Shown here piece by piece: positions 1 through 64,000 of a stretch of DNA of 64,000 nucleotides. The notes under the pieces were generated by a model, which saw only the letters and a list, made by a program, of their open reading frames with translations, was not told where the DNA came from and made no database searches. The DNA lies in the IMG/VR virus record IMGVR_UViG_3300023084_000009, positions 1 to 64,000 of that record. One strand, written 5' to 3'. Position numbers and translations under genes: made by a program. How positions within the stretch are numbered: the first letter of the stretch is position 1; each line of letters starts with the position of its first letter. This stretch comes from a virus.

Positions 1-34
1 CGATGGATCTGCTGCCTAGTCAACCCCTCACTGA

Positions 35-520
35 TCAGAGAAACTTATCTAAGGATGCTTCGCTGGGATCCGTGTTGGGTGTTGGTGGAGTGTAGTCCTT
101 CGGTTTTGGTATCTTACCTAGACCATGATCCTCTAAACCAACTTCCTCATCAAAAGAATAATCATACTCCAGAGCATCGGCACAAACATAGTGTGGATGA
201 GTTGTATCAACACCAAGATTGGCACACAATTCTTTATGATTATCCTCCATCATCTCTACCGCATATAACATATGATTCAGAATATGTTCTTCGGTATGAT
301 AATTCAGTAGTTTTTTCTTGAGAGCAATCAAAAAGTTTCCACATCCAGCAGAGTTGTCAATAAAAGTACTCTCTGGATCTTGTAGTAATTCAATATCAAT
401 ATCATCTACCATACTCTCAACAAGTTTCATCGGTGTGAATACTTCTTGAGTCTCTTTAATTCTTTCGTCAGATCTATCAATCGTAGATCCAACATTCATA
501 TTATGTTTATTCTTTGCCAT
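35..520 (-). CDS. DNA amino-methyltransferase, SAM-binding half (motifs X-I-II-III)
   Basis: EVFTP (motif X), FIDNSAGCGNFL (motif I), YAVE (II), CADAL (III); no NPPY. Likely start MAKNKHN at 520. Confidence 0.8.
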   Translation of the reverse strand: MAKNKHNMNVGSTIDRSDERIKETQEVFTPMKLVESMVDDIDIELLQDPESTFIDNSAGCGNFLIALKKKLLNYHTEEHILNHMLYAVEMMEDNHKELCANLGVDTTHPHYVCADALEYDYSFDEEVGLEDHGLGKIPKPKDYTPPTPNTDPSEASLDKFL

Positions 521-1094
521 CTCTTTCTTCAATACATTTGATATAGGTTGAAATCAAATCATTCTTTCCAAAATGATATCGACCATTACACTGTGATGCT
601 GCTTCTCTAAACTTATCAGCAAATTCTACCATATTATCCACAACCTTAGGGTCTTTTACCCTAATGAAGTGGTGTCCTTTAGCATAGTGAGTAAAATCCT
701 TTGTTTTGACTCTACCACTGGGTCCACAACCATACTCACCAACAAATACATCTGCCTCATCTCTTCTTTCATAAGGAAGAAACTCAAAATCTGGATGTTC
801 CCTCATCATAGGAATCTCGCCAACTCCTGCTGCGAATCTCGATGTATTTTTGACTCTCCAATATTGTTTTACAGCACTAATACCACCAGGGAAAGTAGAA
901 GGATCGAGATCTTCATCAAGATCACAATGAAGATGTCCTACGATCTTATTCAGTGAAGAAGGTTTTCGTACTGAAGTAGGAAGAACAGCACGAATGTCAT
1001 CAGTGTGCTCTGATAACTTATTGAGAAACTTAATGGCGAGATTTCCACCCACCCCGTAAGGTGGATTGATAATTGCTAATGTAAATTTTTTCAT
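507..1094 (-). CDS. DNA amino-methyltransferase, catalytic half (motif IV NPPY plus putative target-recognition region)
   Basis: Begins MKKFTLAIINPPYG; ATG at 1094 overlaps the upstream stop (ATGA); no motif I. Confidence 0.75.
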   Translation of the reverse strand: MKKFTLAIINPPYGVGGNLAIKFLNKLSEHTDDIRAVLPTSVRKPSSLNKIVGHLHCDLDEDLDPSTFPGGISAVKQYWRVKNTSRFAAGVGEIPMMREHPDFEFLPYERRDEADVFVGEYGCGPSGRVKTKDFTHYAKGHHFIRVKDPKVVDNMVEFADKFREAASQCNGRYHFGKNDLISTYIKCIEERDGKE

Positions 1095-1630
1095 GATTGC
1101 CAATCCCAACCCTTAGAAATAAAGAATGTAAAGGTCATTCTACCATCTTTCATTGTATCACCAAAAAGATTTGTTGGGGCATGTATTGATGTACCAGGAT
1201 AACAAACTAATCTATTATAGACGTTTTCGACTTGTATTATTTTATTATTTTCACCATCTAAAATAGAAGTTCCTGTGCCCTTTGGTGGATTGGGGTACAA
1301 ATACAAGACTCCAGCATATTCTGTTTGATCAAAATGATATTTTTTATCCTCAAAATTTTTTAAAGTTTCTCTAGTCTTTGAGAGAGATATGTGAAAATGT
1401 GAAGTTATAGTGTAACCCTTAATACCAAAAAACTCATAGACTTCTTCTAAAATTTTATTACTACAAGAATCAATAAATTCATCATTTTCTAATTCTAACT
1501 CTAGAGTTCTATATCCTCTCCAACCAACATCGACAGAAAAATCTTCACTGTAATGGTATTTGGATTGCAGTCCTCTATCTCTAAGATGATCGATATCATC
1601 TAGAAAATTATCCTTTACTAAAAGCTTCAT
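1091..1630 (-). CDS. 2OG-Fe(II) oxygenase superfamily (DUF6445-like)
   Basis: DNFLDD start, HFD...YAGVLYL...GTGT...YNRLVCYPG..IHAP...RMTFTFF. Confidence 0.75.
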   Translation of the reverse strand: MKLLVKDNFLDDIDHLRDRGLQSKYHYSEDFSVDVGWRGYRTLELELENDEFIDSCSNKILEEVYEFFGIKGYTITSHFHISLSKTRETLKNFEDKKYHFDQTEYAGVLYLYPNPPKGTGTSILDGENNKIIQVENVYNRLVCYPGTSIHAPTNLFGDTMKDGRMTFTFFISKGWDWQS

Positions 1631-1663
1631 TATATTATTATCTTTAACCCTAACAAAGGTATT

Positions 1664-1945
1664 CTACTCATCTTCTTTACTGTTGTCAACCCCCCATTTC
1701 CCTATCGGACAAGACTCTGTATTCATTCTTGCTTTGATAGGAATGGAACATCCACACAATTTGCATCTTTTTTGAACTTTATCAACATGATCACAAGATT
1801 TACACAATCTTATGCGTGATTCATATTCTTTTGGTGTGACCATTAAACTTTTTTCTTCATCATCAATTAGATAAAAATCAATCATTCTTCCGAATGATGT
1901 CAATAAATTTCTTAGTTGTTCTTTGTAGGATGGATATTCTGACAT
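1664..1945 (-). CDS. Small six-Cys protein (DUF6171-like)
   Basis: RIRLCKSC...RCKLCGC...SCPIGKW. Confidence 0.75.
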   Translation of the reverse strand: MSEYPSYKEQLRNLLTSFGRMIDFYLIDDEEKSLMVTPKEYESRIRLCKSCDHVDKVQKRCKLCGCSIPIKARMNTESCPIGKWGVDNSKEDE

Positions 1946-1973
1946 AACGATTTTATAATAATTAATTTATATA

Positions 1974-3167
1974 TCAAATTGGGTTTGATGCTCCTTTAAC
2001 AGTTGTGCTATTAACTGTTCCCGTAACTGTATAATTTGATCCATAGATAGCAGCACCAGTGACACCACCATCTCCAGTATTGTTTGTATCACCACCAGGC
2101 TTACCCCATTCTCCACCACTTCCACCAGTTTCTCCAGTAATACCAGTTCCTGGTGTGCTTGTTGTTCCAGTATAACCACTACAAGATCCTGCTGTACCAC
2201 CAGCACCATCAGCACCCTTTAGTGAGATATCATTTCCATCTACATCATATGTTGGCATATTGTCATATCCTCTCCCTGTTCCACCATTACCTCCAGCGCC
2301 TCCTGGACCTCCAGCAACGGCGTAATTAACTTGTTGCCTGCACTCGGCAGGTGATTTATTTTTATGTCGACATCCATACCATAACCACCATCCCGCACAA
2401 TCACAATCAGTAGTATCATTACATCCACCATATCTGTCCCATCCAGATCCACAATCGCCACATTTATTACATCCACTTGGTACGGTATTATAACTATAAT
2501 TCCAACAAGTTCCGGTAGTGCCTTGACCACCCGTAGCTCCTTTTTCTCCACCTCCACCACCAGCATATATGTTAGCAGTGCTTCTTACATTCACTGTGAC
2601 ATTATTTGCCGTGGTTGGATTTACTAATAATGCAGATCCACCAGTACTACCACTAATTGTTGAGGCATCACCACCAGTTCCTCCCGCACCTTGAATTGAA
2701 CCAAAAACATCTATAGTAAAGTTGTAAGCCTCTGGTTCATCAAAAGTTGCTGCATATGCTGTATTATCTGTTGATCCTACCAGACCATCAACAAACAAAA
2801 TCTTATGAATATTTTTGGGAATATTTGAGTTCCATTCGAATGCTCCTAGATCCACTCCCGTATTGGTTCCAGTGAGAGTGTAATAGTAATATTTGATAGA
2901 ATTTCTAAACTGAGAAGTCTTCCAATTTAGTTCTGTATCTACAATTCCAGCGTTTTCATTCTCTGTGCAGTCTGGTACTATTGGATTGGTATCTATTACC
3001 GATGTATTTCTAATTAACTCTGATGCACTTATTGGTTTAAAATCATCAGGTTTTATCTCACTAACACTAGAACTGTCCTTCCTTTGTTGAGCACGAAAGT
3101 TAGAACGTAAAGAACTAAATTTTATTTCACCAGAAGAATAATATGGACCTGCCTTTGAGACCGTCAT
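1974..3167 (-). CDS. Glycine-rich tail-tip adhesin (T-even gp38-like) with Cys/Trp-rich insert
   Basis: GSIQGAGGTGG, IYAGGGGG and GGEWGKPG polyglycine motifs flanking a 9-Cys loop. Confidence 0.6.
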   Translation of the reverse strand: MTVSKAGPYYSSGEIKFSSLRSNFRAQQRKDSSSVSEIKPDDFKPISASELIRNTSVIDTNPIVPDCTENENAGIVDTELNWKTSQFRNSIKYYYYTLTGTNTGVDLGAFEWNSNIPKNIHKILFVDGLVGSTDNTAYAATFDEPEAYNFTIDVFGSIQGAGGTGGDASTISGSTGGSALLVNPTTANNVTVNVRSTANIYAGGGGGEKGATGGQGTTGTCWNYSYNTVPSGCNKCGDCGSGWDRYGGCNDTTDCDCAGWWLWYGCRHKNKSPAECRQQVNYAVAGGPGGAGGNGGTGRGYDNMPTYDVDGNDISLKGADGAGGTAGSCSGYTGTTSTPGTGITGETGGSGGEWGKPGGDTNNTGDGGVTGAAIYGSNYTVTGTVNSTTVKGASNPI

Positions 3168-3184
3168 TAATTTAGATTTTTTCT

Positions 3185-4648
3185 TTATTTATTAGAAATG
3201 ATCGATTCTAGAACCTTTTTATGTGATATTCTTCTAATTCTTCTCTTTTCATTTTCCAGATATTCATGTGTTGCCTTTGCCTGCATGTAAATTTCTTTAC
3301 CATCGATTTTTGCATCAAGAAACTCTTTGATAGACTCTTTATTAAACATTTCTAAACCGTTTGATACTTGTACAAAACTGTCTAATCCCCAGAAAGTTTT
3401 TTCTTTATAACAAGTTCTTGCATCAAGGAATTCTTCTCTGCATTTTTGTTCGAACGATTTTGTCCATTCAGTTTTATTTTCAGTCATATATCTCCAAAAC
3501 TCAGAATCTGTTCTATTGGTGCAATAATGGAGACAGATGAAATCAACAATATCTCTGTATAAAGTTCTATTACTCTTGTTTATAATTACTCTGTTATATG
3601 ATAAATTTTTTAATGTAGAATTTATTGTCATAAATTCTTGAATTTGTTGTATAATTATCTGAATGCCAGTTGCTTCTAGTGGTTCAATAAATCCGCTAGA
3701 CAATCCAACTGCCATACAATTACCAATATAGTAATTGTCATAGTATCCAGGTTTATACTTAATAACTCGATCTGTTTCTAGATTTACGTTAAAGTTTTTA
3801 AGTAACCACTCATTATATTTTTCTCTCGCTTCATCATCAGAAGTAAATTTTGAGGAGTACAAATATCCAGTTCCATATCTCTGACCTATTGGTATCTGCC
3901 ATATCCACCCATTTTCTGTTGCCTCACAGCAAGTATATGATGGAATATCTCTAAAATTATATGGAACTTGTTGTGGTATTGCTCTATCAATTGGTAAAGC
4001 ATCTGAGACATCTATCCACTCTGGATTTAGATGCTTGAAAAGAACAGTATTAAATCCAGATGCATCAACAAACAAATCTGCCTCTATTTTCTTTCCAGAT
4101 CTTAAGGTTAAACTTTTAATTTCTTTTCCATCACTATCAACCACTTCTACTACATCATCTATAAAATTGATAACATTTTGATATCCATTAATCATAAACT
4201 CAGAAAAAGCCTGAGTATCTACATGAAAGGCATATGCATAGTCATCAAATGGTTTGTTTGGAATATTTGTGGATGGATGATTATGAAGCATTCCACCATT
4301 GAATTTATTATTTGGTAATGAATAAATTGCACTAGTATTTGTATCTACATCAGAATTAACTTCAGCAAATCCATGAAAATAATCTTTCCCTGGTATCCAA
4401 TTTTTAAAATGAATACCAAGTTTTAACGTTGCTTTTCCGCCCAAATGTTTTAAAAATTCTTGAGTCGATATACCCATGTGAGCGAGAAGTAATCTGAAAA
4501 TAGGTGTTGTACTTTCTCCTACGGCAATATTTTTCTTACTAGCATCATATATGATTGAAATATCGACTAGATCTTTCCAATAATTTTTCATCATTGCAGC
4601 AGTTATCAATCCAGCAGTACCGGAACCAACGATTACAATTTTTTTCAT
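3185..4648 (-). CDS. Flavin-dependent (tryptophan halogenase family) halogenase
   Basis: GSGTAG FAD motif, GESTTP, ATLKLGIHFKNW (catalytic Lys position), GWIWQIP, GFIEPLEATG. Confidence 0.9.
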   Translation of the reverse strand: MKKIVIVGSGTAGLITAAMMKNYWKDLVDISIIYDASKKNIAVGESTTPIFRLLLAHMGISTQEFLKHLGGKATLKLGIHFKNWIPGKDYFHGFAEVNSDVDTNTSAIYSLPNNKFNGGMLHNHPSTNIPNKPFDDYAYAFHVDTQAFSEFMINGYQNVINFIDDVVEVVDSDGKEIKSLTLRSGKKIEADLFVDASGFNTVLFKHLNPEWIDVSDALPIDRAIPQQVPYNFRDIPSYTCCEATENGWIWQIPIGQRYGTGYLYSSKFTSDDEAREKYNEWLLKNFNVNLETDRVIKYKPGYYDNYYIGNCMAVGLSSGFIEPLEATGIQIIIQQIQEFMTINSTLKNLSYNRVIINKSNRTLYRDIVDFICLHYCTNRTDSEFWRYMTENKTEWTKSFEQKCREEFLDARTCYKEKTFWGLDSFVQVSNGLEMFNKESIKEFLDAKIDGKEIYMQAKATHEYLENEKRRIRRISHKKVLESIISNK

Positions 4649-4673
4649 GTTTTAGTGTGAATTATATTACTAT

Positions 4674-6533
4674 TTAAACACCGTGGAAATCAGTCCAACC
4701 AACCCCAGTGTATCCTTGGAATCTGCCAACAGAAGTGTTGTAGATAATGGCACCTTCATACGGAGTCAAAGAAGTTTTTTGTGCATTATTAATTCTTGGT
4801 ATAATTATCATTGGTTGAGTCGCTGATACGCCTCTAGTATTAACTAGACTTAAATCAATAACTGCTCTTGGAGAATAAGTACCAAATCCAATTGATGAAC
4901 TATCATCTAAACTTAGATTTAAAGAAGAACCAAATAAACTTAATTTAGTATCATGAATTTGAATGTTTCCTGTATTATAATATTGATCATCACTATACAA
5001 TGAAGTTGTTCCAATACCAATCTGTTCAAACTCAGCAAATCCTCTAACTTCAAAACTATTTGTTGGATTGGTTGTACCTATTCCAACACCAGAGAAAGTC
5101 CCTGTGGCAATTGAACAATCCAAATAATTATTAATTTGAGCATTAGTTGTATTAACTTGGAAGAAAGTTCCTATACCAAGAGGAGAGTCAACATTAACTG
5201 ATTGGAAAGTATCTGGTAAATCTAATGTTCCAAAAATAGATCCACCAACATACAAATTTTGACCAATAAATGCGTTTTCGGTAACAGTTGAAGTTCCTAC
5301 AACATGTAAGGTCTCATCTGGATTTGGATTACCAATACCCAGTTTGCCATCATAAGTAAGAGACATTAAATCATTATTTGTTTGACCATAAAGCCATTCA
5401 AATCTTCCAGTATTAATACCAGCGGCACCACCATGAAGATACATGTTGATGTTTCCTGTATCCTTATTGATAATATCTAATGTTTTATCGGTGTTACCAA
5501 ATCTTAAAACACCGATACTATTGCCTACACCAGTTTGTTGTCCAATATTTAATTTAGATTCTCCAGTCTCAGAAACAATATCTAAAGAAGAACCAGATGA
5601 TTTTCTAATTTGAATTTCTGCAGATGGAAGTGCTGTTCCAATTCCAAGTCTTCCGCCTTCAAGTGATGCTAATGCTGTTCCACCAGTACCAACATGTAAA
5701 AGTTTTGCAATTGTTGTGATACCTGGTCCAGTAGCAGAAACTTCTAGACTATCAGTAACTATTTTTGTTGTTGTAACAATACCAACATTCAGATTTGGAG
5801 TTCCAGAAAGACCCTCTGCCGTTGATGCAGTACCAACCAAACCACCAAGGGCAGTGATTGGGTTAGTAACGGTTAAGGAATCAAATAATGCTGTTGAGAA
5901 CGTTACTATACCTGTTGGTTTATTGATATTAGAAGGAAGTCTATCATTATCCAGAGTTCCTGTAGCAATAGCATCAGCAGCATTTAATCCAGTTACACCA
6001 ATACCCCATCCATACATTTTGGTGATGGTTGCAATACCTGAAACAATTACATCACCAGATGAATTGATTCCAACACCGCGAGTGAAGTCTGCTACGTTGT
6101 TATTTCCACCAACTTGGAAAGTAAATCTTGGATCTACTGTACCTACTCCAACATTTCCAGCGGCGTATATACTTGTATATCCCAGTCCTGCATCAATATC
6201 TACCCATTGAGATGTAGGCATTCCCTGCAAATATCTTGCATCACCATAGTAAGTGACTATGCCACTTTTTGCGGTGATAATACCAGAGTAAAAAGAAGTA
6301 ATACCAACTTCTAATCCCCTCTGTACAGTCCCAAAACCAATGAAGGCATCTTGAACTGTGGCAAGTCCAACAACGTTCAGGCAGGTGCTAGTATCTGTAG
6401 TACCTCTTATGTCCAGGAAGGCAGTTGGAATTGAGGTTCCAATTCCAACCAGACCAGTTGAACTTACTACAAAATTATCTTCATCAACCTGAACCCCATT
6501 ACGAAAATTAAACGACTTCCTAAAATTTGCCAT
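4674..6533 (-). CDS. Virion structural / tail-fibre-like protein
   Basis: Repeated GxVGIGTxxP motifs; late promoter ATAAATA at 6551-6557. Confidence 0.7.
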   Translation of the reverse strand: MANFRKSFNFRNGVQVDEDNFVVSSTGLVGIGTSIPTAFLDIRGTTDTSTCLNVVGLATVQDAFIGFGTVQRGLEVGITSFYSGIITAKSGIVTYYGDARYLQGMPTSQWVDIDAGLGYTSIYAAGNVGVGTVDPRFTFQVGGNNNVADFTRGVGINSSGDVIVSGIATITKMYGWGIGVTGLNAADAIATGTLDNDRLPSNINKPTGIVTFSTALFDSLTVTNPITALGGLVGTASTAEGLSGTPNLNVGIVTTTKIVTDSLEVSATGPGITTIAKLLHVGTGGTALASLEGGRLGIGTALPSAEIQIRKSSGSSLDIVSETGESKLNIGQQTGVGNSIGVLRFGNTDKTLDIINKDTGNINMYLHGGAAGINTGRFEWLYGQTNNDLMSLTYDGKLGIGNPNPDETLHVVGTSTVTENAFIGQNLYVGGSIFGTLDLPDTFQSVNVDSPLGIGTFFQVNTTNAQINNYLDCSIATGTFSGVGIGTTNPTNSFEVRGFAEFEQIGIGTTSLYSDDQYYNTGNIQIHDTKLSLFGSSLNLSLDDSSSIGFGTYSPRAVIDLSLVNTRGVSATQPMIIIPRINNAQKTSLTPYEGAIIYNTSVGRFQGYTGVGWTDFHGV

Positions 6534-6556
6534 CTTATATGGTTTTTAGTTATTTA

Positions 6557-9500
6557 TTAGTGGTTACCCTCAAGCTTTTCTACCTTGGCAGATAGTTCTT
6601 TAATTGCTTCAACCAGAAGTGGTACAATCTTCTGATAATCGACTGCAAGATAACCATTATCTCTTTCAGTAACTGCTTCAGGAAGAACAGCAAGAACTTC
6701 TTGTGCAATCACACCAACATCATGTCCTTCTTTGTTTGATTTTTCATTCCAATCATATGTGTTACCACTGATTGAAAGAACCTTAGCAAGAGGATCATCG
6801 ATTGGAGTAATGTTATCCTTGAGTCTAGAGTCTGAACTATAGAATGCAGTGATATCATCAGTTACACTCAGAATACCAGTGATAACTGTGTTGCCAGAAA
6901 TACTAGTTGCAGCACTAACATGGACTGTTCCATCATTAGAAGTGATTGTAAGAATACCAACCGAAGTGTCAATAGTATTATCACCAAGAATTCCAATTCT
7001 TACATTATCAATGGTTGCTCCATTATTAGCATCTAAAGTATTTGTGAATGTTGAAAGACCAGTAACATTAATATTTCTTCCAATATTAACATCTTTTTCA
7101 ATTCCAACTCCACCATTAACAACCAGTGCTCCAGTATCTTTATCAAAGGATTCTGTTGTATTGGTAACTTCAATGTGACCCGTAACTTTTACGTTATCGT
7201 TTATATTGACATATTCATTAAATTTGGTTTCACCATTGAATGTAACAGGTCCATCAAACTGTGAAAGAACCGTGCCAGAATTGCCACCTTCAACTTTGAG
7301 TCTTTCTTTAATAACAACTTCATCAAATACTGCACTTAAGATACTTGATTCTTGACCAGTTGTTGTTGGGATTGGAGCATCAAATGTTCTTTCTTGACCA
7401 GTTGCAGAACTAACTCTCTTGTTACCAATGTAGAAGTCACCATCATTGTTCATTCCAGTATAAACAATGATTCCACCTGCTTTTTCTTGAGCTTGAGCAA
7501 GGAATATTTCTCTTTCGTTTAGAGATTTAACTTGAACTTGTGGTAAACCTGTTGAGTAGTTGCCAGGTCCGAATCCAAGATATTCAAATGTATGACCAGA
7601 TGCACGGGCAATAGCAGGTCTTCTAACTTCACTTGGAATTGGTTTAATCTTTTTGATTAAAGATTCTGCTTTGTGCTCACTAATAACAGTGCCCAGTTGT
7701 CCGCGTAGGACGCTAATTTCATTAGTGAGAGAACCACTCAGAGTGCTGCTGGTGATTTTCATGATCTCTTCACCAACTTGAATAAATGATCCAAGTGGGA
7801 ATCTTGCAACAGTTCCAATACCAGAATTTGGCAGAGAAACTTGAAGAGTGGAAGAACCTGTAGTAATATCTCCTAGCAGAGTGAGATGATCATTACCATA
7901 GAGAGTGATGCTTCTAGTTCCAAGGTTTTCATTGGTTGAATCGGAGATAGCATCGTTAGCAGAAATACCATGTCTTAAGACATGTGTTGGAGTTCCAACT
8001 GTTGCTGATGTATGAATAGTAAAGGTGCTTACACCAACTCTCTCTTTAACTAAGTAATCCCCTAGATTATTTGAGTTGGCATCTACAAATCTAAATCTGT
8101 TTCCAGCAAACAATCCATGAGCAGTAGAGCATGTGACCGTTGATATACCAGTTACAGAATCATATGCTGTTATTGCGGAAATATTAATGGAAGGTCCAAG
8201 AGGCAATACATAAGATCCTTGAATAATTACAGGATCACCGCCAGTATGTGCTACTGCAATCTGATTCTTGGCAGGAACAGAAGTGATTCTATAATGTCCA
8301 TCAGATGTTGTTCCAATACCAGTTATTTGAATAACATCACCAACATTTGTAGAAATTCCACTTGTTGCTACTGTAATATTGGCACTTGCAGATCCACCAA
8401 TAGTGTTGCTATCAAAGTATAGTGTATCACCATTATCATATCCAGAACCAGAATTAATTATTCTTACGTCTTCTACTTGTTGAGATCCATTAACTATAAC
8501 CTTTGCAGTTGCTCCATTCCATGTGGAAAGAGTGACTTCATTGTAAAGTTTTACATTATAATAAGTTCCAGTGCTATGACCACTACCACCATTAAGTGTT
8601 TGATATGTTGAAATTCCGGAGAATCCATGCTCCCTATCAAAGGTGATGGTAGAAATGCCTGATGAAGTCGTGACCCCAGTAATTGTTAGACCTTTGTGGA
8701 AAGATTTTAATGTAAGATCTACACTTTCTCTAGTAATACTTCTCTTGAGATCATTAGTGATAACTTCTCCAACTGGTGATCTCTTAGCATAAGAAACCGC
8801 AGACTGTGGGGAATCATTTTCATTATCCTTATCTAACTGTGGATAAAGATCCTCAATTTGTTGGCTGTACTGATATGATGTAAATTCTGTTTGTGGTGAG
8901 TTGTTAGCGTTAGTAACATATAGATGATATACACCATCTTGTACTTGATAAATGTAAGGAGTGATAGTTTCTTTTCTGTAAATATACAGATTTTTCTTAA
9001 GATCATTCCTTTCAAATCTTGGTAATGCTGTTGATCTTACATGAGTATTGTTGTCAAATGTTCCCAGATCATGAACATCTCCAAATACATCTGTTGTTTC
9101 ATATGTGAATGTATTTGCATTTGGAATGGTTGTAACTTCAAATGTTCCATTAAATCCAACATTATCTGAACCAGTTGAATTAGTGCTACTAGTTACATTC
9201 TTAATAATGACACGATCGCCAATATCAAGACCGTGTGGTAGATCCGCAATTACAGTTACTTGTGTTGAGAAAACTGTACAAGTAGAAATAAATCTTGAGT
9301 TTCTATTATAATCAAAATCTTCAGAAGTGATTGATGTTAGACTAAAGTCAGAATTACTTCTTGCTCCAGTTGTGGATGTTTCTTGAATAATAAATCCTTC
9401 TCCAGGATCTTTTGCGTTAGGAACATCCTGAGGAATTACATATCTAACTTTGAAGATTTTTTCATCCAAACTTCTTGGATCTTCTGTTCTTAAAATGTAA

Positions 9501-11824
9501 GAATCGTTAGATCTTACACCAATTCCTGCAACTCCCTGGGATTCTAGAACTCTATAAACTTCATTATTCAGGTCAGAAATGACAAACCAGTTGGAATATA
9601 CACTGTCCCATTGCATTGGGTGACCAATATCACCAGGATTTTTATCAGATACTCTACTTTCTATACGAAGTTCTGTTCCACCATAGATTGTAATTGCTAG
9701 ACCATTGTCCGCATTAGCTTTTGTTGATGCAACTTTTATAGTAGATGTGCTACTTCTGATTGCATAGTAAATTGTATTTGGTTTTATATTTTCTGGAAGA
9801 TCTCCAGAATCACTGAGAACACGAATTGTTTCTCCAGTTCTAATATTGTGAGCACCAATGGTTAATATATTGGAAGGAGTTCCAGATGGACCACTTGTTA
9901 CCTTATATGTTTTTTCTGAAGTTACTGATGCATATGCGACAGTAGAACCAGATCCAACAATAACATCGGACATTCTGATTGGTGCTACACTGGTTCCAGA
10001 ACCAGCAATAACATGCAATTTATCATCTAGTCTCGCACCAATTCTATAACCTTGTGTAATATTTGGTGGAGCGATATCAACGTTATCATATCCAAAGAGA
10101 TATAAATGACTTGAAATGCCAATGTGGGTTGTTAGACCCACATCAAAGGAGACCCAATCGATCTGTTCTTGGGGAGCAGTGATTGCTCTTGGAGTGATTA
10201 CGTTTGTAATGTAACCATGAGTGTCTTTATTGAATGCTGCTTTTCTAAATCCTTCGGCATGTAGAGAATGCTGTCCAAAGTTGGAGTTGGAGTTAGTAAT
10301 AGAAGCGTCTCCACCAGTTCTAATATCAAAGTGGAAAGTAAATCCAATTGCGAACACAGAAACGATCTGTACGAATGCATCATTCGACATCTTAATGTGA
10401 CTGGTTTCCCAACCACTTCTGTAACTGGCGTCGGAATCTAAGTGATAAACTGTATTTGGATCCGTTGATGAAGATTCTGAAGCAAGAAGATCACCAGTTC
10501 TCTTTACAATAGGGATAGAATCATATCCTCTTGATGACTTGTTGTATTTTACAAAAGCTCTATCATCTTTTTGTAGAGAAATTGCCGTGAATTGTGCGAC
10601 AACCATAGAACGGAAACCAGATGCTTTCCTTCCATCAGCGTGCATACCCTGCATACCGAAGACAGAACGCATTGAAACGTTGAAGATATATGGAGAAGCA
10701 CCTGAAACTGTATCAGTCTCGATAGTAACAGTTGCCGATGAAACTCCAGGAGATGCAGGTAAAGTTGGTCTAATATAGCTGAGAGCGTATGTGAATTGAG
10801 TTGAACTCAATACAGCCTGAACTTTTCCTGAAATATTATAGTCTTCAACATCAACTCCTTTAATTTTAATAGGAGTATCTGCTGTCAAACCATGTTCTGT
10901 TGCGGTTGTAACTGTGATAACCGTGTTTGGGGTAGATCCATCACCAGAAATAACTGAAGAAATTTCGATAGGATCAGCTGCAAAAGCACCAACAATCTCC
11001 CATTCTGGTCTTTGTGGATAAAAACCTAGATTATCATCTGGATATTTCTGATCGACATCTCTACCAGATGCTAAGTTAAAAGCATTTGATAGTTTGCTAT
11101 AGTACATCTGGAGATCAGTTAGATCATATCCAGAAGGAACATTTACACCATCGGCATACTCAAAGCATGTGACTTTATGGTGAGAGAATGTTGGTTTTGA
11201 TTGATTGTTAGAAGAGAAGTCTGATGGATCTGTATAGACTTTGCCATCTTCTTTACCATCAAAGATTGAGAATTGCCAGAAATAACATGCACCAGTTACT
11301 CTGAAAATTGCTGTTGATTCTACATCATTATCAGTTGGGTTTGGAACATACTTAGGTCTAATCTTGGTCTTTCTTAGGTCAAGACCAACTAGAGATGTGC
11401 CTCTAGGTACAATAACACCACCATTAATACTATTAAACTTATAGAGAATATTATCACTCTGAGTTAAGTCAAATACAGACTCTAGAGTTAAAGAAAGAAC
11501 ATCTTGAGCTGCTGTTGATGATCCTGCTGGGGATATTGCTTTAGCACCACTATCATCTTTAATTGCAAAACCTGGTCTATTATCAACGATGTGCTCTCCT
11601 GGCATGAGAAGAACAGTTGTCTTCTCTACGATATCATTATTACTACCTTTCAAATAAGAGAATCTTGCAGACTCAATCAGTGCTCTTTGAATTGTTTTGA
11701 AAGGTTTTGTCAGTGAATTACCTTCATTTGTGATATCATCACTGGAGTTAATATCGTTAGGATTAACGTAAAGTATTCTCCCTTCGGTACTCTTAATAAA
11801 GTTCTCTAGCTTATTGAGAGGCAT
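6557..11824 (-). CDS. Large tail fibre/structural protein with C-terminal intramolecular chaperone (peptidase S74)
   Basis: N-terminal YVNPND...PFKTIQRAL; C-terminal SSDSRLKDNI...GVIAQEV...VDYQKIVPLLVEAIKEL. Confidence 0.8.
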   Translation of the reverse strand: MPLNKLENFIKSTEGRILYVNPNDINSSDDITNEGNSLTKPFKTIQRALIESARFSYLKGSNNDIVEKTTVLLMPGEHIVDNRPGFAIKDDSGAKAISPAGSSTAAQDVLSLTLESVFDLTQSDNILYKFNSINGGVIVPRGTSLVGLDLRKTKIRPKYVPNPTDNDVESTAIFRVTGACYFWQFSIFDGKEDGKVYTDPSDFSSNNQSKPTFSHHKVTCFEYADGVNVPSGYDLTDLQMYYSKLSNAFNLASGRDVDQKYPDDNLGFYPQRPEWEIVGAFAADPIEISSVISGDGSTPNTVITVTTATEHGLTADTPIKIKGVDVEDYNISGKVQAVLSSTQFTYALSYIRPTLPASPGVSSATVTIETDTVSGASPYIFNVSMRSVFGMQGMHADGRKASGFRSMVVAQFTAISLQKDDRAFVKYNKSSRGYDSIPIVKRTGDLLASESSSTDPNTVYHLDSDASYRSGWETSHIKMSNDAFVQIVSVFAIGFTFHFDIRTGGDASITNSNSNFGQHSLHAEGFRKAAFNKDTHGYITNVITPRAITAPQEQIDWVSFDVGLTTHIGISSHLYLFGYDNVDIAPPNITQGYRIGARLDDKLHVIAGSGTSVAPIRMSDVIVGSGSTVAYASVTSEKTYKVTSGPSGTPSNILTIGAHNIRTGETIRVLSDSGDLPENIKPNTIYYAIRSSTSTIKVASTKANADNGLAITIYGGTELRIESRVSDKNPGDIGHPMQWDSVYSNWFVISDLNNEVYRVLESQGVAGIGVRSNDSYILRTEDPRSLDEKIFKVRYVIPQDVPNAKDPGEGFIIQETSTTGARSNSDFSLTSITSEDFDYNRNSRFISTCTVFSTQVTVIADLPHGLDIGDRVIIKNVTSSTNSTGSDNVGFNGTFEVTTIPNANTFTYETTDVFGDVHDLGTFDNNTHVRSTALPRFERNDLKKNLYIYRKETITPYIYQVQDGVYHLYVTNANNSPQTEFTSYQYSQQIEDLYPQLDKDNENDSPQSAVSYAKRSPVGEVITNDLKRSITRESVDLTLKSFHKGLTITGVTTSSGISTITFDREHGFSGISTYQTLNGGSGHSTGTYYNVKLYNEVTLSTWNGATAKVIVNGSQQVEDVRIINSGSGYDNGDTLYFDSNTIGGSASANITVATSGISTNVGDVIQITGIGTTSDGHYRITSVPAKNQIAVAHTGGDPVIIQGSYVLPLGPSINISAITAYDSVTGISTVTCSTAHGLFAGNRFRFVDANSNNLGDYLVKERVGVSTFTIHTSATVGTPTHVLRHGISANDAISDSTNENLGTRSITLYGNDHLTLLGDITTGSSTLQVSLPNSGIGTVARFPLGSFIQVGEEIMKITSSTLSGSLTNEISVLRGQLGTVISEHKAESLIKKIKPIPSEVRRPAIARASGHTFEYLGFGPGNYSTGLPQVQVKSLNEREIFLAQAQEKAGGIIVYTGMNNDGDFYIGNKRVSSATGQERTFDAPIPTTTGQESSILSAVFDEVVIKERLKVEGGNSGTVLSQFDGPVTFNGETKFNEYVNINDNVKVTGHIEVTNTTESFDKDTGALVVNGGVGIEKDVNIGRNINVTGLSTFTNTLDANNGATIDNVRIGILGDNTIDTSVGILTITSNDGTVHVSAATSISGNTVITGILSVTDDITAFYSSDSRLKDNITPIDDPLAKVLSISGNTYDWNEKSNKEGHDVGVIAQEVLAVLPEAVTERDNGYLAVDYQKIVPLLVEAIKELSAKVEKLEGNH

Positions 11825-11862
11825 CGGATTATAATCGCCAAAATATTTCTATGTTTTATTTA

Positions 11863-12180
11863 TCAACCCATTAAATCCTCTTCATCGTGCTGTACGATAT
11901 CTTCTGGGTCTTCTGGCATGTCCTCTGGATTTTCTAAATCCACTGGAAATAAACAAGGATGCACTTCCTCATCTATCAAGTAGAAAGAACTTCGATATAA
12001 ATCCTCTGGTTCAAATGATGTATTTTTATCTGCCTCTTTACACAAATCTTGGTCATACAAATGACCATCAGGTAACTCATCAAAAGTGAATGGCAATTGA
12101 TTGATGAAATACATCTTTACTATGATGCTGGCATTATTATACCAACAATATGCTGTATCGATTTTATAAGACATATTCAT
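11863..12180 (-). CDS. Hypothetical acidic cyanophage protein
   Basis: Clean ORF between late promoters at 12191-12197 and 11857-11863. Confidence 0.7.
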   Translation of the reverse strand: MNMSYKIDTAYCWYNNASIIVKMYFINQLPFTFDELPDGHLYDQDLCKEADKNTSFEPEDLYRSSFYLIDEEVHPCLFPVDLENPEDMPEDPEDIVQHDEEDLMG

Positions 12181-12202
12181 AGTTTTGTCTTATTTATTTT
12201 TA

Positions 12203-12287
12203 TAGGACGAGAGGGACTTGAACCCTCACGAGCGTAATGCTCAACAGATTTTAAGTCTGGTGTGTCTACCAATTCCACCACCGTCCC
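12203..12287 (-). tRNA. trnL: tRNA-Leu(UAA), CCA not encoded
   Basis: GGGACGG/TCGTCCT acceptor, GGAATTGGTAGAC D-arm, CT-TAA-AA anticodon loop, long variable arm, GGTTCAAGTCC T-arm. Confidence 0.95.
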
Positions 12288-12290
12288 AGG

Positions 12291-12363
12291 TGCTCCTTGC
12301 GTGGATCGAACACGCCTCAGGCGAATTATGAGTTCGCTGCATTCACCAGATTGCTAAAGGAGC
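12291..12363 (-). tRNA. tRNA with CAU anticodon (elongator Met or lysidine-type Ile2)
   Basis: GCTCCTT/AAGGAGC acceptor, GCGAA-CTCATAA-TTCGC anticodon arm, GTTCGATCC T-loop; paired 1:72 argues against an initiator. Confidence 0.9.
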
Positions 12364-12387
12364 ATTCGCTATTCGCAAATAGCGAAT
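12364..12387. repeat. 24-nt palindrome ATTCGCTATT-CGCA-AATAGCGAAT, copy 1
   Basis: Perfect 10-bp inverted repeat; identical to 44938-44961. Confidence 0.95.
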
Positions 12388-12458
12388 AGGAGTACTGGGA
12401 GTTGAACCCAGACTACCCCGTTATAAGCAGGGCGCTCTAACCATTAAGCTATACTCCC
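12387..12458 (-). tRNA. trnI: tRNA-Ile(UAU), CCA not encoded
   Basis: GGGAGTA/TACTCCT acceptor, TAGCTTAATGGTTAGAGC D-arm, CCCTG-CTTATAA-CGGGG anticodon arm, GGTTCAACTCC T-arm. Confidence 0.93.
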
Positions 12459-12467
12459 GCAGATGAA

Positions 12468-12641
12468 CTACGATGCTTCGTTATTGTTCTCCATGTATAT
12501 TCGATACAGTTCATCATCTGCTGGTATCATAACTGCTGCTGTTCCATCTTCCCTAACGATGCCTATTCGCTCTCCTTTTTCCACACGTTCTAGGAGAGCA
12601 TCAAAGTTGTCTTCCCACTCTTTCAAAGTAAAAACTTCCAT
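12468..12641 (-). CDS. 57-aa Phd/YefM antitoxin-like protein (not in ORF track)
   Basis: Hand translation: MEVFTLKEWEDNFDALLERVEKGERIGIVREDGTAAVMIPADDELYRIYMENNNEAS. Confidence 0.6.
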   Translation of the reverse strand: MEVFTLKEWEDNFDALLERVEKGERIGIVREDGTAAVMIPADDELYRIYMENNNEAS

Positions 12642-12655
12642 AGTTGATTTATTTA

Positions 12656-12859
12656 TCAGTACTCCTCACCTTGAATTGCCAGATCAGCATACTCAATTTG
12701 ATCCTCATCAAGATTAGCAGTAACGACCTCAAGAACGTTCATAAACTCTTGAACAGTTTCACACTCTACCATCTTTTCATTTCCCTCATCACTCAGGAGA
12801 AGGAAGGAGCGAGTGCAAACGTCGATCACGATGCCTTGAACGCATTCGGTGTTGCTCAT
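12656..12859 (-). CDS. Hypothetical 67-aa protein
   Basis: Start MSNTECVQ follows the promoter at about 12882-12912. Confidence 0.7.
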   Translation of the reverse strand: MSNTECVQGIVIDVCTRSFLLLSDEGNEKMVECETVQEFMNVLEVVTANLDEDQIEYADLAIQGEEY

Positions 12860-12881
12860 GGGTGTTCCGTTGATTACCCAC

Positions 12882-12936
12882 ATATTATAGGGCATCCGCG
12901 ATGGGGTGTCAACTGTGCCGATTATGGAACTGGTCA
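12882..12936 (-). promoter_or_regulatory. Sigma70-like early promoter for the tRNA operon
   Basis: Minus strand GACCAGTTCCATAATCGGCACAG-TTGACA-N17-TATATAAT. Confidence 0.6.
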
Positions 12937-14346
12937 GGTCTTCATAATGAAAGCAAGAGCATAATATGGAGGTCTATTTTCGTGATAATCACTACCACCC
13001 TGAGAAGCAGTTGTGTTGTTGGAGTGGTTGACAGCATCACCAGATCCATTACCTGCTTGGTCTTGACCACCACCAGGAGAGTTTGCTCTTGAATATGTGT
13101 GGTTGTGAGATGGCATCTCAGCAATCGTCAATTGATGAGCAACACTACCACCAGTATTTCCTGGTGCATAGTTACCACTAATGGTACCGGTATCGGCATT
13201 AAATGTTACACCACTAGAACCATCACTATAAGCACCAACAATAAACTTATCTCTTAAGTCTGGAGTACTATTAGTACCATCACAAAGGACCCAACCTGAT
13301 GGAATTGCTGCAATCGTTCCAGACCACATAATAATTCCACCAGAAGGTACAGATGATCCAGCACCACCAGTTATTCCTTGAGTTCCTTGAGTTCCTGTCC
13401 CAGTTATTCCTTGAGTTCCATCAGTTCCCTGAGTTCCATCAGTTCCCTGAGCACCTGTTATTCCTTGAGCACCCTGAGTTCCGTCTCCACCATCAGTTCC
13501 CTGAGTTCCAGTTGTTCCCTGAGTTCCAGTTGTTCCCTGAGTTCCATTAGTACCTTGTGTTCCATTAGTGCCTTGTGTTCCTTGTGTCCCCTGAGCACCT
13601 TGTGCTCCCTGTATGCCCTGAATACCTTGAGTACCTTGAGTACCCTCATCACCAGAAATTCCTTGAATACCCTGAGTTCCTTGTGTCCCCTGAGCACCTT
13701 GTGCCCCCTGAGCACCTTGTGCTCCCTGGGCACCTTGAATACCTTGTATTCCTTGAGTCCCTTGAGTGCCCTGTACTCCTTGAGTCCCCTGTACTCCTTG
13801 AATTCCTTGGACACCTTGAAGAGCTGCTGTTGATATTTTCTCCCATTTAACGCCACTAGCATCTCCGATTAGAACGGATGTTGCAGCACCAACATTACCA
13901 TAAAAGTCTGTTAGAGTACTTTCTAACTCTAGGTTATTATTGAATGTGGCGACACCAACCACATCAAGACCACCACCAGTAACTCTTAGACCAGATCTTG
14001 CTGTGGCAATACCGATTGAATCAACATTAACTACGTTTTCATAGGTAAGATCACCAAGAACAAATAAATCTCCCACAACTGTGGCGATACCACTAGCGTA
14101 AATATTTCTTGTAGTTAAATCGTCCCCTAAAGTAGCACCCCCTCCAGCACTGAGATTTGGCGCATGAAGAGTTCCCGAAACGAAAAGATCGTTTTCGAAT
14201 GTACCAATTCCAGTGAAAAAGGATTGTTGAGAAACAGAAAGATTACCTGTTATATCTACAGTCGTGCCAATACCTACTTTCTGCCCGCCAGTGGTAGTGT
14301 AATTTAATTTTTTAGCAACTTGAGCTAGTTCAAGTGGTATTGCCAT
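12934..14346 (-). CDS. Short-fibre-like protein: collagen-like GXQ shaft plus tail collar domain
   Basis: GXQ repeats; VPSGGIIMWSG...GWVLCDG...PDLRDKFIVG collar; SHNHT; PPYYALAFIMK. Confidence 0.8.
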   Translation of the reverse strand: MAIPLELAQVAKKLNYTTTGGQKVGIGTTVDITGNLSVSQQSFFTGIGTFENDLFVSGTLHAPNLSAGGGATLGDDLTTRNIYASGIATVVGDLFVLGDLTYENVVNVDSIGIATARSGLRVTGGGLDVVGVATFNNNLELESTLTDFYGNVGAATSVLIGDASGVKWEKISTAALQGVQGIQGVQGTQGVQGTQGTQGIQGIQGAQGAQGAQGAQGAQGTQGTQGIQGISGDEGTQGTQGIQGIQGAQGAQGTQGTQGTNGTQGTNGTQGTTGTQGTTGTQGTDGGDGTQGAQGITGAQGTDGTQGTDGTQGITGTGTQGTQGITGGAGSSVPSGGIIMWSGTIAAIPSGWVLCDGTNSTPDLRDKFIVGAYSDGSSGVTFNADTGTISGNYAPGNTGGSVAHQLTIAEMPSHNHTYSRANSPGGGQDQAGNGSGDAVNHSNNTTASQGGSDYHENRPPYYALAFIMKT

Positions 14347-14391
14347 CTACTAAATTACTTCATTTCCATTATTGATTATTTATCACAAGGA

Positions 14392-14547
14392 CTACCACTT
14401 CTTAACGGGGCAAGATTCCCATCCAATTCTCACTTTGAGTGGCATGAAACAACCACATTTTTTACATTGTTTAGTTGGTTTGAAGAAATGCTCACATTGT
14501 AGGCATAGTTTCATTCTATCAATTGCTTGTCTATTTTCTTCAACCAT
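14392..14547 (-). CDS. 51-aa six-Cys protein (DUF6171-like; not in ORF track)
   Basis: Hand translation: MVEENRQAIDRMKLCLQCEHFFKPTKQCKKCGCFMPLKVRIGWESCPVKKW. Confidence 0.8.
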   Translation of the reverse strand: MVEENRQAIDRMKLCLQCEHFFKPTKQCKKCGCFMPLKVRIGWESCPVKKW

Positions 14548-15037
14548 CCCCACTCAACTCCGCTTCTGCCTGTGCAAGAATATCATCATTTGGATCATAT
14601 GTGTATGATATATTAGAAAGTATATCATCAATATTCAAACTATGCTCAGTAATATACTGTGAAACATTTCCCATCACAGCATCTTTTAACCTACTATCTC
14701 CATTTACTGCATAGTATTCTGCGAGAAGCATAATATCTCCACTAAGATATCTTCCCGTAGGAACTGAAGGCATTAGAGGACTAAAAGTAGTTGTAGTAAT
14801 ACCTACAGTAGTTGTTGCCTCTTCTTCCTTCCTAACAGATGTTCTTTGCTGTCCAACACTAATATCTGGATTTATAATACTATCGGATGAAACCAGAAAA
14901 TCTGGATCATAATGAGAAACTGCATCATCAATATCTTCTAATGATGCATTTGGTGGAATTGGTACTTTTGCCTTTGAATTATTCTCAAACTCAACGGTAA
15001 TTTGTCCTGCGGAAATTTCTAAAATTGTATAGTTCAT
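14540..15037 (-). CDS. Hypothetical protein
   Basis: ORF after the late promoter at 15059-15065. Confidence 0.65.
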   Translation of the reverse strand: MNYTILEISAGQITVEFENNSKAKVPIPPNASLEDIDDAVSHYDPDFLVSSDSIINPDISVGQQRTSVRKEEEATTTVGITTTTFSPLMPSVPTGRYLSGDIMLLAEYYAVNGDSRLKDAVMGNVSQYITEHSLNIDDILSNISYTYDPNDDILAQAEAELSGDG

Positions 15038-15065
15038 TATAAATTAGTGCTTGTGTTGTATTTAT

Positions 15066-16049
15066 TTAAAATTCACCAGGCATCTGTGGAATTGGTGGTT
15101 CTGAATCGAGTACCGTTCGTCCTCCAAGAGTTCCTTGATTGATAAAATGAACAATACTGGAGAATTGATACTGAGGTCTCCTCTCATACAAATAACATCC
15201 AGCAAGACCACCTGCAGATCCTGCTGAACCATTAGTATAGTTTCCGTTAAATCCAGTATCTCCAGTATCTCCAGTATTACCATATGTACCACCAGTTCCA
15301 CCATCTCCACCGTCACCAGCATTAGTTCCACCAGCACTACCAGAATATCCTCCACCTGGGGTTGCGCCCGTATCAGATCCTGCACCATAACCACCATAAC
15401 CACCATCTCCACCATCATAGTAGGTATATGCAGTAGATGGACAAAGCCATCTATTTCCACCTTCGGCACAACCGGAACCACTCACATATCCACCACTACA
15501 AGGAGCAGTATCTGAACAAGATTTTCCACAACAAACAGGACATGTACAAAGAGGATATGCATAATAAACTGTAGAAGTCGTATATCCCTGCCCACCAGTT
15601 CCACCAAGTCCTCCTGCTCCACCTCCGCCATAGATGGAACCTTGGTTGTCAATAAAAATTCCATTGCCCCTTGTATTAGGATTACCCCCATCAACATAAA
15701 TGGCAGTTCCACCTTCACCTTGGATTTTGTTATAGTTAAGACCAACATCGGGAGAACTTGCAGCTCTACCACCGCCACCTAATATTGTTCCTTTATTTAA
15801 AATATAGATTGTTCCTCTGTATCCAGGAACATATAAAGCAAACACATAATTTGCATGATACTGAACATTTCCCCACGTATGAACACCAGCACCAACTGTT
15901 ACACCACTATCAATGACTATTGTCTTTTGGTTATCACCATATAAAATGTCATTTGAAAATAAATTAGCAACATTTACATTAGTTGTATTACCAGTAATAT
16001 GTGCGGTAAAGTTTGATGTTAGTGTAAATGGTATTGATCCTAATGACAT
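15066..16049 (-). CDS. Glycine-rich gp38-like adhesin with 8-Cys insert
   Basis: NKGTILGGGG, GEGGTAIYV, IDNQGSIYGGGGAGG; LCTCPVCCGKSC...C...C...C insert. Confidence 0.65.
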   Translation of the reverse strand: MSLGSIPFTLTSNFTAHITGNTTNVNVANLFSNDILYGDNQKTIVIDSGVTVGAGVHTWGNVQYHANYVFALYVPGYRGTIYILNKGTILGGGGRAASSPDVGLNYNKIQGEGGTAIYVDGGNPNTRGNGIFIDNQGSIYGGGGAGGLGGTGGQGYTTSTVYYAYPLCTCPVCCGKSCSDTAPCSGGYVSGSGCAEGGNRWLCPSTAYTYYDGGDGGYGGYGAGSDTGATPGGGYSGSAGGTNAGDGGDGGTGGTYGNTGDTGDTGFNGNYTNGSAGSAGGLAGCYLYERRPQYQFSSIVHFINQGTLGGRTVLDSEPPIPQMPGEF

Positions 16050-16051
16050 TT

Positions 16052-16447
16052 TTAATAAACACCAGTACCAGTAATTAGAAATTCGTTAGATGCTATGCAT
16101 AAAATGGTTGCAATCCCTCTTTGTGCTAGTGTTCTACTTCCTATAGATGATGTGCCAGGAAGTCTTAATGTAATTCCAGATCCTGATGTAATAGCAAGAG
16201 GAGAACTAGTATCGTTATATATGAGAATACTTTCACCAGCAGAAAAAATATTTTGAGGTATAGTTACATTAGCACTCATTTTCACAATGGTTCCTGCATC
16301 AGAAGCTGTAAGCGTATAAGCAGATCCCTGTGAAGAAATTGATAGAGTTGCTCCTACTCCACCAGAAAGTCCTTGAATTCCTTGAACTCCCTGAAGACCT
16401 CCACCAACTTCTACCCAAGCACCATCTCTTCTAAGTTTAATGCCCAC
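16052..16447 (-). CDS. Small fibre-associated protein
   Basis: Short GXQ stretch, then a YTLTASDAG... beta domain. Confidence 0.6.
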   Translation of the reverse strand: MGIKLRRDGAWVEVGGGLQGVQGIQGLSGGVGATLSISSQGSAYTLTASDAGTIVKMSANVTIPQNIFSAGESILIYNDTSSPLAITSGSGITLRLPGTSSIGSRTLAQRGIATILCIASNEFLITGTGVY

Positions 16448-16461
16448 AACTACTTACCTCC

Positions 16462-16818
16462 TTATGGTTTCGTTGGCCAAATAACACCACTAATACCAAG
16501 TCTTGTAGTATTATCTAGTACGGGTGTTGAGTTATCTGGAAGGTCTCTAAGTGCCCGACGATATGCTAACTGCTCATCAGTTGGTGTTCTATCAGGAAGA
16601 ACCCACCAGTCAGTTTCAGCAATGAGACGATCTCTTTCTTGACGTAGACGTCTCATTGGTTCTGCTGCTTTGAGTTCTTCTATTTTTGCATCTACTTGTG
16701 CTTTTGTTGGTTTTGGAATGTCTGATGATAACCATTGAATAGAATTATAATCCTCACAATTAGTCATTCCCCAATTAGCATCTGGTGCAAGTTCTAATAT
16801 TGCCTTAGTAATATCCAT
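16462..16818 (-). CDS. Tail fibre assembly chaperone-like protein
   Basis: LRQERDRLIAETDW...YRRALRDLP...WPTKP. Confidence 0.75.
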   Translation of the reverse strand: MDITKAILELAPDANWGMTNCEDYNSIQWLSSDIPKPTKAQVDAKIEELKAAEPMRRLRQERDRLIAETDWWVLPDRTPTDEQLAYRRALRDLPDNSTPVLDNTTRLGISGVIWPTKP

Positions 16819-17354
16819 TATCCTGAAACCTCCATTGCCATGATACTTGAAGATGGTTTGCCATCATATTCTCCAGCCAACTCTTGATTTGCCTGAGATG
16901 TATTGAGATAGACAACATTTGTGCTATATGATGCCATTTGTATTTTATATGTTACAGAAGATGTTGTTGCTGGGGAATCTAAGAATACAATTTGTGCAGG
17001 AACATTATGATATATTCCATAACTACTTGGGGGGTGAGTATTTACAACTCTAGTTACACGGGGGCGAGTTCCATCTGCATCACCAAGATAGATATCTGTC
17101 GAATTTCGAACTAATCTTAATTTAGAATCGTAAGCAGTAGAAGCACCAATATTCATATCGGCAATGATAAGTATTTTGTTGGATGAAGATTGGGGAGTAA
17201 TTGTGACCGATAAACCACTATCTCCGAATGTAGATCCTGTCACAGAAGAACTATCACTTTTTATTGTTTGAACACACTGAATAATACCACCACCACTGGC
17301 ACCAACAGGCAGTCCGTCTCTTGGATAAATTTTATTCGTTCTTAATTCTGACAT
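16818..17354 (-). CDS. Virion-associated beta-sandwich protein (paralog A)
   Basis: GGGIIQCVQ...ITPQSSSNKILI...FLDSPATTSSVTYKIQ...MEVSG. Confidence 0.65.
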   Translation of the reverse strand: MSELRTNKIYPRDGLPVGASGGGIIQCVQTIKSDSSSVTGSTFGDSGLSVTITPQSSSNKILIIADMNIGASTAYDSKLRLVRNSTDIYLGDADGTRPRVTRVVNTHPPSSYGIYHNVPAQIVFLDSPATTSSVTYKIQMASYSTNVVYLNTSQANQELAGEYDGKPSSSIMAMEVSG

Positions 17355-17833
17355 TATCCTGAGACCTCCATGAGTATCAAAGAAGAATTTCCACCATTTT
17401 CAGAAATTCTTACTCTAGTTCCAGAAGCCAAATAAAATTGAAGTTTGTATTGGACAGCAGAAGTTGTTGAAGGACTATCTAAAAACATCATTGATACTGG
17501 AACAACGCTATATACACCAGTTGTCCCATAATCGTAACTTCTGTGACGGGTACTGCATATTGTATTACCACCCCTATCAATTCTATAATGTGCGTGAAGA
17601 TCTTGTACATTGTCACCAATAGTAGATAAAAAATGACAAGAGACTAATATTTTACTACTGGAAAATTTTGGAGTTATTGATGCAGTAAGTGTGGTATCGG
17701 TCCAAGTCGTAGCAGTAGTTAATTCATCTTGGAATGTTATTTGACTTTGGACAACCTGTATAATACCACCACCGCCACCAGTGGGAACACCAGTCGTTGG
17801 AATAATTCTATCTACTCTTAATTCAGAAGTCAT
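17354..17833 (-). CDS. Virion-associated beta-sandwich protein (paralog B)
   Basis: GGGIIQVVQ...ITPKFSSSKILV...FLDSPSTTSAVQYKLQ...MEVSG. Confidence 0.65.
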   Translation of the reverse strand: MTSELRVDRIIPTTGVPTGGGGGIIQVVQSQITFQDELTTATTWTDTTLTASITPKFSSSKILVSCHFLSTIGDNVQDLHAHYRIDRGGNTICSTRHRSYDYGTTGVYSVVPVSMMFLDSPSTTSAVQYKLQFYLASGTRVRISENGGNSSLILMEVSG

Positions 17834-17862
17834 TTATCAAACAGGTTCAGTATAAATTTTAT

Positions 17863-18246
17863 TTATTGTGGTTCTTGGGGCCATTGTACATCTTTAACAA
17901 ATGGTCCATCTAAAGTAGGATTAGCAGTGCTTGGAAGATCTCTTAGTGCTTGTCTATAGGTTGCCCACTCTGCTTTTGTAGAGTCTGATAAGGGACTATC
18001 AGGACCTTGAGTCCAATCACAATTTTGAAGAAGTCTGTTCCTATGCGCTTTTAATCTATTCATAGGTTCAGCATTTCTCAATTCTACTAATTTAGCATTG
18101 ACTTCTTCTTTAGTTGGAGGATTGGGAATTAGTGTTTCATCCCATACAATATTTTCATAAATGTCTTCACCTTTTATGAAAAAAGATCCTGAAATATTTC
18201 CAGTCAAAGCATGAACTGCTTGTCCTATAGTAACATCAGGTAACAT
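17863..18246 (-). CDS. Tail fibre assembly chaperone-like protein
   Basis: RNRLLQNCDWTQ...YRQALRDLP...WPQEP. Confidence 0.75.
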   Translation of the reverse strand: MLPDVTIGQAVHALTGNISGSFFIKGEDIYENIVWDETLIPNPPTKEEVNAKLVELRNAEPMNRLKAHRNRLLQNCDWTQGPDSPLSDSTKAEWATYRQALRDLPSTANPTLDGPFVKDVQWPQEPQ

Positions 18247-18258
18247 ATTTTTCTCCTA

Positions 18259-18729
18259 CTAATCTTGAGTGTATATTCCAGTATGGTATACTCTATATGT
18301 ATTGTTAGTGCTACTATTATAAGCACTAATTCCGCTTATTTGTAGACTTTGAGTTCCATTTGGATCCCAAGGAATAATCAAGGGAGTGCAGTCGTAATTA
18401 TAATACCAATCATAGTGTGCTTGCATATCATACATTCCCTGGTTAAGGTTTTTTCCTGTTTGATGATACCACCCTGCCAAATATCCATGGTTGGTACTAC
18501 CATTATGCTGATAAAAGACTAATATCGATATTGCTTTGACGTTGCTTCCAGTTGCTCCACTAATATTTCCTAAAGTCTGAGAGGTGTTATTGTATGAAGT
18601 ATGCCAAGTTATATCAGTAGCAACCAAAGTAGTCTGTCCCCTTGGAAAAGTAATTTGACTAAACTCGCCACTACCACCAATTCTTTCAATAGTGCTTGTT
18701 TGAATGTTACTTACATTTAAAGTTCCCAT
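18259..18729 (-). CDS. Hypothetical structural protein
   Basis: Strong SD (GGAGGT); His/Tyr-rich. Confidence 0.65.
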   Translation of the reverse strand: MGTLNVSNIQTSTIERIGGSGEFSQITFPRGQTTLVATDITWHTSYNNTSQTLGNISGATGSNVKAISILVFYQHNGSTNHGYLAGWYHQTGKNLNQGMYDMQAHYDWYYNYDCTPLIIPWDPNGTQSLQISGISAYNSSTNNTYRVYHTGIYTQD

Positions 18730-18738
18730 ATTACCTCC

Positions 18739-21700
18739 TTATACGATTACCCAGGTTCCATGAATTGTCATTGTGGATGCAAGAGAAACTGGTCCTGCAT
18801 TGAATGCATTAACACTTGTTGTTATATAGTATCCGTTACTGTTATTTAATGTATTTTCGAATGCCAAGAATCCATCACCAATATACAAACCAACAAACGA
18901 ATTTGCTATACCTACAAGATCACCTCTAGTTACATCATTAGTTTGTATTCCAACATTTCCAGTAAAGACAGTTGTTGTTCCACCACCAACTCCTCCACCT
19001 CCACCAGTGAGAGTTAGATCAAACCACAAGTCTCCATCACAAACATCAGATGTTGGTTCTACATCTGAGATATACTTCTTGCCATAAGCATTACTTGTTG
19101 TTTGAATACCAATATTATTAGATCCGTCCAGTGCTATTGGATTTGTGCATGAGTAATCATACTGAATGATTCCAGATACAGATCCAGAAACACCTGCAGT
19201 TCCTTGAGCACCTTCTGCACCTTGAGCACCTTGGACTCCTTGAGCACCTTGTGCTCCTTGAATTCCTTGACCCTGAATACCTTGGGCACCTTGAGTTCCT
19301 TGAGGACCAGCATCGCTAATGTTTATAGTTCCTGCCATGCCAGCATGGTATTCACAAACATAATACAAAGTACTTGGAGCATTTCCAGGAACTGTGAATG
19401 TTATGGTTCCTGTAGCTCTGTTTCCATCAACAGTTATGCCAGTCGTGTATTGATTAAGAGAATTATATGCGCCAGAACTAGTTTGAATTCGGAATGGGTG
19501 TCCCGAAGCATTCATATCAAAAATATAAGTAAATCCTCTTATTAATTCGAGTGTTGGATCATTTGCTCCGTCAATAACATAATCACTAGATCCATTATTG
19601 GTTACAGTAAATGTTCTGGCACCAGTTGTTCCAGTCGTTCCCTGAGTACCTTGTGCTCCTTGTATCCCCTGAATACCTTGAGTACCTTGACCGCCACCTC
19701 CACCTTGAATACCAGAAATACCTTGAATGCCTTGTATTCCTTGAATACCCTGAGCACCTTCACCAGTTGTACCTTGAGTACCCTGAGCACCATCAGTGCC
19801 TTGAGTACCTATAGATCCTTCATCACCAGAAATACCTTGTATTCCTTGTGTTCCTTGAACACCCTGACGACCTTGTATCCCCTGAATACCTTGAATACCT
19901 TGAGCACCGGTAGTACCTTGAGCACCGGTAGTTCCTTGAGTTCCAGTACCTACGGTTCCCTGAGTTCCAGCATCACCTGTTCTTGAGAAGGTAATGACAA
20001 TATCATCATTATTACTGAAAGAACCTAAACCAGAAAGATAATTACATGGGAACTTAAAGTATCCAGATGCTTCCGTATAAGAACCATCTATTTCAAAAGC
20101 AACAAACTCTGATTGTGGATCAGAAACTAGAGCGACTTTAAAATAACCCTTAATCGACGAATTAGATCCACCAATACTTCTTAGAAAGTCTTGTACATCC
20201 GTTCCAGGAGCATCTCGGTCATCAATATACATGTACGTTGCAACCGATAAAGTTGCACTATTAAACCTTAACTTTCCTTGACCAGGATCAGAATCTGACG
20301 TTATCGTATCAAAATTATAGTCTAGAGAAGCACCTCCAAAGACGCCGTCTCTACCCTGAGTTCCTTGAGAACCTTGTATAGCTTGTGGTCCTTGAAGACC
20401 CTGAGTTCCTTGGGCACCTTGAACTCCAAAGACTCCTTGTGTTCCATCAACGCCCTGTGTTCCAGTCCCACCTTGAATACCCTGTATTCCTTGGATACCT
20501 TGAATGCCCTGAGTACCATCAGATCCTTGAATACCGATTTCTCCTTGAATTCCCTGAGTACCCTGAGCACCTTGAGATCCATCAATACCTTGAGATCCAA
20601 TTGCACCTTGAGCACCTAACTCACCCTGAGCACCTGTAGTTCCTTGTGCTCCTTGAATACCCTGAATGCCTTGAATACCCTGAGTACCAAAAGCACCTTG
20701 AATACCTTGGATACCCTGAACACCAGGATTTCCCTGAATGCCTTGAGCACCAGATGCACCAACATCACCAGTTCTTGCAAAAGTAATAATAACGTCTTCA
20801 CTGTTACTAAATGAATTTGCGCCAGAAACTTTAGTACATGGAACTTTGAAATATCCAGTTGCTTCAACTATGGAACCATCAATAGTGAATATTGCAAAGT
20901 CCTCAGCATTTAATTTATTTGATACTCTGAAGTGACCCTTAATTGTAGATGTAGAATCATCAATAGTTCTTAAAAACTGTTGAATATCCGTTCCATTATC
21001 ATCTTGGTCATCAATGAATAATTGTGATGCTGAAGATAATGATGCATTATTAAACTTTAAATTTCCCTGTCCAGGATCATCATCTGTAACACTTGTGGAG
21101 AAAGTATAATCAAAAGTAGCTCCTCCAAAGTTACCCTCTATGCCCTGGATACCTTGAATACCCTGTGTTCCTTGAGTTCCCTGTTCTCCTTGAATACCCT
21201 GAATACCTTGAGAACCAAGACTACCAACATCACCTTGAGACCCTTGAATACCCTGTATTCCTTGAATACCCTGAAGACCAGCACCAGTGATACCTTGAAT
21301 ACCTTGAGTGCCATCAAGACCTTGGGTTCCAGTTTCACCTTGTATTCCCTGAACACCTTGATCTCCTTGGGATCCCTGAAGACCTAAGTCACCTTGAATA
21401 CCCTGAATACCTTGGGTTCCTTGAATACCTTGAATACCTTGGGTTCCTTGACGACCTTGAGTTCCTTGTGTCCCCTGAACCCCCTGAATACCTTGAATAC
21501 CTTGAATACCCTGAGCACCAGCATTCTTGTATGTAATTACATCAACAATTTCACCTGCATCTAGTGCTTCGGTTAGAGTTAATGTATCACCACCAGACAA
21601 TGTATATTCATTTGGAGTTAAATGAACACCATTCAAATACACATCTACGTTAGTTGTTAGATCATATGATATTGTGAATGATGTCTGACCTTGAGTTGCA

Positions 21701-22326
21701 ACAAAGTTATAAACAAATCTATTAAATCCAAGAACGTCTGTACTGATTGCCCAACTAACACCGATACCAGTAGATGATAGAACAGATCCAGCGGTTCCGA
21801 CATTTCCCCAATAATCGGTTATGGTGCTTGTCAGTTTTAATCCACCTTCAACATGAAGGGTTGCTTCCGGATTAGTTGTCCCGACTCCAACCGCCTTTGT
21901 TACTGGATTGAATACGAGAAGAGAATCTGCAGAAAAATCGTTTGCATCATTAAAGAGTATCTGTCCAGGAGCACCAGGAGCAAATACTGTTACTGTTGAT
22001 ATGTCTCCACTTGCTGATGCAGATACTGCTGCTCCTACAAAATTTAATTTCGATACACTATTCGCTGTTCCAACAAGTATCCCCTCATCAAAAACACTAA
22101 TACCACTAACTAGTGTTGCTGGTGGAAGTTCTTGCCAATATCTATCACTATCTTCACCATTTTCAATAGTTACGAGATTATAATATCTTGGAGAGAGTGG
22201 AATATTCTTTTCTCCAGGATATCCCAAATGAGGTTCTGCTTCACTTAGAGACAAATACTGATATCTGTCGGTTGAAATTGCCGACTGGGGAACTCTTTTT
22301 GCTCTATTACTAAGATATTTTGCCAT
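18739..22326 (-). CDS. Collagen-like long fibre with duplicated globular knob and cupredoxin-like domain
   Basis: Three long GXQ tracts; two copies of FGGA..DY.F...DPGQG.L.FN...ITF.RTGD; GHPF...YVCEYHAGM. Confidence 0.8.
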   Translation of the reverse strand: MAKYLSNRAKRVPQSAISTDRYQYLSLSEAEPHLGYPGEKNIPLSPRYYNLVTIENGEDSDRYWQELPPATLVSGISVFDEGILVGTANSVSKLNFVGAAVSASASGDISTVTVFAPGAPGQILFNDANDFSADSLLVFNPVTKAVGVGTTNPEATLHVEGGLKLTSTITDYWGNVGTAGSVLSSTGIGVSWAISTDVLGFNRFVYNFVATQGQTSFTISYDLTTNVDVYLNGVHLTPNEYTLSGGDTLTLTEALDAGEIVDVITYKNAGAQGIQGIQGIQGVQGTQGTQGRQGTQGIQGIQGTQGIQGIQGDLGLQGSQGDQGVQGIQGETGTQGLDGTQGIQGITGAGLQGIQGIQGIQGSQGDVGSLGSQGIQGIQGEQGTQGTQGIQGIQGIEGNFGGATFDYTFSTSVTDDDPGQGNLKFNNASLSSASQLFIDDQDDNGTDIQQFLRTIDDSTSTIKGHFRVSNKLNAEDFAIFTIDGSIVEATGYFKVPCTKVSGANSFSNSEDVIITFARTGDVGASGAQGIQGNPGVQGIQGIQGAFGTQGIQGIQGIQGAQGTTGAQGELGAQGAIGSQGIDGSQGAQGTQGIQGEIGIQGSDGTQGIQGIQGIQGIQGGTGTQGVDGTQGVFGVQGAQGTQGLQGPQAIQGSQGTQGRDGVFGGASLDYNFDTITSDSDPGQGKLRFNSATLSVATYMYIDDRDAPGTDVQDFLRSIGGSNSSIKGYFKVALVSDPQSEFVAFEIDGSYTEASGYFKFPCNYLSGLGSFSNNDDIVITFSRTGDAGTQGTVGTGTQGTTGAQGTTGAQGIQGIQGIQGRQGVQGTQGIQGISGDEGSIGTQGTDGAQGTQGTTGEGAQGIQGIQGIQGISGIQGGGGGQGTQGIQGIQGAQGTQGTTGTTGARTFTVTNNGSSDYVIDGANDPTLELIRGFTYIFDMNASGHPFRIQTSSGAYNSLNQYTTGITVDGNRATGTITFTVPGNAPSTLYYVCEYHAGMAGTINISDAGPQGTQGAQGIQGQGIQGAQGAQGVQGAQGAEGAQGTAGVSGSVSGIIQYDYSCTNPIALDGSNNIGIQTTSNAYGKKYISDVEPTSDVCDGDLWFDLTLTGGGGGVGGGTTTVFTGNVGIQTNDVTRGDLVGIANSFVGLYIGDGFLAFENTLNNSNGYYITTSVNAFNAGPVSLASTMTIHGTWVIV

Positions 22327-22994
22327 TATACCGTAGAGTTCTCTAGAATACTACAAATGAATTCCATTTGAAGTGGAGCAACTTGTCCCCCACTTACATA
22401 AGTGTGTGCAATTCCAGCAACAACACCAGCATCAGTTACAAAAGTTTTAGATGTTCCTACAGATCCTTCAATACTTGTGATTGTAAATGACTGTTGAGGT
22501 GCAGGGAAAATAGTTGTGTTTATTCCACTATTGGCTGGACACGTAAATCCTAACCCACTCATTGTTACTTGATCACCAACATCAAAATTATGTGCTACTG
22601 AAGTAACTACAGTCGTGATTCCAGTGTTATTATCATATACACAACTGGTAACTCCAACTGTTCCAGATTGGTTTCCTTCAATGATAATAGAGTCGGATAT
22701 AAGTGCTGTTCTTTCTAAGACTAATCTACCATCAATCATAATTAAAGAATCATTAGGAGGTACTTCCCCACCTTTAATGATTCTGATATTTCTTGTATTG
22801 CCTGATGTCTTTGTTGCTACACTTCTTCTTCTATGAGTAAAGGTTACTGATGGGTATGTGCCTATCCCAACATTGGCAACCTGTGCATATAGAAGAATAG
22901 CAGAAACACCTACGGGAGTAGTATAAACTGTTTGTTCCCCCGGAGCAACTGGAACAGCAATAGTAATAAATTTGTTTAGTGGTGCTACTGCCAT
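22326..22994 (-). CDS. Structural protein
   Basis: YDNNTGITTV...AHNF..GD repeat type shared with 6557-11824. Confidence 0.65.
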   Translation of the reverse strand: MAVAPLNKFITIAVPVAPGEQTVYTTPVGVSAILLYAQVANVGIGTYPSVTFTHRRRSVATKTSGNTRNIRIIKGGEVPPNDSLIMIDGRLVLERTALISDSIIIEGNQSGTVGVTSCVYDNNTGITTVVTSVAHNFDVGDQVTMSGLGFTCPANSGINTTIFPAPQQSFTITSIEGSVGTSKTFVTDAGVVAGIAHTYVSGGQVAPLQMEFICSILENSTV

Positions 22995-22995
22995 A

Positions 22996-25950
22996 TTATC
23001 TCAAAGCAAGTATTAACGGTGTGACTTCTGCTTGAATTGCTCTACTAAAATCTCTTCCTCGGATTGTGGATGTTGTTTGATCAACTTGAATTCCTGCGCC
23101 AATGTCAAAATTACCTTTTTGGTCGGTGCTAGTGAATGGAATTTGTGCTCCATCTCTAGCAACAATTTCATTCTCTTTTATAGGAACAGCACCTTGGAAG
23201 GGTGTTGAGGTATTTATATCTATACCCGTACCAATATATTCGAATGAATGGCTGCTGGTCAGAATTCTACTGATTCTTCTTATTTCAACTGCATCATTCT
23301 CAAACAATTCAAAAGGAATAAATTCATTGAATGTTACTGTTGTAATTCCAGTTACTGTTGGATCAGTTGCTTCAGATACAGTAAAGTATGATGGAGTCAT
23401 TACAGCAGTTGCAAGACCAGTGTTACCCTCAATATCAACAACAATGTTTTGTGTTGGTAGATAGCATCTACCTGTGCTAACAACATCGACAGCAGTAATT
23501 GTACCAGCAGCACTTACTGTTGCACTACCTTGAGCGATGATACCTTGTGGTCCTTTTGGAGTTAAAGTTCCATCAAAGTCTCTAATAATTACATTCGGTG
23601 GAGATGTTTCACTGAATCCAGATCCACCATCGATAATTTCTATCCTATCTAATTCCTTCAAAGGTGCAGTGATAACTCCACTGCCGACTGCATCTGGATA
23701 ATTGTCCAGGTTAATTTTGAACCATAGTGATTGACCATCATATGGTTTTCTTGCCACTGAGGCATAATCAACTACATTTTTGAATGTAATAGTATCCAGT
23801 TCTGCGGTTGTATCTGCATTTACTGCACCAGTAAATTCAGTCGATCCCAATCCAACAGCAACTAGACCAAAGTTACCGAATGATGAGTTTGAGTTTGTAA
23901 GATCACACTGTCCTCCACTAGAAGCAAAAATACCAATATCGCAGTTAATTGTGAATATTGAAACCAACTGTGCATATCCATTATTTGTGATCGAAACACC
24001 AATACCACCTTGATTGTACTGTGTGAATGAATCACAAACCATAGATTTCAAATTAGCACCAATTGTTGCTGCTACAGCATCATCACCATTAATTCTCATA
24101 CCAATACTTCCTGTCATGAAGTTGGTACAGTTTCGAATATATGGAGATCTCCATCTACCAGTTTCACCCTCTGTAGCTGGTCCAGGATCGGTAAATCCAC
24201 TAACAGCACTAGTAGGTCCTGATGGTGGAGGGAATGCCACTGCAGCACCACCAGTGTTAGCGACACTAACTCCAGCATCATTTGGTTGTCCGTCAGGATT
24301 CTTACATGCGAAGTTAAGATTCTCTATTAAGCATCCTCTTCTAACATGGAATATATCTTGTTCTAAATTCTGAGGTCTAATGGTGACCAATCTCAAATCT
24401 TGTCCTACAACAGAAACATCACTTCTTAGACCTATAGGATTATTCTCATCATATACTCCAGATCTTATGAAGATTGTATCTCCAGGTTGTGCAATAGATG
24501 CAGCAGCACCAACAGTTCTCTTTGCATCACCTTCCAAATAACCAGTATTTGCATCATTACCATCTACAGTAACCCAAATAGCATTTTCAGTTTCAACACC
24601 AGGTGGTCTCCAAGATACTCCACTACCAACAGAAGAAAGACGATAATCTGTTTTACCTGCTGCCACACTTCCATTGACATCAATCAAGGTTGAGTCTAAT
24701 TCAAGTGATCCTATAAGTTTTGTACTTCCACCAACATTGAGGTTTTCTTCAATACCAACACCACCCTCAACAACTAGTGATCCAGTGTCCTTATCTGAAG
24801 ATGAAGTTGTTGAATTTAGAACAACATCACCATCAACATCAAGAGTATTGTTTAGAGTCGTTGCTCCATCAACATCGAGAGTATTGTTTAGAGTCGTTGC
24901 TCCATCAACATCGAGAGTATTGTTTAGAGTCGTTGCAGAACTTACATCCAGAGTTGAATTTAATATTGTTTCATTATTGACAAAGAGAGTTGAATTCAAT
25001 GTGGTTGCTGCACCAACACTTAACTCAGCCGTGAGTGTTGTATCTCCACTAACATCAAGTGTTGATTGAAGTTCTGTTGTTCCATCAACGTATAAAGTTG
25101 AGTTTAATGTAGTTGGACTATCAACATCTAGTGTCCCTGTAAGATCTGTGGCACCACTAACATCTAGGTTTCCATTTAAATTTGTATTTCCAATTACATC
25201 TAGAGCATTTGTAGGTGTATCATTATTAATACCTACATTTGAATTTCTAAAAATATTACCATTTTCTGTGGTTCCCCAATAATCATATGCAAGAACATCT
25301 GCAATGTTTGGGTTTAAAGGACTTTGGAATGCTTGAACAGTATCTGTACTTGTTCCTGCTGTATTAACTCCTGCAATAAAGTTCAGTCCTCTATAGGAAG
25401 ATGGACCAACCAAGACTCCATCATTATAGACAAAGATACCTTCAGTGAATGCAGGTTCAAATTCTGTCCATTTAATACCTTGAGCATCTTTTGTTAGGAA
25501 TGCACCAACTGGTCCAGGACTATTTGTAGCATCATAAATATTACTCTTAATTTTAACACTACCATCAACATCTAATTTTTGTTCTGGTTGTGTGCTTCCA
25601 ATTCCAACCTTTCCACTAACAGTGACGTTACCAACAACATCTAGTTCTTGTGTTGGAGTCTGAGATCCTACTCCAACCTTTCCTTCGTCGGATGCTCTTA
25701 AAACTGTTCCACCAACACCGACATCCAGTCTCTTTCTGACTGTAAGAATACCAACTTCACCCAACTCCAAATTTACATCTGAAGTAAAAGTTGCTATTCC
25801 AGAAAATAAAGAGTTACCATTTACCTTTAGATCACCAACTTCTAGTGGTCCAGATGTTGTAAAATCATAATTTAGTTTTCCGTAAATCGTCAGATTTTCT
25901 ACAAAATCATCACCAGAACCGAAAGTATATTTGTTTGGAGCTAATCCCAT
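22996..25950 (-). CDS. Tail fibre/spike-like protein with 12-aa repeats and a beta-helix region
   Basis: LNNTLDVDGATT repeats; WVTVDGNDANTG...SPYIRNCT...QLVSIFTINC. Confidence 0.7.
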   Translation of the reverse strand: MGLAPNKYTFGSGDDFVENLTIYGKLNYDFTTSGPLEVGDLKVNGNSLFSGIATFTSDVNLELGEVGILTVRKRLDVGVGGTVLRASDEGKVGVGSQTPTQELDVVGNVTVSGKVGIGSTQPEQKLDVDGSVKIKSNIYDATNSPGPVGAFLTKDAQGIKWTEFEPAFTEGIFVYNDGVLVGPSSYRGLNFIAGVNTAGTSTDTVQAFQSPLNPNIADVLAYDYWGTTENGNIFRNSNVGINNDTPTNALDVIGNTNLNGNLDVSGATDLTGTLDVDSPTTLNSTLYVDGTTELQSTLDVSGDTTLTAELSVGAATTLNSTLFVNNETILNSTLDVSSATTLNNTLDVDGATTLNNTLDVDGATTLNNTLDVDGDVVLNSTTSSSDKDTGSLVVEGGVGIEENLNVGGSTKLIGSLELDSTLIDVNGSVAAGKTDYRLSSVGSGVSWRPPGVETENAIWVTVDGNDANTGYLEGDAKRTVGAAASIAQPGDTIFIRSGVYDENNPIGLRSDVSVVGQDLRLVTIRPQNLEQDIFHVRRGCLIENLNFACKNPDGQPNDAGVSVANTGGAAVAFPPPSGPTSAVSGFTDPGPATEGETGRWRSPYIRNCTNFMTGSIGMRINGDDAVAATIGANLKSMVCDSFTQYNQGGIGVSITNNGYAQLVSIFTINCDIGIFASSGGQCDLTNSNSSFGNFGLVAVGLGSTEFTGAVNADTTAELDTITFKNVVDYASVARKPYDGQSLWFKINLDNYPDAVGSGVITAPLKELDRIEIIDGGSGFSETSPPNVIIRDFDGTLTPKGPQGIIAQGSATVSAAGTITAVDVVSTGRCYLPTQNIVVDIEGNTGLATAVMTPSYFTVSEATDPTVTGITTVTFNEFIPFELFENDAVEIRRISRILTSSHSFEYIGTGIDINTSTPFQGAVPIKENEIVARDGAQIPFTSTDQKGNFDIGAGIQVDQTTSTIRGRDFSRAIQAEVTPLILALR
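24831..24936. repeat. 36-bp tandem repeat, about three copies (coding)
   Basis: catcaacatc(a/g)agagtattgtttagagtcgttgctc. Confidence 0.9.
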
Positions 25951-25960
25951 TTGTTTTCTC

Positions 25961-26521
25961 CTATCCCGCTAAACTTAAAACGGTTTTTAAAATATCGAAC
26001 GGTTTTGAGAATATTGAAGCATTTCCTAATGCTAAAATGTTTGTATTCTGCATCAGAAGAGCTGATAGTTTTCCTTCTTTAACATATGGCATTGGAACAT
26101 CATCTGCTAGCATTCTTATATTTTTTGTAGCACCCTCTTCCTGATATCCAAGTCTAATATTTCTTCCCTGAATTACAACTTCCTCTTCACCCTCGATAAC
26201 AATTTGAGTTGCCTTAAACGTTATAATTCCATCTTCGGCAGTGAATTCAATACCTCCTTTATGAGCAGTAAAAAGACAAGCAACATCCTCTGATTTAATT
26301 TTATCTCCACATTCAAACTGAAACTTACTGTCAGTATTAAATCTAGCAATACCACTACCTTCATGAAAACTTTGGTTATATCTCAAACCATCAGCATTGA
26401 CAGAAACTAACTGATATGCCGTTTTTCCAGCAAATCCTACAACTGTACTTCCAGTTTCAACATATAGTTTTGGACCGAAAGACTCTAGATATCTTGGTTT
26501 ATTATCGCTCATGTTACACAA
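25961..26521 (-). CDS. Hypothetical baseplate-region protein (possibly gp5 C-terminal beta-helix-like)
   Basis: Position after the gp5-like genes; beta-repeat character. Confidence 0.5.
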   Translation of the reverse strand: MCNMSDNKPRYLESFGPKLYVETGSTVVGFAGKTAYQLVSVNADGLRYNQSFHEGSGIARFNTDSKFQFECGDKIKSEDVACLFTAHKGGIEFTAEDGIITFKATQIVIEGEEEVVIQGRNIRLGYQEEGATKNIRMLADDVPMPYVKEGKLSALLMQNTNILALGNASIFSKPFDILKTVLSLAG

Positions 26522-28443
26522 TCAATAGAAGTAACTATTTCTGTTTGTGGTGGTTGTACAGTAGTCATAATTGGTCTCAATACAGCACCATATCCAGTCT
26601 CCGTTCTAATATTTAGTTTTGGTAGGTCAGTATAACGAATTGGTTTCTTAATTCTAACCGCAGTAATTCTTCCACCAGAAACATCCATCTCCAAATCATC
26701 ATTCTCTAAATCATCCCCATCATCATAATTATCACCAGGATCTTCAACAATAACATCTCTAATGTAAGCATCTTCTTCATCACCTGCTGGATAGTTTTCA
26801 CCTTCGGTCATAATGATCACTGATGTTATTTGACCATATGTTGGTGAATTTACATTAGTATCAATCACTGTCTTGCCATAGCAACCATAGCCTTGATCAC
26901 AATTGTCATCAAAGGAAACAAATGGGGCATCCTTATAATCAGTTCCAGGATCAGTAAGTTCTACACCAATAATACTTGCGGTTCTCTTAATGTCTCCACC
27001 AATATTATCAGTATCAAATTCTCTCATAAACTTACCAAGAATAACCTTTCCTGCTCCACCAACACCATCGCCACCAAAGAAGGTCACCTTTGGTGCTCCA
27101 CAAGCAAATACATTTCCGGTATTACAATTTGATCCACCAATTCCTTCATCTGTTCCTGCTCCAGATCCAAAAATATCCCATTGACCATATTCATTTTCAA
27201 AGTCATTAATACCTCTTCCAACAGTCTCTGACAAGGAGAAATTATTAATTATATCAAGTGCATCTTCTTGTTCTTTTTCTCCTTTGTCTTTCTTTACACC
27301 CCTATCAATAATGTATTTTCTACTTGGTGGACACTTCTCTTTCTCACCACACTTAAGGAAACTTAGAACTTTTCTAATTGTTTTAACAGCACCAACTAAG
27401 AAATCTTTTACCTTAAAAATCGTACCAAGAATGTTACTAATTGGAGCAAGCATTGGAGTTATGGCAGAGTCAATAAAATTAATAATCTTCGTTGTTAAAG
27501 CACCAATAAACTGCTGAACGGCACAGGTGGGGACGTTAAGAACATTTCTAACCATTCCCATAATAAGATCTTCAATTACACTTGTGAGTGCCTGTGTAAC
27601 TTTTGATGCTAAACAAGCAAGAGCCTTATTGAGTAACTTAACTGGATCTAATAAGTCTTCTTCTATACCAACAATTTTTAGTAGTGCCTTCTCAGGAGCA
27701 GCGATCGTATTGAATATTTGTTGTGTTAATGCTGCCAGTCCACCACTTATCCATTTGTTTATTGCTTTTGATAACTTACCAATCATTGTCCCAACAAAAG
27801 TGCTAGCTGCCCTACCAATCTGTCCAACAACTGTCTTAAGTTCTTGTGGGAAATTTAAAATCTTTGAACCAAGTTTTGTAATTTTATTGAAGAAATTTTC
27901 AAGATGTGCTTCTACTTTGGCGAAGAAGTTATCCTTACAGGGGTCTGCGAGGAGAATTGTTTTCCCTGTTGTGTCTGAAAGTGCTGGGCAAGTTGTTTCC
28001 TTTCCACTCTTAGCATTTTTTTGTCTTTGTTTTTCTCTTAGAGATTTTAGTAATTGTTCTGGACTTTGTTTGTTGAATGGAATTTGAACAGTAGAATTGA
28101 GTTCAGCACAAAGATCTGGGTAACTGGCACAGATAATTTTTTTAACCTCTGGATCCAATACTCCAAGTTCCTCCATCTCTTTGGCATAATCTATAAACTC
28201 TTGAGATGGTGTTTCTTGTACTGTTGGTCCAGTTTGTTCTGGTTCTGGTTCTGTTGCTTCTAATTGTGCTAGTGTTTTTCCTTCTGTTTCTGCCAGTTGA
28301 TTTAAAAAGGAGTCTGTTAATGTTCGTACATTAGATCCACCTCTGTCTCTTTCTTCAAATTTTCCATTAGGAAGTTGAATATACCAAACACCACCCTCTC
28401 TTACATATACCCTACCACTATATTCTAGGAAAACATCTTCCAT
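26509..28443 (-). CDS. Baseplate hub protein (gp5-like, central/C-terminal part)
   Basis: Helical region then PGTDY..APFV, GENYP and GYGAVLRP motifs; has its own SD and late promoter. Confidence 0.55.
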   Translation of the reverse strand: MEDVFLEYSGRVYVREGGVWYIQLPNGKFEERDRGGSNVRTLTDSFLNQLAETEGKTLAQLEATEPEPEQTGPTVQETPSQEFIDYAKEMEELGVLDPEVKKIICASYPDLCAELNSTVQIPFNKQSPEQLLKSLREKQRQKNAKSGKETTCPALSDTTGKTILLADPCKDNFFAKVEAHLENFFNKITKLGSKILNFPQELKTVVGQIGRAASTFVGTMIGKLSKAINKWISGGLAALTQQIFNTIAAPEKALLKIVGIEEDLLDPVKLLNKALACLASKVTQALTSVIEDLIMGMVRNVLNVPTCAVQQFIGALTTKIINFIDSAITPMLAPISNILGTIFKVKDFLVGAVKTIRKVLSFLKCGEKEKCPPSRKYIIDRGVKKDKGEKEQEDALDIINNFSLSETVGRGINDFENEYGQWDIFGSGAGTDEGIGGSNCNTGNVFACGAPKVTFFGGDGVGGAGKVILGKFMREFDTDNIGGDIKRTASIIGVELTDPGTDYKDAPFVSFDDNCDQGYGCYGKTVIDTNVNSPTYGQITSVIIMTEGENYPAGDEEDAYIRDVIVEDPGDNYDDGDDLENDDLEMDVSGGRITAVRIKKPIRYTDLPKLNIRTETGYGAVLRPIMTTVQPPQTEIVTSIDCVT

Positions 28444-28470
28444 TTTTTCTCTACCTCCTCGTGCTGATAT

Positions 28471-29289
28471 TTATTCTTCAAAAAGACTTGTAATTACCCC
28501 ACCGCCAGGATATTGTTGACCAAGACTACTATCCGCACGATACGGTCTAAATTGAAGATTTTTTAACCTCATAGCTTTTGATAATTCCTCTGATGGTGGC
28601 TCGCTCAGGCGAGGTCGTCCAATGGATTCTCCAGAATTAATTTTATTCAATACATCAGTGGAATTTGTAATTTGTTTGGCAACAGCCTTACTTTGTGGTT
28701 TAGACACAGTATCAACACCTTGTCCGGGAGTAATGCCAGTTTGCTTTTCAATTAAATCAACTGTCGCTTTTTTTCTTTCTTCATCTTTCTTACCACCATC
28801 ACCTTTTGGTGGTTGTTTTTTTGTTAATACTCCAGATACAACATTGTCCTGTTGATTATATTCTTGCTGTCCCAGTCCTCCAGGTTTTACATCTTGATCA
28901 TATCCACTCTTAACTTCAAATCTTCCAGATCCATACTTAACTCCAGAAGTTCTTCCCAGAACATTGGTTATCATTGGAATTTGTCTTTTATCACCATCCA
29001 AAAATCTACCAAGAACAACATCACCTGGAGATATTTTTGGTGTTCTTAGTCTTCCTCCAGCACCAGAACCATCACAAGTTCCGAGAGCACATATGGCATA
29101 TGTAATTTCTTCGTCTTTGATTGATTGATCAACTGGATGATGACCCATTATAGCAACTCTATATCTGTATCCCCATCCAGCAAGACCTGATAATTGATCT
29201 TTTTGTGAATCTCCAGATAGAACAATGCCAAGGAACTCATTAGTTCCAGCACCGTAAAAATTTAGACTAGAAGATGAAAAAGCGTCCAT
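28471..29289 (-). CDS. gp5-like N-terminal OB-fold protein
   Basis: GWGYRYRVAIMGHHP...PGDVVLGRFLDGDKRQIPMI. Confidence 0.7.
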   Translation of the reverse strand: MDAFSSSSLNFYGAGTNEFLGIVLSGDSQKDQLSGLAGWGYRYRVAIMGHHPVDQSIKDEEITYAICALGTCDGSGAGGRLRTPKISPGDVVLGRFLDGDKRQIPMITNVLGRTSGVKYGSGRFEVKSGYDQDVKPGGLGQQEYNQQDNVVSGVLTKKQPPKGDGGKKDEERKKATVDLIEKQTGITPGQGVDTVSKPQSKAVAKQITNSTDVLNKINSGESIGRPRLSEPPSEELSKAMRLKNLQFRPYRADSSLGQQYPGGGVITSLFEE

Positions 29290-30614
29290 TAGCTATTTTT
29301 AGTAAAATGTAATCCGTATGAATCTCTAATTAAAACAATAGATGTAACTGATTTGTTTGGTTCAAAGTGATGGCAAAGACTTTTTATTATATATTCTCCA
29401 CTCTGACGTTCATCTACACCTTGTTCTTTGTTCGTTGATGTACTCTCCACATTCATTTTAATTTTTCTTCCTGCTTCAAGATCCAAATTACAAGGAACAG
29501 AAATAGAATGAGATTGGGAGAACATTACATTATATCTTGTTGTTCCGGCGGCATAGTATAGTTCTGGACTATTATTAATTCCCAAATTTGCCTCATCAGC
29601 ACCAACATCTAGAATGGCAGTTTGAACTCTGTGATATCTCTTTCCAGCATTGAAGTCTGATGCTAATATTCCAGGAAACTTTGGTTTCTTAGCAATAGAA
29701 GAAAACTTTGGATCATTAACTACAGAAATATCAATCTCTTTAAACTGTAGGTTTGATGGATTAAAGAAAATATTTTTAGTAGCATATACACCAGATCTGA
29801 TTTGTGACAACAAACTTTGGTCTTTCGTTGTTGTAAGAGACGATACTTTAAAATTATTACTGGAGTTTTTTAATTCAACAGAAGATTGTACGGCACCATT
29901 GTAATTATATTCATTTCCATATCTCTGCTGTTTTAGCAACTTATCAGCAGAAACATAATGAAACTTCGACTTAGTTTCATAGATGAAATATCCAGGATTT
30001 GATACGCTAGAAGGAACCGTTGCCTTTGCCAACATAAACAAAATATCAAATGGTCTCTTATTCATACCAGTAAATGAATATGAATTTGCCGAAGGATCTA
30101 GGTCAATTTTGTTTTTGTCAATAGTAAGAACTTCTGTGAGAATTTTTTGAACAGAGTCTGTAATTTTCCCTTTGTAGTGTTTTGTGATTCTTGTAGTTTC
30201 ATTCAACCACCCAATGCGAGAAATAAATTTAAGAATTATTGTTTCACTTGTAGAACTTTTATCAAGAATACTCACATCTGTAACATAAAGTCTCTTAAAT
30301 GGGTCGGTTGAAAAGTCTAGAAGATTAGTCTCATTACCAACACCCGCCCTAATCTTTGCTGTAATTACACATCCAGCACTAAGTGGTAAGAAGTTATAAA
30401 GAGATCCACTTCTCTGTTGATTATCTTCTGTGGATTTGGCAGCATCAATCGTGCTTACAATAACAACATTTCCAGTAATGTAAGGCGAGAGGATAGTTTC
30501 ATAATAGTCGAATCTTGTAACTCTAAACTTACCACTATAAGCATCCACAGCATTAGAACCATCCTGTGAGATTATCTTGAATTCTTCGTATTTAAAGTCT
30601 TGTGCTTCTAACAT
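29289..30614 (-). CDS. Baseplate hub protein (gp27-like)
   Basis: YYETILSPYITG...GYFIYETKSKFHYVS...SGEYIIKSLCHHF...RDSYG. Confidence 0.6.
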   Translation of the reverse strand: MLEAQDFKYEEFKIISQDGSNAVDAYSGKFRVTRFDYYETILSPYITGNVVIVSTIDAAKSTEDNQQRSGSLYNFLPLSAGCVITAKIRAGVGNETNLLDFSTDPFKRLYVTDVSILDKSSTSETIILKFISRIGWLNETTRITKHYKGKITDSVQKILTEVLTIDKNKIDLDPSANSYSFTGMNKRPFDILFMLAKATVPSSVSNPGYFIYETKSKFHYVSADKLLKQQRYGNEYNYNGAVQSSVELKNSSNNFKVSSLTTTKDQSLLSQIRSGVYATKNIFFNPSNLQFKEIDISVVNDPKFSSIAKKPKFPGILASDFNAGKRYHRVQTAILDVGADEANLGINNSPELYYAAGTTRYNVMFSQSHSISVPCNLDLEAGRKIKMNVESTSTNKEQGVDERQSGEYIIKSLCHHFEPNKSVTSIVLIRDSYGLHFTKNS

Positions 30615-32212
30615 TATGGTATATTGTTAAGTGAGAATGCTGATCTTGGTTTTGTAATGTCAAATAAAACAGGAACCTGAGTTGGTGATGCGTTACCAGA
30701 ACTGATAGGAGTAGATGGTGCTTGTGTCACAATAGGTAATAATAAAAGTTTAGTTTGTGAGTCATCTACTGAGGTATCTATACTAAGTGGTTTCTTTTCA
30801 AGTCCTTTAAGTATGGCAAGTGTTTTCTTAGCTTCTCTTTCTTGTTTTTTCCTCTCTGCTATTTTTTCTTGCTGTCTCTTTAGTAAAGAAGTTTCATCAT
30901 CTGGACCAGAATTTAAATGGTTCAATGTATATTGAACACCATTGGATTCGATAATAACTCTATTGCCATATCCATCACCACGATTTGGAATAAATTGAAC
31001 ATACTTCAGTCCACCTTGTAGTGTTATCTTTTGATCTGGATCTCCAGCATAATCTTCTCCTCGGTGCATACTACCCCATCTCATCCCAATACCAGAGGTA
31101 AATCTCAATCTTTGTGTCATTGGAATGCCACTTACAAGAATATTATTCTTAACAGAGTCTGGTATAGACGCTCCTGGATTTGTGTAATTCTCAATATGAA
31201 TATGAGATCCACCAGGTCCTGCTGGCACCGTTTTTCCAGTGTATCCAACAGATCCAATTACTTCATCCGATCTTACAGCAACTGGTGTTAGATCCGATGC
31301 TGGTCTTGTTTTTGGACCTTCTCCTGGGGTTTCATTTGGTCTTTCGTTACCATCTCCACCAAATTTTTTAATAGTTTTTAGAGTTTTGACAATATCTTCA
31401 AACTTACTCATATTCTTATCATATAAATCAGTAGTTTCCTTGTTCTGTTCGGAAGTCTTAGAGAAAAGTTTTACTGGATTTGTTTTTTCATTACCAATTG
31501 TTGTTCTCTTTGGTTGTTGATTTGCCTGAGACTGTTTATTAACTGCTCCACCTTTGTTTCTCTTTTGTATTTTTGGAATACTACCTTCTGATGAACTTTG
31601 TGGTGGAGATATCTGTGGAGATGCTTGTGGAGTTTGTTGTGGGAACATATTCCCTGGTGCCATTGGAGCAAAAGGTATCTCTGGAATAACGATACCATCA
31701 GCATCAATCTCACCATCTAATCCACGTAGTTCTTTTTCTGATTGTTGTATATTTTTCTTAGCATCGTCTGGTTTGAAAAGAGAAGATATACTGTTATAGA
31801 CTGATCCTATTCCACTTGCTATTACTCCAAGTGCCTTAACAGTTCCAACAACAAATGGTCCAACAGTTTTTATAAAAGAGGATACTTTTTCAATAATTAT
31901 AGGTAACTTATCAACCAGAAATCCAAGAACAAGATAACCAAAGAAGTTTATAATACGATCTTTGATGCTCATCACCATTCCACCAACACCCGATAGAATT
32001 TTTTTACCAAATCCCATTCCTGGTTTAATTTTTGTTTCTGCCTTTTGCTCTGCCTCTGCTCTTCTTCTGTCCTGAACTTCCTTACTAATTAATGCTGTTT
32101 TTTTAGAGTCAATTCTTCTAACTTGAGTATTAGATTTGATAAGAAAACTTTTAATGTTAGTGACATTAAGTTTTAAATTTTCTATTTGAGTTGTGGTGTT
32201 TAGTTCTTCCAT
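30614..32212 (-). CDS. Tail-associated protein with permuted M23 peptidase domain
   Basis: IGSVGYTG...HIHIE precedes HRGED...GYGNRVII...NHL. Confidence 0.7.
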   Translation of the reverse strand: MEELNTTTQIENLKLNVTNIKSFLIKSNTQVRRIDSKKTALISKEVQDRRRAEAEQKAETKIKPGMGFGKKILSGVGGMVMSIKDRIINFFGYLVLGFLVDKLPIIIEKVSSFIKTVGPFVVGTVKALGVIASGIGSVYNSISSLFKPDDAKKNIQQSEKELRGLDGEIDADGIVIPEIPFAPMAPGNMFPQQTPQASPQISPPQSSSEGSIPKIQKRNKGGAVNKQSQANQQPKRTTIGNEKTNPVKLFSKTSEQNKETTDLYDKNMSKFEDIVKTLKTIKKFGGDGNERPNETPGEGPKTRPASDLTPVAVRSDEVIGSVGYTGKTVPAGPGGSHIHIENYTNPGASIPDSVKNNILVSGIPMTQRLRFTSGIGMRWGSMHRGEDYAGDPDQKITLQGGLKYVQFIPNRGDGYGNRVIIESNGVQYTLNHLNSGPDDETSLLKRQQEKIAERKKQEREAKKTLAILKGLEKKPLSIDTSVDDSQTKLLLLPIVTQAPSTPISSGNASPTQVPVLFDITKPRSAFSLNNIP

Positions 32213-32215
32213 TTA

Positions 32216-34111
32216 TCAACTCCCATATATTCCAAGTTCCATCATCGCATAAGCAACGTAGAAGTTTGATGGGTCTTCAGCATCAACCATTGGCATTGAA
32301 CTACCTCTAGATGGTGGAGTTGCCATAGTTCCAGAAGGTGTCATAGTTTGATTTCCGCCACCCATGTTCATTGGTGGAAGAACCGCCAATGATGATCCCG
32401 ATGAAGGTCTTCTCAGATCTTTGGTTGCTCTTCTTGGTTGCTTCAAATTAACACTAATTTGTCCAACAACTCCAGCAGAATTCATTTCAATTCCAGATTG
32501 AGCAGAACCCATTAGGTTGCCAACTTTTAGTTTCGGCATTGAGCGAAGATCACCACCACCATATATTCTTTGATATAAAGCAGGATCAGACTCTTTCAAT
32601 TTCATCTTTTTAACAAAATCATCATAATCTTTCAAAGTGGTTTCAAACTTTTCATTTGCTGCTTTGAATATTTCATTATTTTCTTCTTGCTTCTTAAGGG
32701 CACCAATCATCATAGTATAAAGTTGTCCACCATTATAAATGACATCATCAATGAATGGTCCAAATTTTTTGCTTTCATCTCTTGGAACAACCTTTTCTCC
32801 AGGAGTTGCCAAAAGTGGGACAATATCTCTATTCACATTTGGTCCAGGAACTGTTCCACCTCTATTCATTTCTAAACCAGAATTTTCTTGTTCTTCACCA
32901 CCACCACCAGTCAACATGTCATAAACAGTACCACCAAGTAAGTCACCAACAAGACTACCAAGTAATGTACCAACTCCAGGAATAGGTATAAATGATCCTA
33001 ACGCGCCACCTAACATGGCTCCAATAGACTTTGCTGCTGCTCTTCCAATAGGTTCTCCTAAAGCTAATGAAACAGCAAAATCAATTAGTGCTCCAAAAAA
33101 AGGTATTCTCTTAAGTAATGGTCTTAATAGTTTTCCAAGACCTTTGGCACCAGGACCCATGCCCATAGATTTCATCATTCCTGATCCAAGTCTTTTTAAA
33201 CCTACATCAGCACGCTGGAGTCCTTTTGCTAATGGATTTTTTGATCTTGTTACAACATCTAAATCTATTTTTTTCCGTGCGCCACCACCATCAAATTGAG
33301 CAGGTCCTGTTCTTCCACCAGTTCCAGTATAAAAAGATCTAGTTTCTCTACCTATTGTTACACCCCTTCTTCCACCCGAGGCATTTCGAAATAATCCACC
33401 ACCAGTTCCGCCAGTTCCGCCAGTTCCACCAAAACCACGCCCAGTCGCAAATCTAGAAATACCACGGAGAAGACGGTAAAGACGTGTAATCTTTCTAACA
33501 ACTCTAAGAACAAGAACACCACCAATAACCATCAAAATGGTATTGGCATGTTTTGATAGGAAATCAAAAAATCCTTGTATCTTTTCTATACTACCTGGTT
33601 TGCTTAACCACTTCAGTCCCTGGTTGATTAAAAATCCACCAACCAGTGCTCCAAAGAACTGAAGTATTCTGTCGAATATATTCTTTGTTGGAGCAATAAT
33701 TTTATCTACAGTTTTACCAATCTTTGATCCAAGTTTATTGACAGTCTCTGCGCCTTCTTCTGCCTTACCTCTTTTTCTCTTATCGGTGGCACTTCTTATT
33801 TTCTTTACTTCATCTTCTTCTTTTGCTATTCTATAAGCAAAATCCAAAGAAAGTTGTTTTTGAATTTCTACAAGAATATTATTAGTCTCTACTAAAGTCT
33901 GTTCTATAGGAGCAGACTCTTTCTTTAAGTATTTTGGATCTACATAACTAGCGCGAGCACCAATCTGCATTCCCTTTGGAATTTTGATTGTAGTCGATTT
34001 ACCTACCAGTGGTGACTCGCCACGAAATATTGAGGAAGAAACCGTTGTTTTTCCTAACTTAGGTTTTGCCTTTAGTGATGGTGCGGTAAATGCCTGACTA
34101 CTAAATGCCAC
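32216..34111 (-). CDS. Tape-measure/baseplate hub-like protein (gp29-like)
   Basis: Helical, Gly/Ala-rich hydrophobic segments; position next to gp51/gp26. Confidence 0.5.
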   Translation of the reverse strand: MAFSSQAFTAPSLKAKPKLGKTTVSSSIFRGESPLVGKSTTIKIPKGMQIGARASYVDPKYLKKESAPIEQTLVETNNILVEIQKQLSLDFAYRIAKEEDEVKKIRSATDKRKRGKAEEGAETVNKLGSKIGKTVDKIIAPTKNIFDRILQFFGALVGGFLINQGLKWLSKPGSIEKIQGFFDFLSKHANTILMVIGGVLVLRVVRKITRLYRLLRGISRFATGRGFGGTGGTGGTGGGLFRNASGGRRGVTIGRETRSFYTGTGGRTGPAQFDGGGARKKIDLDVVTRSKNPLAKGLQRADVGLKRLGSGMMKSMGMGPGAKGLGKLLRPLLKRIPFFGALIDFAVSLALGEPIGRAAAKSIGAMLGGALGSFIPIPGVGTLLGSLVGDLLGGTVYDMLTGGGGEEQENSGLEMNRGGTVPGPNVNRDIVPLLATPGEKVVPRDESKKFGPFIDDVIYNGGQLYTMMIGALKKQEENNEIFKAANEKFETTLKDYDDFVKKMKLKESDPALYQRIYGGGDLRSMPKLKVGNLMGSAQSGIEMNSAGVVGQISVNLKQPRRATKDLRRPSSGSSLAVLPPMNMGGGNQTMTPSGTMATPPSRGSSMPMVDAEDPSNFYVAYAMMELGIYGS

Positions 34112-34277
34112 TCTGCTGCTGTTTTAGATTTTCTTCTTCAATGTACTGTTGGAGAAGAGTAACATAAATTTCTCTCTCCCACGGTATCATATTTTCAATC
34201 TCCGTCAAACTATATTTATGGTGCTGAATGAGAGCAAAATTTGTTCTATAGTAGTTTTCCAGGCTTTCATGCGCCAT
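34101..34277 (-). CDS. gp51: Baseplate hub assembly catalyst (gp51-like; not in ORF track)
   Basis: MAHESLENYYRTNFALIQHHKYSLTEIENMIPWEREIYVTLL. Confidence 0.8.
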   Translation of the reverse strand: MAHESLENYYRTNFALIQHHKYSLTEIENMIPWEREIYVTLLQQYIEEENLKQQQSGI

Positions 34278-34279
34278 CG

Positions 34280-35002
34280 CTAGCTGAAAAAACTTGCTAA
34301 CCCTTCTAGAACCACTTCACTTTCAACACCTGTCTCTGGATTTTTAACTTTAACAGTATGTGTAAGTTTTGGCATCGTATTGAAGAACTCTTCAATATCC
34401 TTGAACTGTTTGGTGTTCATCTGTTCGATAAAATCTCTCAGTTCTTTCTTAGTACAGTCAGAAGCACTCCAAGACTCATCTTCTGTGAATACTTGACCAA
34501 TACAAGCAACAATAACTTCAAGTGATTTGTCAACATCACTTCCAGTCTCATTATACTCGAAGTTGTTCTCAACGAACTGTGCAAGAGAAGGATATTTCAT
34601 TTGGATTGAAAGATTATCATCCAATTTAACAACATTTGAATGTTTTGGATCCTTTTCAACTTTAATGGCATCCAAATCAATTTCAACTTTTACTTTAGTT
34701 ACATTATCATCTGGGCAGGTAATATTAACTTCTACTGTTTCACCAACAGAACGAGCACGAATATTCAGGAAGAGATACTCGATATCAAATGTTGAAAGAT
34801 CATCAACTTTTACACCGCGTGTGCTAATACAATCAGTGATAACTGTTTTAATAGCACTTGAGATTTGTTTCATATTCTCAGACTCAAGTGCCATGATGAG
34901 AATTTTTTCTTCTCTTACAAGAAAGGGACGATACTTAATTTTCTTTCCAGTAGAAGGCAATTCCAACTCATATGTTGGCGTAGAGATCTTTGGTAATGGC
35001 AT
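34280..35002 (-). CDS. gp26: Baseplate hub subunit gp26
   Basis: MPLPKI.TPTYELELPSTGKKIKYRPFLVREEKIL...FDIEYLFLNIRARSVGE. Confidence 0.9.
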   Translation of the reverse strand: MPLPKISTPTYELELPSTGKKIKYRPFLVREEKILIMALESENMKQISSAIKTVITDCISTRGVKVDDLSTFDIEYLFLNIRARSVGETVEVNITCPDDNVTKVKVEIDLDAIKVEKDPKHSNVVKLDDNLSIQMKYPSLAQFVENNFEYNETGSDVDKSLEVIVACIGQVFTEDESWSASDCTKKELRDFIEQMNTKQFKDIEEFFNTMPKLTHTVKVKNPETGVESEVVLEGLASFFS

Positions 35003-35045
35003 AATAACCTATGATATTGTCAGTTGAAATTATTTATTACTATTT

Positions 35046-35930
35046 TTAAAGTCCCCTTGGACCAGTTACACTTTCTCTCAATTTTCTGTCTCTGGCAGCA
35101 TTTATTTTTTGGGTAGATTGGATTGTTCCTCCTTTATAAGCATCAAACCATTCTTGATCAGTTAAAAGTCCCTTGAATGGTCTCTCTACTGGTTCATTTG
35201 TTACTGGATTAATAGGCACATCTTGTGCTGGTGATGGTTCTGGTTGGACAGGAGTTTCTCCTTGTGTATTTGAAGATCCTACTCCCCTTCCTTGAAGGAT
35301 AAGATACCTATCATAGGCAAAAGAAACTGTTACCTTTAAAGTATCTGCTGGACCATAAGAAACAGGAATAGCAGACATTGATTTGGGAAAAGCATTAAAA
35401 AATTGATAAGTCAACATTGGAGATCCAGTTTTAGTAGTGTCTCTTTCAAACTTAGTAATATCAAACCCAGATTGACACTTATAACCTCCCTCTCCTTCTG
35501 GATAGTTAAATCTTCTATAGTATCGAGAATCAGTTTGCCCAAATCTTTGTATATTATTACCAGAAATATAATCCATCCATCCTTCAAAAACTTTAATCAT
35601 TTGATAATTTTTATCGACATAAAAAGTGAAATCACTGTCTATGTAAAGTCTTGTATGGGCGAATTGTTGATTTACTCCATGAAAATTATCTTTTACTTCT
35701 GCTGTAGCAAATGAACTTGCTGGAAGTGTCGCATCAGCACACATTAAACCAGCCTGTTCTCTAATCCAATTAGATGGAACACCATACGTTTTACTAATAT
35801 ATTTTTTTACGACCTCAGGAATACCTCCAATATTAACTTGATAATAATTGGTAAGAGATGGTTTAGCAATGTCCTTGGATTTAAGGACACTCATCTTAGG
35901 TTCTTGGACTACTGTCTTTGGCGATGCCAT
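35046..35930 (-). CDS. Tail tube-like protein (gp19/gp54 fold)
   Basis: LMCADATLP...FTFYVD...FEGWMDYI...AFPKSMS...VTVSFAY. Confidence 0.65.
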   Translation of the reverse strand: MASPKTVVQEPKMSVLKSKDIAKPSLTNYYQVNIGGIPEVVKKYISKTYGVPSNWIREQAGLMCADATLPASSFATAEVKDNFHGVNQQFAHTRLYIDSDFTFYVDKNYQMIKVFEGWMDYISGNNIQRFGQTDSRYYRRFNYPEGEGGYKCQSGFDITKFERDTTKTGSPMLTYQFFNAFPKSMSAIPVSYGPADTLKVTVSFAYDRYLILQGRGVGSSNTQGETPVQPEPSPAQDVPINPVTNEPVERPFKGLLTDQEWFDAYKGGTIQSTQKINAARDRKLRESVTGPRGL

Positions 35931-35973
35931 CTAAATATCTCTAATGGAGCCTACATTATTAAGTATTTAGATG
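35928..35973. promoter_or_regulatory. Face-to-face divergent late promoters
   Basis: CTAAATA on + at 35931-35937 and on - at 35964-35970. Confidence 0.7.
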
Positions 35974-36408
35974 TCATATAAGGGAAAATTTCAACCATCA
36001 TACCCACAGAAATACAAAGGTGACCCAACAAACATAATCTATCGTTCTCTTTGGGAGCGAAAGTTTATGGTCTACTGTGATAAAAACCAAAACATTCTAG
36101 AGTGGGGTAGTGAAGAAATTGCCCTTCCATATCGTTCTCCCATTGATAATAGAATTCACAGATACTTTCCTGACTTCTATATTAAGGTGCGAGAAACGAA
36201 TGGTCAGATCAAGAAAATGATCATCGAGATCAAACCAAAGAAGCAAACAGTTGAACCAAAAGTTCAAAAGAAGAAAACAAAAGGATATATTTACGAAGTC
36301 TACGAGTATGCCAAGAACCAGGCAAAGTGGAAAGCAGCACGAGAATTCTGTAAAGATAGATTATGGGAGTTCAAAATCATCACAGAAGACGAACTAGGTA
36401 TTAAGTAA
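35971..36408 (+). CDS. gp4: Head completion nuclease gp4
   Basis: KYKGDPTNIIYRSLWE...WGSEE...HRYFPDF...EIKP...NQAKWKAA. Confidence 0.92.
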   Translation: MSYKGKFQPSYPQKYKGDPTNIIYRSLWERKFMVYCDKNQNILEWGSEEIALPYRSPIDNRIHRYFPDFYIKVRETNGQIKKMIIEIKPKKQTVEPKVQKKKTKGYIYEVYEYAKNQAKWKAAREFCKDRLWEFKIITEDELGIK

Positions 36409-36809
36409 TGCCGAGAAAAACTCTTAAACAGAGAAAAGAAAAATATCCAACAGAGAACGAAGTTAATCGAATTCGTTCCGTAATGGATAATATTATTGGT
36501 ATGGAAGATCCTGATGACGTGATGATGGAACTTATGAGCACCATACCCGAAAGTGGCAGAGCACCAAGTGCTGGAAAGTATTATGCCTTTGTTTATAATC
36601 CCAAGACTCCTAATATACTGTATGATCAAAATCCCCTAGTTGCCGTCACTGATGTATTCGAATGGGGATTTCGTGGTCTTAACTATCACTGGGGTCAAGT
36701 GCGCCAATACACTTGGAATGAAATCCCAGGACAGTTGTATGAAATCTATCCCGAAGAACTTGCCGATGCCAGAGAACTGCCTTTTATGAAACAGCGTCTA
36801 AATAGTTAG
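36408..36809 (+). CDS. DNA end protector-like protein (gp2-like)
   Basis: GKYYAFVYNPKT...YDQNPLV...GFRGLNYHW. Confidence 0.6.
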   Translation: MPRKTLKQRKEKYPTENEVNRIRSVMDNIIGMEDPDDVMMELMSTIPESGRAPSAGKYYAFVYNPKTPNILYDQNPLVAVTDVFEWGFRGLNYHWGQVRQYTWNEIPGQLYEIYPEELADARELPFMKQRLNS

Positions 36810-36822
36810 AAAAGTAGCCAAG

Positions 36823-37779
36823 ATGGCAGCAGCACCAGCATTTAACTATAGATACCCTAAAAGTACTATTGATAATTCTCAAGACTTTATTCAGTTTAAC
36901 ATATTTAAGTATGTTAGAGGGCAAAGGGGGATTAATATTAGAGTTGGGGATCCTGATTCAAGAGTAAATGTACCAAATCCAGATGGTTCTAGACCAGAAG
37001 ATCCCCAAACAAAATATACAAAATTTATAGATAAAGAAATATCAAAAAATACTTTGATTGGTGGAGCAGTAAAAGGAGATTCTCAAGGAAGCATAATTTT
37101 ACCAATTCCATCACAATTATCAGACACAAATGCTGCTAATTTTGGTGAAAGTTCACTAAATTCTTTTTATGCAGCAGCAATATCAGAAACACTAAACATA
37201 ACTGGTTCAAATACACCTGGTCAATTTGTAGAGAATCTTGGTAAGTCAGTGGTATCTGCTGCAGATATAGCAAAGGATCCATCAGTACAAAGTATAATAA
37301 AACTTTTTACAGCACAACAAGCAGTTAGTGCTCTTGGTGCTAATATTTCTTTTGAGCAGTTATTTGGACGAGCAACTGGTTCCATTATAAATCCAAATAT
37401 GGAACTGCTATTTAATGGTCCAACACTAAGGCAATTTAAGTTTCAATTTAAATTCACTCCAAGAAGTCAACCTGAAGCAAAGGAAGTAAAAAATATTATA
37501 AAAAGTTTCAAAAAGCATATGGCACCAAGTGGAAGAGATACCAACTTTTTAAAGACTCCGGATGTTTTTGAATTGTCTTATCGGGGAAAATCATCTGAGT
37601 ATTTAAACAGATTTAAACTCTGTGCTCTCACAAATATGAGTGTCAACTACACTGGTGAAGGAAATTATGCCACTTATAGTGATGGTGCTCCAGTTTCTAC
37701 GATTATGGATTTGGCATTCCAAGAACTATCACCAGTTTATCAAGAAGACTACAATGGAGTAGGAGGAGTAGGTTACTAA
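36823..37779 (+). CDS. gp48: Baseplate tail tube cap gp48
   Basis: IILPIP...NPNMELLFNGPTLRQFKFQFKFTPRS..EA...LAFQEL. Confidence 0.88.
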   Translation: MAAAPAFNYRYPKSTIDNSQDFIQFNIFKYVRGQRGINIRVGDPDSRVNVPNPDGSRPEDPQTKYTKFIDKEISKNTLIGGAVKGDSQGSIILPIPSQLSDTNAANFGESSLNSFYAAAISETLNITGSNTPGQFVENLGKSVVSAADIAKDPSVQSIIKLFTAQQAVSALGANISFEQLFGRATGSIINPNMELLFNGPTLRQFKFQFKFTPRSQPEAKEVKNIIKSFKKHMAPSGRDTNFLKTPDVFELSYRGKSSEYLNRFKLCALTNMSVNYTGEGNYATYSDGAPVSTIMDLAFQELSPVYQEDYNGVGGVGY

Positions 37780-37780
37780 A

Positions 37781-38428
37781 ATGGGATACTTTAGAGAACT
37801 TCCAAATCTATTATATCCTTCTTATCTTTCTGATAAGAATTCATCTCTCAATTACATTGAGGTCAAGAACCTCTTCCGTAGAGTCAAACTAAGAGACGAT
37901 CTTCAAAATGTTTTAACTCTTTTCAATAAGTATGAAGTTCCAGAAGGATCAAGACCAGAACTTATTGCTGAAGAAGTTTATGGAGATCCAGAACTTGATT
38001 GGGTGGTTTTAATTACAGCAGGAATTATTAACGTTCGAGATGATTGGCCTCTTTCAGATCGAGATCTCTATAATTATGCCTACGAGAAATATGGAACCGA
38101 TTTGAACGCAACCCGCTTTTATGAAACTACAGAAGTTAAAGACTCTAATGGTCGTTTAATTCTTCCCAAAGGAAAAGTAGTTGACGGCACTTTTACAATT
38201 CCAAATCCTGCTGATCCAACGGCAACTCTAAATCCTGTTACTGGCATTAGCAACTACGAATATGAAGTTCGCAAGAACAATAAAAAGAGAAGTATCTATC
38301 TATTAAAACCAAGATACTTACAACAGTTCTTGAATGATATGAGAGACATCTTTACATATCAAAAATCTTCTCAGTATATTAACGAAAAATACATTCAAAC
38401 TGAGAATTTAAACATCACTCTTCCATAA
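37781..38428 (+). CDS. gp53: Baseplate wedge gp53
   Basis: MGYFRELPN...RPELIAEEVYGDPELDWVVL...WPLS. Confidence 0.9.
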   Translation: MGYFRELPNLLYPSYLSDKNSSLNYIEVKNLFRRVKLRDDLQNVLTLFNKYEVPEGSRPELIAEEVYGDPELDWVVLITAGIINVRDDWPLSDRDLYNYAYEKYGTDLNATRFYETTEVKDSNGRLILPKGKVVDGTFTIPNPADPTATLNPVTGISNYEYEVRKNNKKRSIYLLKPRYLQQFLNDMRDIFTYQKSSQYINEKYIQTENLNITLP

Positions 38429-39007
38429 GAGTTCTAGTTTCTTATCAAACATCATAACATATCGGTGCTTGCGGGAGCGTTCTTTCCATTCTCCCTCAGC
38501 ACCTTTTACTTTGCCACGAGAGTGCTTAGTTCCGTCTGAATAGTAGAAATCTTTTTTTGGTTCTGTAAGACCACAATACTTAAAGTTACAAGCGCGATAG
38601 ATTGTGCCAATATGAAAATCGTTATCAGCGTAAGAGATGATTGCTTTAACTTTAGTATCCTTTCGTAACTGTTTAATCGCTCTTGAAACAAACCAAGAAG
38701 TGATATTATATTCTGATTGTTGGGTTTCAGGGTGTATGCAAAGTCGTGAAAGTTCAAATAGTCCCTCTTGCTCATCTCTCCTTAAACCAAATGCTCCTTG
38801 TGCTATTTCTGGGACAGGGAGTCCAGTAAAAATACAGACTCCCTTAATACCACCAATATTCAGTGGACTGAAATCATTGCTCTCATATAAACCGTAGTTG
38901 TATCCAGATTTAAAAGACTTAGAAAAGTCCTTAAGATAATGAAACCGCAGAAGTAACTCTGCGGCTTCGGATTTACTTACTCGATCGATATGGTAATTAG
39001 ATTTCAC
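38408..39007 (-). CDS. Mom-like (GNAT-fold) DNA modification enzyme
   Basis: RFHYL...ELSRLC...SWFVSRAIK...IISYAD..FHIGTIYRACNFKYCG. Confidence 0.7.
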   Translation of the reverse strand: MKSNYHIDRVSKSEAAELLLRFHYLKDFSKSFKSGYNYGLYESNDFSPLNIGGIKGVCIFTGLPVPEIAQGAFGLRRDEQEGLFELSRLCIHPETQQSEYNITSWFVSRAIKQLRKDTKVKAIISYADNDFHIGTIYRACNFKYCGLTEPKKDFYYSDGTKHSRGKVKGAEGEWKERSRKHRYVMMFDKKLELLWKSDV

Positions 39008-39072
39008 TTGAACAGTAAGTTAAAATATGCTGCCACAACTAAAAGTGTAAGACAGATTTGGTTGTATTTCAT
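39004..39072 (-). CDS. 22-aa hydrophobic peptide
   Basis: MKYNQICLTLLVVAAYFNLLFK; start and stop overlap both neighbours. Confidence 0.5.
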   Translation of the reverse strand: MKYNQICLTLLVVAAYFNLLFK

Positions 39073-39188
39073 CGACCGAATTTACGATCCATACGAAGTT
39101 TAATATAATACATGCCGATGATCCAGAGGGAGAAGAGAAACCCTTCTCCGTAACTTAGATTCATCCAGGCATCTAGTGCCTCGCCCAT
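39069..39188 (-). CDS. 39-aa membrane peptide
   Basis: MGEALDAWMNLSYGEGFLFSLWIIGMYYIKLRMDRKFGR; TGATG overlap with the gp32 stop. Confidence 0.6.
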   Translation of the reverse strand: MGEALDAWMNLSYGEGFLFSLWIIGMYYIKLRMDRKFGR

Positions 39189-40117
39189 CACTCTTCTGCC
39201 AGTCGTGCGAAGTAGGACATTGCGTCATCATCATCTTCATCAGAGGATGAGGAGACAGTGCGAGTGGGTTGAAGAGTATTCAGTTCATCGCGGAGATCTT
39301 CGGTAAGATCACGAGAAGAACCACGGGTGTTCTCTTCCTCATCAAACTCTTCAGGATCCTGATAACGAGGAGTGCCCTTGTTACCCAGCACATAGTCCAG
39401 ACGCTTCTTCAGATCATCATAGGACTTGAACTGATCGGCAGCAACGAGTTCGGCAAGAGAATACTCTTTCTTCCAGATTGCTTCCATAGCGTCATCATCG
39501 TCCAGAAGTGCATCAGGACGGGCAAACTCAGAAGAGTCATAGTTGCGGTAACCAGCAACGTTCTTTGCCTTCAGTTTGAAGTTAGCACCCTGCCAGAAAT
39601 CGAACGGATCGATTGCTTCCTCATCTTCAAACTCAGGTTGCATAGCAGCAGTGAGTTTGTCGAAGATCTTCTTACCGAACTTGAACAGGAACACACGACC
39701 TTCATTGGAAGGATTAGCAGGATCCTTGACCACATAGATGTTTGCCATGTAAGTCAGTTTGCGCTTCTGCTTGCGTGCTGCTTCCTTACCAGCATCGGTG
39801 CCGTTGTTCCACAGCATCGTGTTGTACTCGGACACAGGATCCTTCTGACCAAGAGTAGTCAGAGAGTTCTCAATATACCAACCACCAGGACCTTGGAAGG
39901 CGTGACTGTAGAGTTTCACGAAAGGAAGGTCCTCACCATCAGGAGCGGGAAGGAAACGGATAACGGCATAACCGTTGCCGCTCTTATCACATTCCAGTTT
40001 CCAGAGACGCTCATCGCTGCTGGAACCACCATTGTTATTCATTTTTTCGACTTCCTTGACCAGTTTCGCGGTCAGGTTGCCAAGCTTAGATTGCTTTTTA
40101 AGGTCGGAAAACGACAT
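39188..40117 (-). CDS. gp32: Single-stranded DNA-binding protein gp32
   Basis: DERLWK...GNGYAVIRFLP...WYIENSLTTLG...FGKKIFDK...GANFKLK; acidic tail. Confidence 0.95.
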   Translation of the reverse strand: MSFSDLKKQSKLGNLTAKLVKEVEKMNNNGGSSSDERLWKLECDKSGNGYAVIRFLPAPDGEDLPFVKLYSHAFQGPGGWYIENSLTTLGQKDPVSEYNTMLWNNGTDAGKEAARKQKRKLTYMANIYVVKDPANPSNEGRVFLFKFGKKIFDKLTAAMQPEFEDEEAIDPFDFWQGANFKLKAKNVAGYRNYDSSEFARPDALLDDDDAMEAIWKKEYSLAELVAADQFKSYDDLKKRLDYVLGNKGTPRYQDPEEFDEEENTRGSSRDLTEDLRDELNTLQPTRTVSSSSDEDDDDAMSYFARLAEE

Positions 40118-40161
40118 TTGGATTACCTCGGATTAATTGGATTCGGGGGATTTACTCGGAT

Positions 40162-40190
40162 AGTATAGCAAGGATGCCCTCAGTCGTCAA
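40162..40190 (-). promoter_or_regulatory. Sigma70 promoter for gp32
   Basis: TTGACG-N17-TATACT. Confidence 0.75.
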
Positions 40191-40512
40191 GATATTGCTT
40201 GAGGGATTCGATTGTTTGACTCATACTATTGAATAAAACAGACATATCGGTTTCTGCGGGAAATCCCATCAAAGAAACCGACTTGCGTAGGTTCTCTTTC
40301 ATCTCAACCGCTTGTGGATCGTCTGAAAGAGATACTCTAGTATACATCACTCTTTGCTTTTCTAGCAAGGTTTGGAGTTTCTCAATGTGTTCTAATTTGG
40401 TTTCATTAGACATTGAACCAAAACTCAATATACTCCCATAAATTTGCTCTTGAAGTTTATTGATCTCTTTTAGTTCGTCTTGAATAATATCAGACTCAAA
40501 GAATTCACTCAT
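40180..40512 (-). CDS. DUF1825-like cyanobacterial/cyanophage protein
   Basis: FFESDIIQDEL...LLEKQRVMYTRVSLSDDP.A. Confidence 0.7.
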   Translation of the reverse strand: MSEFFESDIIQDELKEINKLQEQIYGSILSFGSMSNETKLEHIEKLQTLLEKQRVMYTRVSLSDDPQAVEMKENLRKSVSLMGFPAETDMSVLFNSMSQTIESLKQYLDD

Positions 40513-40678
40513 TTTCGGTTGCTACCAACTGCTCCTCTTTAGAAGCTTCGATTTGCTCCAGAACTTCAATTGCACCATTAAGACGCATAACAGTATTTCT
40601 GATAGTTTCAAACTGGTCAATTGCAGCTTGACGCTGCTCTTTCAATTGTGCAAGAACTGCATTATTTTCAAGTGCCAT
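40505..40678 (-). CDS. 57-aa coiled-coil protein (not in ORF track)
   Basis: MALENNAVLAQLKEQRQAAIDQFETIRNTVMRLNGAIEVLEQIE; fills the gap and overlaps both neighbours. Confidence 0.7.
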   Translation of the reverse strand: MALENNAVLAQLKEQRQAAIDQFETIRNTVMRLNGAIEVLEQIEASKEEQLVATENE

Positions 40679-41270
40679 AAGAAATAATCTCCTTCAAAAT
40701 TTTTTTGTAATTAAACACGTCAATATTTATGAACGGACTATACTTTTTGATTTTCAAACTTACGGTTTCCCACACTGGATCATCCAACTTTTTATCAAAG
40801 TTTTTTGAGAAATGGAATATTTTGTCGTAAATTACGAAGGTTTCTAGAGATATACTCCCGCTTAGAAACTTTTTGAGTATCAGGGGGTGTCCCTTGGTAC
40901 ATTTGAACAAACTCTCTAACTCGTTCTCCGATAACAATTCGTTGCTTTGCTCTTTGAACAAGTACGTCAAACTCTGTTGGCGTCTCCTCCACTCGGAGTA
41001 ATTTCTTTCGCCAGAATTGATAATTTCGCCAATCCATAGGTTTTGCGGGTTGTCGGTGGCAGTGAAATTAGATACTAAAAAATCTACGACTTCTTTATCA
41101 GAATACTTACGCGAGGTCTTTTCAAACCAGTACTTATCCTTTCGTTTATTGAAAGAAGTCATACTGGCACGAGTCCTCGCACCGTATTTGAAGAAATCGT
41201 ATTTTGGATTTGTGAAGTGATTCTTTAGTGACAAATAATGTTGATAAGTTTCAAAGGGAGTCACGGTCAT
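40668..41270 (-). CDS. gp59: Helicase loader gp59
   Basis: YLSLKNHFT..KYDFFKY...SFNKRKDKYWFEK; likely start at 41270. Confidence 0.88.
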   Translation of the reverse strand: MTVTPFETYQHYLSLKNHFTNPKYDFFKYGARTRASMTSFNKRKDKYWFEKTSRKYSDKEVVDFLVSNFTATDNPQNLWIGEIINSGERNYSEWRRRQQSLTYLFKEQSNELLSENELESLFKCTKGHPLILKKFLSGSISLETFVIYDKIFHFSKNFDKKLDDPVWETVSLKIKKYSPFINIDVFNYKKILKEIISYGT

Positions 41271-41527
41271 AGAGGAAGTTTTGCTCTCGATGTTCTCTTC
41301 ATAAAGTTGAGGCGTGTTGCATCCCACTTCAATCTCTCTTTAAGAGGTTTTGAAACGAGTTTCGTGATAGATTCTACCTCAAGATTATTGATTTCGCAAT
41401 AGTGGCAAATAGCATCAATGTAGTTGAAGTTTTCTTCTGCTACAATTTTTTCTATTTCCAGAGCAAATTTAGAAGGAGTCAAAAACTTACTTTCTATTGC
41501 TTGTTCTAGTTCTTTATTGGGTTCCAT
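41267..41527 (-). CDS. gp33: Late transcription coactivator gp33
   Basis: FALEIEKIV...NYIDAICHYCE.NNLE...LKERLKWDA..LNF. Confidence 0.88.
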   Translation of the reverse strand: MEPNKELEQAIESKFLTPSKFALEIEKIVAEENFNYIDAICHYCEINNLEVESITKLVSKPLKERLKWDATRLNFMKRTSRAKLPL

Positions 41528-42194
41528 AGAGTTCCAGTTTATCTCTAACAAACTTTCTAATATATTGTGTGAGAAGTTTGATGTACTTTGATTTGTCTCG
41601 TTCTTCATAGACGACGCATTCTCCATTTTCACATGCCATGATAATTACAAGTTTTTTGACTGATATGCCAGTCAGTTCGTACAGCATACAACCATATGCC
41701 ATGCACTGTACAAAATAGTGTTCGATCCACTCTCGTGGTTTGGGTTTTTTAGAAGTCTTAAAATCGATTATTGCTAACTCGCCGTCATATTCAGCGATAC
41801 AGTCAACCGTGCCTGCAATGCCCAGTTGCTTACTATATAGGGAACCTTCTAAGGCGTAAATATTATTTATACGTTTTAGGTCTGTTTTTGAGATTTTGAA
41901 TAAGAAATCTGACATTGGTTGAACCTTTGGTAGTTCCTCATTTTTGAGGTGATGTTCTACCAAGGTGTGCATATCTGTACCACGACTTGTTGCTTTCTTC
42001 GTGATACGATCCGCTTCTTCATCACCAACTTTTTTGCGCCAGTTGATAAAGATCTCCTTATTAAAATGACTGGTCACCGATGTAATCGAGACCAGTCGGA
42101 GAAGTTCTTCATCATCTGGAACTTTATAGTACCTTACTCCATCAATAGTCTCCCTCTCAAGTTGAGGGAGATCAATATCAACATGATTGAACAT
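41514..42194 (-). CDS. PD-(D/E)XK exonuclease
   Basis: SITSV...RGTDMH...AGTVDCIAEY...IIDFKTS...YFVQ..AY. Confidence 0.85.
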   Translation of the reverse strand: MFNHVDIDLPQLERETIDGVRYYKVPDDEELLRLVSITSVTSHFNKEIFINWRKKVGDEEADRITKKATSRGTDMHTLVEHHLKNEELPKVQPMSDFLFKISKTDLKRINNIYALEGSLYSKQLGIAGTVDCIAEYDGELAIIDFKTSKKPKPREWIEHYFVQCMAYGCMLYELTGISVKKLVIIMACENGECVVYEERDKSKYIKLLTQYIRKFVRDKLELYGTQ

Positions 42195-42952
42195 TAAAAA
42201 CCTGCTTCCATTTTAGCAATAATGTATTCTTTAACGAGACCAGAACGTACAATGTCATCTACACCAAATTCAATTAAATCGAAGGATGGCATTTTACGCA
42301 AGATATTCATAAAATCATGAATACCATTACGCTCGTTTGACTTCTGCAAATCAGACTGAACAGCATCACCACAGAAGCAAATTTTGGTATTTTCACCAAC
42401 ACGAGTAATTATACTATCCAATTCGTGAAAATTCAAGTTTTGGTATTCATCAACGATAACAATAGCATTGTCAAGTGTAGTTCCACGAAGGAACGAAGTA
42501 GACCAGAACTTGATAGTTTCTTGTGATTTGAGATTGCCGTAGAGCATTTCAAAGTCAGCATCACTAGGCATCTGGAACATGTACTTCACCATATTCTTAT
42601 ATGGGATTTGGTAGATGTCTGCCTTATCTTCATGGGATCCAGGGAGAAAACCGATCTCTCTGGTTGCTACAAGCGATCGTACAAGGTAAATACGCTCATA
42701 AGGTGTGGTCTCATCCAATACATCTTGAAGTGCGTTGTAGAGCGTAATAAAGGTCTTACCAGTACCAGCACAACCATAAGCAACAATGTGCTTACCATCT
42801 TTATATGACTCAAACAGAGTTTTTTGGTTTTCTGTAAGTGGTTCAATATCTACCAAATAGTCACTATTAAGAGGTTTTTTCCTCTTCATCTGCTTTGCCG
42901 TGAGTCCAACCCCGATGGGTTGCTCTGCAGATGATCTTTTTCTTCTTGCCAT
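42194..42952 (-). CDS. phoH: PhoH-family ATPase
   Basis: GCAGTGKT, IGFLPG, FLRGTT, VDEYQN, GDAVQSDL, DIVRSGLV. Confidence 0.95.
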   Translation of the reverse strand: MARRKRSSAEQPIGVGLTAKQMKRKKPLNSDYLVDIEPLTENQKTLFESYKDGKHIVAYGCAGTGKTFITLYNALQDVLDETTPYERIYLVRSLVATREIGFLPGSHEDKADIYQIPYKNMVKYMFQMPSDADFEMLYGNLKSQETIKFWSTSFLRGTTLDNAIVIVDEYQNLNFHELDSIITRVGENTKICFCGDAVQSDLQKSNERNGIHDFMNILRKMPSFDLIEFGVDDIVRSGLVKEYIIAKMEAGF

Positions 42953-43200
42953 TAGATTTTCTTTACTCTAGAACGAGGTGCTTTTGCTGCTTTACCTAGG
43001 ACATCATTCCAACCAGGATTCTTGGCGATGAGTTTATCTCGCCACTCTCCAACTTCCCCAGGTTGTGGACAAGTAGATGGATCTGACCAATCCCGTTGCC
43101 AATCGGGATTGTCTTTACACCACTGAGACCAGTCGTGAACACTCATGCTCACTTCTTTCTGCTCTCCAGTTTCTTTGTGAATAACAGGATAAGTCGCCAT
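42952..43200 (-). CDS. Conserved hypothetical protein
   Basis: MATYPV...TGEQKE...NPDW...GWNDVL. Confidence 0.7.
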   Translation of the reverse strand: MATYPVIHKETGEQKEVSMSVHDWSQWCKDNPDWQRDWSDPSTCPQPGEVGEWRDKLIAKNPGWNDVLGKAAKAPRSRVKKI

Positions 43201-43224
43201 AGTTACAAATTCAAGATGATTTAT

Positions 43225-43860
43225 TTAGACCCACTCCAGTGCTTCTGCCACTGTGGGAAACTGCTCTGAAAAGATTTTCTTACATGCTTCTGCGATATCC
43301 ATGTGCTCTTTCTGGGTTCCATTAGCAGAACGCAGTTGAATGTAATGAATCCAAGAACGACAGGAACCAGACATATAGAGTCGGGTAGGAGTTGCCAGAG
43401 GAAGCACAAAGCGAGCACACTCTTTGGCAATACCCTCATCAAGCATCGTTTGATACAATGCCATCGCGTCCCTGAAGTGATCCTGCATCAACATTTCATA
43501 CTTCTGCTTGACGAAAGGATCAATGTCGTCAATAGAATTCTGACGATTCTTGGTATCTTGACGACGAAGTTCTGGGAGCGGGATCGTCTCCGAGAGTAGG
43601 GAAGAATCAGCATAGCGTTGCGAAAATTCTTGATATGTGAAAGAACGGTGCCGCAAAATTTGAGCTGCCAGACCACGAGTAGTCTCAATCTCAAGCGTCA
43701 TGAACGACTGTTCAAAGACACTCCAGTGGTTGTGCTTAATACAATAACCCAACAACTTAGCATAATTGGGATTTTCCTGATTATTAGGATTGCTCACACG
43801 AGCAACATATGCCATTGTTTGCTCCGCATCAGGAGTCACACTAACCAGTTTTACACTCAT
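43225..43860 (-). CDS. thyX: FAD-dependent thymidylate synthase
   Basis: HWSVFE, QILRHRSFTYQEFSQRY motif, ARFVLP, TQKEH. Confidence 0.96.
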   Translation of the reverse strand: MSVKLVSVTPDAEQTMAYVARVSNPNNQENPNYAKLLGYCIKHNHWSVFEQSFMTLEIETTRGLAAQILRHRSFTYQEFSQRYADSSLLSETIPLPELRRQDTKNRQNSIDDIDPFVKQKYEMLMQDHFRDAMALYQTMLDEGIAKECARFVLPLATPTRLYMSGSCRSWIHYIQLRSANGTQKEHMDIAEACKKIFSEQFPTVAEALEWV

Positions 43861-44021
43861 TTACCAAATCCTTTCGATGTTTTCTTTTCTATTTCTGCGA
43901 GTTGCTCTTTCAACTCACGAAGTTGTGCCTTCATCTCTATGATCTTTTCTTCTGTATAGAGATGATCTTGCTTGATTAGGCGCTCAAGCAACTTGATAAG
44001 TTTTTTAGATCTACTAACCAT
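43857..44021 (-). CDS. 54-aa coiled-coil protein (not in ORF track)
   Basis: MVSRSKKLIKLLERLIKQDHLY...TSKGFGK; coupled to neighbours. Confidence 0.7.
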   Translation of the reverse strand: MVSRSKKLIKLLERLIKQDHLYTEEKIIEMKAQLRELKEQLAEIEKKTSKGFGK

Positions 44022-44191
44022 TAGTCTGGGTATCCATCGTCGTCATCAAAGATTTCATCATAGTCGTGAAGTCCTCCTTTTACATCCTCATAGTTCAAAT
44101 AACTCTGAGTATCAGAATAAACTTCTGCTTTAAGAGAATCTACAAGAAGTTCAAGATTACGGACGATGAGTTTAAGTTTTTCTTTGTCCAT
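44021..44191 (-). CDS. Conserved hypothetical protein
   Basis: MDKEKLKLIVRNLELLVDSLKAEVYSD. Confidence 0.75.
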   Translation of the reverse strand: MDKEKLKLIVRNLELLVDSLKAEVYSDTQSYLNYEDVKGGLHDYDEIFDDDDGYPD

Positions 44192-44212
44192 GAGATACGG
44201 TTCTCTCAAGCA

Positions 44213-44241
44213 ATTATACACAAAAAAAGAGGGTTCGTCAA
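44213..44241 (-). promoter_or_regulatory. Sigma70 promoter embedded in a terminator
   Basis: TTGACG-N17-TATAAT. Confidence 0.75.
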
Positions 44242-44249
44242 GAACCCTC
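44222..44249 (-). terminator. Intrinsic terminator ending the riboswitch operon
   Basis: GAGGGTTC-TTGAC-GAACCCTC-T7. Confidence 0.9.
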
Positions 44250-44393
44250 AGATCTTAATAAGTTTTCAAACCATTCTCGCAGATGGATTCGGTAACATGA
44301 CCAATAGTTACATCCCCGATATTTGAGTTGATAACATGATGGTGGTCTGTTATCTCTATCCATATCATCGTAATGATACCGATAGTCTTCCAT
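44238..44393 (-). CDS. 51-aa peptide with YRG motif (not in ORF track)
   Basis: MEDYRYHYDDMDRDNRPPSCYQLKYRGCNYWSCYRIHLREWFENLLRSEGS; SD GAGG. Confidence 0.65.
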   Translation of the reverse strand: MEDYRYHYDDMDRDNRPPSCYQLKYRGCNYWSCYRIHLREWFENLLRSEGS

Positions 44394-44394
44394 T

Positions 44395-44490
44395 TTACTT
44401 CCTCGTTAGAAGAAGTACTTCTCCGTATAACAAGCAAATAAAAGCAACGCTAAAAAGGGTTCCGAACCCAGCTACTTGAAGTGCTTGCAT
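44395..44490 (-). CDS. 31-aa single-TM peptide
   Basis: MQALQVAGFGTLFSVAFICLLYGEVLLLTRK. Confidence 0.6.
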   Translation of the reverse strand: MQALQVAGFGTLFSVAFICLLYGEVLLLTRK

Positions 44491-44494
44491 GGTT

Positions 44495-44659
44495 TTACTT
44501 ATTGTAAGTGTGACCGCGATAGCAGAATGTTCCGTGAATTTCGTCAACACCTTGCTGACACTCATACTTAACACCACGATAGGATGTCATAGCAATTTGT
44601 GCGTCGTGCAGTGCTGATGCTTTCTGGATTTGCTTTTTGATCAGAGTGAGTGTGTTCAT
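44495..44659 (-). CDS. DUF4278 / downstream-peptide-type protein (two YRG motifs)
   Basis: MNTLTLIKKQI...SYRGVKYE...FCYRGHTYNK directly after the riboswitch. Confidence 0.8.
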   Translation of the reverse strand: MNTLTLIKKQIQKASALHDAQIAMTSYRGVKYECQQGVDEIHGTFCYRGHTYNK

Positions 44660-44705
44660 TTGTCGTACCTGAAATACTAGGGTGAGTTTTAAGTCTCCCG
44701 TTCCT

Positions 44706-44900
44706 TCAGTCGTTTGCGTCCTGTGCTTCAAAACACTTAGGGTCTGTATGTTCCATCCAATGGATGTAGATATCAGCCTTTTCAAAAGGAGTGAAGAGAG
44801 TTGTCTCATCTAATCCTTGCTTCAACCATTTCAAATCTTCACAGCGAAGATAATTCTCCACTGGGACATGACTAAAAAAGATGAGTGCTAATGATAACAT
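44706..44900 (-). CDS. 64-aa ORF nested inside the riboswitch
   Basis: ATG follows CGTTCATCCT; last codons (AQDAND-stop) are the aptamer 3' strand; hydrophobic N-terminus and two Cys. Confidence 0.7.
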   Translation of the reverse strand: MLSLALIFFSHVPVENYLRCEDLKWLKQGLDETTLFTPFEKADIYIHWMEHTDPKCFEAQDAND

Positions 44901-44937
44901 AGGATGAACGCTCCGTTCCGCGACTTACTTGCGTCCT

Positions 44938-44961
44938 ATTCGCTATTCGCAAATAGCGAAT
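44938..44961. repeat. 24-nt palindrome, copy 2
   Basis: Identical to 12364-12387. Confidence 0.95.
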
Positions 44962-44978
44962 GGGATGAACGTAAGGGT

Positions 44979-45007
44979 ATTATACCCCTAATGTGAGTAT
45001 TTATCAA
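44979..45007 (-). promoter_or_regulatory. Sigma70 promoter of the riboswitch operon (contains a late ATAAATA as well)
   Basis: TTGATA-N17-TATAAT ending 7 nt before the aptamer. Confidence 0.75.
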
Positions 45008-45015
45008 GTAAGTTC

Positions 45016-45031
45016 TGTAAAATACGATACA
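45016..45031. promoter_or_regulatory. NtcA-type box
   Basis: TGTA-AAATACGA-TACA (TGTA-N8-TACA). Confidence 0.6.
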
Positions 45032-45083
45032 AAACCTTACAGAGCAAAAATTTTGCCGGGAATTTTTCCCTCGCTCAGGGAAA

Positions 45084-45443
45084 TCACTTCCTCTTTTTGG
45101 TTTTGGGTGCTTGATATCCCCAGGTCTTTGGGTTGTGCCTACCCTCTCCGTACTTTATACCTTTAAGTCCTTCACGAAACTTATCCCAGTACATATCAAA
45201 CACATTTACTGCCTTTTGACTTCTGGTCAAGTCAAAACATGTAATACCATCAACTTCATAGGTTACAATCCTTGCATCATTGGGGACGTCCTTGGTACAC
45301 ACCTGTTCCCAAGTTCCATTTTCAACTAGGATTTCACATCCATATTTCTTTCTAGAGTTTTCCTTTTCTGTAGGTGTCCAGTTATACATAAGGTCTTCCT
45401 TTACAGGTGCCTCTTCAGACACCCTTGCCGTGTTTCTTGCCAT
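45084..45443 (-). CDS. Conserved hypothetical protein
   Basis: Clean ORF; likely start MARNTA. Confidence 0.7.
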   Translation of the reverse strand: MARNTARVSEEAPVKEDLMYNWTPTEKENSRKKYGCEILVENGTWEQVCTKDVPNDARIVTYEVDGITCFDLTRSQKAVNVFDMYWDKFREGLKGIKYGEGRHNPKTWGYQAPKTKKRK

Positions 45444-45470
45444 TATAAACACTCCAATTGGTATTATATA

Positions 45471-46106
45471 TTACGAACGATTACCCCATTGAATATCAGG
45501 GAAAGCTTCCGCAACAATTTCTTTTGTAATTTTGTACTTTTCTCCTAGTCTCTTGTCCTTAGTAAGGATAAGGATCTCTGCTTCAAGCGGATGAAGACCT
45601 TGGAGAATATTAATAAACATAGTCTCTCTACGAAGAGAACTCAACCCATCGTTACCACCTTTAACAAAGTTGTAAAAACGCTTGAACTCTTTACGAATAG
45701 AAGACTTTCCTTGATCTTGTGATCCAAGAGAGTTAGAACCCAACTCATTCATCTTGGAAACAGCATCACTAACTTTCTCTGATAGAGTGCCACTGAAAGA
45801 ATTCTGCTCATCAGTTCCAGCATATGGAACATCACCAGGAGGGAGAAGACTAACTACACTCTCATCAAAGTTCCAGATCAATACAACCTTAGTGGCAGGA
45901 TCATTAAACTTACGCAATGCCTCAACCTTCCTTGCTTTTGTCCTTTCTGAAGAAACTACATTCAGAATTTCATATACGAAAGGATTAGTAGGAAGGTCGG
46001 GGATTGGTTTTTGTGCTGCCTTTGGTTTGGTTGCTTTAGCAGCAGGTTTTGCCTTACTCGTCGATGTCTTCTTCGTCGTTTGTCTCGTAGTCATGATAGT
46101 TTTCAA
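45471..46106 (-). CDS. Conserved hypothetical T4-like cyanophage protein
   Basis: LIWNFDESVVSLLPPGDVPY...RRETMFINILQGLHPLEAEIL. Confidence 0.75.
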   Translation of the reverse strand: MKTIMTTRQTTKKTSTSKAKPAAKATKPKAAQKPIPDLPTNPFVYEILNVVSSERTKARKVEALRKFNDPATKVVLIWNFDESVVSLLPPGDVPYAGTDEQNSFSGTLSEKVSDAVSKMNELGSNSLGSQDQGKSSIRKEFKRFYNFVKGGNDGLSSLRRETMFINILQGLHPLEAEILILTKDKRLGEKYKITKEIVAEAFPDIQWGNRS

Positions 46107-46287
46107 AGTTAAATGCGATCACCTCATCTGGTATCAGGTTACCCTGACTGTCAAACATTTCGGGGTGAGGTCTTGGTACTTCCCGATAGTTCATCATGTA
46201 TTCTCTTGCCACCCAACCTGCCATTACTCCCACTACAAGAAACAATACGGTTAGAAATGAACCGAATACTAAACTAACTGCTAACAT
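46054..46287 (-). CDS. Small membrane protein
   Basis: N-terminal TM; HPEMFDSQGN. Confidence 0.7.
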   Translation of the reverse strand: MLAVSLVFGSFLTVLFLVVGVMAGWVAREYMMNYREVPRPHPEMFDSQGNLIPDEVIAFNFENYHDYETNDEEDIDE

Positions 46288-46525
46288 TTCTTTTACCTCG
46301 GGAAACTACTTTTCTCTTCCTTGTTTTTAAGGAGAATTCGAAATAGATGGTAACTTCCCTGTTCAGAAAGCAAACCATCTTCTCAAAAATTACATGTAAT
46401 GGTTGAGTTTGCTTTCTTTTACCTCCATGAAGAATAAGTTCAACCCCGCGATTAACACGGATCTTGCTTTTATTTATGTTGTTATCAGACGATTCGTTGC
46501 TCTTTGAGGAATTTGATTGTGTCAA
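46274..46525 (-). CDS. Hypothetical basic protein
   Basis: Fills the gap; start uncertain. Confidence 0.45.
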   Translation of the reverse strand: MTQSNSSKSNESSDNNINKSKIRVNRGVELILHGGKRKQTQPLHVIFEKMVCFLNREVTIYFEFSLKTRKRKVVSRGKRNVSS

Positions 46526-46721
46526 CTGATCCTCCTAGTTTCTTTTCGTCACAAATTACCTGAGGAAAAGTAGATCCTTCTCCAAATTCAGAATAGAACT
46601 CTTCCTTAGTAAAGTCCCTATCAAGAGTATAAACCACAAAGGTGCTTCCCGTCAACTCAAGAACTTGTTTTACCTTTGAGCAATAGGGACAATCTGGTTT
46701 GGAATAAACAGAAAAATTCAT
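46485..46721 (-). CDS. Glutaredoxin
   Basis: YSKPDCPYC...STFPQV...LGG. Confidence 0.92.
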   Translation of the reverse strand: MNFSVYSKPDCPYCSKVKQVLELTGSTFVVYTLDRDFTKEEFYSEFGEGSTFPQVICDEKKLGGSVDTIKFLKEQRIV

Positions 46722-46749
46722 AAATTGATTTCGAAACATTTTTTGATAG

Positions 46750-46778
46750 ATTATATATGGTAAATGATATAGTGTCAA
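46750..46778 (-). promoter_or_regulatory. Consensus sigma70 promoter
   Basis: TTGACA-N17-TATAAT, exact. Confidence 0.88.
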
Positions 46779-46780
46779 TA

Positions 46781-46946
46781 TTATTCTACATTATCAAATG
46801 TTGGAAGAAGATCATTCACATTTTGTTGAATCAGAACATCATTCGAAAAATCATACGTGCAGATTCTTCTCTTACGAACCAAATCTACATCATCATATGC
46901 TACAACAATATAGTGTTCATATGTGCCAACTAGTCAGATATGCCAT
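46781..46946 (-). pseudogene. Deletion remnant: 5' end of a 2OG oxygenase fused out of frame to a start-less ORF tail
   Basis: MAYLTSWHI-stop versus MAYLTCWHM at 60043; a 47-codon open frame in +1 follows. Confidence 0.55.
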
Positions 46947-46968
46947 AATTGATTACAATTTTCAGATA

Positions 46969-47340
46969 TTATATAAGTTTTGGTTCTGGTCCTTCAGGTT
47001 TAGGATTATTTTCTTTGACTGCGTCGATAGCAGCAATCCAAGCACCATTAGATAAATTACCAGACTTTATATCGTGGTAAAGCATATCCAACTGGTCTTT
47101 AACATGTGGATACTCTTTCTCACGAGTTCTCTCATAGAGATAGTAGTTATAAATTTCTACTTCTCTTACAATTTCGGCTTCAACTTCTTCCCAAGTGGGT
47201 GGTTCTCTACCTTCATCATCTTCCCACCCAACAAAGGTGGTATTTGATAAGTCCCAACGGGCACCTGGACGAAGTGTATTGATAGCGGTATCTACACCAG
47301 GAACTGGGTACTCGATACCCTTAAACTTTCTGTAAGCCAT
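46969..47340 (-). CDS. XkdW/tail-assembly-chaperone-like protein
   Basis: AINTLRPGARW...PPTWEEV...R.KEYP.VKDQLDMLYHDI...VKENNPKP. Confidence 0.65.
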   Translation of the reverse strand: MAYRKFKGIEYPVPGVDTAINTLRPGARWDLSNTTFVGWEDDEGREPPTWEEVEAEIVREVEIYNYYLYERTREKEYPHVKDQLDMLYHDIKSGNLSNGAWIAAIDAVKENNPKPEGPEPKLI

Positions 47341-47407
47341 ATAATCAAATAAGTGATATACGATGTTATTTAGATCGTAAATAAATACCGTAGTTATATC
47401 AAATACT

Positions 47408-48577
47408 TTGAAAATAGTAATTGTTGGTGCGGGTAATGCTGGGTGTCTTACGGCATTACATTATGCTTGGCATACAAGAAAAGATGAATCTATAGAAATA
47501 GAATTAAGATATAATCCAAACATTCCCACAGAAAAAGTAGGACAGGCAACAGTACAAGAACCACCGAAACTTCTATGGGCAGCAACAGGATTTGATTGGT
47601 ACAGCAATCCAATTCATGCAACGTTTAAAACTGGAATACTGTATGAGAATTGGGGAAAGAAGCATGAAAACTGGTTCCACCCATTCTCTGCGGACCAAAT
47701 GGCAATGCACTATTGTCCAAAAGAGATGCAAGATTATGTGCTAGGTTGTGGTCTATTCAAAGTCGTAGAAGATGATGTAAAAGATATATCAAACATTGAT
47801 GCTGATTACATCTTTGATTGTAGGGGAAAACCAGAAGATTACGCCGAGTATGATCTTCTTAATCACCCAATCAATTCATGTATTCTCGCAAAACCAAATT
47901 GGGACACTGAGAAAGTTTCTTGGAGTCGACATGTGGCAACTCCAGATGGATGGACATTTGTAATTCCAACGGTTAAGGAGTCACCATCAAATCCATACTG
48001 CGTTGGATATTCTTATAATGACAAGATAACTTCAAAAGAAGAAGCAGAAAAGAATATGTTGGATTTGTTTGATGTAGAGATAACCAAGCATGTATCCTTT
48101 AAGAATTACATCGCTAAAAATCCAGTTATAGATGAAAGAATTATCTTGAATGGAAATAAATTCTTCTTCTTTGAACCACTAGAGTCAACATCAGTTCAAA
48201 GTTATCTTGTATGGGCTAGAAAAGTTTATGATGTAATCATTGATAAGAAAACTACCTGGCAGAAAGCAACAGAAGATATGATGAATTACTTAGATGAAAC
48301 CAGAAACTTTATTCTCTGGCACTATCACTTTGGTTCAAAGTATGATACTCCTTTCTGGGACTATGCCAAGACAATAACATTCAAAGATAAAAAGTTTGGT
48401 GCAATCTTAGAGTACATAAAGACAACAAACCACCATGACATTCTACCAGAAAGTTATGGTGGTTCGACCTATGATAGTTCAAAGTATTCTCAGTGTTATC
48501 TATGGAGTCTTAAGAACTGGTATGATGGTATGACTATGCGTCAGGATCATCCTCATCAGGTGGCTCTGTTAAAATGA
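47408..48577 (+). CDS. Short flavin-dependent halogenase-like protein
   Basis: GAGNAG, VGQAT, ATFKTGILYENW, GWTFVIP, FFEPLEST; TTG start. Confidence 0.8.
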   Translation: MKIVIVGAGNAGCLTALHYAWHTRKDESIEIELRYNPNIPTEKVGQATVQEPPKLLWAATGFDWYSNPIHATFKTGILYENWGKKHENWFHPFSADQMAMHYCPKEMQDYVLGCGLFKVVEDDVKDISNIDADYIFDCRGKPEDYAEYDLLNHPINSCILAKPNWDTEKVSWSRHVATPDGWTFVIPTVKESPSNPYCVGYSYNDKITSKEEAEKNMLDLFDVEITKHVSFKNYIAKNPVIDERIILNGNKFFFFEPLESTSVQSYLVWARKVYDVIIDKKTTWQKATEDMMNYLDETRNFILWHYHFGSKYDTPFWDYAKTITFKDKKFGAILEYIKTTNHHDILPESYGGSTYDSSKYSQCYLWSLKNWYDGMTMRQDHPHQVALLK

Positions 48578-49010
48578 ATTCAGCATACTCCTCTGCGGTT
48601 TTCCAAAGGATCCAAGTCTGTGTTGCTTCGTCCCAATCATATTGCCCACCATCAGTTGGATATGGTAGTGGTGGTTCCCAATCACAGGTATCCTCATTCA
48701 AAGTCCATGTATCAAAAGGTTTTGGTGGAATGAAAGCATCTCTATCTGGATCATAGGTCCCACCAATTACAGCATAATTTTTTCTTAAAGGTTGTTTTGC
48801 CGTACTTGGTTCTAAATCTTGATTAAGATATACACCTTGTCTGGTATTATAAGATGTTTGAACCCAAGTCAAATGTCCAGTATTGTTTATCAATCTTTGG
48901 ATCGCGTTCTCTTCACTACGATTTCCTTCTCCATCTTCAAAAAAAGACTCATCAACAACGACAATATTTTTAACGACGTTGTTTAATCCTATTTGAGCAA
49001 AGTGTGCCAT
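48534..49010 (-). CDS. MAHFA-type fibre-tip accessory protein
   Basis: MAHFAQI...WVQTSYN...RKNYA.IG.TYD..RDAFIPPKPF..W...WEPPLPYP. Confidence 0.7.
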   Translation of the reverse strand: MAHFAQIGLNNVVKNIVVVDESFFEDGEGNRSEENAIQRLINNTGHLTWVQTSYNTRQGVYLNQDLEPSTAKQPLRKNYAVIGGTYDPDRDAFIPPKPFDTWTLNEDTCDWEPPLPYPTDGGQYDWDEATQTWILWKTAEEYAEFILTEPPDEDDPDA

Positions 49011-49014
49011 GTGA

Positions 49015-49554
49015 TTATGAAAATTTGTTTTTTACATATTCAGTAGAAATATAAAGATTTCCACTTACTATTATTCTTTCTTTATTTATTTTATGTTGGG
49101 GCACTCTATGTTCAAGTAGAGATGGAAATATTAGAATATCCCCTTCTTTTGGGTGAAATTCAAACTCATTGAACACTAGTGGTGCAGATCCCTCTGGACA
49201 ACGAACATAATATACAAAGGAATATGTTGCTGGAAAATGATGATGCGTTAAAGCATATTCATTTTCTCTGTAGATTAAACCCCATATATTACCAACCTCC
49301 CAGGAACCACGCCATAGTTCATTAAAGTTTCCATGATCATTTAAGCACGCAATAATATAGTCCATCAGTTTTTTAAATGATGGTGTTCTCATATTAAAAG
49401 AAGTCATGTAACATCTACATGAAGTGTTCTTGTTTTGAACATCTCCACTACTTCTTATATCTTTTTCTAGTTCATCATTCAATTTCTCAAAGTAGGGATA
49501 TTTAAACTCATATATCCCTACTTTTTGATTTACTTCAATTAAGTGCTCCATCAA
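49015..49554 (-). CDS. 2OG-Fe(II) oxygenase (TIGR02466-like)
   Basis: HHHFPATYSFVYYV...FPSLLEHRV...RIIVSGN. Confidence 0.8.
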   Translation of the reverse strand: MMEHLIEVNQKVGIYEFKYPYFEKLNDELEKDIRSSGDVQNKNTSCRCYMTSFNMRTPSFKKLMDYIIACLNDHGNFNELWRGSWEVGNIWGLIYRENEYALTHHHFPATYSFVYYVRCPEGSAPLVFNEFEFHPKEGDILIFPSLLEHRVPQHKINKERIIVSGNLYISTEYVKNKFS

Positions 49555-50555
49555 CCGGAAAGATATCTAACAATAACAATTCCAGATCCACCATTACCAC
49601 CACCTGAGTTTGGTCCTACGGTTCCACCGCCGCCACCACCTCTATTTGCTAGACCACTTCTTGGGGATTTACCTGGTCTTCTACCTCCACCATATCCAAT
49701 TCCATTAGTCGGAACTTCTGGATCTGGTCTACCATTTCCTGGTTCTCCACCACCAGCATAACCAACAGAAGATCCAGAAATACTATAAGTTAATCCTCGA
49801 CCAGAAGTGGAAGCATTCCATCCAACGGTTCCAGTTGGTCCTCCTTGTCCGGCACCACCACCACCGCCACCACCATATCCAGGTGCTCTCCATCCAGGAT
49901 GTCCCCATCCAGAACCAGGAGAATTAGAACCATCGGTTCCTCCAGTGGAAGAGTTGGTTGAACCGCCGTTTTGTGGTCCAGGGTCAGCCCATCCACCACC
50001 ACCACCTGAACCGCCACTCTGACCGCCGCCAGCAGATGGTCCTTGCATACCAATTCCACCACCACCGCCGCCAGGGGAGGTAATAGGACCGAATGTAGTG
50101 GTCCCTCCACCACCACCATTTGCTGAACCAGCACCACCAATGCTTACTGCATAACTTCCAACAGATACTGCAAAACTATTTGAATAATATAATCTTCCAG
50201 CACCACCTGCTCCTCCACCACCTAGTGTTCCGGGAGGAGCAGATCTATGCCCAGCACCGCCGCCACCAAGAACTAAAACTTCAACAGATCCAGCACCTGC
50301 GGAAGTAACCTGAAATGTATCTGGACCAGAAGTAAATGTATGAATTTTATATCCACCAGAAGTTGTTACTGTTCCACCAGATGCTTGTAGTGTTCCTTGG
50401 TCACCAATTGCCTGCCAAGCTGATCCAGTATAGATTTCAACATTTCCACTGGTCGTATTATAAACAACCATTCCAGTGGTAGCACTTAAGGAATTTCTCT
50501 GTGAAGTAGTTACAGAACTAATTTCAATATTATTTGAATTTAATCTGGTTGCCAT
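49551..50555 (-). CDS. Glycine-rich tail-tip protein
   Basis: GGYKIHTFTS...VEVLVLGGGGAG...GGNGGSGIVIVRY. Confidence 0.75.
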   Translation of the reverse strand: MATRLNSNNIEISSVTTSQRNSLSATTGMVVYNTTSGNVEIYTGSAWQAIGDQGTLQASGGTVTTSGGYKIHTFTSGPDTFQVTSAGAGSVEVLVLGGGGAGHRSAPPGTLGGGGAGGAGRLYYSNSFAVSVGSYAVSIGGAGSANGGGGGTTTFGPITSPGGGGGGIGMQGPSAGGGQSGGSGGGGGWADPGPQNGGSTNSSTGGTDGSNSPGSGWGHPGWRAPGYGGGGGGGAGQGGPTGTVGWNASTSGRGLTYSISGSSVGYAGGGEPGNGRPDPEVPTNGIGYGGGRRPGKSPRSGLANRGGGGGGTVGPNSGGGNGGSGIVIVRYLSG

Positions 50556-50556
50556 A

Positions 50557-53313
50557 TCAATTATTACCTTTAAGATTATTTATTTCTTCTTTAAGTAAAT
50601 AAATTTCAGATCTAAGTTCTTTAATTGCTTCAACTAAAAGAGCAACAAAGTTTTGATACGCAACTGACTTTGGATCATCACCAAATACAAGTTCAGGAAT
50701 AATATTTTCAACCTCTTGTGCAATAAATCCAAGAGAATGTTGTCCATTTTCTTTATAATCAAACTCAACACCCCTTAATTTACAAACTTTTTCAAGAGCA
50801 TCTGCAATAGTTGTAATGTTAATTTTGAGTTTAATATCAGAATTGGATGTTACTGATCCAGCACAAGTTAAGTTTGTTCCATCAAAAGTTAGATTACTAG
50901 AAGTAGTTGCTACGTTAGATCCATTTTTGTAAAGAACTTGGTTTGCTGATCCAGCAACTGGTCCAGGTATGCCTTGAATACCCTGAACACCTTGAGTACC
51001 ATAAGTGCCTTGAGTACCAGTGATTCCCTGAGTTCCATTAGTACCTTGAGCACCTGTAATTCCTTGAATACCCTGAGTTCCTTGAGTACCCTGAGTTCCT
51101 TGAGTACCCTGAGTTCCTTGAGTACCCTGAGTTCCTTGAGTACCCTGAGTTCCATTAGTACCCTGAGTTCCATTAGTACCCTGAGTTCCTTGAGTACCCT
51201 GAGTTCCTTGAGTACCCTGAGTTCCATTAGTACCCTGAGTTCCTTGAGTACCTTGAATACCTTGGATGCCCTGAGTACCTGTAATTCCTTGAATACCCTG
51301 AGTTCCTTGAATACCTTGAGTGCCTTGAACACCCTGAAGAGCAGCATTGGAAATAGTTGCCTTCTTTAAGTCTCCAACATCAGCATCATAAAGAAGAATA
51401 TAATCGCTACCAGATGGTTGTCCAGAAGTTAGTTCAGCGCGATTACTAATAACTCCAGCACCAACAGTAGTCAGAGAAGAATTGGTAACTCCTGCTCCAA
51501 GAGTGGTCGCTGAAAGAACATCAGCACTGTTAATCTTATAAGTTCCACCAGTATATACATCTATTCCTCCAGAAACAACATCTACTCCAGATTGGAATGT
51601 AGATACACCAACTACATTTAGACCACCATCTGTGATTCTAAGACCAGAACGAGCGGTAGAAATATAAACCGCATCAACGTTAGTAACGTCTTCATAAACT
51701 AATGTACCAAGAACGGTAAGATCTCCACTAACTTCTGCATTACCAGTAATACTTACACCACCAGAAGTGGTCTCAAATTTCTTATCACCGAAAGCATAGT
51801 ATAACTCTACACCTGCATTATCAATAAACTTTGCTATAGGTTGATTTCCACCAGTTCTAATTTCGGTAGAATTACTTTTTATCCATAAAGCACTACTAGC
51901 GCCAGTTTCCTGAATATAACTTGTACTCCCATCACTAAAGATTTCTAAATCTACACCATCACCAAATCTCAGTTTATCATTATCACCAAGATTTACATTA
52001 CCTTGGAATGTGGCGATACCAGCAACTTCTAATTGATTAAATGATGCTGTTGTGGTATGAATTGTTACTCCAGATCCAACACTAATTGTATTAGTATCTC
52101 CATTAAGAGTAACCGAAGATGAACCAACAGTAAGAACACCAACGATACGAGCATCACCAGCAATACTTAGATCATTACCAACAAAAAGATTATCTTGTGT
52201 GGTAACAATGCCAACGAATGTAGAAACACCAGAGACATTCAGTTGATCAGTATCTGTTGTTCCTGTTACATCAATACCAGTAGACTTGGTAGCAAACTTC
52301 TGAATGCCATAATGGGAAAGAATAACCTCACCAGTAAGACCATTTGCATGGATGTATCCAGTCGTGCCTGAACCTGAACCATTGTCGGCAGAAATATAGA
52401 TACCCTTGTCAGCAGCGGCATTTCTAATTATTAAGTGATCAGTAGTGTTGATAATGTAACTGCTAGTATTATGATAAATCTGTAAGTCTTGACCAGCACC
52501 AAATATTATCTTATCATCATCACCAAGATCTACATTACCTTGGAATGTAGAGACACCAGAAACATTCAGTTGGTCAGTCTGGATCGTTCCAGTTACGTCA
52601 ATACCATAGTTTTGCGTTTTAAGTTTTTCGTTCTCGTCTTGATAAAGTGAAATGTATTTACCAACCTGCTCACCATCATCAAATACAGAACTTGGCCACG
52701 TTTTTAAATATCTGGTTCCACCATTGTCTGCAATGTCGATATAATCACTACCACTACTTCCAGATCTTATCGACAAAGGAGTCCCACTTTGCGCCTGAAT
52801 GTAATTTCTGCCTGGAGAACCAGATTGGTGCCGAATGTATAAATCATAGCTAGCACCAAAATAAAGTGAATCATTATCACCAAAATATGCATCACCTTGG
52901 AATGTAGAAACTCCTACTACATCTAATCCACCACCAGTGATTCTTAGACCAGATCTTGCCGTAGCGATACCAACAGAATCAACATTAACTACGTCCTCAT
53001 AAGTAAGAGTTCCACCAACCGTTACATCACCACTGAATGATGCACTAGTAGCAGTAAGAACACCAGATATTCTTACATTATCCAGTTCTGTATGCCCATC
53101 TACATCTAGATCACCAGAAGCACTTAAATTTCTTGTAGTAATATCTTCTCCAACTGATCCTCCACCTTCAACATTAAGTGTTGATGCATGGAGAGTACCT
53201 CCAACATAAAGATCGTTTTGGAACGTACCAACTCCAACAAATGTGGATATTCCAGCGTCTACGATATTTCTACTATCATCAACAATAGTAGAATTAGAAA
53301 TCTTAATTGCCAT
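50557..53313 (-). CDS. Tail fibre with GXQ tract and S74 chaperone
   Basis: GDNDKLRFG repeats, GTQ tract, SDIKLKINI...GFIAQEVE. Confidence 0.8.
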   Translation of the reverse strand: MAIKISNSTIVDDSRNIVDAGISTFVGVGTFQNDLYVGGTLHASTLNVEGGGSVGEDITTRNLSASGDLDVDGHTELDNVRISGVLTATSASFSGDVTVGGTLTYEDVVNVDSVGIATARSGLRITGGGLDVVGVSTFQGDAYFGDNDSLYFGASYDLYIRHQSGSPGRNYIQAQSGTPLSIRSGSSGSDYIDIADNGGTRYLKTWPSSVFDDGEQVGKYISLYQDENEKLKTQNYGIDVTGTIQTDQLNVSGVSTFQGNVDLGDDDKIIFGAGQDLQIYHNTSSYIINTTDHLIIRNAAADKGIYISADNGSGSGTTGYIHANGLTGEVILSHYGIQKFATKSTGIDVTGTTDTDQLNVSGVSTFVGIVTTQDNLFVGNDLSIAGDARIVGVLTVGSSSVTLNGDTNTISVGSGVTIHTTTASFNQLEVAGIATFQGNVNLGDNDKLRFGDGVDLEIFSDGSTSYIQETGASSALWIKSNSTEIRTGGNQPIAKFIDNAGVELYYAFGDKKFETTSGGVSITGNAEVSGDLTVLGTLVYEDVTNVDAVYISTARSGLRITDGGLNVVGVSTFQSGVDVVSGGIDVYTGGTYKINSADVLSATTLGAGVTNSSLTTVGAGVISNRAELTSGQPSGSDYILLYDADVGDLKKATISNAALQGVQGTQGIQGTQGIQGITGTQGIQGIQGTQGTQGTNGTQGTQGTQGTQGTQGTNGTQGTNGTQGTQGTQGTQGTQGTQGTQGTQGTQGIQGITGAQGTNGTQGITGTQGTYGTQGVQGIQGIPGPVAGSANQVLYKNGSNVATTSSNLTFDGTNLTCAGSVTSNSDIKLKINITTIADALEKVCKLRGVEFDYKENGQHSLGFIAQEVENIIPELVFGDDPKSVAYQNFVALLVEAIKELRSEIYLLKEEINNLKGNN
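51071..51250. repeat. 18-bp tandem repeat, ten copies
   Basis: ccctgagttcc(ttg/att)agta. Confidence 0.9.
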
Positions 53314-53357
53314 CTACCGTCCTCGTTTGCACTAGGTAGTTTTTAGTATTTAGGAAA

Positions 53358-56300
53358 TCACTCCAGTGCAGATATTCTTTGTTCGAGTTCTTCTATCTTT
53401 TGTTGTTGTTCTTTTACAACTTCAATCAAAAGACCCACTAAACCATTGTAATTTACACCCTTCTTAGTATCACCATAAACCAATCGTGGCATCACTGCTT
53501 CAACTTCCTGTGCTATGATACCAGCAGAAGGTAATCCACCTTGGGATTCTATCCAATCAAAGGTAACTCCACGAATCTGAGAAACTTTTCCGATTGGATC
53601 ATCAATTACTGCAATATTTTCTTTGAATCTTTCATCTGAAGTGGTATTGAAGTCTGCTGCTTGTACTGTTCCTTGAGCAAAAATAGTTCCAACAAAAGTA
53701 GAAACTCCAGTAACATTTACCTGGTTAGTAAATGTAGTTCCAACAACTGTTACTCCATACCCTGTGGTTTCAAGTTTCTTAGAACCATTATAGAAGAGTC
53801 TTACAGTTCTTCCAGATCCATCATTAAGTGCTTCAACCCAATTCTCATTTGATTGTGATGGGTTTTGAAGTTTTAAATCTTGACCACGGAGAAGTAGTGT
53901 TCCTGTAGAACTATCTTCATGAAGAATGAGGTTATCAGTGTCAGAATATAACCACCCATCATTATCATTTCCAAAATAAATTCTATTGTTATCACCAAAG
54001 TATGCGTTATCATTAAAGGTTGAAACTCCAGTTACCTCAAATCCACCACCAGTAATTCTTAATCCAGATCTGGCAGTGGCAATACCAATAGAGTCTTGAT
54101 TGGTAACGTTCTCATAAGTAAGGTCGCCAAGAACTGTTACGTTTCCACTGAACTCAGCACTAGTGGCAGTGAGAATACCAGAGATATTAACATTATCAAG
54201 TTCAGCATGTCCAGTGATGTCAACACCACCTACTGTGGTTTCAAATTTCTTGGAGTTGTTGTAGTAGAGTGATACCTCAGCATTTTGATTTGCCTCTATT
54301 GCCAGTTCATTAGAGTTTGATCTTATATGAACACTACTTCCATCTAAGTATAGTCTTCCTGTTCCAATCTCTCTAATAAAACTATGACCTCCACCATGGT
54401 AAATCTGTAAATCATCACCATCACCAAAATACAATCTATCATCATCACCAAGATATACATTATCTTGGAATGTAGAAATACCAGAAACAGTAAGATTTCC
54501 TCCATTAACATCTAAACTTCCATTGATAATTGTCTTATTAGATGCTGCAGGATCAATGTTAATGTTACCAGTAGTTGAAGAGAATGTATTAGCAGCAAGT
54601 TGAAGGTTACCAACAGTTAAACTTGTTGGAGTAATGAGAGTTTGATTCGAAACTCCATCAGTAACAACCAGGTTTCCAACATTCTCTAGGTCGTAAGATG
54701 TAGAGGCAAAACTTACTTGCCCAGTTTCTTGATTGATATAAAGAGAATCGCCAACTCTAAAGTCTCCAGATTGATCAATACTTACAAAAGAAACTTGACC
54801 ACTGTTAAGTTCAACTACTTCATTAGACTGTACTACAAGTGTTGCGTCATTGGTAAAATCTTTACCTGTTCCAACATGATTAAAGTTAGTAGCAAATAGT
54901 CTTAACTGAACACCAACCCCATCTGCAACAACACCTTGAGATCCATATTCAACGGCACAACCGACTGAACGCATCTCAGCACCAAACATAGTATAGTCGG
55001 CAAGAGTAATAGCACTAGCAATACCAGTTTGAGTTACGCCATCAGATTGGAAGAACCTAACATCCTGTGTGGTTCCAATACCAACCGATGTAAATGTACC
55101 ATATCCTTTACCACTAATTCTAGCGTAATCAGTATTATAATTAGTGATCGTACCAACAGCAACTACTGAACCACCAGAGTCATAAAGTTTAACAACATCA
55201 TTAACTGATGGTGTTACTCCAGGAGTTCTAAACTTAAGTCTTGTTTCAGCAGTACCTGCAATACCAACCGTACCACCAAGACCAACAATTGCCTGAGAAG
55301 CAAAGTAGTGGAAGCAGTTTAGGTATTCTGCACGAGCACCATTTGTTAGGATGATACCTTTGTTGTTTGGTGTAAAGAATGTTACTTCATTGAAAAGCAT
55401 TCCTGCTTCTAATGAATTACTTGCTACCTTAGATCCATCAACTAACGCACCTCTACCTGCCAGGTATGTTGTTGGTGGATTATCAGGAGTATCATATCCA
55501 TATGGATCACTTGTAGTTACTGTAGATCCAGTATTAAGAACAGTTACTCTCTGGATATAAGGACTTCTAGTCGTGATTGCGATACCAGTTGCATATGCGA
55601 AAGCATATCCTGTATCGGTAGAAGAATTATAGAAAGAATCTTTAATAGTAAAGTCTTCTAATGTAGAGATATCATTTAGTTCAAATACATTATTAGTCTT
55701 TGTAGCATCTGAAGGTTTAATTGTTGTTGCTCTTAAACCAGCACCCTTAACAGTTACTCCTCTAGGAACTGTAAGAGGGCAAGTTTCCTCATAAGTACCA
55801 GCAGAAATGTTGATTATGTCACCATTCGTAACAACACTCAGTGCCTGTGCAATGGTGAGATATGGTTCATTAATATTATCACCAGAATTCGAGTCGCTAC
55901 CAGTTGTAGCAACATAGTAAGTCTTTCCAAGTGCATTAAGATCACCATCAAATCTGGTTGCCGTTGCGACGCCAGATACATTCAATGCATCAAGTTCAGT
56001 GTGTCCATCAACATCTAGTTCAAATGCAGTAACAATACCACTAATATTAACGTTATCAAGTTCAGTATGCCCATCAACATCAATTGTATCAACACCATTG
56101 TTAAAAGTAGCAACTCCAACTACATCCAATCCACCACCAGTGACTCTGAGACCAGAACGAGCGGTGGCAATACCAACAGAATCTACATTGGTTACGTCCT
56201 CATACTTAAGGACACCACCAACAGTTACATCACCACTAAATGATGCTGTGGTTCCTGAAATCTGACTAGCAAAGGTAGAAATACCATTTGTATATAAGTT

Positions 56301-57113
56301 TCTAGTTACAATATCATCACCAATCGAAGCTCCTCCACCACCAGATCCAGCAGTAAGAGATCCAGCAATAAAAAGATCACTTTGGAAAGTTCCAACTCCA
56401 GCAACTGTAAAACCGCCATCAAAATATGAAGATGTTTGAGTAATTGTTACTCCAGATCCAATATGAACACTGTTATTATCTCCATCAATAACTACAGAAG
56501 AAGATCCAACAGTCAATATGCCAGTAATCCTAGCATCACCATGTACATCTAATGCATAAATTGAACTTGCTGTTGTTGTTGAAACACCAAGATTTGCCGT
56601 AGTGCTAATACCATTAACACCTGATACCCAATATCTACTACCCTGAACCCCTTGAATACCTTGAATGCCTTGAGTACCCTGAACCCCTTGAACACCCTGA
56701 ACGCCGGTGGTTCCTTGAGGTCCAGCAGATTCAAAGGTAACTACATCTACAATATCTCCAGCAACTAATGCAGAATTTAGAATTAAAGTATTACCAGCAG
56801 AAGTTGTGTATTCTGTCGTGGTTAAGTGGACGCCATTAACAAAGACATCCATAGAACCAATCAGTGCATAATTTACACTGAAGTTGGTTTGTCCTTCTGT
56901 TGCTACAAATCTATATTCATCCCTATCAAAGTTAGAACCTTGAATACCTTGAATACCCTGAACACCTTGAACTCCTTGTGTTCCTTGAGTACCTTGAGGT
57001 CCTAGTTGGCCAAGTCTTTTCCAGGATGACCCATTCCACTGCCATCTATTGCCATTGGCAACGTAAATGTCATTTATAGATGGACTTAACGGAAAATCTA
57101 GTGCTGCTGCCAT
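53358..57113 (-). CDS. Tail fibre with beta-helix region and S74 chaperone
   Basis: YYVATTGSDSNSG...PYLTIAQAL; TSDERFKENI...GIIAQEVE. Confidence 0.8.
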   Translation of the reverse strand: MAAALDFPLSPSINDIYVANGNRWQWNGSSWKRLGQLGPQGTQGTQGVQGVQGIQGIQGSNFDRDEYRFVATEGQTNFSVNYALIGSMDVFVNGVHLTTTEYTTSAGNTLILNSALVAGDIVDVVTFESAGPQGTTGVQGVQGVQGTQGIQGIQGVQGSRYWVSGVNGISTTANLGVSTTTASSIYALDVHGDARITGILTVGSSSVVIDGDNNSVHIGSGVTITQTSSYFDGGFTVAGVGTFQSDLFIAGSLTAGSGGGGASIGDDIVTRNLYTNGISTFASQISGTTASFSGDVTVGGVLKYEDVTNVDSVGIATARSGLRVTGGGLDVVGVATFNNGVDTIDVDGHTELDNVNISGIVTAFELDVDGHTELDALNVSGVATATRFDGDLNALGKTYYVATTGSDSNSGDNINEPYLTIAQALSVVTNGDIINISAGTYEETCPLTVPRGVTVKGAGLRATTIKPSDATKTNNVFELNDISTLEDFTIKDSFYNSSTDTGYAFAYATGIAITTRSPYIQRVTVLNTGSTVTTSDPYGYDTPDNPPTTYLAGRGALVDGSKVASNSLEAGMLFNEVTFFTPNNKGIILTNGARAEYLNCFHYFASQAIVGLGGTVGIAGTAETRLKFRTPGVTPSVNDVVKLYDSGGSVVAVGTITNYNTDYARISGKGYGTFTSVGIGTTQDVRFFQSDGVTQTGIASAITLADYTMFGAEMRSVGCAVEYGSQGVVADGVGVQLRLFATNFNHVGTGKDFTNDATLVVQSNEVVELNSGQVSFVSIDQSGDFRVGDSLYINQETGQVSFASTSYDLENVGNLVVTDGVSNQTLITPTSLTVGNLQLAANTFSSTTGNINIDPAASNKTIINGSLDVNGGNLTVSGISTFQDNVYLGDDDRLYFGDGDDLQIYHGGGHSFIREIGTGRLYLDGSSVHIRSNSNELAIEANQNAEVSLYYNNSKKFETTVGGVDITGHAELDNVNISGILTATSAEFSGNVTVLGDLTYENVTNQDSIGIATARSGLRITGGGFEVTGVSTFNDNAYFGDNNRIYFGNDNDGWLYSDTDNLILHEDSSTGTLLLRGQDLKLQNPSQSNENWVEALNDGSGRTVRLFYNGSKKLETTGYGVTVVGTTFTNQVNVTGVSTFVGTIFAQGTVQAADFNTTSDERFKENIAVIDDPIGKVSQIRGVTFDWIESQGGLPSAGIIAQEVEAVMPRLVYGDTKKGVNYNGLVGLLIEVVKEQQQKIEELEQRISALE

Positions 57114-57174
57114 CAGGGATTATCTCTATTTATTTACGATGTGATATTCTATTTTAGTTATTTATGTCAACGAA

Positions 57175-57747
57175 TTACATGCCTAATAATTCTCTAAGAT
57201 CATTAACAGACAAACCAAGTTTATCCAACTTTCTTTGCGCTTCTGTCTTATAAACCCACCCTTGAGTATTATCAGATTGGTAAAGTTCTTCATCCCATTC
57301 GAAGACTACTCCAGTGGTTTGTACACTACTATCCGTTAGATAATTTCTGAAGTTACTAGGATATGGAATTGGGGGAATCCAATCATGAGAATTTCTATCG
57401 TAAGTCCATGAAGTATACGGTTGTGGTGGAAAAAACTTATTATTTTCTCTATCATAAGTGTATCCTGTTACAGCTGTTCTTTCTCTTTCAGATTTCATCT
57501 CTTCGGTTAGATCGGGATAAGTATTATCATATCTGAAAGTTCCATCGAGATTTAAATTTAAATATGATTTAACAGTTTCTGAAGCTGAAATTACCCACTC
57601 ACCACCATATTTTCTTACACACTCACTTAAACCATAATCCAAATCAATTTCATTTGTTTCTGGATTTGTGACATCATTATCATCAAGATGTATAACTCTT
57701 TCAACTATATTATTTTCATTTATTGAGGCAAAATAATGGTTTGACAT
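57175..57747 (-). CDS. MAHFA-type fibre-tip accessory protein
   Basis: YFASINENNIVERVI...GYTYD...FFPPQPY.SW...WIPPIPYP. Confidence 0.7.
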   Translation of the reverse strand: MSNHYFASINENNIVERVIHLDDNDVTNPETNEIDLDYGLSECVRKYGGEWVISASETVKSYLNLNLDGTFRYDNTYPDLTEEMKSERERTAVTGYTYDRENNKFFPPQPYTSWTYDRNSHDWIPPIPYPSNFRNYLTDSSVQTTGVVFEWDEELYQSDNTQGWVYKTEAQRKLDKLGLSVNDLRELLGM

Positions 57748-57751
57748 TTTC

Positions 57752-58693
57752 TTACGCTTGATAACCTTCTACTTTAATTATAACAATTCCTGGGCATCCA
57801 GCGCCACCAGAAGCACCTCCAGTAGTGCTTCCACCACATTCAGAACCACCGCCGCCACCGCCGCCACCGCCGCTAAATCCAGTTCCACCGCCGCCGCCAC
57901 GAGCACCATTACCACTATACTCACAAAGACCAGCAGCCTGATTTCCATCGGTTCCATTTCCTGGAGTTGGAACAGCAGGTGCTAAAGAAGTTGGTAAAGC
58001 ACTACTTCTTGTTATAACTAAACCACCGCCGCCACCGCCGCCACCGTTTCCAGCAAACGAAGATCCACCGTTTTGACCACCAGGTCCACCATTTCCATTA
58101 GAAAAAGTATAGTCTGAAAAGAAAGGAGACCAAGGACTAATAGTATATGAAGCATTGGTGCCAGCAGGACCTGCGTAAGCACCACCACTTCCTGGAGTAC
58201 TCGGTCCACCAGAATATGGTCCGCCACCAGGAGAAGAACCACCTGGAAATAAAGAACCAGGAGCAGATGGAAGAGTGATTGGAACAGAAGATCCCAAAGT
58301 CGCTATTGTATTGTTCAATTTATATACTAGTGTTCCACTAGCACCACCTCCACCAGAACCACCACCAGAGTCACTACCACCATTACCTGGTGATCCACTA
58401 CCACCCGATCCACCTGGAGTTAAGTGTATAACATCAACTCTGGCATCGGGAGCAAAAGAAATATCTGCTGTTAAATTCGCTGTTCCAGGAGAAGTAAATA
58501 CAAAATATTGTGTCTCCCTATTCATATTTTTAACTGAAAGCCAACCACCTTCTCCAGAATAAGATTCTATGGAAGAAGTGGTTGAGTTAAAAATAACAGT
58601 ACCTATAGCAGTTCCAACACCAGCATTTCTACCAGCACTATCAGTAGAAGCAATACCAAGGTAACTTTGTGATAGATCTCTATTTCTGGACAT
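57752..58693 (-). CDS. Glycine-rich tail-tip protein
   Basis: VFTSPGT...polyGly...GIVIIKV. Confidence 0.7.
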   Translation of the reverse strand: MSRNRDLSQSYLGIASTDSAGRNAGVGTAIGTVIFNSTTSSIESYSGEGGWLSVKNMNRETQYFVFTSPGTANLTADISFAPDARVDVIHLTPGGSGGSGSPGNGGSDSGGGSGGGGASGTLVYKLNNTIATLGSSVPITLPSAPGSLFPGGSSPGGGPYSGGPSTPGSGGAYAGPAGTNASYTISPWSPFFSDYTFSNGNGGPGGQNGGSSFAGNGGGGGGGGLVITRSSALPTSLAPAVPTPGNGTDGNQAAGLCEYSGNGARGGGGGTGFSGGGGGGGGGSECGGSTTGGASGGAGCPGIVIIKVEGYQA

Positions 58694-58712
58694 TACAGAA
58701 CTTTTTAGTTAT

Positions 58713-59426
58713 TTATCTAACGTCATTCGCATACTGAACAAAAGGTCCTTGAGAATTAACGTAGTGAAGAAAGATCTGATGATGGTATGTATCATCTTCT
58801 TTTCTCCTAATCGTTCTCCAAAGATTCTTGACCTTGCTATGCCTACTTTCTAGTGGATCTCTCCAGTGCTCACGCTCGCAACCCTTATAAACAGCAGCAT
58901 CACCATTCTTCATTACAACACATGACTCACTACCATCAGGTCTTTCAAACCAAATAGGCCAAGGTTTATCTGAGTTTGTACTAATTTGAAGAGTTACACT
59001 AATTTCACATGCTGGACGATCACTATGCCGACTTAACTCTTGACCAAGATAATAAAAGCGATCATAGAAATAAGTGGGAAGTAAATCAATGCCTAAGCAT
59101 TTTTCTATTTCTTTACGAACAATGTAATGTAACTGCTTGTACATTGGTACATTATATCTGGCAAGAGATCCATTTACTTGCATCTCTTCTGGTTCAAAAA
59201 TAACCTTATCCTTACGGACATAGTTCATTTGACCAGATAGTCTTTTGCCAGTTTCATCCAGTGGAGGAGAACAATACAGGTTTTCAGGATCTAAGATAAG
59301 TCCAGGAAGAAAAAGATAACCATTCTCTTCAAAGGACTTATTCTTTGTCATGTCTGTGGTTGTTGGAAGGCAAGTACGACTATACCCCTCAGCATAAGAA
59401 CCACCAGTCGATACATACTCTTTCAT
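58713..59426 (-). CDS. 2OG-Fe(II) oxygenase
   Basis: RHSDRPACEISVTL...YKGCEREHWR...QIFLHYV; TGATG-coupled start at 59426. Confidence 0.82.
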   Translation of the reverse strand: MKEYVSTGGSYAEGYSRTCLPTTTDMTKNKSFEENGYLFLPGLILDPENLYCSPPLDETGKRLSGQMNYVRKDKVIFEPEEMQVNGSLARYNVPMYKQLHYIVRKEIEKCLGIDLLPTYFYDRFYYLGQELSRHSDRPACEISVTLQISTNSDKPWPIWFERPDGSESCVVMKNGDAAVYKGCEREHWRDPLESRHSKVKNLWRTIRRKEDDTYHHQIFLHYVNSQGPFVQYANDVR

Positions 59427-60043
59427 CACTTCCACCTCGGACCAACTACCCATCCAACAATACTCTTACGCAAACCAGAACGTACTTTACGAACTCTATG
59501 GGGAGTACGTGAATCAAATACCATCAAAGTTCCTCTTTGCTTTGGTGCAAAATAGGTCTTACCACTATTGTCTAAGAACTGAACTTCACCACCAGTATAT
59601 TCAGAAGGATCAGAAAGTTGTAGTGCAAAAGAAAGTTTCCTTATGTATTCACCATTTAAAGTTACTTGATCCTCGGCAAGATTGTTACCAGAACCAGCAA
59701 CGATTTGTGGTTTATAACAAGTGTCTATACCAGCATCAATGTGCCACTTATAGAATTGTCCTTCTCCATACTGTGTGTATTGAATATTTCCACCATCAAT
59801 CTCTGTCAGATCATAGCAAAAATTCTCACGATTTACCTTGTCAATGTAGTACCACAACCAACCACCAATCCAGTGAGAGGTTGGAACCCATACATTTTTG
59901 CTATTACGAATGACTTTATCTACTTCTGCACCCATGATTTGAGAATCTTGTGCCTGTTCATCAAATCTTTTAAGGTCTTTTTCGATAATTTCTACAATGT
60001 CAGTTGGCATCTCAGTCATGTGCCAACATGTTAAATACGCCAT
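59426..60043 (-). CDS. 2OG-Fe(II) oxygenase (prolyl-4-hydroxylase/PiuC-like)
   Basis: YKWHID...RKLSF..QLSDP.EY.GGE...FDSRTPHRV...RKSIVGW. Confidence 0.88.
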   Translation of the reverse strand: MAYLTCWHMTEMPTDIVEIIEKDLKRFDEQAQDSQIMGAEVDKVIRNSKNVWVPTSHWIGGWLWYYIDKVNRENFCYDLTEIDGGNIQYTQYGEGQFYKWHIDAGIDTCYKPQIVAGSGNNLAEDQVTLNGEYIRKLSFALQLSDPSEYTGGEVQFLDNSGKTYFAPKQRGTLMVFDSRTPHRVRKVRSGLRKSIVGWVVGPRWK

Positions 60044-60067
60044 ACTTGAATAATATCCTTCAGGTTG

Positions 60068-60096
60068 ATTATATAGTAAAGTATCAAAGATGTCAA
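60068..60096 (-). promoter_or_regulatory. Consensus sigma70 promoter for the oxygenase pair
   Basis: TTGACA-N17-TATAAT, exact. Confidence 0.85.
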
Positions 60097-60100
60097 TAAT

Positions 60101-60346
60101 TTATTCTTCAGATGATTCCTGTAAGAGAGCAATGAGTGCTAGTTTTTGCTCACGAGTTAGGGATTCGAAAGGATCTGATTCTTCAACTGGTTCTACTACT
60201 GTTGGATGATCGTTTTCAATTGGATGACAACACTCATCATCACACACAGCAGTACATCCTTCTGGTGGAGACCATACAGAAGTGTCTCCGTCCCATACAA
60301 CGCGATTAATACACTTGCCTTCTGAATTTAAGATTGCGTAGATCAT
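60101..60346 (-). CDS. Small fibre accessory protein
   Basis: YAILN..GKCINRVVWDG...WSPPEG; SD GGAGGT. Confidence 0.65.
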   Translation of the reverse strand: MIYAILNSEGKCINRVVWDGDTSVWSPPEGCTAVCDDECCHPIENDHPTVVEPVEESDPFESLTREQKLALIALLQESSEE

Positions 60347-60363
60347 TTTTTTACCTCCTTATT

Positions 60364-61584
60364 TTACCATGCCCAAACACGGATTCGACCGTCGCCGCCG
60401 TTTCCGCCAGCGCCAGAATCGCCTTGACCGTCAAACGATGCGCCACCACCGGCGCCACCACCACCTATCGCTGCATTACCACCAGCACCAGCATCTCCAG
60501 TTTTATTCGGAGCACCGCCGCCAGCACCACTAAGTCCACCGGCAGAAATGCTTCCACCCGATTCACCATCAGTCGATCCAGCATTATTGGTGAATGGAGC
60601 ATCAGAAGGATTCCAACCTCCAGGAGTTGCTAGATAACTAGTAGTGTTATATGCAGCACCGCCACCACCGCCAGCGCCGCACCAGCCTTGAAAACCACCG
60701 GCTGAAGCGTAAATCTGTGGATAATTATTGGTGCGGGACCCGCCGGGTCCTAGATATCTGAAGTTATTGTAAGCTGAATATTGTCCCCAGGCAACTGGGA
60801 CTGTGTTGTTGTAAGGATTAGTCCCAACACTGTCATCGTCACCACCTTTACCTTTTGTTCCAAAACCACTAGTAAGGTGAGATCCAAATGATGATGTGCC
60901 ACCATCTGTACCATCATTACCATTTGTACTATCCGCTGTAACAGAAGCTCCACCGGTTCCGCCAGCGGCAATAGTAATTGACTCTGTTGATCCTAGAGAA
61001 CTAGCAGCAAAAATTTTCTTAGTTATAGGACTTCCCCAACCACCTGATCCACCATTGGTTCTAGTATTGGAAGCACCTTTTCTTCCACTACCGCCGCCGC
61101 CCCCGCCGCCGATAACTTCGACTTCAACCCAGGTTACACCAGCAGGTTTTGTCCAAGTTCCGTTAGATGTAAATTCTTGGAAATCAAGTGAAGAACCACC
61201 ACCAGACCCAGTAATACCTTGGGTGCCTTGTGTTCCAGATCCAGTAGTACCTTGAATTCCTTGAACTCCCTGGGAACCAACAACTCCCTGAGTACCTGTG
61301 GTTCCTTGTCTTCCTTCAGTACCTTGAATCCCGTATCCCTGAACACCCTGAGTTCCTGTGTTTCCTTGAATGCCCTGAGTTCCTTGAGCACCATCGGAAG
61401 GTCCTTGAAGACCCTGCACTCCTTGAATCCCTTGGACACCAGATGAAGGTCCTTGTGTTCCTTGAGTACCTTGAGTGCCTAGATTCGATCTAACCCAAGA
61501 CGATCCGTTCCATTGCCAGGTAGTACTATTCGCACTATAAGTTTGATTTAAACTTGGATTATCTGGAAAATTAAGTGCAGGCAT
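60364..61584 (-). CDS. GXQ collagen plus glycine-rich tip protein
   Basis: FTSNGTWTKPAGV..VEVEVIGGGGGGG...GGDGRIRVWAW. Confidence 0.78.
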   Translation of the reverse strand: MPALNFPDNPSLNQTYSANSTTWQWNGSSWVRSNLGTQGTQGTQGPSSGVQGIQGVQGLQGPSDGAQGTQGIQGNTGTQGVQGYGIQGTEGRQGTTGTQGVVGSQGVQGIQGTTGSGTQGTQGITGSGGGSSLDFQEFTSNGTWTKPAGVTWVEVEVIGGGGGGGSGRKGASNTRTNGGSGGWGSPITKKIFAASSLGSTESITIAAGGTGGASVTADSTNGNDGTDGGTSSFGSHLTSGFGTKGKGGDDDSVGTNPYNNTVPVAWGQYSAYNNFRYLGPGGSRTNNYPQIYASAGGFQGWCGAGGGGGAAYNTTSYLATPGGWNPSDAPFTNNAGSTDGESGGSISAGGLSGAGGGAPNKTGDAGAGGNAAIGGGGAGGGASFDGQGDSGAGGNGGDGRIRVWAW

Positions 61585-61608
61585 TATTCAACTTTTTAGA
61601 AATATTTA

Positions 61609-63879
61609 TTAGAGAGCAACTGCATATGCAATTGCTATGGCTTCAGAAACTCCACCACCACCGCCACCTGCTCCAGAAGGACCTTGAACACCCTGAGCAC
61701 CTTGAGCACCACCAGTGTCACCCTGAATACCTAAAATACCTTGAGCACCCTGAACGCCAGCGCCCGTAATACCTTGAACACCCTGAGTACCATATGTACC
61801 CTGAAGACCTGTTATACCCTGTGTTCCTTGAGTACCAGCACCTGTAGTACCTTGAGCACCTTGAGCACCATCAATACCTTGAATTCCCTGAGTGCTGCCG
61901 CCACCACCACCAGAGAATATCGAACCATTTTGATAAAGGTCCCCAGTGAAATATATGTCTCCAGCAACAGTTACACCAGTACCAATAGTTTCAAGTTTCT
62001 TAGTATCCTTGTGATAAAGTTCGGCACTTCCAGATCCAGTGAACACTGCCGTTCTTCCACTGCTACCAAGATAAGTACCAGATACGCCACCACTTGAGAT
62101 AACTACATCACCAGAGGTTCCACCAGAATCATTAGACTGCAGATGCAAATCATTACTAGCATTAGCAGATACCTTGAGTGCTGATGATTGTGGAGTTAAT
62201 CTCCCTTTTAGAGAACCACTAAATTTGACATCTAAAGCACTATTAGTGGTAGATCTATCAATAATAACTCTATCACTAAATGTAGAAAGACCAGTTGCAG
62301 TTACACCACCAGTAATACTTACACCAGCACCAGTTGTTCTGATTCTACGAGTATTATCATAATAAAGAATACACGATCCATCATCAATATACTGTGCTTT
62401 TATTTCCGTTCCTGCTTGATTATTGAATATAATCTGATTTGCCTTAATAACTAAAGACCCGCTGGCATCTTCTTCCGAGAAGACAGTGTGACCACCTTGG
62501 GCTGCTGGCAATTTATAAATTTGCATTCGATCGCCAGCACTAGATCCAATGTTCAAAACATTGTTATTATTTCCATCTAGTGTTCTAACAACAATATTAT
62601 TACCATTGGTATCTAAATCACCACCGAGTTTTGGTGTAGTATCTTCAAAAATACTAGAGATTCCAGATCCACCACCGCCACCACCACTTGAAACATTAGA
62701 ACTGGTGAAGACCGCATTACCCATATAATCATGGGCTGAGCACTGATAATGTAGAACTGCTGGTGTGGTATCTGTGATTGTTATCTCAGTATATGCACCA
62801 GAACTTCCTGCAGTTCCTGCTGTTGTTACGTTAGTTGTGTATTGAGTGGTCTTGTCTGCAGTGGTATAAAAACGTAGAGGGTGAGTACTATTAGAAGAAT
62901 GACTTTGATCAAATCTATAAGTTCTACCAGGCTGAAGATATAAGAAAGGAGATTCAAAACCAGTCTCTACATTCCTTCTTAAATAATAAGCACTAGAAGA
63001 TCCTTGGCCACTATATCTGTGATTACCACTCTTAGATTGTACAGATACATTAAAAATTACAGTACCACTGTTATGTTTTGCTGCAATAAATTCTGAATAT
63101 GATAGTTGAGAAGCTGATGCTATGCCAGTTACATTAATTCCATCAAATGTAGTTTCTAATTTTATCGATGATGAAGTGGGGTCTCCATGATAAAGTGTAA
63201 CTCCATTATCATTATCAATAACTAATCTCTGTTCATAAAGTCCTACACCTTGTCCAGGAGTAGCTCCCCGCCCAAAGGTAAACGTACCGCCTCTACCATA
63301 TAATTCCCAGTCACTATTTCCACCGGTTTGATATACATGTGCGGTTCGACCAACGCCTAGAATTTTACCATGAACAAGAGAATCCGGAATTAAAAATGAA
63401 AGTCCATTACCAAATGTAGAAACACCAGAGACATTTAATTGCTCAAAATTACCATCTAGAGCATAAGCAGTCCTCCACTTATTACTGCTAGTACCAAAAT
63501 CTACTTGCTTATTTACTTGTGGAGATAAAACTCCTTGGTCTGATAGACTAATTAATGCTGTGGAAGTTCCGTTATATTTTCTTGCAATATTTAATGCAAC
63601 TGACGATCCAGAAGTATTCGGAACTGTAAAAAGAAATCCGTTTGTAGCAGGACCAGAAACGTCTCTGGTTAGTTCAATTGCAGGACCAACTGATCTAAAA
63701 AATGTAGTGACACCAGAAACATTTAATCCAACAACACTCGCATCACCCTTAACATCGAGTTTTGCTATTGGATTTGTCGTACCTATACCAATATTTTTAC
63801 TGGCAGACGTGGCAATTATACTTGCACCGACACCAACGTCTAAACCATCTTTTACTATAAAATTCTTATAATCGGCCAA
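61609..63879 (-). CDS. Tail fibre-like protein with cupredoxin-like domain and GXQ tract
   Basis: TTG start; THPLRFY...[12 protein letters not shown]; GXQ repeats. Confidence 0.75.
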
Positions 63880-63928
63880 GGTACTGTTCCCCCATATATT
63901 CTGGGTTTTTATACTTTCAAGTATTTAG

Positions 63929-64000
63929 TTAATAATTATATGTGTAAGTTCCTAGCACTCTAACAACATAACTGTCAGAATTTCCAACCCCAGTATTATT
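63929..64000 (-). CDS. 3' end of a gene truncated by the window edge
   Basis: Open frame NNTGVGNSDSYVVRVLGTYTYNY-stop just before late promoter CTAAATA (63922-63928). Confidence 0.5.
   Translation of the reverse strand, partial: NNTGVGNSDSYVVRVLGTYTYNY

Follow-up and report, generated by a model that had tools for sequence, protein, structure and literature searches.

Features of the two loci

The window, defined here as the whole 64,000-nucleotide stretch that was analysed, comes from an IMG/VR record that is 94 kb long and about 44% complete. The record belongs to a T4-like cyanophage. A scan of the window gave two exact plus-strand matches to the palindrome ATTCGCTATTCGCAAATAGCGAAT, at positions 12,364 to 12,387 and 44,938 to 44,961, and these are the only two copies of the 24-mer in the whole record. 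None of 100 dinucleotide-preserving shuffles gave a 24-mer match. On the opposite strand, each site differs from the 24-mer at the two central loop bases only. The flanking bases are C and A at the first site and T and G at the second, and identity ends precisely with the 24-mer.

The initial annotation had claimed an exact repeat with unrelated flanks, and both claims are confirmed by the shuffles and by the sharp edges of the identity. It had also assigned the copies to the spacer between tRNA-Ile and tRNA-Met and to the P2 hairpin of a riboswitch. These contexts hold, with the correction that both RNAs (the tRNA spacer and the riboswitch-like leader) are encoded by the minus strand. In RNA sense, the palindrome is predicted to form the hairpin AUUCGCUAUU-UGCG-AAUAGCGAAU with a free energy of −10.5 to −11.4 kcal/mol. 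The features of both loci are given in Table 1.

Table 1. Features at the two palindrome loci, in window coordinates.
Feature	Position	Strand	Evidence and remarks
tRNA-Leu(UAA)	12202..12288	-	ARAGORN and Rfam, 53.8 bits; last tRNA of the cluster
tRNA-Met(CAU)	12289..12363	-	ARAGORN and Rfam, 52.5 bits; starts directly after the palindrome
Palindrome copy 1	12364..12387	-	Exact match; spacer between tRNA-Ile and tRNA-Met
tRNA-Ile(UAU)	12387..12458	-	ARAGORN and Rfam, 68.6 bits
Phd/YefM-like orphan antitoxin ORF, 57 codons	12468..12641	-	PF02604, E 2e-05, 24.7 bits (below the 29.8-bit cut-off)
Sigma-70-type promoter-like site TTGACA-17-TATAAT	12884..12912	-	Consensus scan, 12/12; consensus match only
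Leader-controlled ORF, 64 codons	44706..44900	-	ORF list; AUG directly after the aptamer
Glutamine-riboswitch-like aptamer	~44907..44974	-	Core CGUUCA...ACGCAAGUA...GGAACG
Palindrome copy 2	44938..44961	-	Exact match; distal P2 by Rfam alignments
Promoter-like site TTGATA-17-TATAAT	44979..45007	-	Consensus scan, 11/12; directly upstream of the aptamer

Copy 1 is predicted to fold as an independent 10–11-bp hairpin between two cloverleaves. The first base of the palindrome is the discriminator A of tRNA-Ile(UAU), and it follows from the tRNA coordinates that the palindrome extends from this discriminator base to base −1 of tRNA-Met. The unit that begins after TTGACA-17-TATAAT contains, in order, a DUF7294 ORF, the Phd-like ORF, tRNA-Ile, the palindrome, tRNA-Met, and tRNA-Leu. 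The Phd/YefM-like ORF lies just upstream of tRNA-Ile, in one transcription unit with copy 1. Its product was considered as a binder of the palindrome and rejected: S-TIM5 and S-SM2 carry the gene beside the same tRNAs with no palindrome there, and both phages are absent from the isolates that match the palindrome (described below).

The glutamine-riboswitch-like aptamer

Copy 2 is nested in P2 as UCCCA[22 nt]UAGGA, with a predicted fold of −14.8 kcal/mol. The aptamer scores below the Rfam gathering cut-offs of RF01704 (18.1 bits vs 33) and RF01739 (17.4 vs 35). It is identified as a riboswitch because of its conserved core and its orthology with other cyanophage leaders. The core, CGUUCA ... 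ACG(C/G)AAGUA ... GGAACG, is invariant in six orthologues, where it surrounds a variable hairpin in the 5’ leader; P2 differs among the six with compensatory changes. Orthologues without the insert score 28.5 against the cut-off of 33, so the insert explains only part of the Rfam shortfall, and the aptamer of S-PM2 reaches 33.3 against 35. The element is best described as glutamine-riboswitch-like, with putative binding of L-glutamine.

In a transcript from the promoter-like site at this locus, the palindrome would span about bases 10 to 35. A TATAAT-like −10 box is aligned in the orthologues, as TATAAT in four of six and as TATACT in S-WAM1; S-RIM8 has none there. The 64-codon ORF retains its N-terminal coding sequence in the orthologues, and no Pfam family was found for it.

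Two other readings of the stem were rejected. A P2 palindrome left as a collapsed stem after loss of a nested ORF is contradicted by 3.7 Mb of phage loci, in which no split arms were found in a riboswitch context; the sole split-arm matches (L030 and L038) are incidental, a lone arm being paired in each with an intact hairpin some 0.5 kb distant. An intrinsic (Rho-independent) terminator is contradicted at both loci, since neither has a terminator-like site and no U-run follows the stem.

Distribution among phages

A pattern scan of IMG/VR for TTCGCTATT-N4-AATAGCGAA gave at least 119 contigs with exact arms. About one is expected by chance, an estimate of ours that assumes roughly 6e10 bases in IMG/VR. 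The matches listed and the two window copies make 121 sites, which can be sorted into three groups: 96 are in riboswitch P2, 15 are at tRNA ends, and 10 are elsewhere. At all 15 tRNA-end sites the palindrome starts at the discriminator base or one base after it. These sites follow a tRNA for Ile-UAU, Ile-GAU, or Ala-UGC and precede one for Met, Asn, or Leu. The 10 other sites consist of five that are intergenic, three in coding sequence (consistent with chance), one at an M21 locus (see below), and one that precedes a small ORF on a further GC-rich contig.

Isolate records that match the palindrome number 59, of which 54 are cyanophages, including S-PM2, Syn9, S-RSM4, and S-RIM8. For comparison, 367 records match the riboswitch-gene region. 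The palindrome adjoins tRNA-Ala in Syn9, S-RIM8, S-RSM4, S-WAM2, S-RIM32, S-RIM50, S-RIM4, and S-H9-1, and in S-PM2, which has a tandem riboswitch, it makes up P2 of the second aptamer. Five complete cyanophage isolate genomes contain one or two copies each when up to three mismatches are allowed.

The loop differs between the two main contexts. Among the matches listed, the sense-strand loop of the riboswitch copies is CGCA in 56 of 96 and UGCG in 4 of 96, while the tRNA-site copies have UGCG in 10 of 15. Counted as DNA over the matches listed, the phage centre is CGCA/TGCG in 75 copies and TGCA in 12. The riboswitch copy of the window has the UGCG loop, and its nested arrangement is present in only two of the 96 riboswitch copies listed, the window included. 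It looks like a separate, later copy of the tRNA-type version, because it combines the tRNA-type loop with nesting inside an otherwise ordinary P2. Taken with the many unrelated flanks, this suggests that one sequence has been inserted repeatedly.

Filled sites, empty sites, and variant copies

The orthologous riboswitch of S-WAM2, S-RSM4, S-RIM32, S-RIM8, and S-WAM1 has an ordinary short P2 with the same core and the same downstream gene. Three further samples were drawn independently of the palindrome, using riboswitch cores, tRNA-Ala 3’ ends, and tRNA-Met 5’ flanks. The riboswitch-core sample lists 119 contigs, 14 of which were already known to have the exact element; 11 of the other 105 contain variants, and the remaining contigs have short UCCC-loop-GGGA stems. 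At least two of the 119 contigs listed for tRNA-Ala 3’ ends contain the palindrome, and the rest have other small hairpins or none. The 120 tRNA-Met 5’ flanks listed include three exact copies and five variants. Most of these flanks have tRNA-Ile followed by a spacer of 2–4 nucleotides, and some of their tRNA-Ile 3’ ends are identical to that of the window.

These comparisons show that T4-like cyanophages (Kyanoviridae) have the palindrome as an optional hairpin cassette at low copy number. Independent placements of its 22–24 bases are at sites where one more RNA helix is harmless, namely the tip of riboswitch P2, the 2–4-nucleotide spacer after a tRNA discriminator base, and a few intergenic spots.

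About half of the palindrome-like copies in the samples unselected for the palindrome deviate from the consensus. One compensatory variant, TTTGCTATT/AATAGCAAA, was found in both contexts, and two more are TTCGTTATT/AATAACGAA and TTCTCTATT/AATAGAGAA. Variants with a single substitution mostly form a sense-strand G-U at the changed pair; one exception merely widens the loop. At these sites the phage copies evolve as a paired helix. Because the variants are compensatory or form sense-strand G-U pairs, the pattern fits selection on the RNA helix rather than on an operator sequence. Template-switch symmetrisation of quasi-palindromes, reportedly a classical piece of T4 biology from Ripley in 1982, could be an alternative source of the compensatory pattern.

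The PDC-M21 operon in bacteria

The same pattern was searched for in bacteria, using one genome per prokaryotic species. At least 120 loci contain it, compared with about nine expected (596 Gb / 4^18 by our own arithmetic). They come from a wide diversity of bacteria, among them Rhodocyclaceae, Burkholderiales, Xanthomonadales, Acidobacteriota, Verrucomicrobiota, and Cyanobium. At 85 of the 120 loci listed, the centre is CGCG. At 91 of these 120, an M21A homologue of about 181 residues reads away from the palindrome, its start mostly within about 100 nucleotides, and at 78 a partner of about 236 residues follows. PADLOC identified the two proteins as PDC-M21A (8.5e-41) and PDC-M21B (1.1e-63). 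PDC-M21 is a defence candidate in PADLOC-DB v2 and is an AbiE/MenAT-like pair. No paper mentioning the system was found, and the main text of the PADLOC preprint is also silent on it.

The palindrome overlaps or adjoins the promoter of the operon. A TATATT −10-like hexamer overlaps its left edge at 27 of 90 loci (ATATT at 43 of 90), and a TTGnCA −35 hexamer is often present 17 nucleotides upstream. At other bacterial loci a TTGACA promoter begins shortly downstream of the palindrome. Because of this position, the bacterial palindrome is read as a candidate operator, probably one bound by M21A. It would act as DNA rather than as an RNA hairpin, because the unequal half-sites of many cyanobacterial copies would pair poorly as RNA.

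Sequence searches with M21A and M21B (Pfam, NCBIfam, and PDB) gave nothing significant, and only profile and fold comparisons were informative. In the M21A model (pLDDT 92), the N-terminal part is a winged helix similar to those with which MarR, DtxR, ArsR, and IclR bind DNA. These fold matches are weak but consistent, and a weak Pfam MarR_2 match agrees with them; the C-terminal domain gave no fold match. The M21B model (pLDDT 94.5) has MenT1 of Mycobacterium tuberculosis as its best Foldseek match (8an5 and 8an4, E 1e-6 to 1e-5), followed by MenT3/TglT. In a profile comparison with the PDB, M21B matched 5uvd at 8.7e-4 and 8an4 at 0.083. From the models, M21B is predicted to be a MenT1-like nucleotidyltransferase toxin and M21A a winged-helix protein. 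The binding of M21A to the operator is a prediction from this fold and from the position of the palindrome.

Occurrence in the host family

M21A is present in 27 of 301 sampled Cyanobiaceae genomes (approximately 9%), all 27 of which are 1.9–4.0 Mb in size and thus mostly among the larger genomes of the sample. Named carriers are Cyanobium species and a brackish-water Synechococcus, and the genomes with M21A look more freshwater or brackish than marine. Every one of the 25 Cyanobiaceae M21 loci that were fetched contains the palindrome with 0–3 mismatches, 30–55 nucleotides upstream of a conserved N-terminal motif, and the half-sites are often unequal. Allowing at most one mismatch, the 301 genomes contain nine sites, and all nine are at M21 loci. 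No such site was found in their riboswitches or tRNA spacers. An origin of the phage palindrome from host riboswitches or tRNA spacers was rejected on this distribution.

No M21A homologue was found in the phage’s own record, in phage isolates (tblastn), or in cyanophage contigs (two IMG/VR scans). The sole IMG/VR match to M21A is on a GC-rich contig that is not from a cyanophage. This contradicts a phage-encoded M21A that would make the palindrome the phage’s own operator, and any binder would therefore be host-encoded.

The operator consensus was derived from the 120 bacterial loci listed together with the 25 cyanobacterial loci. Both window copies match its inverted repeat, TTCGCTATT-N4-AATAGCGAA, exactly. 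The phage centres CGCA/TGCG and TGCA are one or two transitions from the bacterial CGCG.

Interpretation of the phage palindrome

The preferred reading, to which a probability of roughly 0.4 is given, is that the palindrome is an optional hairpin cassette at harmless RNA sites that is retained as a mimic of the PDC-M21 operator and may serve as a decoy or titration site for an M21A-type protein. Its recurrence in phages would then be due to its sequence, which is the consensus PDC-M21 operator of a host operon. Host M21A would bind the perfect-consensus site on phage DNA as it replicates. This binding would perturb control of the toxin module, with the phage site acting as an operator decoy or titration site, and the RNA genes would be mere safe harbours that tolerate the hairpin. 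Selection for the presence of the palindrome is suggested because one passive sequence has been placed repeatedly. A narrower form, possible though on the unlikely side, is that the hidden perfect-consensus operator copy titrates or captures a winged-helix repressor or antitoxin during infection, as a DNA counterpart of RNA anti-CRISPRs and pseudo-ToxI.

Several observations bear on a decoy. In its favour, the match is base for base and extends to the spacing and the kind of centre, and the phage centres are one or two transitions away from CGCG. The setting fits as well: M21B is similar to toxins whose targets are tRNA ends, and a Phd-like orphan antitoxin is in the same operon as copy 1. Cyanophages are thought to carry orphan antitoxins against host toxin-antitoxin modules (PMC9964418). 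Against a decoy, M21A occurs in approximately 9% of sampled host-family genomes while many of the phages with the palindrome are marine, and there are only one or two copies per phage genome. The cyanophage isolate records with the palindrome, 54, are also few beside the 367 that match the riboswitch-gene region. About half of the copies in the unselected samples have drifted, with compensatory changes, and it is not evident how a phage would gain from titrating an autorepressor or antitoxin. A 9–12-base half-site could also match some bacterial operator family by chance, with a probability estimated at well under 1%, although the comparison is post hoc.

The main alternative, only a little less probable than the preferred reading, is a function-free cassette, selfish or neutral. 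The operator match would then be chance or a relic of captured host promoter DNA with no present role, and illegitimate recombination or template switching would have carried the hairpin from one T4-like cyanophage to another during co-infection. It would survive only where the RNA accommodates another helix, and it would drift under pairing constraints. Consistent with this are its low copy number, its optional presence at every orthologous site examined, and variants that retain pairing through compensatory and sense-strand G-U changes. The length of the P2 tip also varies among orthologues, and other phage tRNA trailers hold unrelated small hairpins or none. The symmetrisation said to occur in T4 would supply a mechanism for the paired changes, and comparable hairpin elements occur in other compact genomes, those of sponge mitochondria (PMC2800124). 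However, a passive sequence of 22–24 bases with no means of copying itself is present in at least six unrelated flanking contexts, with no transposase or nuclease linked to it. A function-free cassette also leaves unexplained the base-for-base operator match, which is confined to PDC-M21 in the host family.

The initial annotation had proposed a REP-like mobile palindrome. This proposal is supported in that the palindrome behaves as an insert: it is present at some orthologous riboswitches and tRNA junctions and absent from others, and it turns up in several unrelated contexts in many cyanomyoviruses. The REP-like part is not supported, because no RAYT was found. PF01797 (Y1/RAYT) had no match in the record, which is about 44% complete, while control genomes matched. 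The linked RAYT or HNH nuclease that the annotation had suggested looking for was likewise not found, the sole HNH gene being about 45 kb from the nearer copy. A REP/RAYT or nuclease-linked element was rejected on these grounds and on the one or two copies per genome.

The annotation had alternatively proposed a shared processing or protein-binding signal. Required processing is contradicted, since most orthologous tRNA junctions (Ile-Met and Ala-X) and most orthologous riboswitches are without the hairpin. Protein binding fares better at the DNA level, where the sequence is the inverted repeat of the PDC-M21 promoter, and there it remains a prediction.

A signal acting as RNA is improbable. 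Freed by RNase P and RNase Z from the tRNA precursor, or presented on the riboswitch scaffold, the hairpin would be bound by an RNA-binding protein or nuclease of phage or host and would act in processing, in stability, or as a decoy RNA. Both copies are in units headed by strong sigma-70-type promoter-like sites, the hairpin is stable (with the free energy given above), pairing is conserved in the variants, and the tRNA-site copies begin at the discriminator base or one base after it at the 15 sites listed. MenT toxins act on tRNA 3’ ends, and since M21B is MenT-like, a minihelix decoy is conceivable. The loop, however, is conserved in neither sequence nor orientation, with CGCA, UGCG, UGCA, UCCG, and others present in both contexts, and the hairpin is dispensable at most orthologous tRNA junctions and riboswitches. 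The absence of a U-tract after the hairpin excludes a terminator, and a 10-bp stem is short for RNase III. An RNA signal also leaves unexplained why the sequence equals that of a DNA operator of which bacteria transcribe a part at most. A chance duplicate inside one genome, without wider meaning, would suit a record that holds only two copies, and its probability is close to nil given the shuffles and the presence of the sequence in the same two contexts on at least 119 phage contigs and in 54 isolate records.

If the operator-mimic reading is true, this would be the first known case in which a copy of the DNA operator of a toxin-antitoxin-type defence, and not a protein or an RNA, is the means by which a phage opposes that defence or is sensed by it. 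The 24-bp duplex would be a concrete ligand for the candidate PDC-M21 system and a predicted operator for its regulator, and natural pairs of filled and empty phages exist in which the link can be tested. Without that link, one fixed hairpin is common to riboswitch P2 and tRNA spacers in S-PM2, Syn9, S-RSM4, and S-RIM8. It pushes the riboswitches further under the Rfam cut-offs, which is relevant to annotation. No paper was found that describes a hairpin common to glutamine-riboswitch P2 and tRNA spacers, or that links the motif to cyanophages.

Comparison with known systems

In the glutamine riboswitches (RF01739, glnA RNA; RF01704, Glutamine-II), the palindrome occupies the position of a length-variable hairpin and leaves the core intact. 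An ordinary P2 of these riboswitches is a short UCCC-loop-GGGA stem that varies freely, whereas here the stem sequence is fixed and is common to tRNA spacers.

REP and REPIN sequences are, like the phage palindrome, short and extragenic, with several sites and with presence or absence between genomes. They differ in copy number, with tens to hundreds per genome against one or two, and in being mobilised by a RAYT, which was not found in the phage record. They also are imperfect palindromes with GTAG/CTAC, whereas the phage palindrome has a perfect 10-bp stem with neither GTAG nor CTAC.

Rickettsia palindromic elements are hairpin-forming insertion elements of compact genomes. In sponge mitochondria, repetitive hairpin-forming elements invade RNA genes and spacers (PMC2800124). 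Elements of both kinds resemble the phage palindrome in persisting at places that the gene product can tolerate, RNA genes and tRNA spacers among them. They are longer and form multi-copy, degenerate families; the phage palindrome, in contrast, is a single sequence of 22–24 bases at very low copy number that is common to many phage genera.

The PDC-M21 operator is identical in sequence to the phage palindrome, usually with flanking A and T and a centre of [C/T]GC[G/A]. It overlaps or adjoins the promoter of its operon, whereas the phage sites are inside transcribed RNA genes and have no M21 operon.

Pseudo-ToxI RNA repeats and RNA anti-CRISPRs (solitary repeat units) are phage mimics of the cis-elements of host defence. 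As in the decoy reading, the phage carries a copy of the defence system’s own recognition sequence. We know of no earlier description of a DNA operator mimic for a winged-helix repressor. The known mimics act as RNA on RNA-binding defence proteins, whereas the phage palindrome would act as a DNA operator for a winged-helix repressor.

Elements beside the tRNA genes

A conserved element of about 42 nucleotides, GGGGGAGUACAAAAGAUCUGUAUUUUAGAAACAGCGCCCCC, is located 3' of the phage tRNA-Ala in many cyanophage contigs and folds into a long hairpin or a mini-tRNA-like structure. The Syn9 record L113, the sole locus where ARAGORN was run across this element, has no tRNA adjoining the palindrome on that side. 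A tRNA-like 3' end, ...GAGGCTGGGTAAATCCTCCA, lies upstream of the palindrome and tRNA-Met at loci L027, L045, and L104, and is also present in several of the sampled tRNA-Met 5' flanks; no tRNA was called at this end by ARAGORN.

The Phd/YefM-like ORF and the tRNA cluster share one promoter unit, and a similar gene adjoins the same tRNAs in S-TIM5 and S-SM2. The HNH domain is contained within a 130-residue open frame; the closer of the two palindrome copies is approximately 45 kb away.

Locations of the features (L numbers are fetched loci; G000 is the window's own 94-kb record)
Feature	Location	Strand	Details
GGGGGAGUACAAAAGAUCUGUAUUUUAGAAACAGCGCCCCC element	L397, L489, L392, L417, L406, L440, L424, L475, L481		immediately 3' of tRNA-Ala
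GGGGGAGUACAAAAGAUCUGUAUUUUAGAAACAGCGCCCCC element	L379:650-700 (Syn9)		downstream of palindrome
Phd/YefM-like orphan antitoxin ORF, 57 codons	window 12468-12641	(-)	PF02604, 24.7 bits, below cut-off
HNH nuclease domain	G000:C1:89981-90106, outside window	(-)	PF01844, E 1.4e-12

Hairpins in tRNA trailers and riboswitches

Locus L452 contains a short form, TTCGCGAATAGCGAA, 3' of tRNA-Ala, where other phages carry the palindrome. This form equals the palindrome with 7 bases missing; it may have arisen from the palindrome by deletion or, alternatively, be a precursor of it.

Other phage tRNA-Ala trailers (L480, L410, L441, L474, and L493) contain a small hairpin, UUCCC-GAAA-GGGAA. Because this hairpin, when compared with the riboswitch P2 list, is very like the ordinary P2 stem UCCC-GAAA-GGGA, the occurrence of shared hairpins in tRNA trailers and riboswitch P2 may be a wider phenomenon.

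Cyanophage glutamine-riboswitch leaders without the insert (scored in L122, L375, and L380; S-WAM2, S-RSM4, and S-PM2) also fall below the Rfam gathering cut-offs, with 28.5 against 33 bits and 33.3 against 35, and are therefore overlooked by standard annotation.

PDC-M21 operator

In a Candidatus Competibacter MAG (L129:5323-5350), four TAGCGAA heptamers in tandem come after the PDC-M21 operator; the half-site of the operator is thus itself made of a 7-base repeat unit. A single GC-rich, non-cyanophage IMG/VR contig (IMGVR_UViG_3300046558_000408, loci L062 and L618, GC 0.62) contains a complete M21A gene and the exact operator. PDC-M21 can therefore move on viral or prophage DNA.

Follow-up and report, generated by a model that had tools for sequence, protein, structure and literature searches.

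The closest described counterpart of the locus reported here is the host gene gifB (IF17) of Synechocystis, which combines a GTA-N8-TAC box, a leader of the glutamine-riboswitch type and a DUF4278-type small protein, and which, as the initial annotation of this DNA had noted, is controlled by both NtcA and a type 1 glutamine riboswitch (PMC6212724). A second counterpart is the glutamine-II riboswitch (Downstream-peptide motif, RF01704), an ON switch that has short YRG-type open reading frames downstream and whose CGUUCA..GGxCGCA..GGAACGG core forms a 5-bp pseudoknot helix stabilised by glutamine; its crystal (6QN3) is a strand-exchanged dimer in which the pseudoknot helices are hybrids of two units, the exchange occurring between two molecules and being judged absent in cells (PMC6698751, PMC7357161). 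Glutamine riboswitches also occur in tandem, as two adjacent cores, and the relevant portions of the reports treat these as independent, pseudo-cooperative units, with no mention there of crosswise pairing or of a gene inside a stem-loop (PMC2864571, PMC9481103). For T4-like cyanophage genomes, both annotated glnA/glutamine riboswitches and NtcA sites predicted from sequence have been reported, the elements being given separately, from Rfam or consensus scans, and without unit anatomy in the portions of these reports that present them (PMC9964418, PMC3037559). Further, the PeSL cassettes of T4-like phages, described in enterobacteria and vibrio phages, are promoter/terminator cassettes that are compared here by arrangement (PMC4122927).

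Here, a 64,000-nt stretch of viral DNA (positions 1 to 64,000 of IMG/VR record IMGVR_UViG_3300023084_000009, hereafter the window) was analysed. Its minus strand carries, at 45031-44222, a small mobile self-contained transcription unit of a marine T4-like cyanomyovirus that shares the box, the leader type and the small-protein type of gifB. In contrast to gifB, the unit is phage-encoded, its box does not overlap the promoter core but precedes a -35 hexamer that is intact, its sensor has two interlocked cores and contains a gene, its product has no detected glutamine synthetase (GS)-binding part, and three further small genes follow. The sensor shares its core and its hybrid pseudoknot helices with glutamine-II; whereas the exchange in 6QN3 joins two molecules, covariation in the phage sensor indicates a selected fold within one RNA. 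The unit also resembles PeSL cassettes in its varied neighbourhoods and in an overlap between its terminator and the next promoter (44249-44213). No description of a nested or interlocked sensor layout was found in the literature searched; the parts are known from hosts and the phage arrangement appeared in no paper searched.

Results

Anatomy and distribution of the transcription unit

From 45031 to 44222, the minus strand contains a box, a promoter, a leader that resembles a glutamine riboswitch, four open reading frames (64, 54, 31 and 51 codons) and, at its end, an intrinsic terminator (Table 1), and every one of these parts is kept in relatives. The self-contained phage operon proposed in the initial annotation is therefore borne out from promoter to terminator, including its four listed reading frames, and the combination that it had emphasised, an NtcA-type box and a glutamine-riboswitch-type leader together with YRG/DUF4278-like peptides, is located entirely within these limits. 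The region matches 415 phage records, 414 of which are named Synechococcus, Cyanophage or Prochlorococcus, and the 54-aa protein is encoded in 579 of 595 viral-contig stretches, while the genomic neighbourhood of the cassette differs between phages. Moreover, parts of the interval from 44259 to 44966 are represented in contigs from four metatranscriptome runs, with exact pieces at 44260-44537 and 44279-44493; contigs from RNA libraries may contain DNA and cannot reveal starts or strand. Bins 44981-45168 and 43900-44040 had zero cover in all four RNA runs, which were picked by means of this same stretch and whose contigs come partly from relatives with different flanks.

Table 1. Positions of the features of the phage unit within the window.
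Feature	Position	Strand	Basis and details
NtcA-type palindromic box, TGTA-N8-TACA	45016..45031	-	Sequence match; GTA-N8-TAC at 45030-45017
Sigma-70-type promoter, TTGATA, 17-nt spacer, TATAAT	44979..45007	-	11 of 12 consensus positions; TTGATA 45007-45002, TATAAT 44984-44979
Whole putative glutamine-sensor RNA, two interlocked aptamer cores	44699..44971	-	Core motifs, Rfam, covariation
Outer helix, CGUUC (core 1 5' strand) with GAACG 44703-44699	44967..44971	-	Covariation
Hairpin of core 1 (P2-1)	44934..44965	-	Covariation; 24-nt palindrome 44961-44938 at tip
GUCG, candidate 5' strand of a helix common to both cores, partner CGAC 44712-44709	44921..44924	-	One-sided support
Inner helix, GAACG (core 1 3' strand), GAG loop, CGUUC (core 2 5' strand)	44906..44918	-	Covariation
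64-codon gene in core 2 hairpin, phrog_13397 (unknown function family)	44706..44900	-	Open reading frame, covariation, PHROGs
3' half of core 2, AGGACGCAAACGACUGAAGGAACG	44699..44722	-	Core motif match
54-aa DUF4278-like protein, two YRG motifs, phrog_545	44495..44659	-	PF14105 sub-threshold, PHROGs
31-aa hydrophobic one-helix peptide, conserved YGE motif	44395..44490	-	Homologous loci
51-aa protein, one YRG motif (..CYQLKYRG..YWSCY..H)	44238..44393	-	42 matches
Intrinsic terminator, 8-bp stem (5 G-C pairs), 5-nt loop, 7-T run	44222..44249	-	Stem 44249-44229, then 7 T

The annotated TTGATA-N17-TATAAT promoter was recovered, with the match to consensus given in Table 1, and both of its hexamers are conserved among relatives. 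Transcription is predicted from the sequence to start near 44972, which agrees with the earlier placement of the riboswitch at about +1, the first sensor strand beginning at 44971. An inverted repeat around the -10 hexamer, scored in a fixed register, was set aside as unconvincing (2.16 of 4 complementary positions, compared with 1.77 for shuffled partners and a maximum of 2.22). At the other end, the annotated intrinsic terminator is present: a G+C-rich stem-loop leads into a run of T. Its loop and 3' arm also contain the -35 hexamer of the early promoter that comes next (44249-44213).

The NtcA-type box

The TGTA-N8-TACA box noted initially is present, with the -35 hexamer 9 nt and the -10 hexamer 32 nt downstream of it. 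The window contains 5 such boxes, where 1.75 are expected, and 1 of 100 shuffles also reached 5, so that the count alone is weak evidence. Across related loci, 57 of 134 unique promoters have an exact GTA-N8-TAC motif at a distance of 25-33 nt from the -10 hexamer, on its upstream side. This is an enrichment of more than 100-fold over a background rate of 0.294 boxes per kb, and the half-sites persist across changing N8 spacers (45 different ones among 61 boxes). According to the described geometry rules, NtcA sites activate transcription when the -10 hexamer follows them at a distance of about 22 nt, and they repress it when they overlap the -35 hexamer, the -10 hexamer or the start (PMC6212724). 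The window box has neither arrangement because of its 32-nt gap and the intact, near-consensus -35 hexamer between it and the -10 hexamer; it lies about 10 bp upstream of the canonical activating position.

It is quite possible that the box is not a working NtcA site. It may instead be a conserved element that travels with a mobile promoter cassette, or be bound by some other dimeric protein, and transcription would then be early and constitutive. In particular, a near-consensus promoter needs no activator, the boxes of this family are separated from the -10 hexamer by 25-26 or 31-32 nt instead of 22, and 55 of the 134 related promoters have no box; further, T4-like phages shuffle genes via conserved promoter and terminator motifs (PMC4122927), and the cassette is found in differing genomic contexts. 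Against this reading stand the retention of the half-sites despite their changing spacers, the enrichment over background, the identity of the motif with the marine NtcA consensus (PMC3037559), and the absence of the motif from the three other strong promoters of the window. NtcA binding to the box is putative.

The downstream small proteins and the origin of the cassette

The initial annotation described DUF4278/YRG peptides downstream of the leader. The 54-aa protein has two YRG motifs that are invariant in relatives, and it is DUF4278-like, but its match to PF14105 (E 4e-4, 21.1 bits; 23.1 bits in a six-frame search) falls below the Pfam cut-off of 25.3 bits and is limited to the YRG region. 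All 22 of 22 relatives match DUF4278 at E ≤ 0.01, some relatives at about 85% identity carry a precomputed Pfam DUF4278 label, and a family search at E ≤ 1 returned DUF4278 and a weak DUF5969 match, with no other family. The 31-aa peptide is encoded immediately downstream of the DUF4278-like gene at 45 loci (E ≤ 1e-3), with identities as low as 45%, and is absent from S-RSM4, S-RIM8 and S-WAM2, isolates in which the unit itself is present. The 51-aa family has 22 invariant columns in 17 sequences, of which 9 match DUF4278 weakly (best E 0.007), with no such match in the window copy; it shares with the 54-aa family a 9-column YRG stretch alone (hhalign probability 16.8%). PHROGs assigned the 64-aa and 54-aa proteins to families of unknown function alone and gave no family for the 31-aa or 51-aa proteins, profiles of the 54-aa and 64-aa proteins found no relative among solved structures, and an Atlas search returned no usable match. 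Overall, the suggestion that the peptides act on GS and nitrogen assimilation or on lysis timing found no support, no result of this analysis tying any of them to GS, PII, PipX or lysis.

A host origin of the cassette was considered and rejected. The 64-codon gene has no relatives among genome contigs; the 54-aa protein occurs there at 3 loci, all in MAG bins with unlikely labels; and the exact phage core 1, searched with a strict pattern, occurs in 6 contigs among 185,579 species genomes, all of which, judging by their titles and sizes, are taken to derive from phages or to have strayed into bins. A loose pattern gave at least 120 matches in the genome scan, all by chance, and these are uninformative on host origin.

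These results bear on whether the unit is a full copy of the gifB logic, in which NtcA would repress under nitrogen stress, glutamine would turn translation on and the DUF4278-like peptide would inactivate host glutamine synthetase. Both control layers, together with this protein family, also occur at gifB and at picocyanobacterial IF17-like genes (PMC6212724), yet such a copy is unlikely: unlike repressing sites, the box overlaps neither the -35 hexamer, the -10 hexamer nor the start, the DUF4278 match is sub-threshold and confined to the YRG region, the residues that GS binding requires are missing from short IF17-like proteins (PMC6212724), and the exact core 1 occurs in no more than the 6 genome contigs mentioned above.

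A putative sensor with two aptamer cores

The leader contains the core motif GACGCA-N5-14-GGAACG twice, at 44935-44914 and 44720-44699 on the minus strand, where the expected count is 0.02. The conserved strands CGUUCA, GGACGCA and GGAACG are each present twice and are near-invariant across relatives. Nevertheless, Rfam finds no match in the window leader at gathering threshold, for either RF01739 or RF01704; the scores are 18.1 bits for Glutamine-II (gathering 33, E 0.09) and 17.4 bits for Glutamine (gathering 35, E 1), and they are low because of the long inserts. Two relatives, L038 and L041, have the same two cores, with plain hairpins, 43 nt apart, and in this compact form the second core of L038 scores 36.8 bits with Glutamine, above its threshold.

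The hairpin joining CGUUCA and GGACGCA is found in both cores. In core 1 (P2-1), both sides change in 4 of 5 stem pairs, with 98.9% of cells paired, and in core 2 the hairpin is formed by closing stems around a nested gene. An identical copy of the palindrome at the P2-1 tip is located at 12364-12387. A plus-strand match to SymR (35.7 bits, against 61) corresponds to the palindrome read backwards and was treated as spurious. The riboswitch that the initial annotation had placed ahead of the 64-aa reading frame is thus present as a riboswitch-type leader; what had gone unremarked is that its two interlocked cores enclose this reading frame and that the second core overlaps its end.

Crosswise pairing of the cores

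The 5-bp CGUUC/GAACG helix was not found within one aptamer; instead, both helices join strands of different cores. In the outer helix, one pair holds in all 174 units with both strands in view (C-G in 159, U-A in 14 and U-G in 1); in the inner helix, all 5 positions are paired in 54 of 54 sequences, with one pair being C-G in 37 and G-C in 17, and this pair holds in all 180 units, as either G-C or C-G, where one locus set was fetched by a pattern requiring one covariation change, so that the counts are not frequencies. The inner helix also appears in the minimum-free-energy fold. The cores are interlocked, and not simply tandem, because their pseudoknot strands covary crosswise in relatives, a covariation that rests on at least two changes, each possibly of single origin.

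Two ordinary tandem glutamine riboswitches that fold independently, with core 1 controlling the 64-aa and core 2 the 54-aa reading frame, are highly improbable: such riboswitches are common, with 157 doublets reported (PMC9481103), the window's own four strands equal the consensus and are compatible with either pairing, and Rfam aligns the second core of L038 as a self-contained aptamer, but strand changes in 104 of 180 units (GCAACG, a mismatch under same-core pairing) break same-core pairing and keep crosswise pairing, one pair of the same-core helix is unpaired in 37 of 54 sequences as opposed to 0 of 54 for the inner helix, and five loci with a gene of about 590 nt between the core 1 3' strand and the core 2 5' strand still show the matching changes.

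The GGAG of the window's inner loop is not conserved in relatives. A further helix shared by the cores, pairing GUCG with CGAC, was considered and rejected, the support being a one-sided A-to-G change in CGAC alone. CGAC variants with an upstream core 1 read CGGC in 26 of 26 cases, preserving a U-G pair; a search for GUCG variants found 0 stretches, and 7 of 33 stretches were unrelated chance matches.

A protein gene nested in the second core

The hairpin of core 2 is closed by a stem in which UCCU-A-UGUU (44904-44896) pairs with AGCA-C-AGGA (44727-44719), and the 64-codon gene lies within it, its AUG in the stem and its UGA stop (44708-44706) inside the core. In 76 of 78 loci the reading frame begins 10 nt past the start of CGUUC, and the closing stems around the gene covary between loci (UCCCA/UGGGA, UCCU/AGGA and UCUCAUG/CAUGAGA). 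All 30 unique 64-codon forms are open, both other frames carry stops in 30 of 30, and variability by codon position is 0.54, 0.32 and 0.94. The substitutions follow a coding pattern, and the nested gene is therefore a real coding gene. Comparison of nested-gene families A and B gave a probability of 54% (E 1.3e-4), partly forced by an RNA-constrained DAND tail, and that of families A and C gave 14%.

Discussion

The explanation that we consider rather probable is that a mobile phage unit carries an interlocked two-core glutamine sensor around a nested gene, followed by three small proteins. In the proposed mechanism, transcription from a strong host-type sigma-70 promoter would begin at the first sensor strand or no more than a few bases away from it, and the sensor would consist of two glutamine-II-like cores with exchanged pseudoknot strands in one RNA. 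Glutamine would stabilise both pseudoknot helices and close the whole fold, hiding the nested gene's start codon; conversely, a ribosome translating the nested gene would have to unfold the sensor. The DUF4278-like, membrane and YRG peptides would be made from the same RNA as the nested gene.

The layout of the unit, its conservation among relatives, its helices and the protein-coding nature of its genes are demonstrated by the sequences, whereas we infer glutamine binding, NtcA binding and the sign of each output. The small proteins encoded downstream are probably favoured by glutamine, as gifB in the host and the glutamine-II switch, on which this analogy rests, are both ON switches. A local platform that sequesters the ribosome site of the 54-aa gene was considered and rejected: when 106 related leaders were folded with the 3' GGAACG strand either free or blocked, accessibility of the ribosome site of the DUF4278 gene shifted by at most 0.05 in 79 leaders, while it increased in 7 and decreased in 20. 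Blocking this strand had no consistent effect on accessibility, and no expression platform for the downstream genes was found. An extended hairpin, pairing GGAA with UUUC, is present in many of 48 leaders and does not occur in the window's type.

A more complete version of the interlocked-sensor explanation, which we regard as doubtful, would make the leader a natural single-chain, strand-exchanged glutamine-II dimer with two ligand sites that toggles between two outputs. Abundant glutamine would close it, silencing the nested gene and licensing the membrane and YRG peptides; when glutamine is scarce, ribosomes entering the nested gene would hold the sensor open. The amount of RNA would be set by NtcA together with 2-oxoglutarate, and the phage would thereby read both host nitrogen signals and choose between two small-protein programmes.

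Riboswitches are normally viewed as leaders that precede genes. In this unit, the helix of the sensor itself contains a protein gene, so that translation has to compete with ligand sensing for the same RNA molecule. To our knowledge, strand exchange of two glutamine-aptamer cores was previously known solely as a crystal artefact. The window's copy of the sensor is missed by standard Rfam scans, and the region is common to hundreds of cyanophage records. The four conserved micro-proteins are testable candidate effectors. If the control logic is true, abundant ocean viruses would read the carbon and nitrogen status of their hosts directly, which would bear on how nutrient limitation shapes infection.

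Layout and origin of the unit

The parent IMG/VR virus record of the window has 94,336 bases and an estimated completeness of 44%. Of 415 phage records matched by the region, 414 carry Synechococcus, Cyanophage or Prochlorococcus phage names; neighbouring genes such as thyX, together with the annotated relatives S-RSM4, S-WAM2 and S-RIM8, place the phage among the T4-like cyanomyoviruses (Kyanoviridae). The box, promoter, four small ORFs and terminator of the initial annotation are all present at 45031-44222. Over 44213-44249 (minus strand) the terminator overlaps the next promoter, whose TTGACG (44241-44236) forms part of the terminator's loop and 3′ arm and whose TATAAT is at 44218-44213; this composite element, which drives a phrog_878 gene, resembles the PeSL motifs of T4-like phages.

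Features of the unit and the basis for each
Feature	Position	Strand	Basis
TGTA-N8-TACA box	45031-45016	minus	sequence
TTGATA, 17-nt spacer, TATAAT promoter	45007-44979	minus	11/12 consensus positions
Riboswitch-like leader	start ~44972	minus	weak Rfam matches and core motif
64-aa ORF	44900-44706	minus	ORF call
54-aa ORF	44659-44495	minus	ORF call
31-aa ORF	44490-44395	minus	ORF call
51-aa ORF	44393-44238	minus	ORF call
Terminator	44249-44222	minus	stem-loop and T run

Two interlocked cores of a putative glutamine sensor

At the gathering threshold, Rfam reports no riboswitch in the leader; below it, positions 44974-44907 give two weak matches, Glutamine-II at 18.1 bits (E 0.09) and Glutamine at 17.4 bits (E 1). 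There are two copies of the core motif GACGCA-N5-14-GGAACG, core 1 at 44935-44914 and core 2 at 44720-44699, with 0.02 occurrences expected. The glutamine-type leader proposed ahead of the 64-aa ORF is therefore retained, but as two cores instead of a single riboswitch, the second of which encloses the ORF. The sequences compared were 80 viral contigs fetched via the 54-aa protein, three annotated phages and the window; 78 of them extend over the 5′ side of core 2. Two related loci (L038 and L041) have a plain 12-nt hairpin insert where other loci hold the ORF, leaving the cores 43 nt apart, and a compact second core of this type passes the Rfam Glutamine gathering score (36.8 versus 35). Separately, the tip of the core 1 hairpin, a 24-nt palindrome (44938-44961), has an exact copy at 12364-12387, flanked by two tRNA genes and at a distance of 32.5 kb, with 0 copies expected by chance.

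A reading of the two cores as a simple tandem pair is disfavoured by covariation of 3′ and 5′ strands across cores and by unpaired cells within the same core. Across 180 units, changes in the 3′ strand of core 1 are matched in the 5′ strand of core 2 (inner helix), and those in the 5′ strand of core 1 are matched in the 3′ strand of core 2 (outer helix); two or more changes underlie this pattern, and each may go back to one event. When 54 distinct sequences are aligned, one pair of the same-core helix is left with 37 unpaired cells, and the inner helix is paired in 54 of 54 (37 C-G, 17 G-C). A pattern scan for natural variants of the core 1 3′ strand returned more than 120 contigs, every one GCAACG, the loci having been chosen for one of the strand changes. 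The window's own four strands are the consensus, and support for a short GUCG/CGAC helix is one-sided. Within one molecule, the crosswise pairing mirrors the strand-exchanged dimer of glutamine-II crystals, which its authors regard as a crystal form (PMC6698751, PMC7357161).

Strand sets of the two cores in 180 units
5′ core 1	3′ core 1	5′ core 2	3′ core 2	Units
CGUUC	GCAACG	CGUUG	GGAACG	87, plus 3 with first strand out of view
CGUUC	GGAACG	CGUUC	GGAACG	72, plus 3 with first strand out of view
CGUUU	GCAACG	CGUUG	GAAACG	14
CGUUU	GGAACG	CGUUC	GGAACG	1

Genes within the sensor hairpins

The ORF starts exactly 10 nt after the beginning of the second CGUUC strand in 76 of the 78 sequences and ends in or adjoining the second core. 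Because L038 and L041 carry a plain hairpin in its place, the window's entire 64-codon ORF is the loop of the core 2 hairpin. In the window's closing stem, AGCA-C-AGGA (44727-44719) is the partner of UCCU-A-UGUU (44904-44896, AUG included); core 2 itself contains the stop UGA (44708-44706), and lineages differ in compensating ways at this stem (UCCCA/UGGGA, UCCU/AGGA and UCCUAUGC/GCAUAGGA). Its pattern of variation marks the nested ORF as a genuine gene: each of 30 unique 64-codon forms is open, variability by codon position is 0.54, 0.32 and 0.94, and the other two frames are both interrupted by stops in 30 of 30.

The 64-aa product belongs to phrog_13397, a family with no assigned function. 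Relatives hold a second nested family (53-56 aa) at the same place, and many have a third (66 aa) within the core 1 hairpin; a distant relationship between nested families A and B is possible (hhalign probability 54%). Further, six loci have a ~590-nt gene between the two inner strands, and the five with changed strands keep matching changes. With this gene in the inner-helix loop (seen in loci L112, L131, L180, L191 and L062), all three sensor hairpins can hold genes in some phages.

The NtcA-type box

The window contains five boxes versus 1.75 expected, a count reached by 1 of 100 shuffles and weak evidence alone, and its three other strong promoters have no GTA-N8-TAC box. In a set of 134 unique related promoter regions, an exact GTA-N8-TAC precedes the -10 by 25-33 nt in 57 (background 0.294 boxes per kb), the gap being 31 nt in 33, 25-26 nt in 15 and 32 nt, as in the window, in 4; elsewhere, the box lies at 56-57 nt in 4, only GT-N10-AC is found in 18, and 55 have neither. 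The related boxes have 45 different spacers, and this variety together with the enrichment is, at the sequence level, the signature of a protein-binding site. The claimed NtcA site is upheld insofar as the motif equals the NtcA consensus (PMC6212724, PMC3037559) and is enriched in relatives, but its centre is at about -51 rather than -41.5, with a near-consensus -35 hexamer between box and -10, and, unlike repressing sites, it lies clear of the promoter core. Protein binding at this putative NtcA box is plausible, and predicted NtcA sites in cyanomyoviruses have been published (PMC3037559).

The -10 hexamer sits within an inverted repeat (44975-44990) whose arms are GGGG..CCCT in the window and vary by phage (GGTC..GACC, GAGT..ACTC, TGGT..ACCA); counting in a fixed register gave an unconvincing 2.16 versus 1.77 complementary positions of 4. 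The stretch from the stop of the upstream gene to the box holds two adjoining 13-nt palindromes (45044-45070) whose centres are A/T-rich, and motifs like these recur upstream of related promoters.

Metatranscriptome contigs

Contigs from four salt-marsh metatranscriptome runs, which carry four study codes of one year and habitat and are possibly a single campaign, cover pieces of the unit between 44259 and 44966, among them exact matches to 44260-44537, 44259-44386 and 44279-44493. DNA may be present among the contigs of RNA libraries, which reveal neither the strand nor the start of a transcript. The same runs hold contigs of relatives with compact hairpins instead of the nested gene. In metatranscriptome contigs of X15, X16 and X18, 8 other letters separate 44722 from 44903, and in one contig a 27-letter palindrome-like insert links 44719 and 44904, indicating relatives in the same samples whose plain hairpin replaces the nested gene.

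The downstream peptides

The 54-aa protein has two invariant YRG motifs and matches DUF4278 below the cut-off, and 22 of 22 relatives match it at E <= 0.01; in L094 and similar loci, the gene after the sensor encodes a shorter protein beginning at the YRG motif (MSTITYRGVKY..). The 31-aa one-helix peptide is conserved in 45 loci, five of which (L042, L044, L046, L049 and L053, one common sequence) have an in-frame stop at codon 5. Its ORF also contains a terminator-like hairpin (GGGTTCGGAACCC and a T run; 44457-44469, minus strand), probably fortuitous, as its nucleotides are not kept in relatives that retain the peptide. The 51-aa protein is likewise conserved, with 42 matches and 22 invariant columns across 17 sequences; the YRG stretch is all that it has in common with the 54-aa family.

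Searches of Pfam and PHROGs, and a structure search for the 54-aa protein, found no relatives of known function for these three peptides. The suggested action on GS is a lead and not a result, since short IF17-like proteins, according to PMC6212724, lack the residues that bind GS; nothing points to the suggested role in lysis timing.

Control and novelty

The anatomy of the unit, its helices, the coding status of its genes and its conservation are shown. Glutamine stabilises the pseudoknot helix of the glutamine-II switch (PMC6698751) and would do likewise for both hybrid helices here, which would close the fold and hide the nested gene's AUG; translating this gene would have to open the sensor. 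Folding of related leaders yielded no conserved expression platform for the downstream genes; by analogy with host switches, their response to glutamine is probably ON.

The individual parts of the unit are already known. A literature search covering passages of main texts returned no description of their union, the double sensor or the genes in its hairpins. Within the literature searched, the unit is therefore new in uniting known parts in a phage cassette, in its crosswise double sensor and in its hairpin-nested genes.

Follow-up and report, generated by a model that had tools for sequence, protein, structure and literature searches.

Two glutamine-riboswitch cores around a small gene

The window analysed here is the whole 64,000-nt stretch of IMGVR_UViG_3300023084_000009. 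Reading of its minus strand, to which all features described below belong, identified two copies of the glutamine-riboswitch core between positions 44971 and 44697, the second of them being split into two halves by a 64-codon ORF (44900-44706). The source of this leader is a marine cyanophage. It is preceded by a sigma-70-type promoter (TTGATA-17 nt-TATAAT, 45007-44979, 11 of 12 matches), which has the same layout in relatives and puts the presumed transcription start at about 44972, 1 nt before the first CGUUC. The -10 box resides within a short palindrome (GGGTAT/ATACCC), and an inverted repeat around the -10 box was found in 97 of 113 upstream regions. Further upstream, a GTA-N8-TAC palindrome resembling an NtcA box (45030-45017) is centred at about -51.5 from the presumed start; the same palindrome is present in 81 of the 113 distinct upstream regions, in most of them some 58-59 nt 5' of CGTTC. 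A match to SymR on the plus strand was rejected as due to chance, as it reached 35.7 bits against a cut-off of 61 and rested on a P2 hairpin of the leader together with the promoter palindrome.

Downstream of the leader lies a gene of 54 codons with two YRG motifs (44659-44495), whose product matches phrog_545 with E=1e-32 and Pfam PF14105 with E=4e-4 and 21.1 bits, the latter being below the cut-off of 25.3; by these profile matches the regulated gene is assigned to the small, nitrogen-related DUF4278 (IF17-like) peptides. A YRG gene follows the leader in 101 of 106 distinct spacers. The unit is closed by an intrinsic-terminator-like hairpin with a T run (44469-44450). In four metatranscriptome runs, contigs were found that span the ORF, the aptamer halves on either side of it and the DUF4278 gene, which documents presence in RNA libraries but is no proof of transcription. 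In several RNA runs the summed depth drops to almost zero on the upstream side of about 44972 and on the downstream side of about 44478, as would fit the predicted start and terminator; since the contigs derive from mixed phage populations, the uncovered parts were not counted as evidence.

The element begins with the 5' strand of the outer P1 helix (CGUUC, in the DNA CGTTC, 44971-44967), which is followed by AU and pairs with GAACG at 44703-44699. Directly thereafter comes the outer P2 hairpin (44964-44935), closed by CC and GG, which measures 30 nt overall with 26 nt between CC and GG instead of the 24 nt given by the preliminary description; among relatives it varies freely in sequence and length while its pairing is maintained by covariation. 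The adjoining junction strand ACGCAAGTA / ACGCAAGUA (44934-44926) comprises the CGC ligand-site strand and the AGUA half of a loop-E motif, roles which were assigned from the glutamine-II structure paper (PMC6698751) and the Rfam consensus; across the alignment of the isolates ACGCAAGUA is invariant. It leads into the 5' strand of helix P3 (AGUCG, 44925-44921), which is followed by CG and then by the inner P1 hairpin GAACG-GAG-CGUUC (44918-44906; GAACG 44918-44914, CGTTC 44910-44906). The loop of this hairpin forms, together with the preceding G, the Shine-Dalgarno-like sequence GGAG, 10 nt 5' of the ORF's AUG. After a further AU, the inner P2 5' strand CCUAUGUU (44903-44896) includes the start codon (44900-44898) and pairs with the 3' strand AGCACAGG (44727-44720), the CACAGG of which ends at 44720. 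Next to it lies the inner junction strand ACGCAAA (44719-44713), again with the CGC ligand-site strand and here lacking a loop-E half, which is kept in ORF-less relatives, where it is noncoding. The 3' strand of P3 (CGACU, 44712-44708) contributes with its U the first base of the stop codon (TGA, 44708-44706), and the element is completed by J31 (GAAG, 44707-44704, the other loop-E half), the outer P1 3' strand and G44698. Thus P3 is a long-range helix around about 208 nt (44925-44921 with 44712-44708) and not a local hairpin, and loop-E halves (AAGUA, 44930-44926, and GAAG) are confined to the outer junction, the inner one having AAA and CG at these places.

Both cores appear, by their letters, to retain every glutamine-site nucleotide of the solved structures, namely the CGUUC/GAACG helix, the CGC strand and the G before as well as the G after GAACG, the latter being the partner of the last C of CGC. 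Candidate long-range pairs are C44931 with G44698 in the outer and C44716 with G44913 in the inner core, on which covariation is silent, as the pair is invariant here. The conserved blocks agree letter by letter with the Rfam consensus of Glutamine and Glutamine-II despite scores below threshold: the window element reached 17.4 bits with RF01739 (44910-44973; gathering score 35) and 18.1 bits with RF01704 (gathering score 33), its relatives 23-28 bits on the Rfam glutamine models, whereas the ORF-less element of P-TIM68 with 35.4 bits lies above the RF01739 cut-off (Rfam 15). For the 3' hairpin of glutamine-II, which holds GGAACG in its loop, a flanking stem was looked for at the locus and none was found; the Rfam alignment forces a broken one. 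When 23 ORF-less doublets were used to build a covariance model, its match in the window was limited to the 5' part of the element (44864-44973, 28.3 bits); being unable to span the 184-nt insert, the model is silent on the long-range pairs.

The embedded ORF (44900-44706) is a real gene. Its 64-residue product matches phrog_13397 over the full length (residues 1-64 of 64, E=1.1e-41), median dN/dS is 0.20 with 52% of the differences at codon position 3, and Cys20 as well as Cys56 are invariant in 68 sequences, the N-terminus being hydrophobic; the conservation of the inner ORF, on which the preliminary description had made its reading depend, is thereby borne out. An AlphaFold model of the protein has a pLDDT of 80. 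Searches for its function gave no match in Pfam, no usable one in the ESM Atlas and none with Foldseek in the PDB, and homologs come from phages and metagenomes only. The last codons, GAC GCA AAC GAC UGA, are at the same time J23, P3 and J31 of the aptamer. Among relatives, all but one of 116 long P2 loops (115) contain a frame which starts 2-5 nt into P2 (9 nt in two) and ends at P2, J23 or the P3 3' side, and the inner P1 loop begins with GAG in 57 of 84 ORF-bearing units as compared to 0 of 32 ORF-less ones.

Pairing of the two cores among related phages

The same order of motifs was found in about 100 IMG/VR contigs and in 17 isolate genomes, the latter spread over many Kyanoviridae genera, a recurrence which exceeds chance; BLAST identified the architecture in 14 isolates. 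The comparison set parsed from isolates and IMG/VR holds 119 instances, 116 of them distinct. As the search pattern held GACGCAAGTA and AACGG fixed, the invariance of these letters among the IMG/VR loci is partly by construction. When the motif was sought in genomes of bacteria and archaea, the at least 120 loci listed were exclusively chance matches in unrelated bacteria, none of them with the flanking motifs. In related phages an ORF occupies either P2 loop, for example the inner one in S-RIM8, or both, or neither, as in S-PM2, and these ORFs belong to several families. The double glutamine-riboswitch-like element, the ORF filling the second unit's P2 stem-loop, the start codon in the P2 5' strand and the last codons and stop forming the aptamer's 3' half, all of them claimed in the preliminary description, have stood: motif order and codon positions are read directly on the sequence, the element recurs, and dN/dS together with the phrog_13397 match argue for the gene.

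Two ways of pairing the P1 strands have to be distinguished. In the nested fold the partner of the first CGUUC is the last GAACG, the middle GAACG-loop-CGUUC being a hairpin, whereas in the tandem fold unit 1 is closed by the first CGUUC and the middle GAACG, and unit 2 by the second CGUUC and the last GAACG. By the comparison of sequences the element is nested, with AGUCG/CGACU forming a helix, P3, that belongs to both three-way junctions. The pairing of AGUCG with CGACU, already pointed out in the preliminary description, covaries among relatives (AGUCA/UGACU, GGACGG/CCGCCC, GGAAGG/CCUUCC and 8-bp forms); across 116 sequences its pairs 1, 2, 4 and 5 are canonical without exception (100%) and occur as several pair types, and a slide by one position abolishes the pairing. 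The inner P2, closed around the ORF, covaries as well, since its pairs 1-3 are 100% canonical in the 84 ORF-bearing units with four pair types (for pair 3 the expectation is 62 of 84) and engage start and stop codons, as in CUUAUG/CAUAAG and CUCAUG/CAUGAG; in most members of the window's ORF family, closure consists of only three pairs and scattered further ones. Hence P2 and P3 covary in the homolog alignment while the inner ORF varies or is absent, just as had been proposed for checking. As to the two folds that had been offered, the one in which the P3 of an outer glutamine-I-type aptamer encloses a permuted inner core is backed by covariation and energy, and the one with a glutamine-II pseudoknot borrowing AGUCG from unit 1 is disfavoured because it requires the tandem P1, which is broken in all seven P1-variable sequences.

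In most phages both P1 pairings are possible and could alternate. This leads to an explanation in which the outer junction is the sole sensor and the inner copy is a mimic or competitor without glutamine binding, serving a strand exchange between tandem-like and nested pairings. The identical P1 strands of most phages would permit such an exchange, the inner core lacks both loop-E halves, and in the IMG/VR variant L051 the second match has lost AU-CC...GG-ACGCAAA yet keeps P3, the inner P1 hairpin and a P2 hairpin. Against it, ORF-less doublets, which are free of coding constraint here, retain the inner AU, ACGCAAA, CG and GAACGG, and these letters include all binding-site residues of the glutamine-II structure, which itself has no loop E (PMC6698751). 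Moreover, a changed inner P1 (CAACG/CGUUG) stops pairing with the outer strands, which argues against a need for exchange. A lone outer sensor is therefore considered unlikely.

Less probable still is an ordinary tandem pair, i.e., two independent riboswitches in series, for which the literature uses the term 'pseudo-cooperative' and which would leave AGUCG/CGACU no more than a loop-loop contact. It draws on the 109 of 116 distinct sequences that permit either P1 pairing equally well, on the Rfam 15 alignment of P-TIM68, which sets the second CGUUC against the last GAACG and scores above the cut-off, on the possibility that the P1 of unit 1 forms first during transcription, and on a review counting 157 glutamine doublets as tandem (PMC9481103). 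What decides between the pairings are the seven distinct sequences with a variable P1 pair, which represent three distinct combinations: here the nested fold retains all 10 pairs, the tandem fold losing one or two, every variable pair covarying in favour of nesting. In a 60-sequence alignment the outer P1 pair 7/331, which belongs to the helix closing the three-way junction, is CG in 59 sequences and UA in one (a double change, L023, with CGUUU opposite AAACG), and the inner P1 pair 80/94 is GC in 53, CG in six and AU in one, the compensatory changes being CAACG/CGUUG in six sequences and AAACG/CGUUU in one; nested pairing is thus 100% complete, whereas 7 and 6 cells are without a partner in the tandem reading. 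As only one of the five P1 pairs varies, this decision rests on one pair position per helix. Further against the tandem arrangement, P3 covaries across the two supposed units, each of which would be left with half a loop E and no P3 hairpin, whereas the nested outer unit is a complete glutamine-I consensus. Structure prediction likewise gave the nested fold, unaided by RNAalifold on the 23 ORF-less doublets and as MFE by ViennaRNA once the ORF loop had been replaced by a tetraloop (-34.6 kcal/mol, with -31.8 kcal/mol for the forced tandem fold). The unconstrained MFE of the full 324-nt leader lacks the long-range P1, P3 and P2, which carries little weight at that length.

Swapping of small genes at repeats has been proposed for the promoter-stem-loop cassettes of T4-type phages. 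An element without metabolite sensing, i.e., an RNA scaffold, recombination boundaries of a small-gene cassette or a site for a protein or RNase, would fit the Rfam scores under the cut-off, the covarying palindrome in the promoter, the P2 hairpin sequence UCGCUAUU...AAUAGCGA shared by the window, where it sits in the outer unit, and the ORF-less doublet of S-PM2 of about 100 nt, where it sits in the inner one, and the changing presence of ORFs from several families in either, both or no P2, which resembles exchange at repeats. Since recombination explains neither the compensatory changes in P1, P2 and P3 nor the retention of precisely the ligand-site nucleotides, and since the constant linkage to DUF4278, a known target class of glutamine riboswitches, would likewise be left unexplained, this explanation is judged quite improbable, while cassette exchange as such is compatible with sensing.

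Proposed ligand sensing and gene control

A candidate expression platform was identified between the element and the DUF4278 gene. Here, UUUCAG (44674-44669) overlaps the weak ribosome-binding site AGGU (44670-44667) and is complementary to CUGAAG (44709-44704), which consists of P3 3' strand and J31 residues; the resulting anti-RBS helix is present in the MFE fold of the leader. Among relatives the platform duplex has a median energy of -6.6 kcal/mol as compared to -4.2 in shuffles. A J31 G was found together with a C or U in the partner, and a J31 A with U only (30/31/19/0), an association with a Fisher p of 3e-5, uncorrected for relatedness. For the host gene gifB, which likewise encodes a DUF4278 protein, glutamine was reported to turn translation ON, and the association of glutamine riboswitches with DUF4278 is documented (PMC6212724). 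The complementarity of the P3 3' strand and J31 to the RBS region of the phage gene suggests an ON switch as well.

Considering this, the preferred reading, to which we assign a probability of roughly 65%, is that of a nested double glutamine sensor which encloses a real gene, forms the leader of a promoter-to-terminator phage unit and provides an ON platform for DUF4278. The suggested mechanism assumes that the leader of this short unit (promoter at about 45007-44979, terminator at about 44469-44450) folds into two nested glutamine cores. The outer junction would be a complete glutamine-I-type aptamer consisting of P1, the P2 hairpin, ACGCAAGUA, P3 and GAAG, and P3 would double as third helix of the inner, circularly permuted core, the P1 of which is the local hairpin GAACG-GAG-CGUUC. 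Each core is expected to bind L-glutamine, and as P3 is common to both, folding of one core should favour folding of the other. Since ACUGAAGG (P3 3' strand and J31) could alternatively pair with the ribosome-binding region of DUF4278, folding stabilised by the ligand should free the RBS, as in host gifB.

For the embedded gene the consequences would be opposite, as the folded sensor would hinder initiation with the AUG held in P2 and GGAG in the inner P1 loop. Ribosomes translating this gene would in turn have to unfold P2, P3 and the outer P1, and a ribosome terminating at the stop codon in P3/J31 would open the anti-SD helix too. Sensing and translation would hence compete on one RNA, with ribosomes coupling the two; that the cores act cooperatively, and in which direction either gene is controlled, are to be understood as predictions from this model. 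A more far-reaching version, which is put forward as a tentative idea and regarded as rather doubtful in its entirety, is that of a glutamine toggle: with both cores bound, P2, P3 and P1 would be locked, the embedded Cys-Cys protein OFF and the RBS of the IF17-like gene free, whereas at low glutamine ribosomes would keep the sensor unfolded. Translation would then act as a kinetic gate, the shared helix would make the response cooperative, and the P2 loops would serve as exchangeable slots for different small genes.

Relation to known systems

Riboswitch aptamers are usually viewed as noncoding, self-contained and located upstream of the genes they control. Here, a conserved aptamer junction doubles as last codons and stop, the start codon lies within an aptamer helix, and two candidate ligand sites have one helix in common. 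If glutamine binding holds true, the element would be an example from nature of one RNA on which translating one gene and sensing the ligand for another physically exclude each other, and nesting would be a compact way to cooperative sensing. T4-like cyanophages that infect Synechococcus and Prochlorococcus, and that rank among the sea's most abundant viruses, commonly carry the element. In a published survey, cyanophage genomes yielded only two glutamine aptamers (PMC5473149), and since standard Rfam scans miss the element, the use of riboswitches by phages may be underestimated; the same may apply to phage interference with host nitrogen control via IF17-like peptides.

The closest likeness of the outer junction (CGUUC-AU-CC..GG-ACG(C)AAGUA-P3-GAAG-GAACG) is with glutamine-I (glnA, RF01739), as in the Synechocystis gifB/IF17 leader (Klahn et al. 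2018, PMC6212724), which also precedes a DUF4278 gene and for which pairing of a segment beside the P1 3' strand with the RBS region has been proposed. Unlike glutamine-I, the element is phage-encoded, its long-range P3 surrounds a 64-codon gene together with a second core, and its candidate long-range pair is C...G instead of G...C. The latter is shared with glutamine-II (Downstream-peptide, RF01704; PMC6698751), as are the core letters CGUUCA, CC..GG, CGCA and GGAACGG, the absence of loop E from the inner core and the linkage to short DUF4278 peptides, glutamine-II being found in the marine picocyanobacteria that are the hosts of these phages. In contrast to glutamine-II, the CGUUC/GAACG helix forms no pseudoknot here, as the 3' hairpin around GGAACG is lacking and all helices are nested. 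With the tandem glutamine doublets and triplets (Weinberg 2010, PMC2864571; Sherlock 2022, PMC9481103) the element has in common two glutamine cores in one leader, but those are described as standing in series with separate platforms, whereas the phage cores are nested with one common helix and one platform. In the literature on tandem glutamine riboswitches (PMC2864571, PMC9481103), as far as covered, no mention of an ORF inside an aptamer was found. Likewise, no paper describing the nested double-sensor layout was found in the literature.

Physical coupling of two sensors, which allows for a sharper response, links the element to the glycine system. The tandem glycine riboswitch possesses two homologous aptamers for one amino acid, which lie side by side, are joined by tertiary contacts and serve one platform. 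The phage cores differ from it in that one sits within a helix of the other and the helix is common to both as secondary structure. Homing-endonuclease ORFs occupy peripheral loops of group I introns, and as in these introns a hairpin loop accommodates a long coding insert, which is variable or absent among relatives. Unlike there, the RNA hosting the insert is a predicted metabolite sensor, start and stop codons reside in its helices and junction, and conserved aptamer sequence itself makes up the last four codons of the phage insert.

Transcription unit and promoter region

The IMG/VR virus record carrying the window measures 94 kb and is about 44% complete, and gene content and nearest relatives (BLAST and gene listing) place the window among the T4-like cyanomyoviruses, Kyanoviridae. 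On the minus strand, a sigma-70-type promoter (TTGATA-17 nt-TATAAT, 45007-44979, 11/12 matches) ends 7 nt upstream of A44972. The element follows from 44971 with CGUUC, AU, a 30-nt hairpin with CC/GG closure, ACGCAAGUA, AGUCG and CG, continues with GAACG, GAG, CGUUC, AU and the CCU-AUG that opens a 64-codon ORF (44900-44706), and is completed by CACAGG, ACGCAAA, CGACU, GAAG and GAACG-G, reaching 44698. At 44659, located 38 nt downstream, starts a gene of 54 aa that carries two YRG motifs and matches DUF4278 with E=4e-4, under the Pfam cut-off, and phrog_545 with E=1e-32; it is followed by a terminator-like hairpin (44469-44457). An ORF of 51 aa (44238-44393, minus strand), which contains a YRG motif (QLKYRGCNY), is flanked by this terminator and another at 44249-44229; Pfam and PHROG searches with it returned no match.

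A GTA-N8-TAC palindrome, i.e., the NtcA-box consensus, is located at 45017-45030 (minus strand) and was found at the same position in 81 of 113 distinct upstream regions (numbered loci L003-L136 of related phages, among the matches listed), whereby it starts 58-59 nt, or near that distance, upstream of CGUUC in most palindrome-bearing regions. Its centre at about -51.5 lies one helical turn upstream of the classical -41.5 and adjoins a good -35 box; NtcA-type boxes are already known in cyanophages. The -10 box resides within a short inverted repeat (44974-44990, minus strand), present in 97/113 upstream regions, with arms that covary from phage to phage (GGTCTATAATAGACC, TGGTATAATAACCA, GTGTTAGTATTAACAC), and 57/113 contain a (C/A)TAAATA of late-promoter type overlapping their -35 region (both among the matches listed). 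Promoter-stem-loop cassettes have been described for T4-type phages, and the inverted repeat at -10 together with (C/A)TAAATA resembles them. On the plus strand, 44932-44997 gave a match to the Rfam antitoxin sRNA SymR (35.7 bits, E=3.5e-5, below the gathering score of 61); it draws on the promoter palindrome and the outer P2 hairpin, both read as their complement, and is probably fortuitous.

Nested cores and the shared helix P3

At gathering thresholds, Rfam gave no match in the element region; three consecutive tRNA genes (12203-12458, minus strand) are the sole matches at gathering score in the window. At permissive thresholds, the first core copy (44907-44974) scored 18.1 bits with Glutamine-II (cut-off 33) and 17.4 bits with Glutamine (cut-off 35), its conserved blocks agreeing exactly with both models. 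Relatives with shorter P2 hairpins reach 23-28.5 bits, under the Rfam cut-off, and the ORF-less element of P-TIM68 35.4 bits, barely above it. A published Rfam scan contains glnA matches of 92-101 nt in S-PM2, P-TIM68, ACG-2014f and S-CREM1 and one of 235 nt in S-ShM2 (PMC9964418, Table S7). As the latter runs across the annotated CDS SShM2_194, the outer aptamer had earlier been matched over an ORF, which went unremarked.

BLAST against phage isolates returned 415 records (best span 44986-44497 at 70-84% identity), and alignment of 14 fetched isolates from many genera revealed the identical motif order in all 14. A pattern scan of IMG/VR yielded at least 119 loci; the 119 instances among the matches listed (116 distinct) were all split by the parser into the same fourteen segments, and all are doublets, the only arrangement the search pattern could retrieve, so that the scan has no bearing on singlets.

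Each core forms a three-way junction of helices P1, P2 and P3, the last being common to both. In the window, P3 pairs AGUCG with CGACU over about 208 nt, and other phages possess AGUCA/UGACU, GGUCG/CGACU, GGACGG/CCGCCC or GGAAGG/CCUUCC, whereby in 8-bp forms position 8 alternates between U-A and A-U and a C.A or A.C mismatch recurs at position 3. Pairs 1, 2, 4 and 5 are canonical in 116/116 sequences (among the matches listed), and shifting the partner by one position abolishes the pairing. In the nested fold, where the first CGUUC pairs with the last GAACG, P3 serves as P3 of the outer junction and, read from the opposite end, as the third helix of the inner one. As a loop moreover closes the inner P1, the inner core amounts to a circularly permuted version of the outer. 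The pairing of AGUCG with CGACU and the permuted inner aptamer had both been put forward in the preliminary description; the former was found to covary among cyanophage homologs in an alignment check, and the latter is supported by this role of P3. A second pattern match at locus L051 (an IMG/VR variant; minus strand of the locus) has P3 as a perfect 7-bp helix (GAGCAUA/UAUGCUC), together with the hairpins of P2 and of the inner GAACG-GUA-CGUUC; the inner AU-CC..GG-ACGCAAA is missing, and it may represent a degenerate inner core.

The alternative, a tandem fold closing each CGUUC/GAACG unit in series, would use the same P1 strands, and as both CGUUC and both GAACG are identical in 109/116 distinct sequences (among the matches listed), these leave the choice between the two folds undecided. 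In all seven varying sequences the change is compensated in the nested sense: five carry CGUUC...CAACG-CGUUG...GAACG, one CGUUU...CAACG-CGUUG...AAACG and one CGUUC...AAACG-CGUUU...GAACG, so that nested pairing keeps 10/10 pairs in each and tandem pairing 8-9, whereby just one pair per P1 ever varies. In a MAFFT alignment of 60 sequences, all nested cells are paired (outer P1 CG59 UA1; inner P1 GC53 CG6 AU1), and the tandem reading leaves 7 and 6 cells unpaired. Unguided RNAalifold with 23 ORF-less doublets predicted the outer P1, the outer P2, the inner P1 hairpin and the inner P2. When the ORF loop of the window was replaced by a tetraloop (script), the unconstrained MFE structure was the nested fold with -34.6 kcal/mol, as compared to -31.8 kcal/mol for the enforced tandem fold. 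Tandem pairing may form transiently; the nested double aptamer is well supported by comparative sequence evidence.

Genes within the P2 loops

Classification by P2 length, outer and inner, gave four classes (all counts among the matches listed): an outer hairpin with an inner ORF, the type of the window (62 instances), hairpins in both, as in S-PM2 and P-TIM68 (25), ORFs in both (23), and an ORF confined to the outer P2 (9). The hairpin UCGCUAUU-loop-AAUAGCGA is the inner P2 in S-PM2 (locus L015, 210-245) and many IMG/VR doublets and part of the outer P2 in the window (44935-44964), a shift that suggests exchange between the two slots.

In the window, the inner P2 opposes CCUAUGUU (44903-44896) and AGCACAGG (44727-44720) in a helix that includes the AUG and has seven pairs besides a single A.C mismatch. 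Among the 84 ORF-bearing inner P2 (among the matches listed), pairs 1-3 are 100% canonical, comprising CG, UA, UG and AU; for pair 3, shuffling expects 62/84, and the observed value was reached in 0/500 shuffles. For pair 4, to which the AUG contributes its A, 80% are canonical as compared to about 62% (52/84) expected by shuffling. Outer ORF-bearing P2 show matched sets with start and stop codons in the helix (CUUAUG/CAUAAG, CUCAUG/CAUGAG, CCAAUG/CAUUGG, CCGA/UCGG, CCUA/UAGG). Coding constraints cannot account for matched changes of this kind at distances of 150-220 nt.

In 115/116 long P2 loops (among the matches listed) an AUG lies 2-5 nt into the 5' strand (9 nt in two), and its frame is open through to the 3' strand. 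The stop of the inner ORF is the U-GA or U-AA of the last P3 base and the junction strand J31 in 80/84 (among the matches listed); outer ORFs have their stop within the 3' strand of P2 or use the UAA contained in ACGCAAGUAAG. The inner P1 loop starts with GAG in 57/84 ORF-bearing and 0/32 ORF-less units (among the matches listed), forming with the preceding G a GGAG 10 nt upstream of the embedded AUG, which fits a putative ribosome-binding site kept only where a gene needs translating.

The ORF of the window belongs to phrog_13397; among 15 distinct sequences of its family, 52% of the differences fall on codon position 3, median dN/dS is 0.20, and the remaining two frames are stop-rich. Aligning 68 inner ORFs from several families left Cys20 and Cys56 as the two invariant columns. 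Embedded proteins of all classes are 49-75 aa long and begin with a short hydrophobic stretch, which one Cys follows closely, and most of them, including all from the inner slot, have a second Cys near the C-terminus; they form several families (e.g., ...KTKVEGEC... in the outer slot), and they end in DAND, DAKAD or GRK because the aptamer sequence dictates it. The AlphaFold2 model of the window's protein shows three helices (mean pLDDT 80) and gave no structural match in the PDB, and all sequence homologs are hypothetical proteins from phages or metagenomes.

The embedded gene is hence well supported by comparative evidence. A double glutamine-riboswitch core holding a whole ORF in a stem-loop, as originally described, proved correct to a few bases on reading the window and is confirmed by sequence and comparison: the P2 pairs around the ORF, with the start codon in the 5' strand, covary; dN/dS, open frames and invariant Cys document coding; and the second core copy draws its conserved 3' half from the last codons and stop (GAC GCA AAC GAC UGA).

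Proposed control of the DUF4278 gene and relation to known glutamine riboswitches

A YRG-motif gene follows 101/106 distinct spacers (among the matches listed). Directly 5' of its GGAG lies (C)UU(C/U)AG, complementary to CU(G/A)AAG, a segment made up of the last part of the 3' strand of P3 plus J31. A J31 beginning with G faces C in 30 and U in 31 cases, and one beginning with A faces U in 19 and C in 0 (among the matches listed; Fisher p = 3e-5, uncorrected for relatedness). The duplex has a median of -6.6 kcal/mol as compared to -4.2 kcal/mol with shuffled spacers, and reaches -6 kcal/mol or below in 83% versus 19%. In the window, CUGAAG (44709-44704) opposes UUUCAG (44674-44669), overlapping a weak AGGU site, and the whole-leader MFE fold includes this helix. 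As the anti-SD segment consists of the P3 3' strand and J31, sensor folding should release the ribosome-binding site: we infer a direction of control on the embedded and DUF4278 genes whereby the DUF4278 site would be freed once P3, loop E and the outer P1 have folded, making the element an ON switch, and a ribosome terminating at the embedded stop codon, located inside the segment, would open it too.

The full-leader MFE fold also pairs GUUCAU of the outer P1 5' strand (44966-44971, minus strand) with AUGAAC at the DUF4278 gene start (44654-44659, minus strand), which is feasible solely in the MNT... peptide family. Some phages (L004, L012, L014, L023, L026, L032, L045, L049, L072, L081, L095, L103, L121) contain, after the last GAACG of the sensor and upstream of the DUF4278 ribosome-binding site, an additional module (about 30 nt) consisting of AACGGAUC, a covarying hairpin with GAAA-type loop and (A/G)AA(G/A)GU(U/G). 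Four metatranscriptome runs, each from a different study, contain contigs on the ORF, both aptamer halves and the DUF4278 gene (e.g., 146 nt, 44577-44722); some contigs have a short hairpin instead of 44719-44904 and represent ORF-less relatives in the same samples. These contigs document presence in RNA libraries only.

Glutamine riboswitches, their link to DUF4278/IF17, doublets and a few cyanophage genome matches were known already. In the literature searched, outside which Ames and Breaker 2011 falls, no description was found of a nested architecture with common P3, of protein genes that occupy P2 loops and have their start and stop codons within aptamer elements, or of P2 contents varying in four classes; relative to that literature, these appear new.

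In the glutamine-II crystal structure, the ligand sits within the CGUUC/GAACG helix, where it touches the first C as well as the C in GAACG and the G in the CGC strand, whereby the G preceding GAACG takes part in a G-over-A:U triple and the last C of CGC pairs with the G after GAACG (PMC6698751). All these letters are found in both cores of the window and are conserved in the alignment of isolates, which were retrieved by BLAST and not by the pattern; the inner ACGCAAA is kept also in ORF-less doublets, where it is non-coding. Judged by these letters, both cores are predicted to bind glutamine, and they may do so cooperatively. Loop E (AGUA/GAA) is confined to the outer junction, the inner core resembling glutamine-II in lacking it. 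Experiments have established an ON switch in the leaders of gifB and of a Prochlorococcus DUF4278 gene (PMC6212724), and the direction proposed here for the phage leader is the same.
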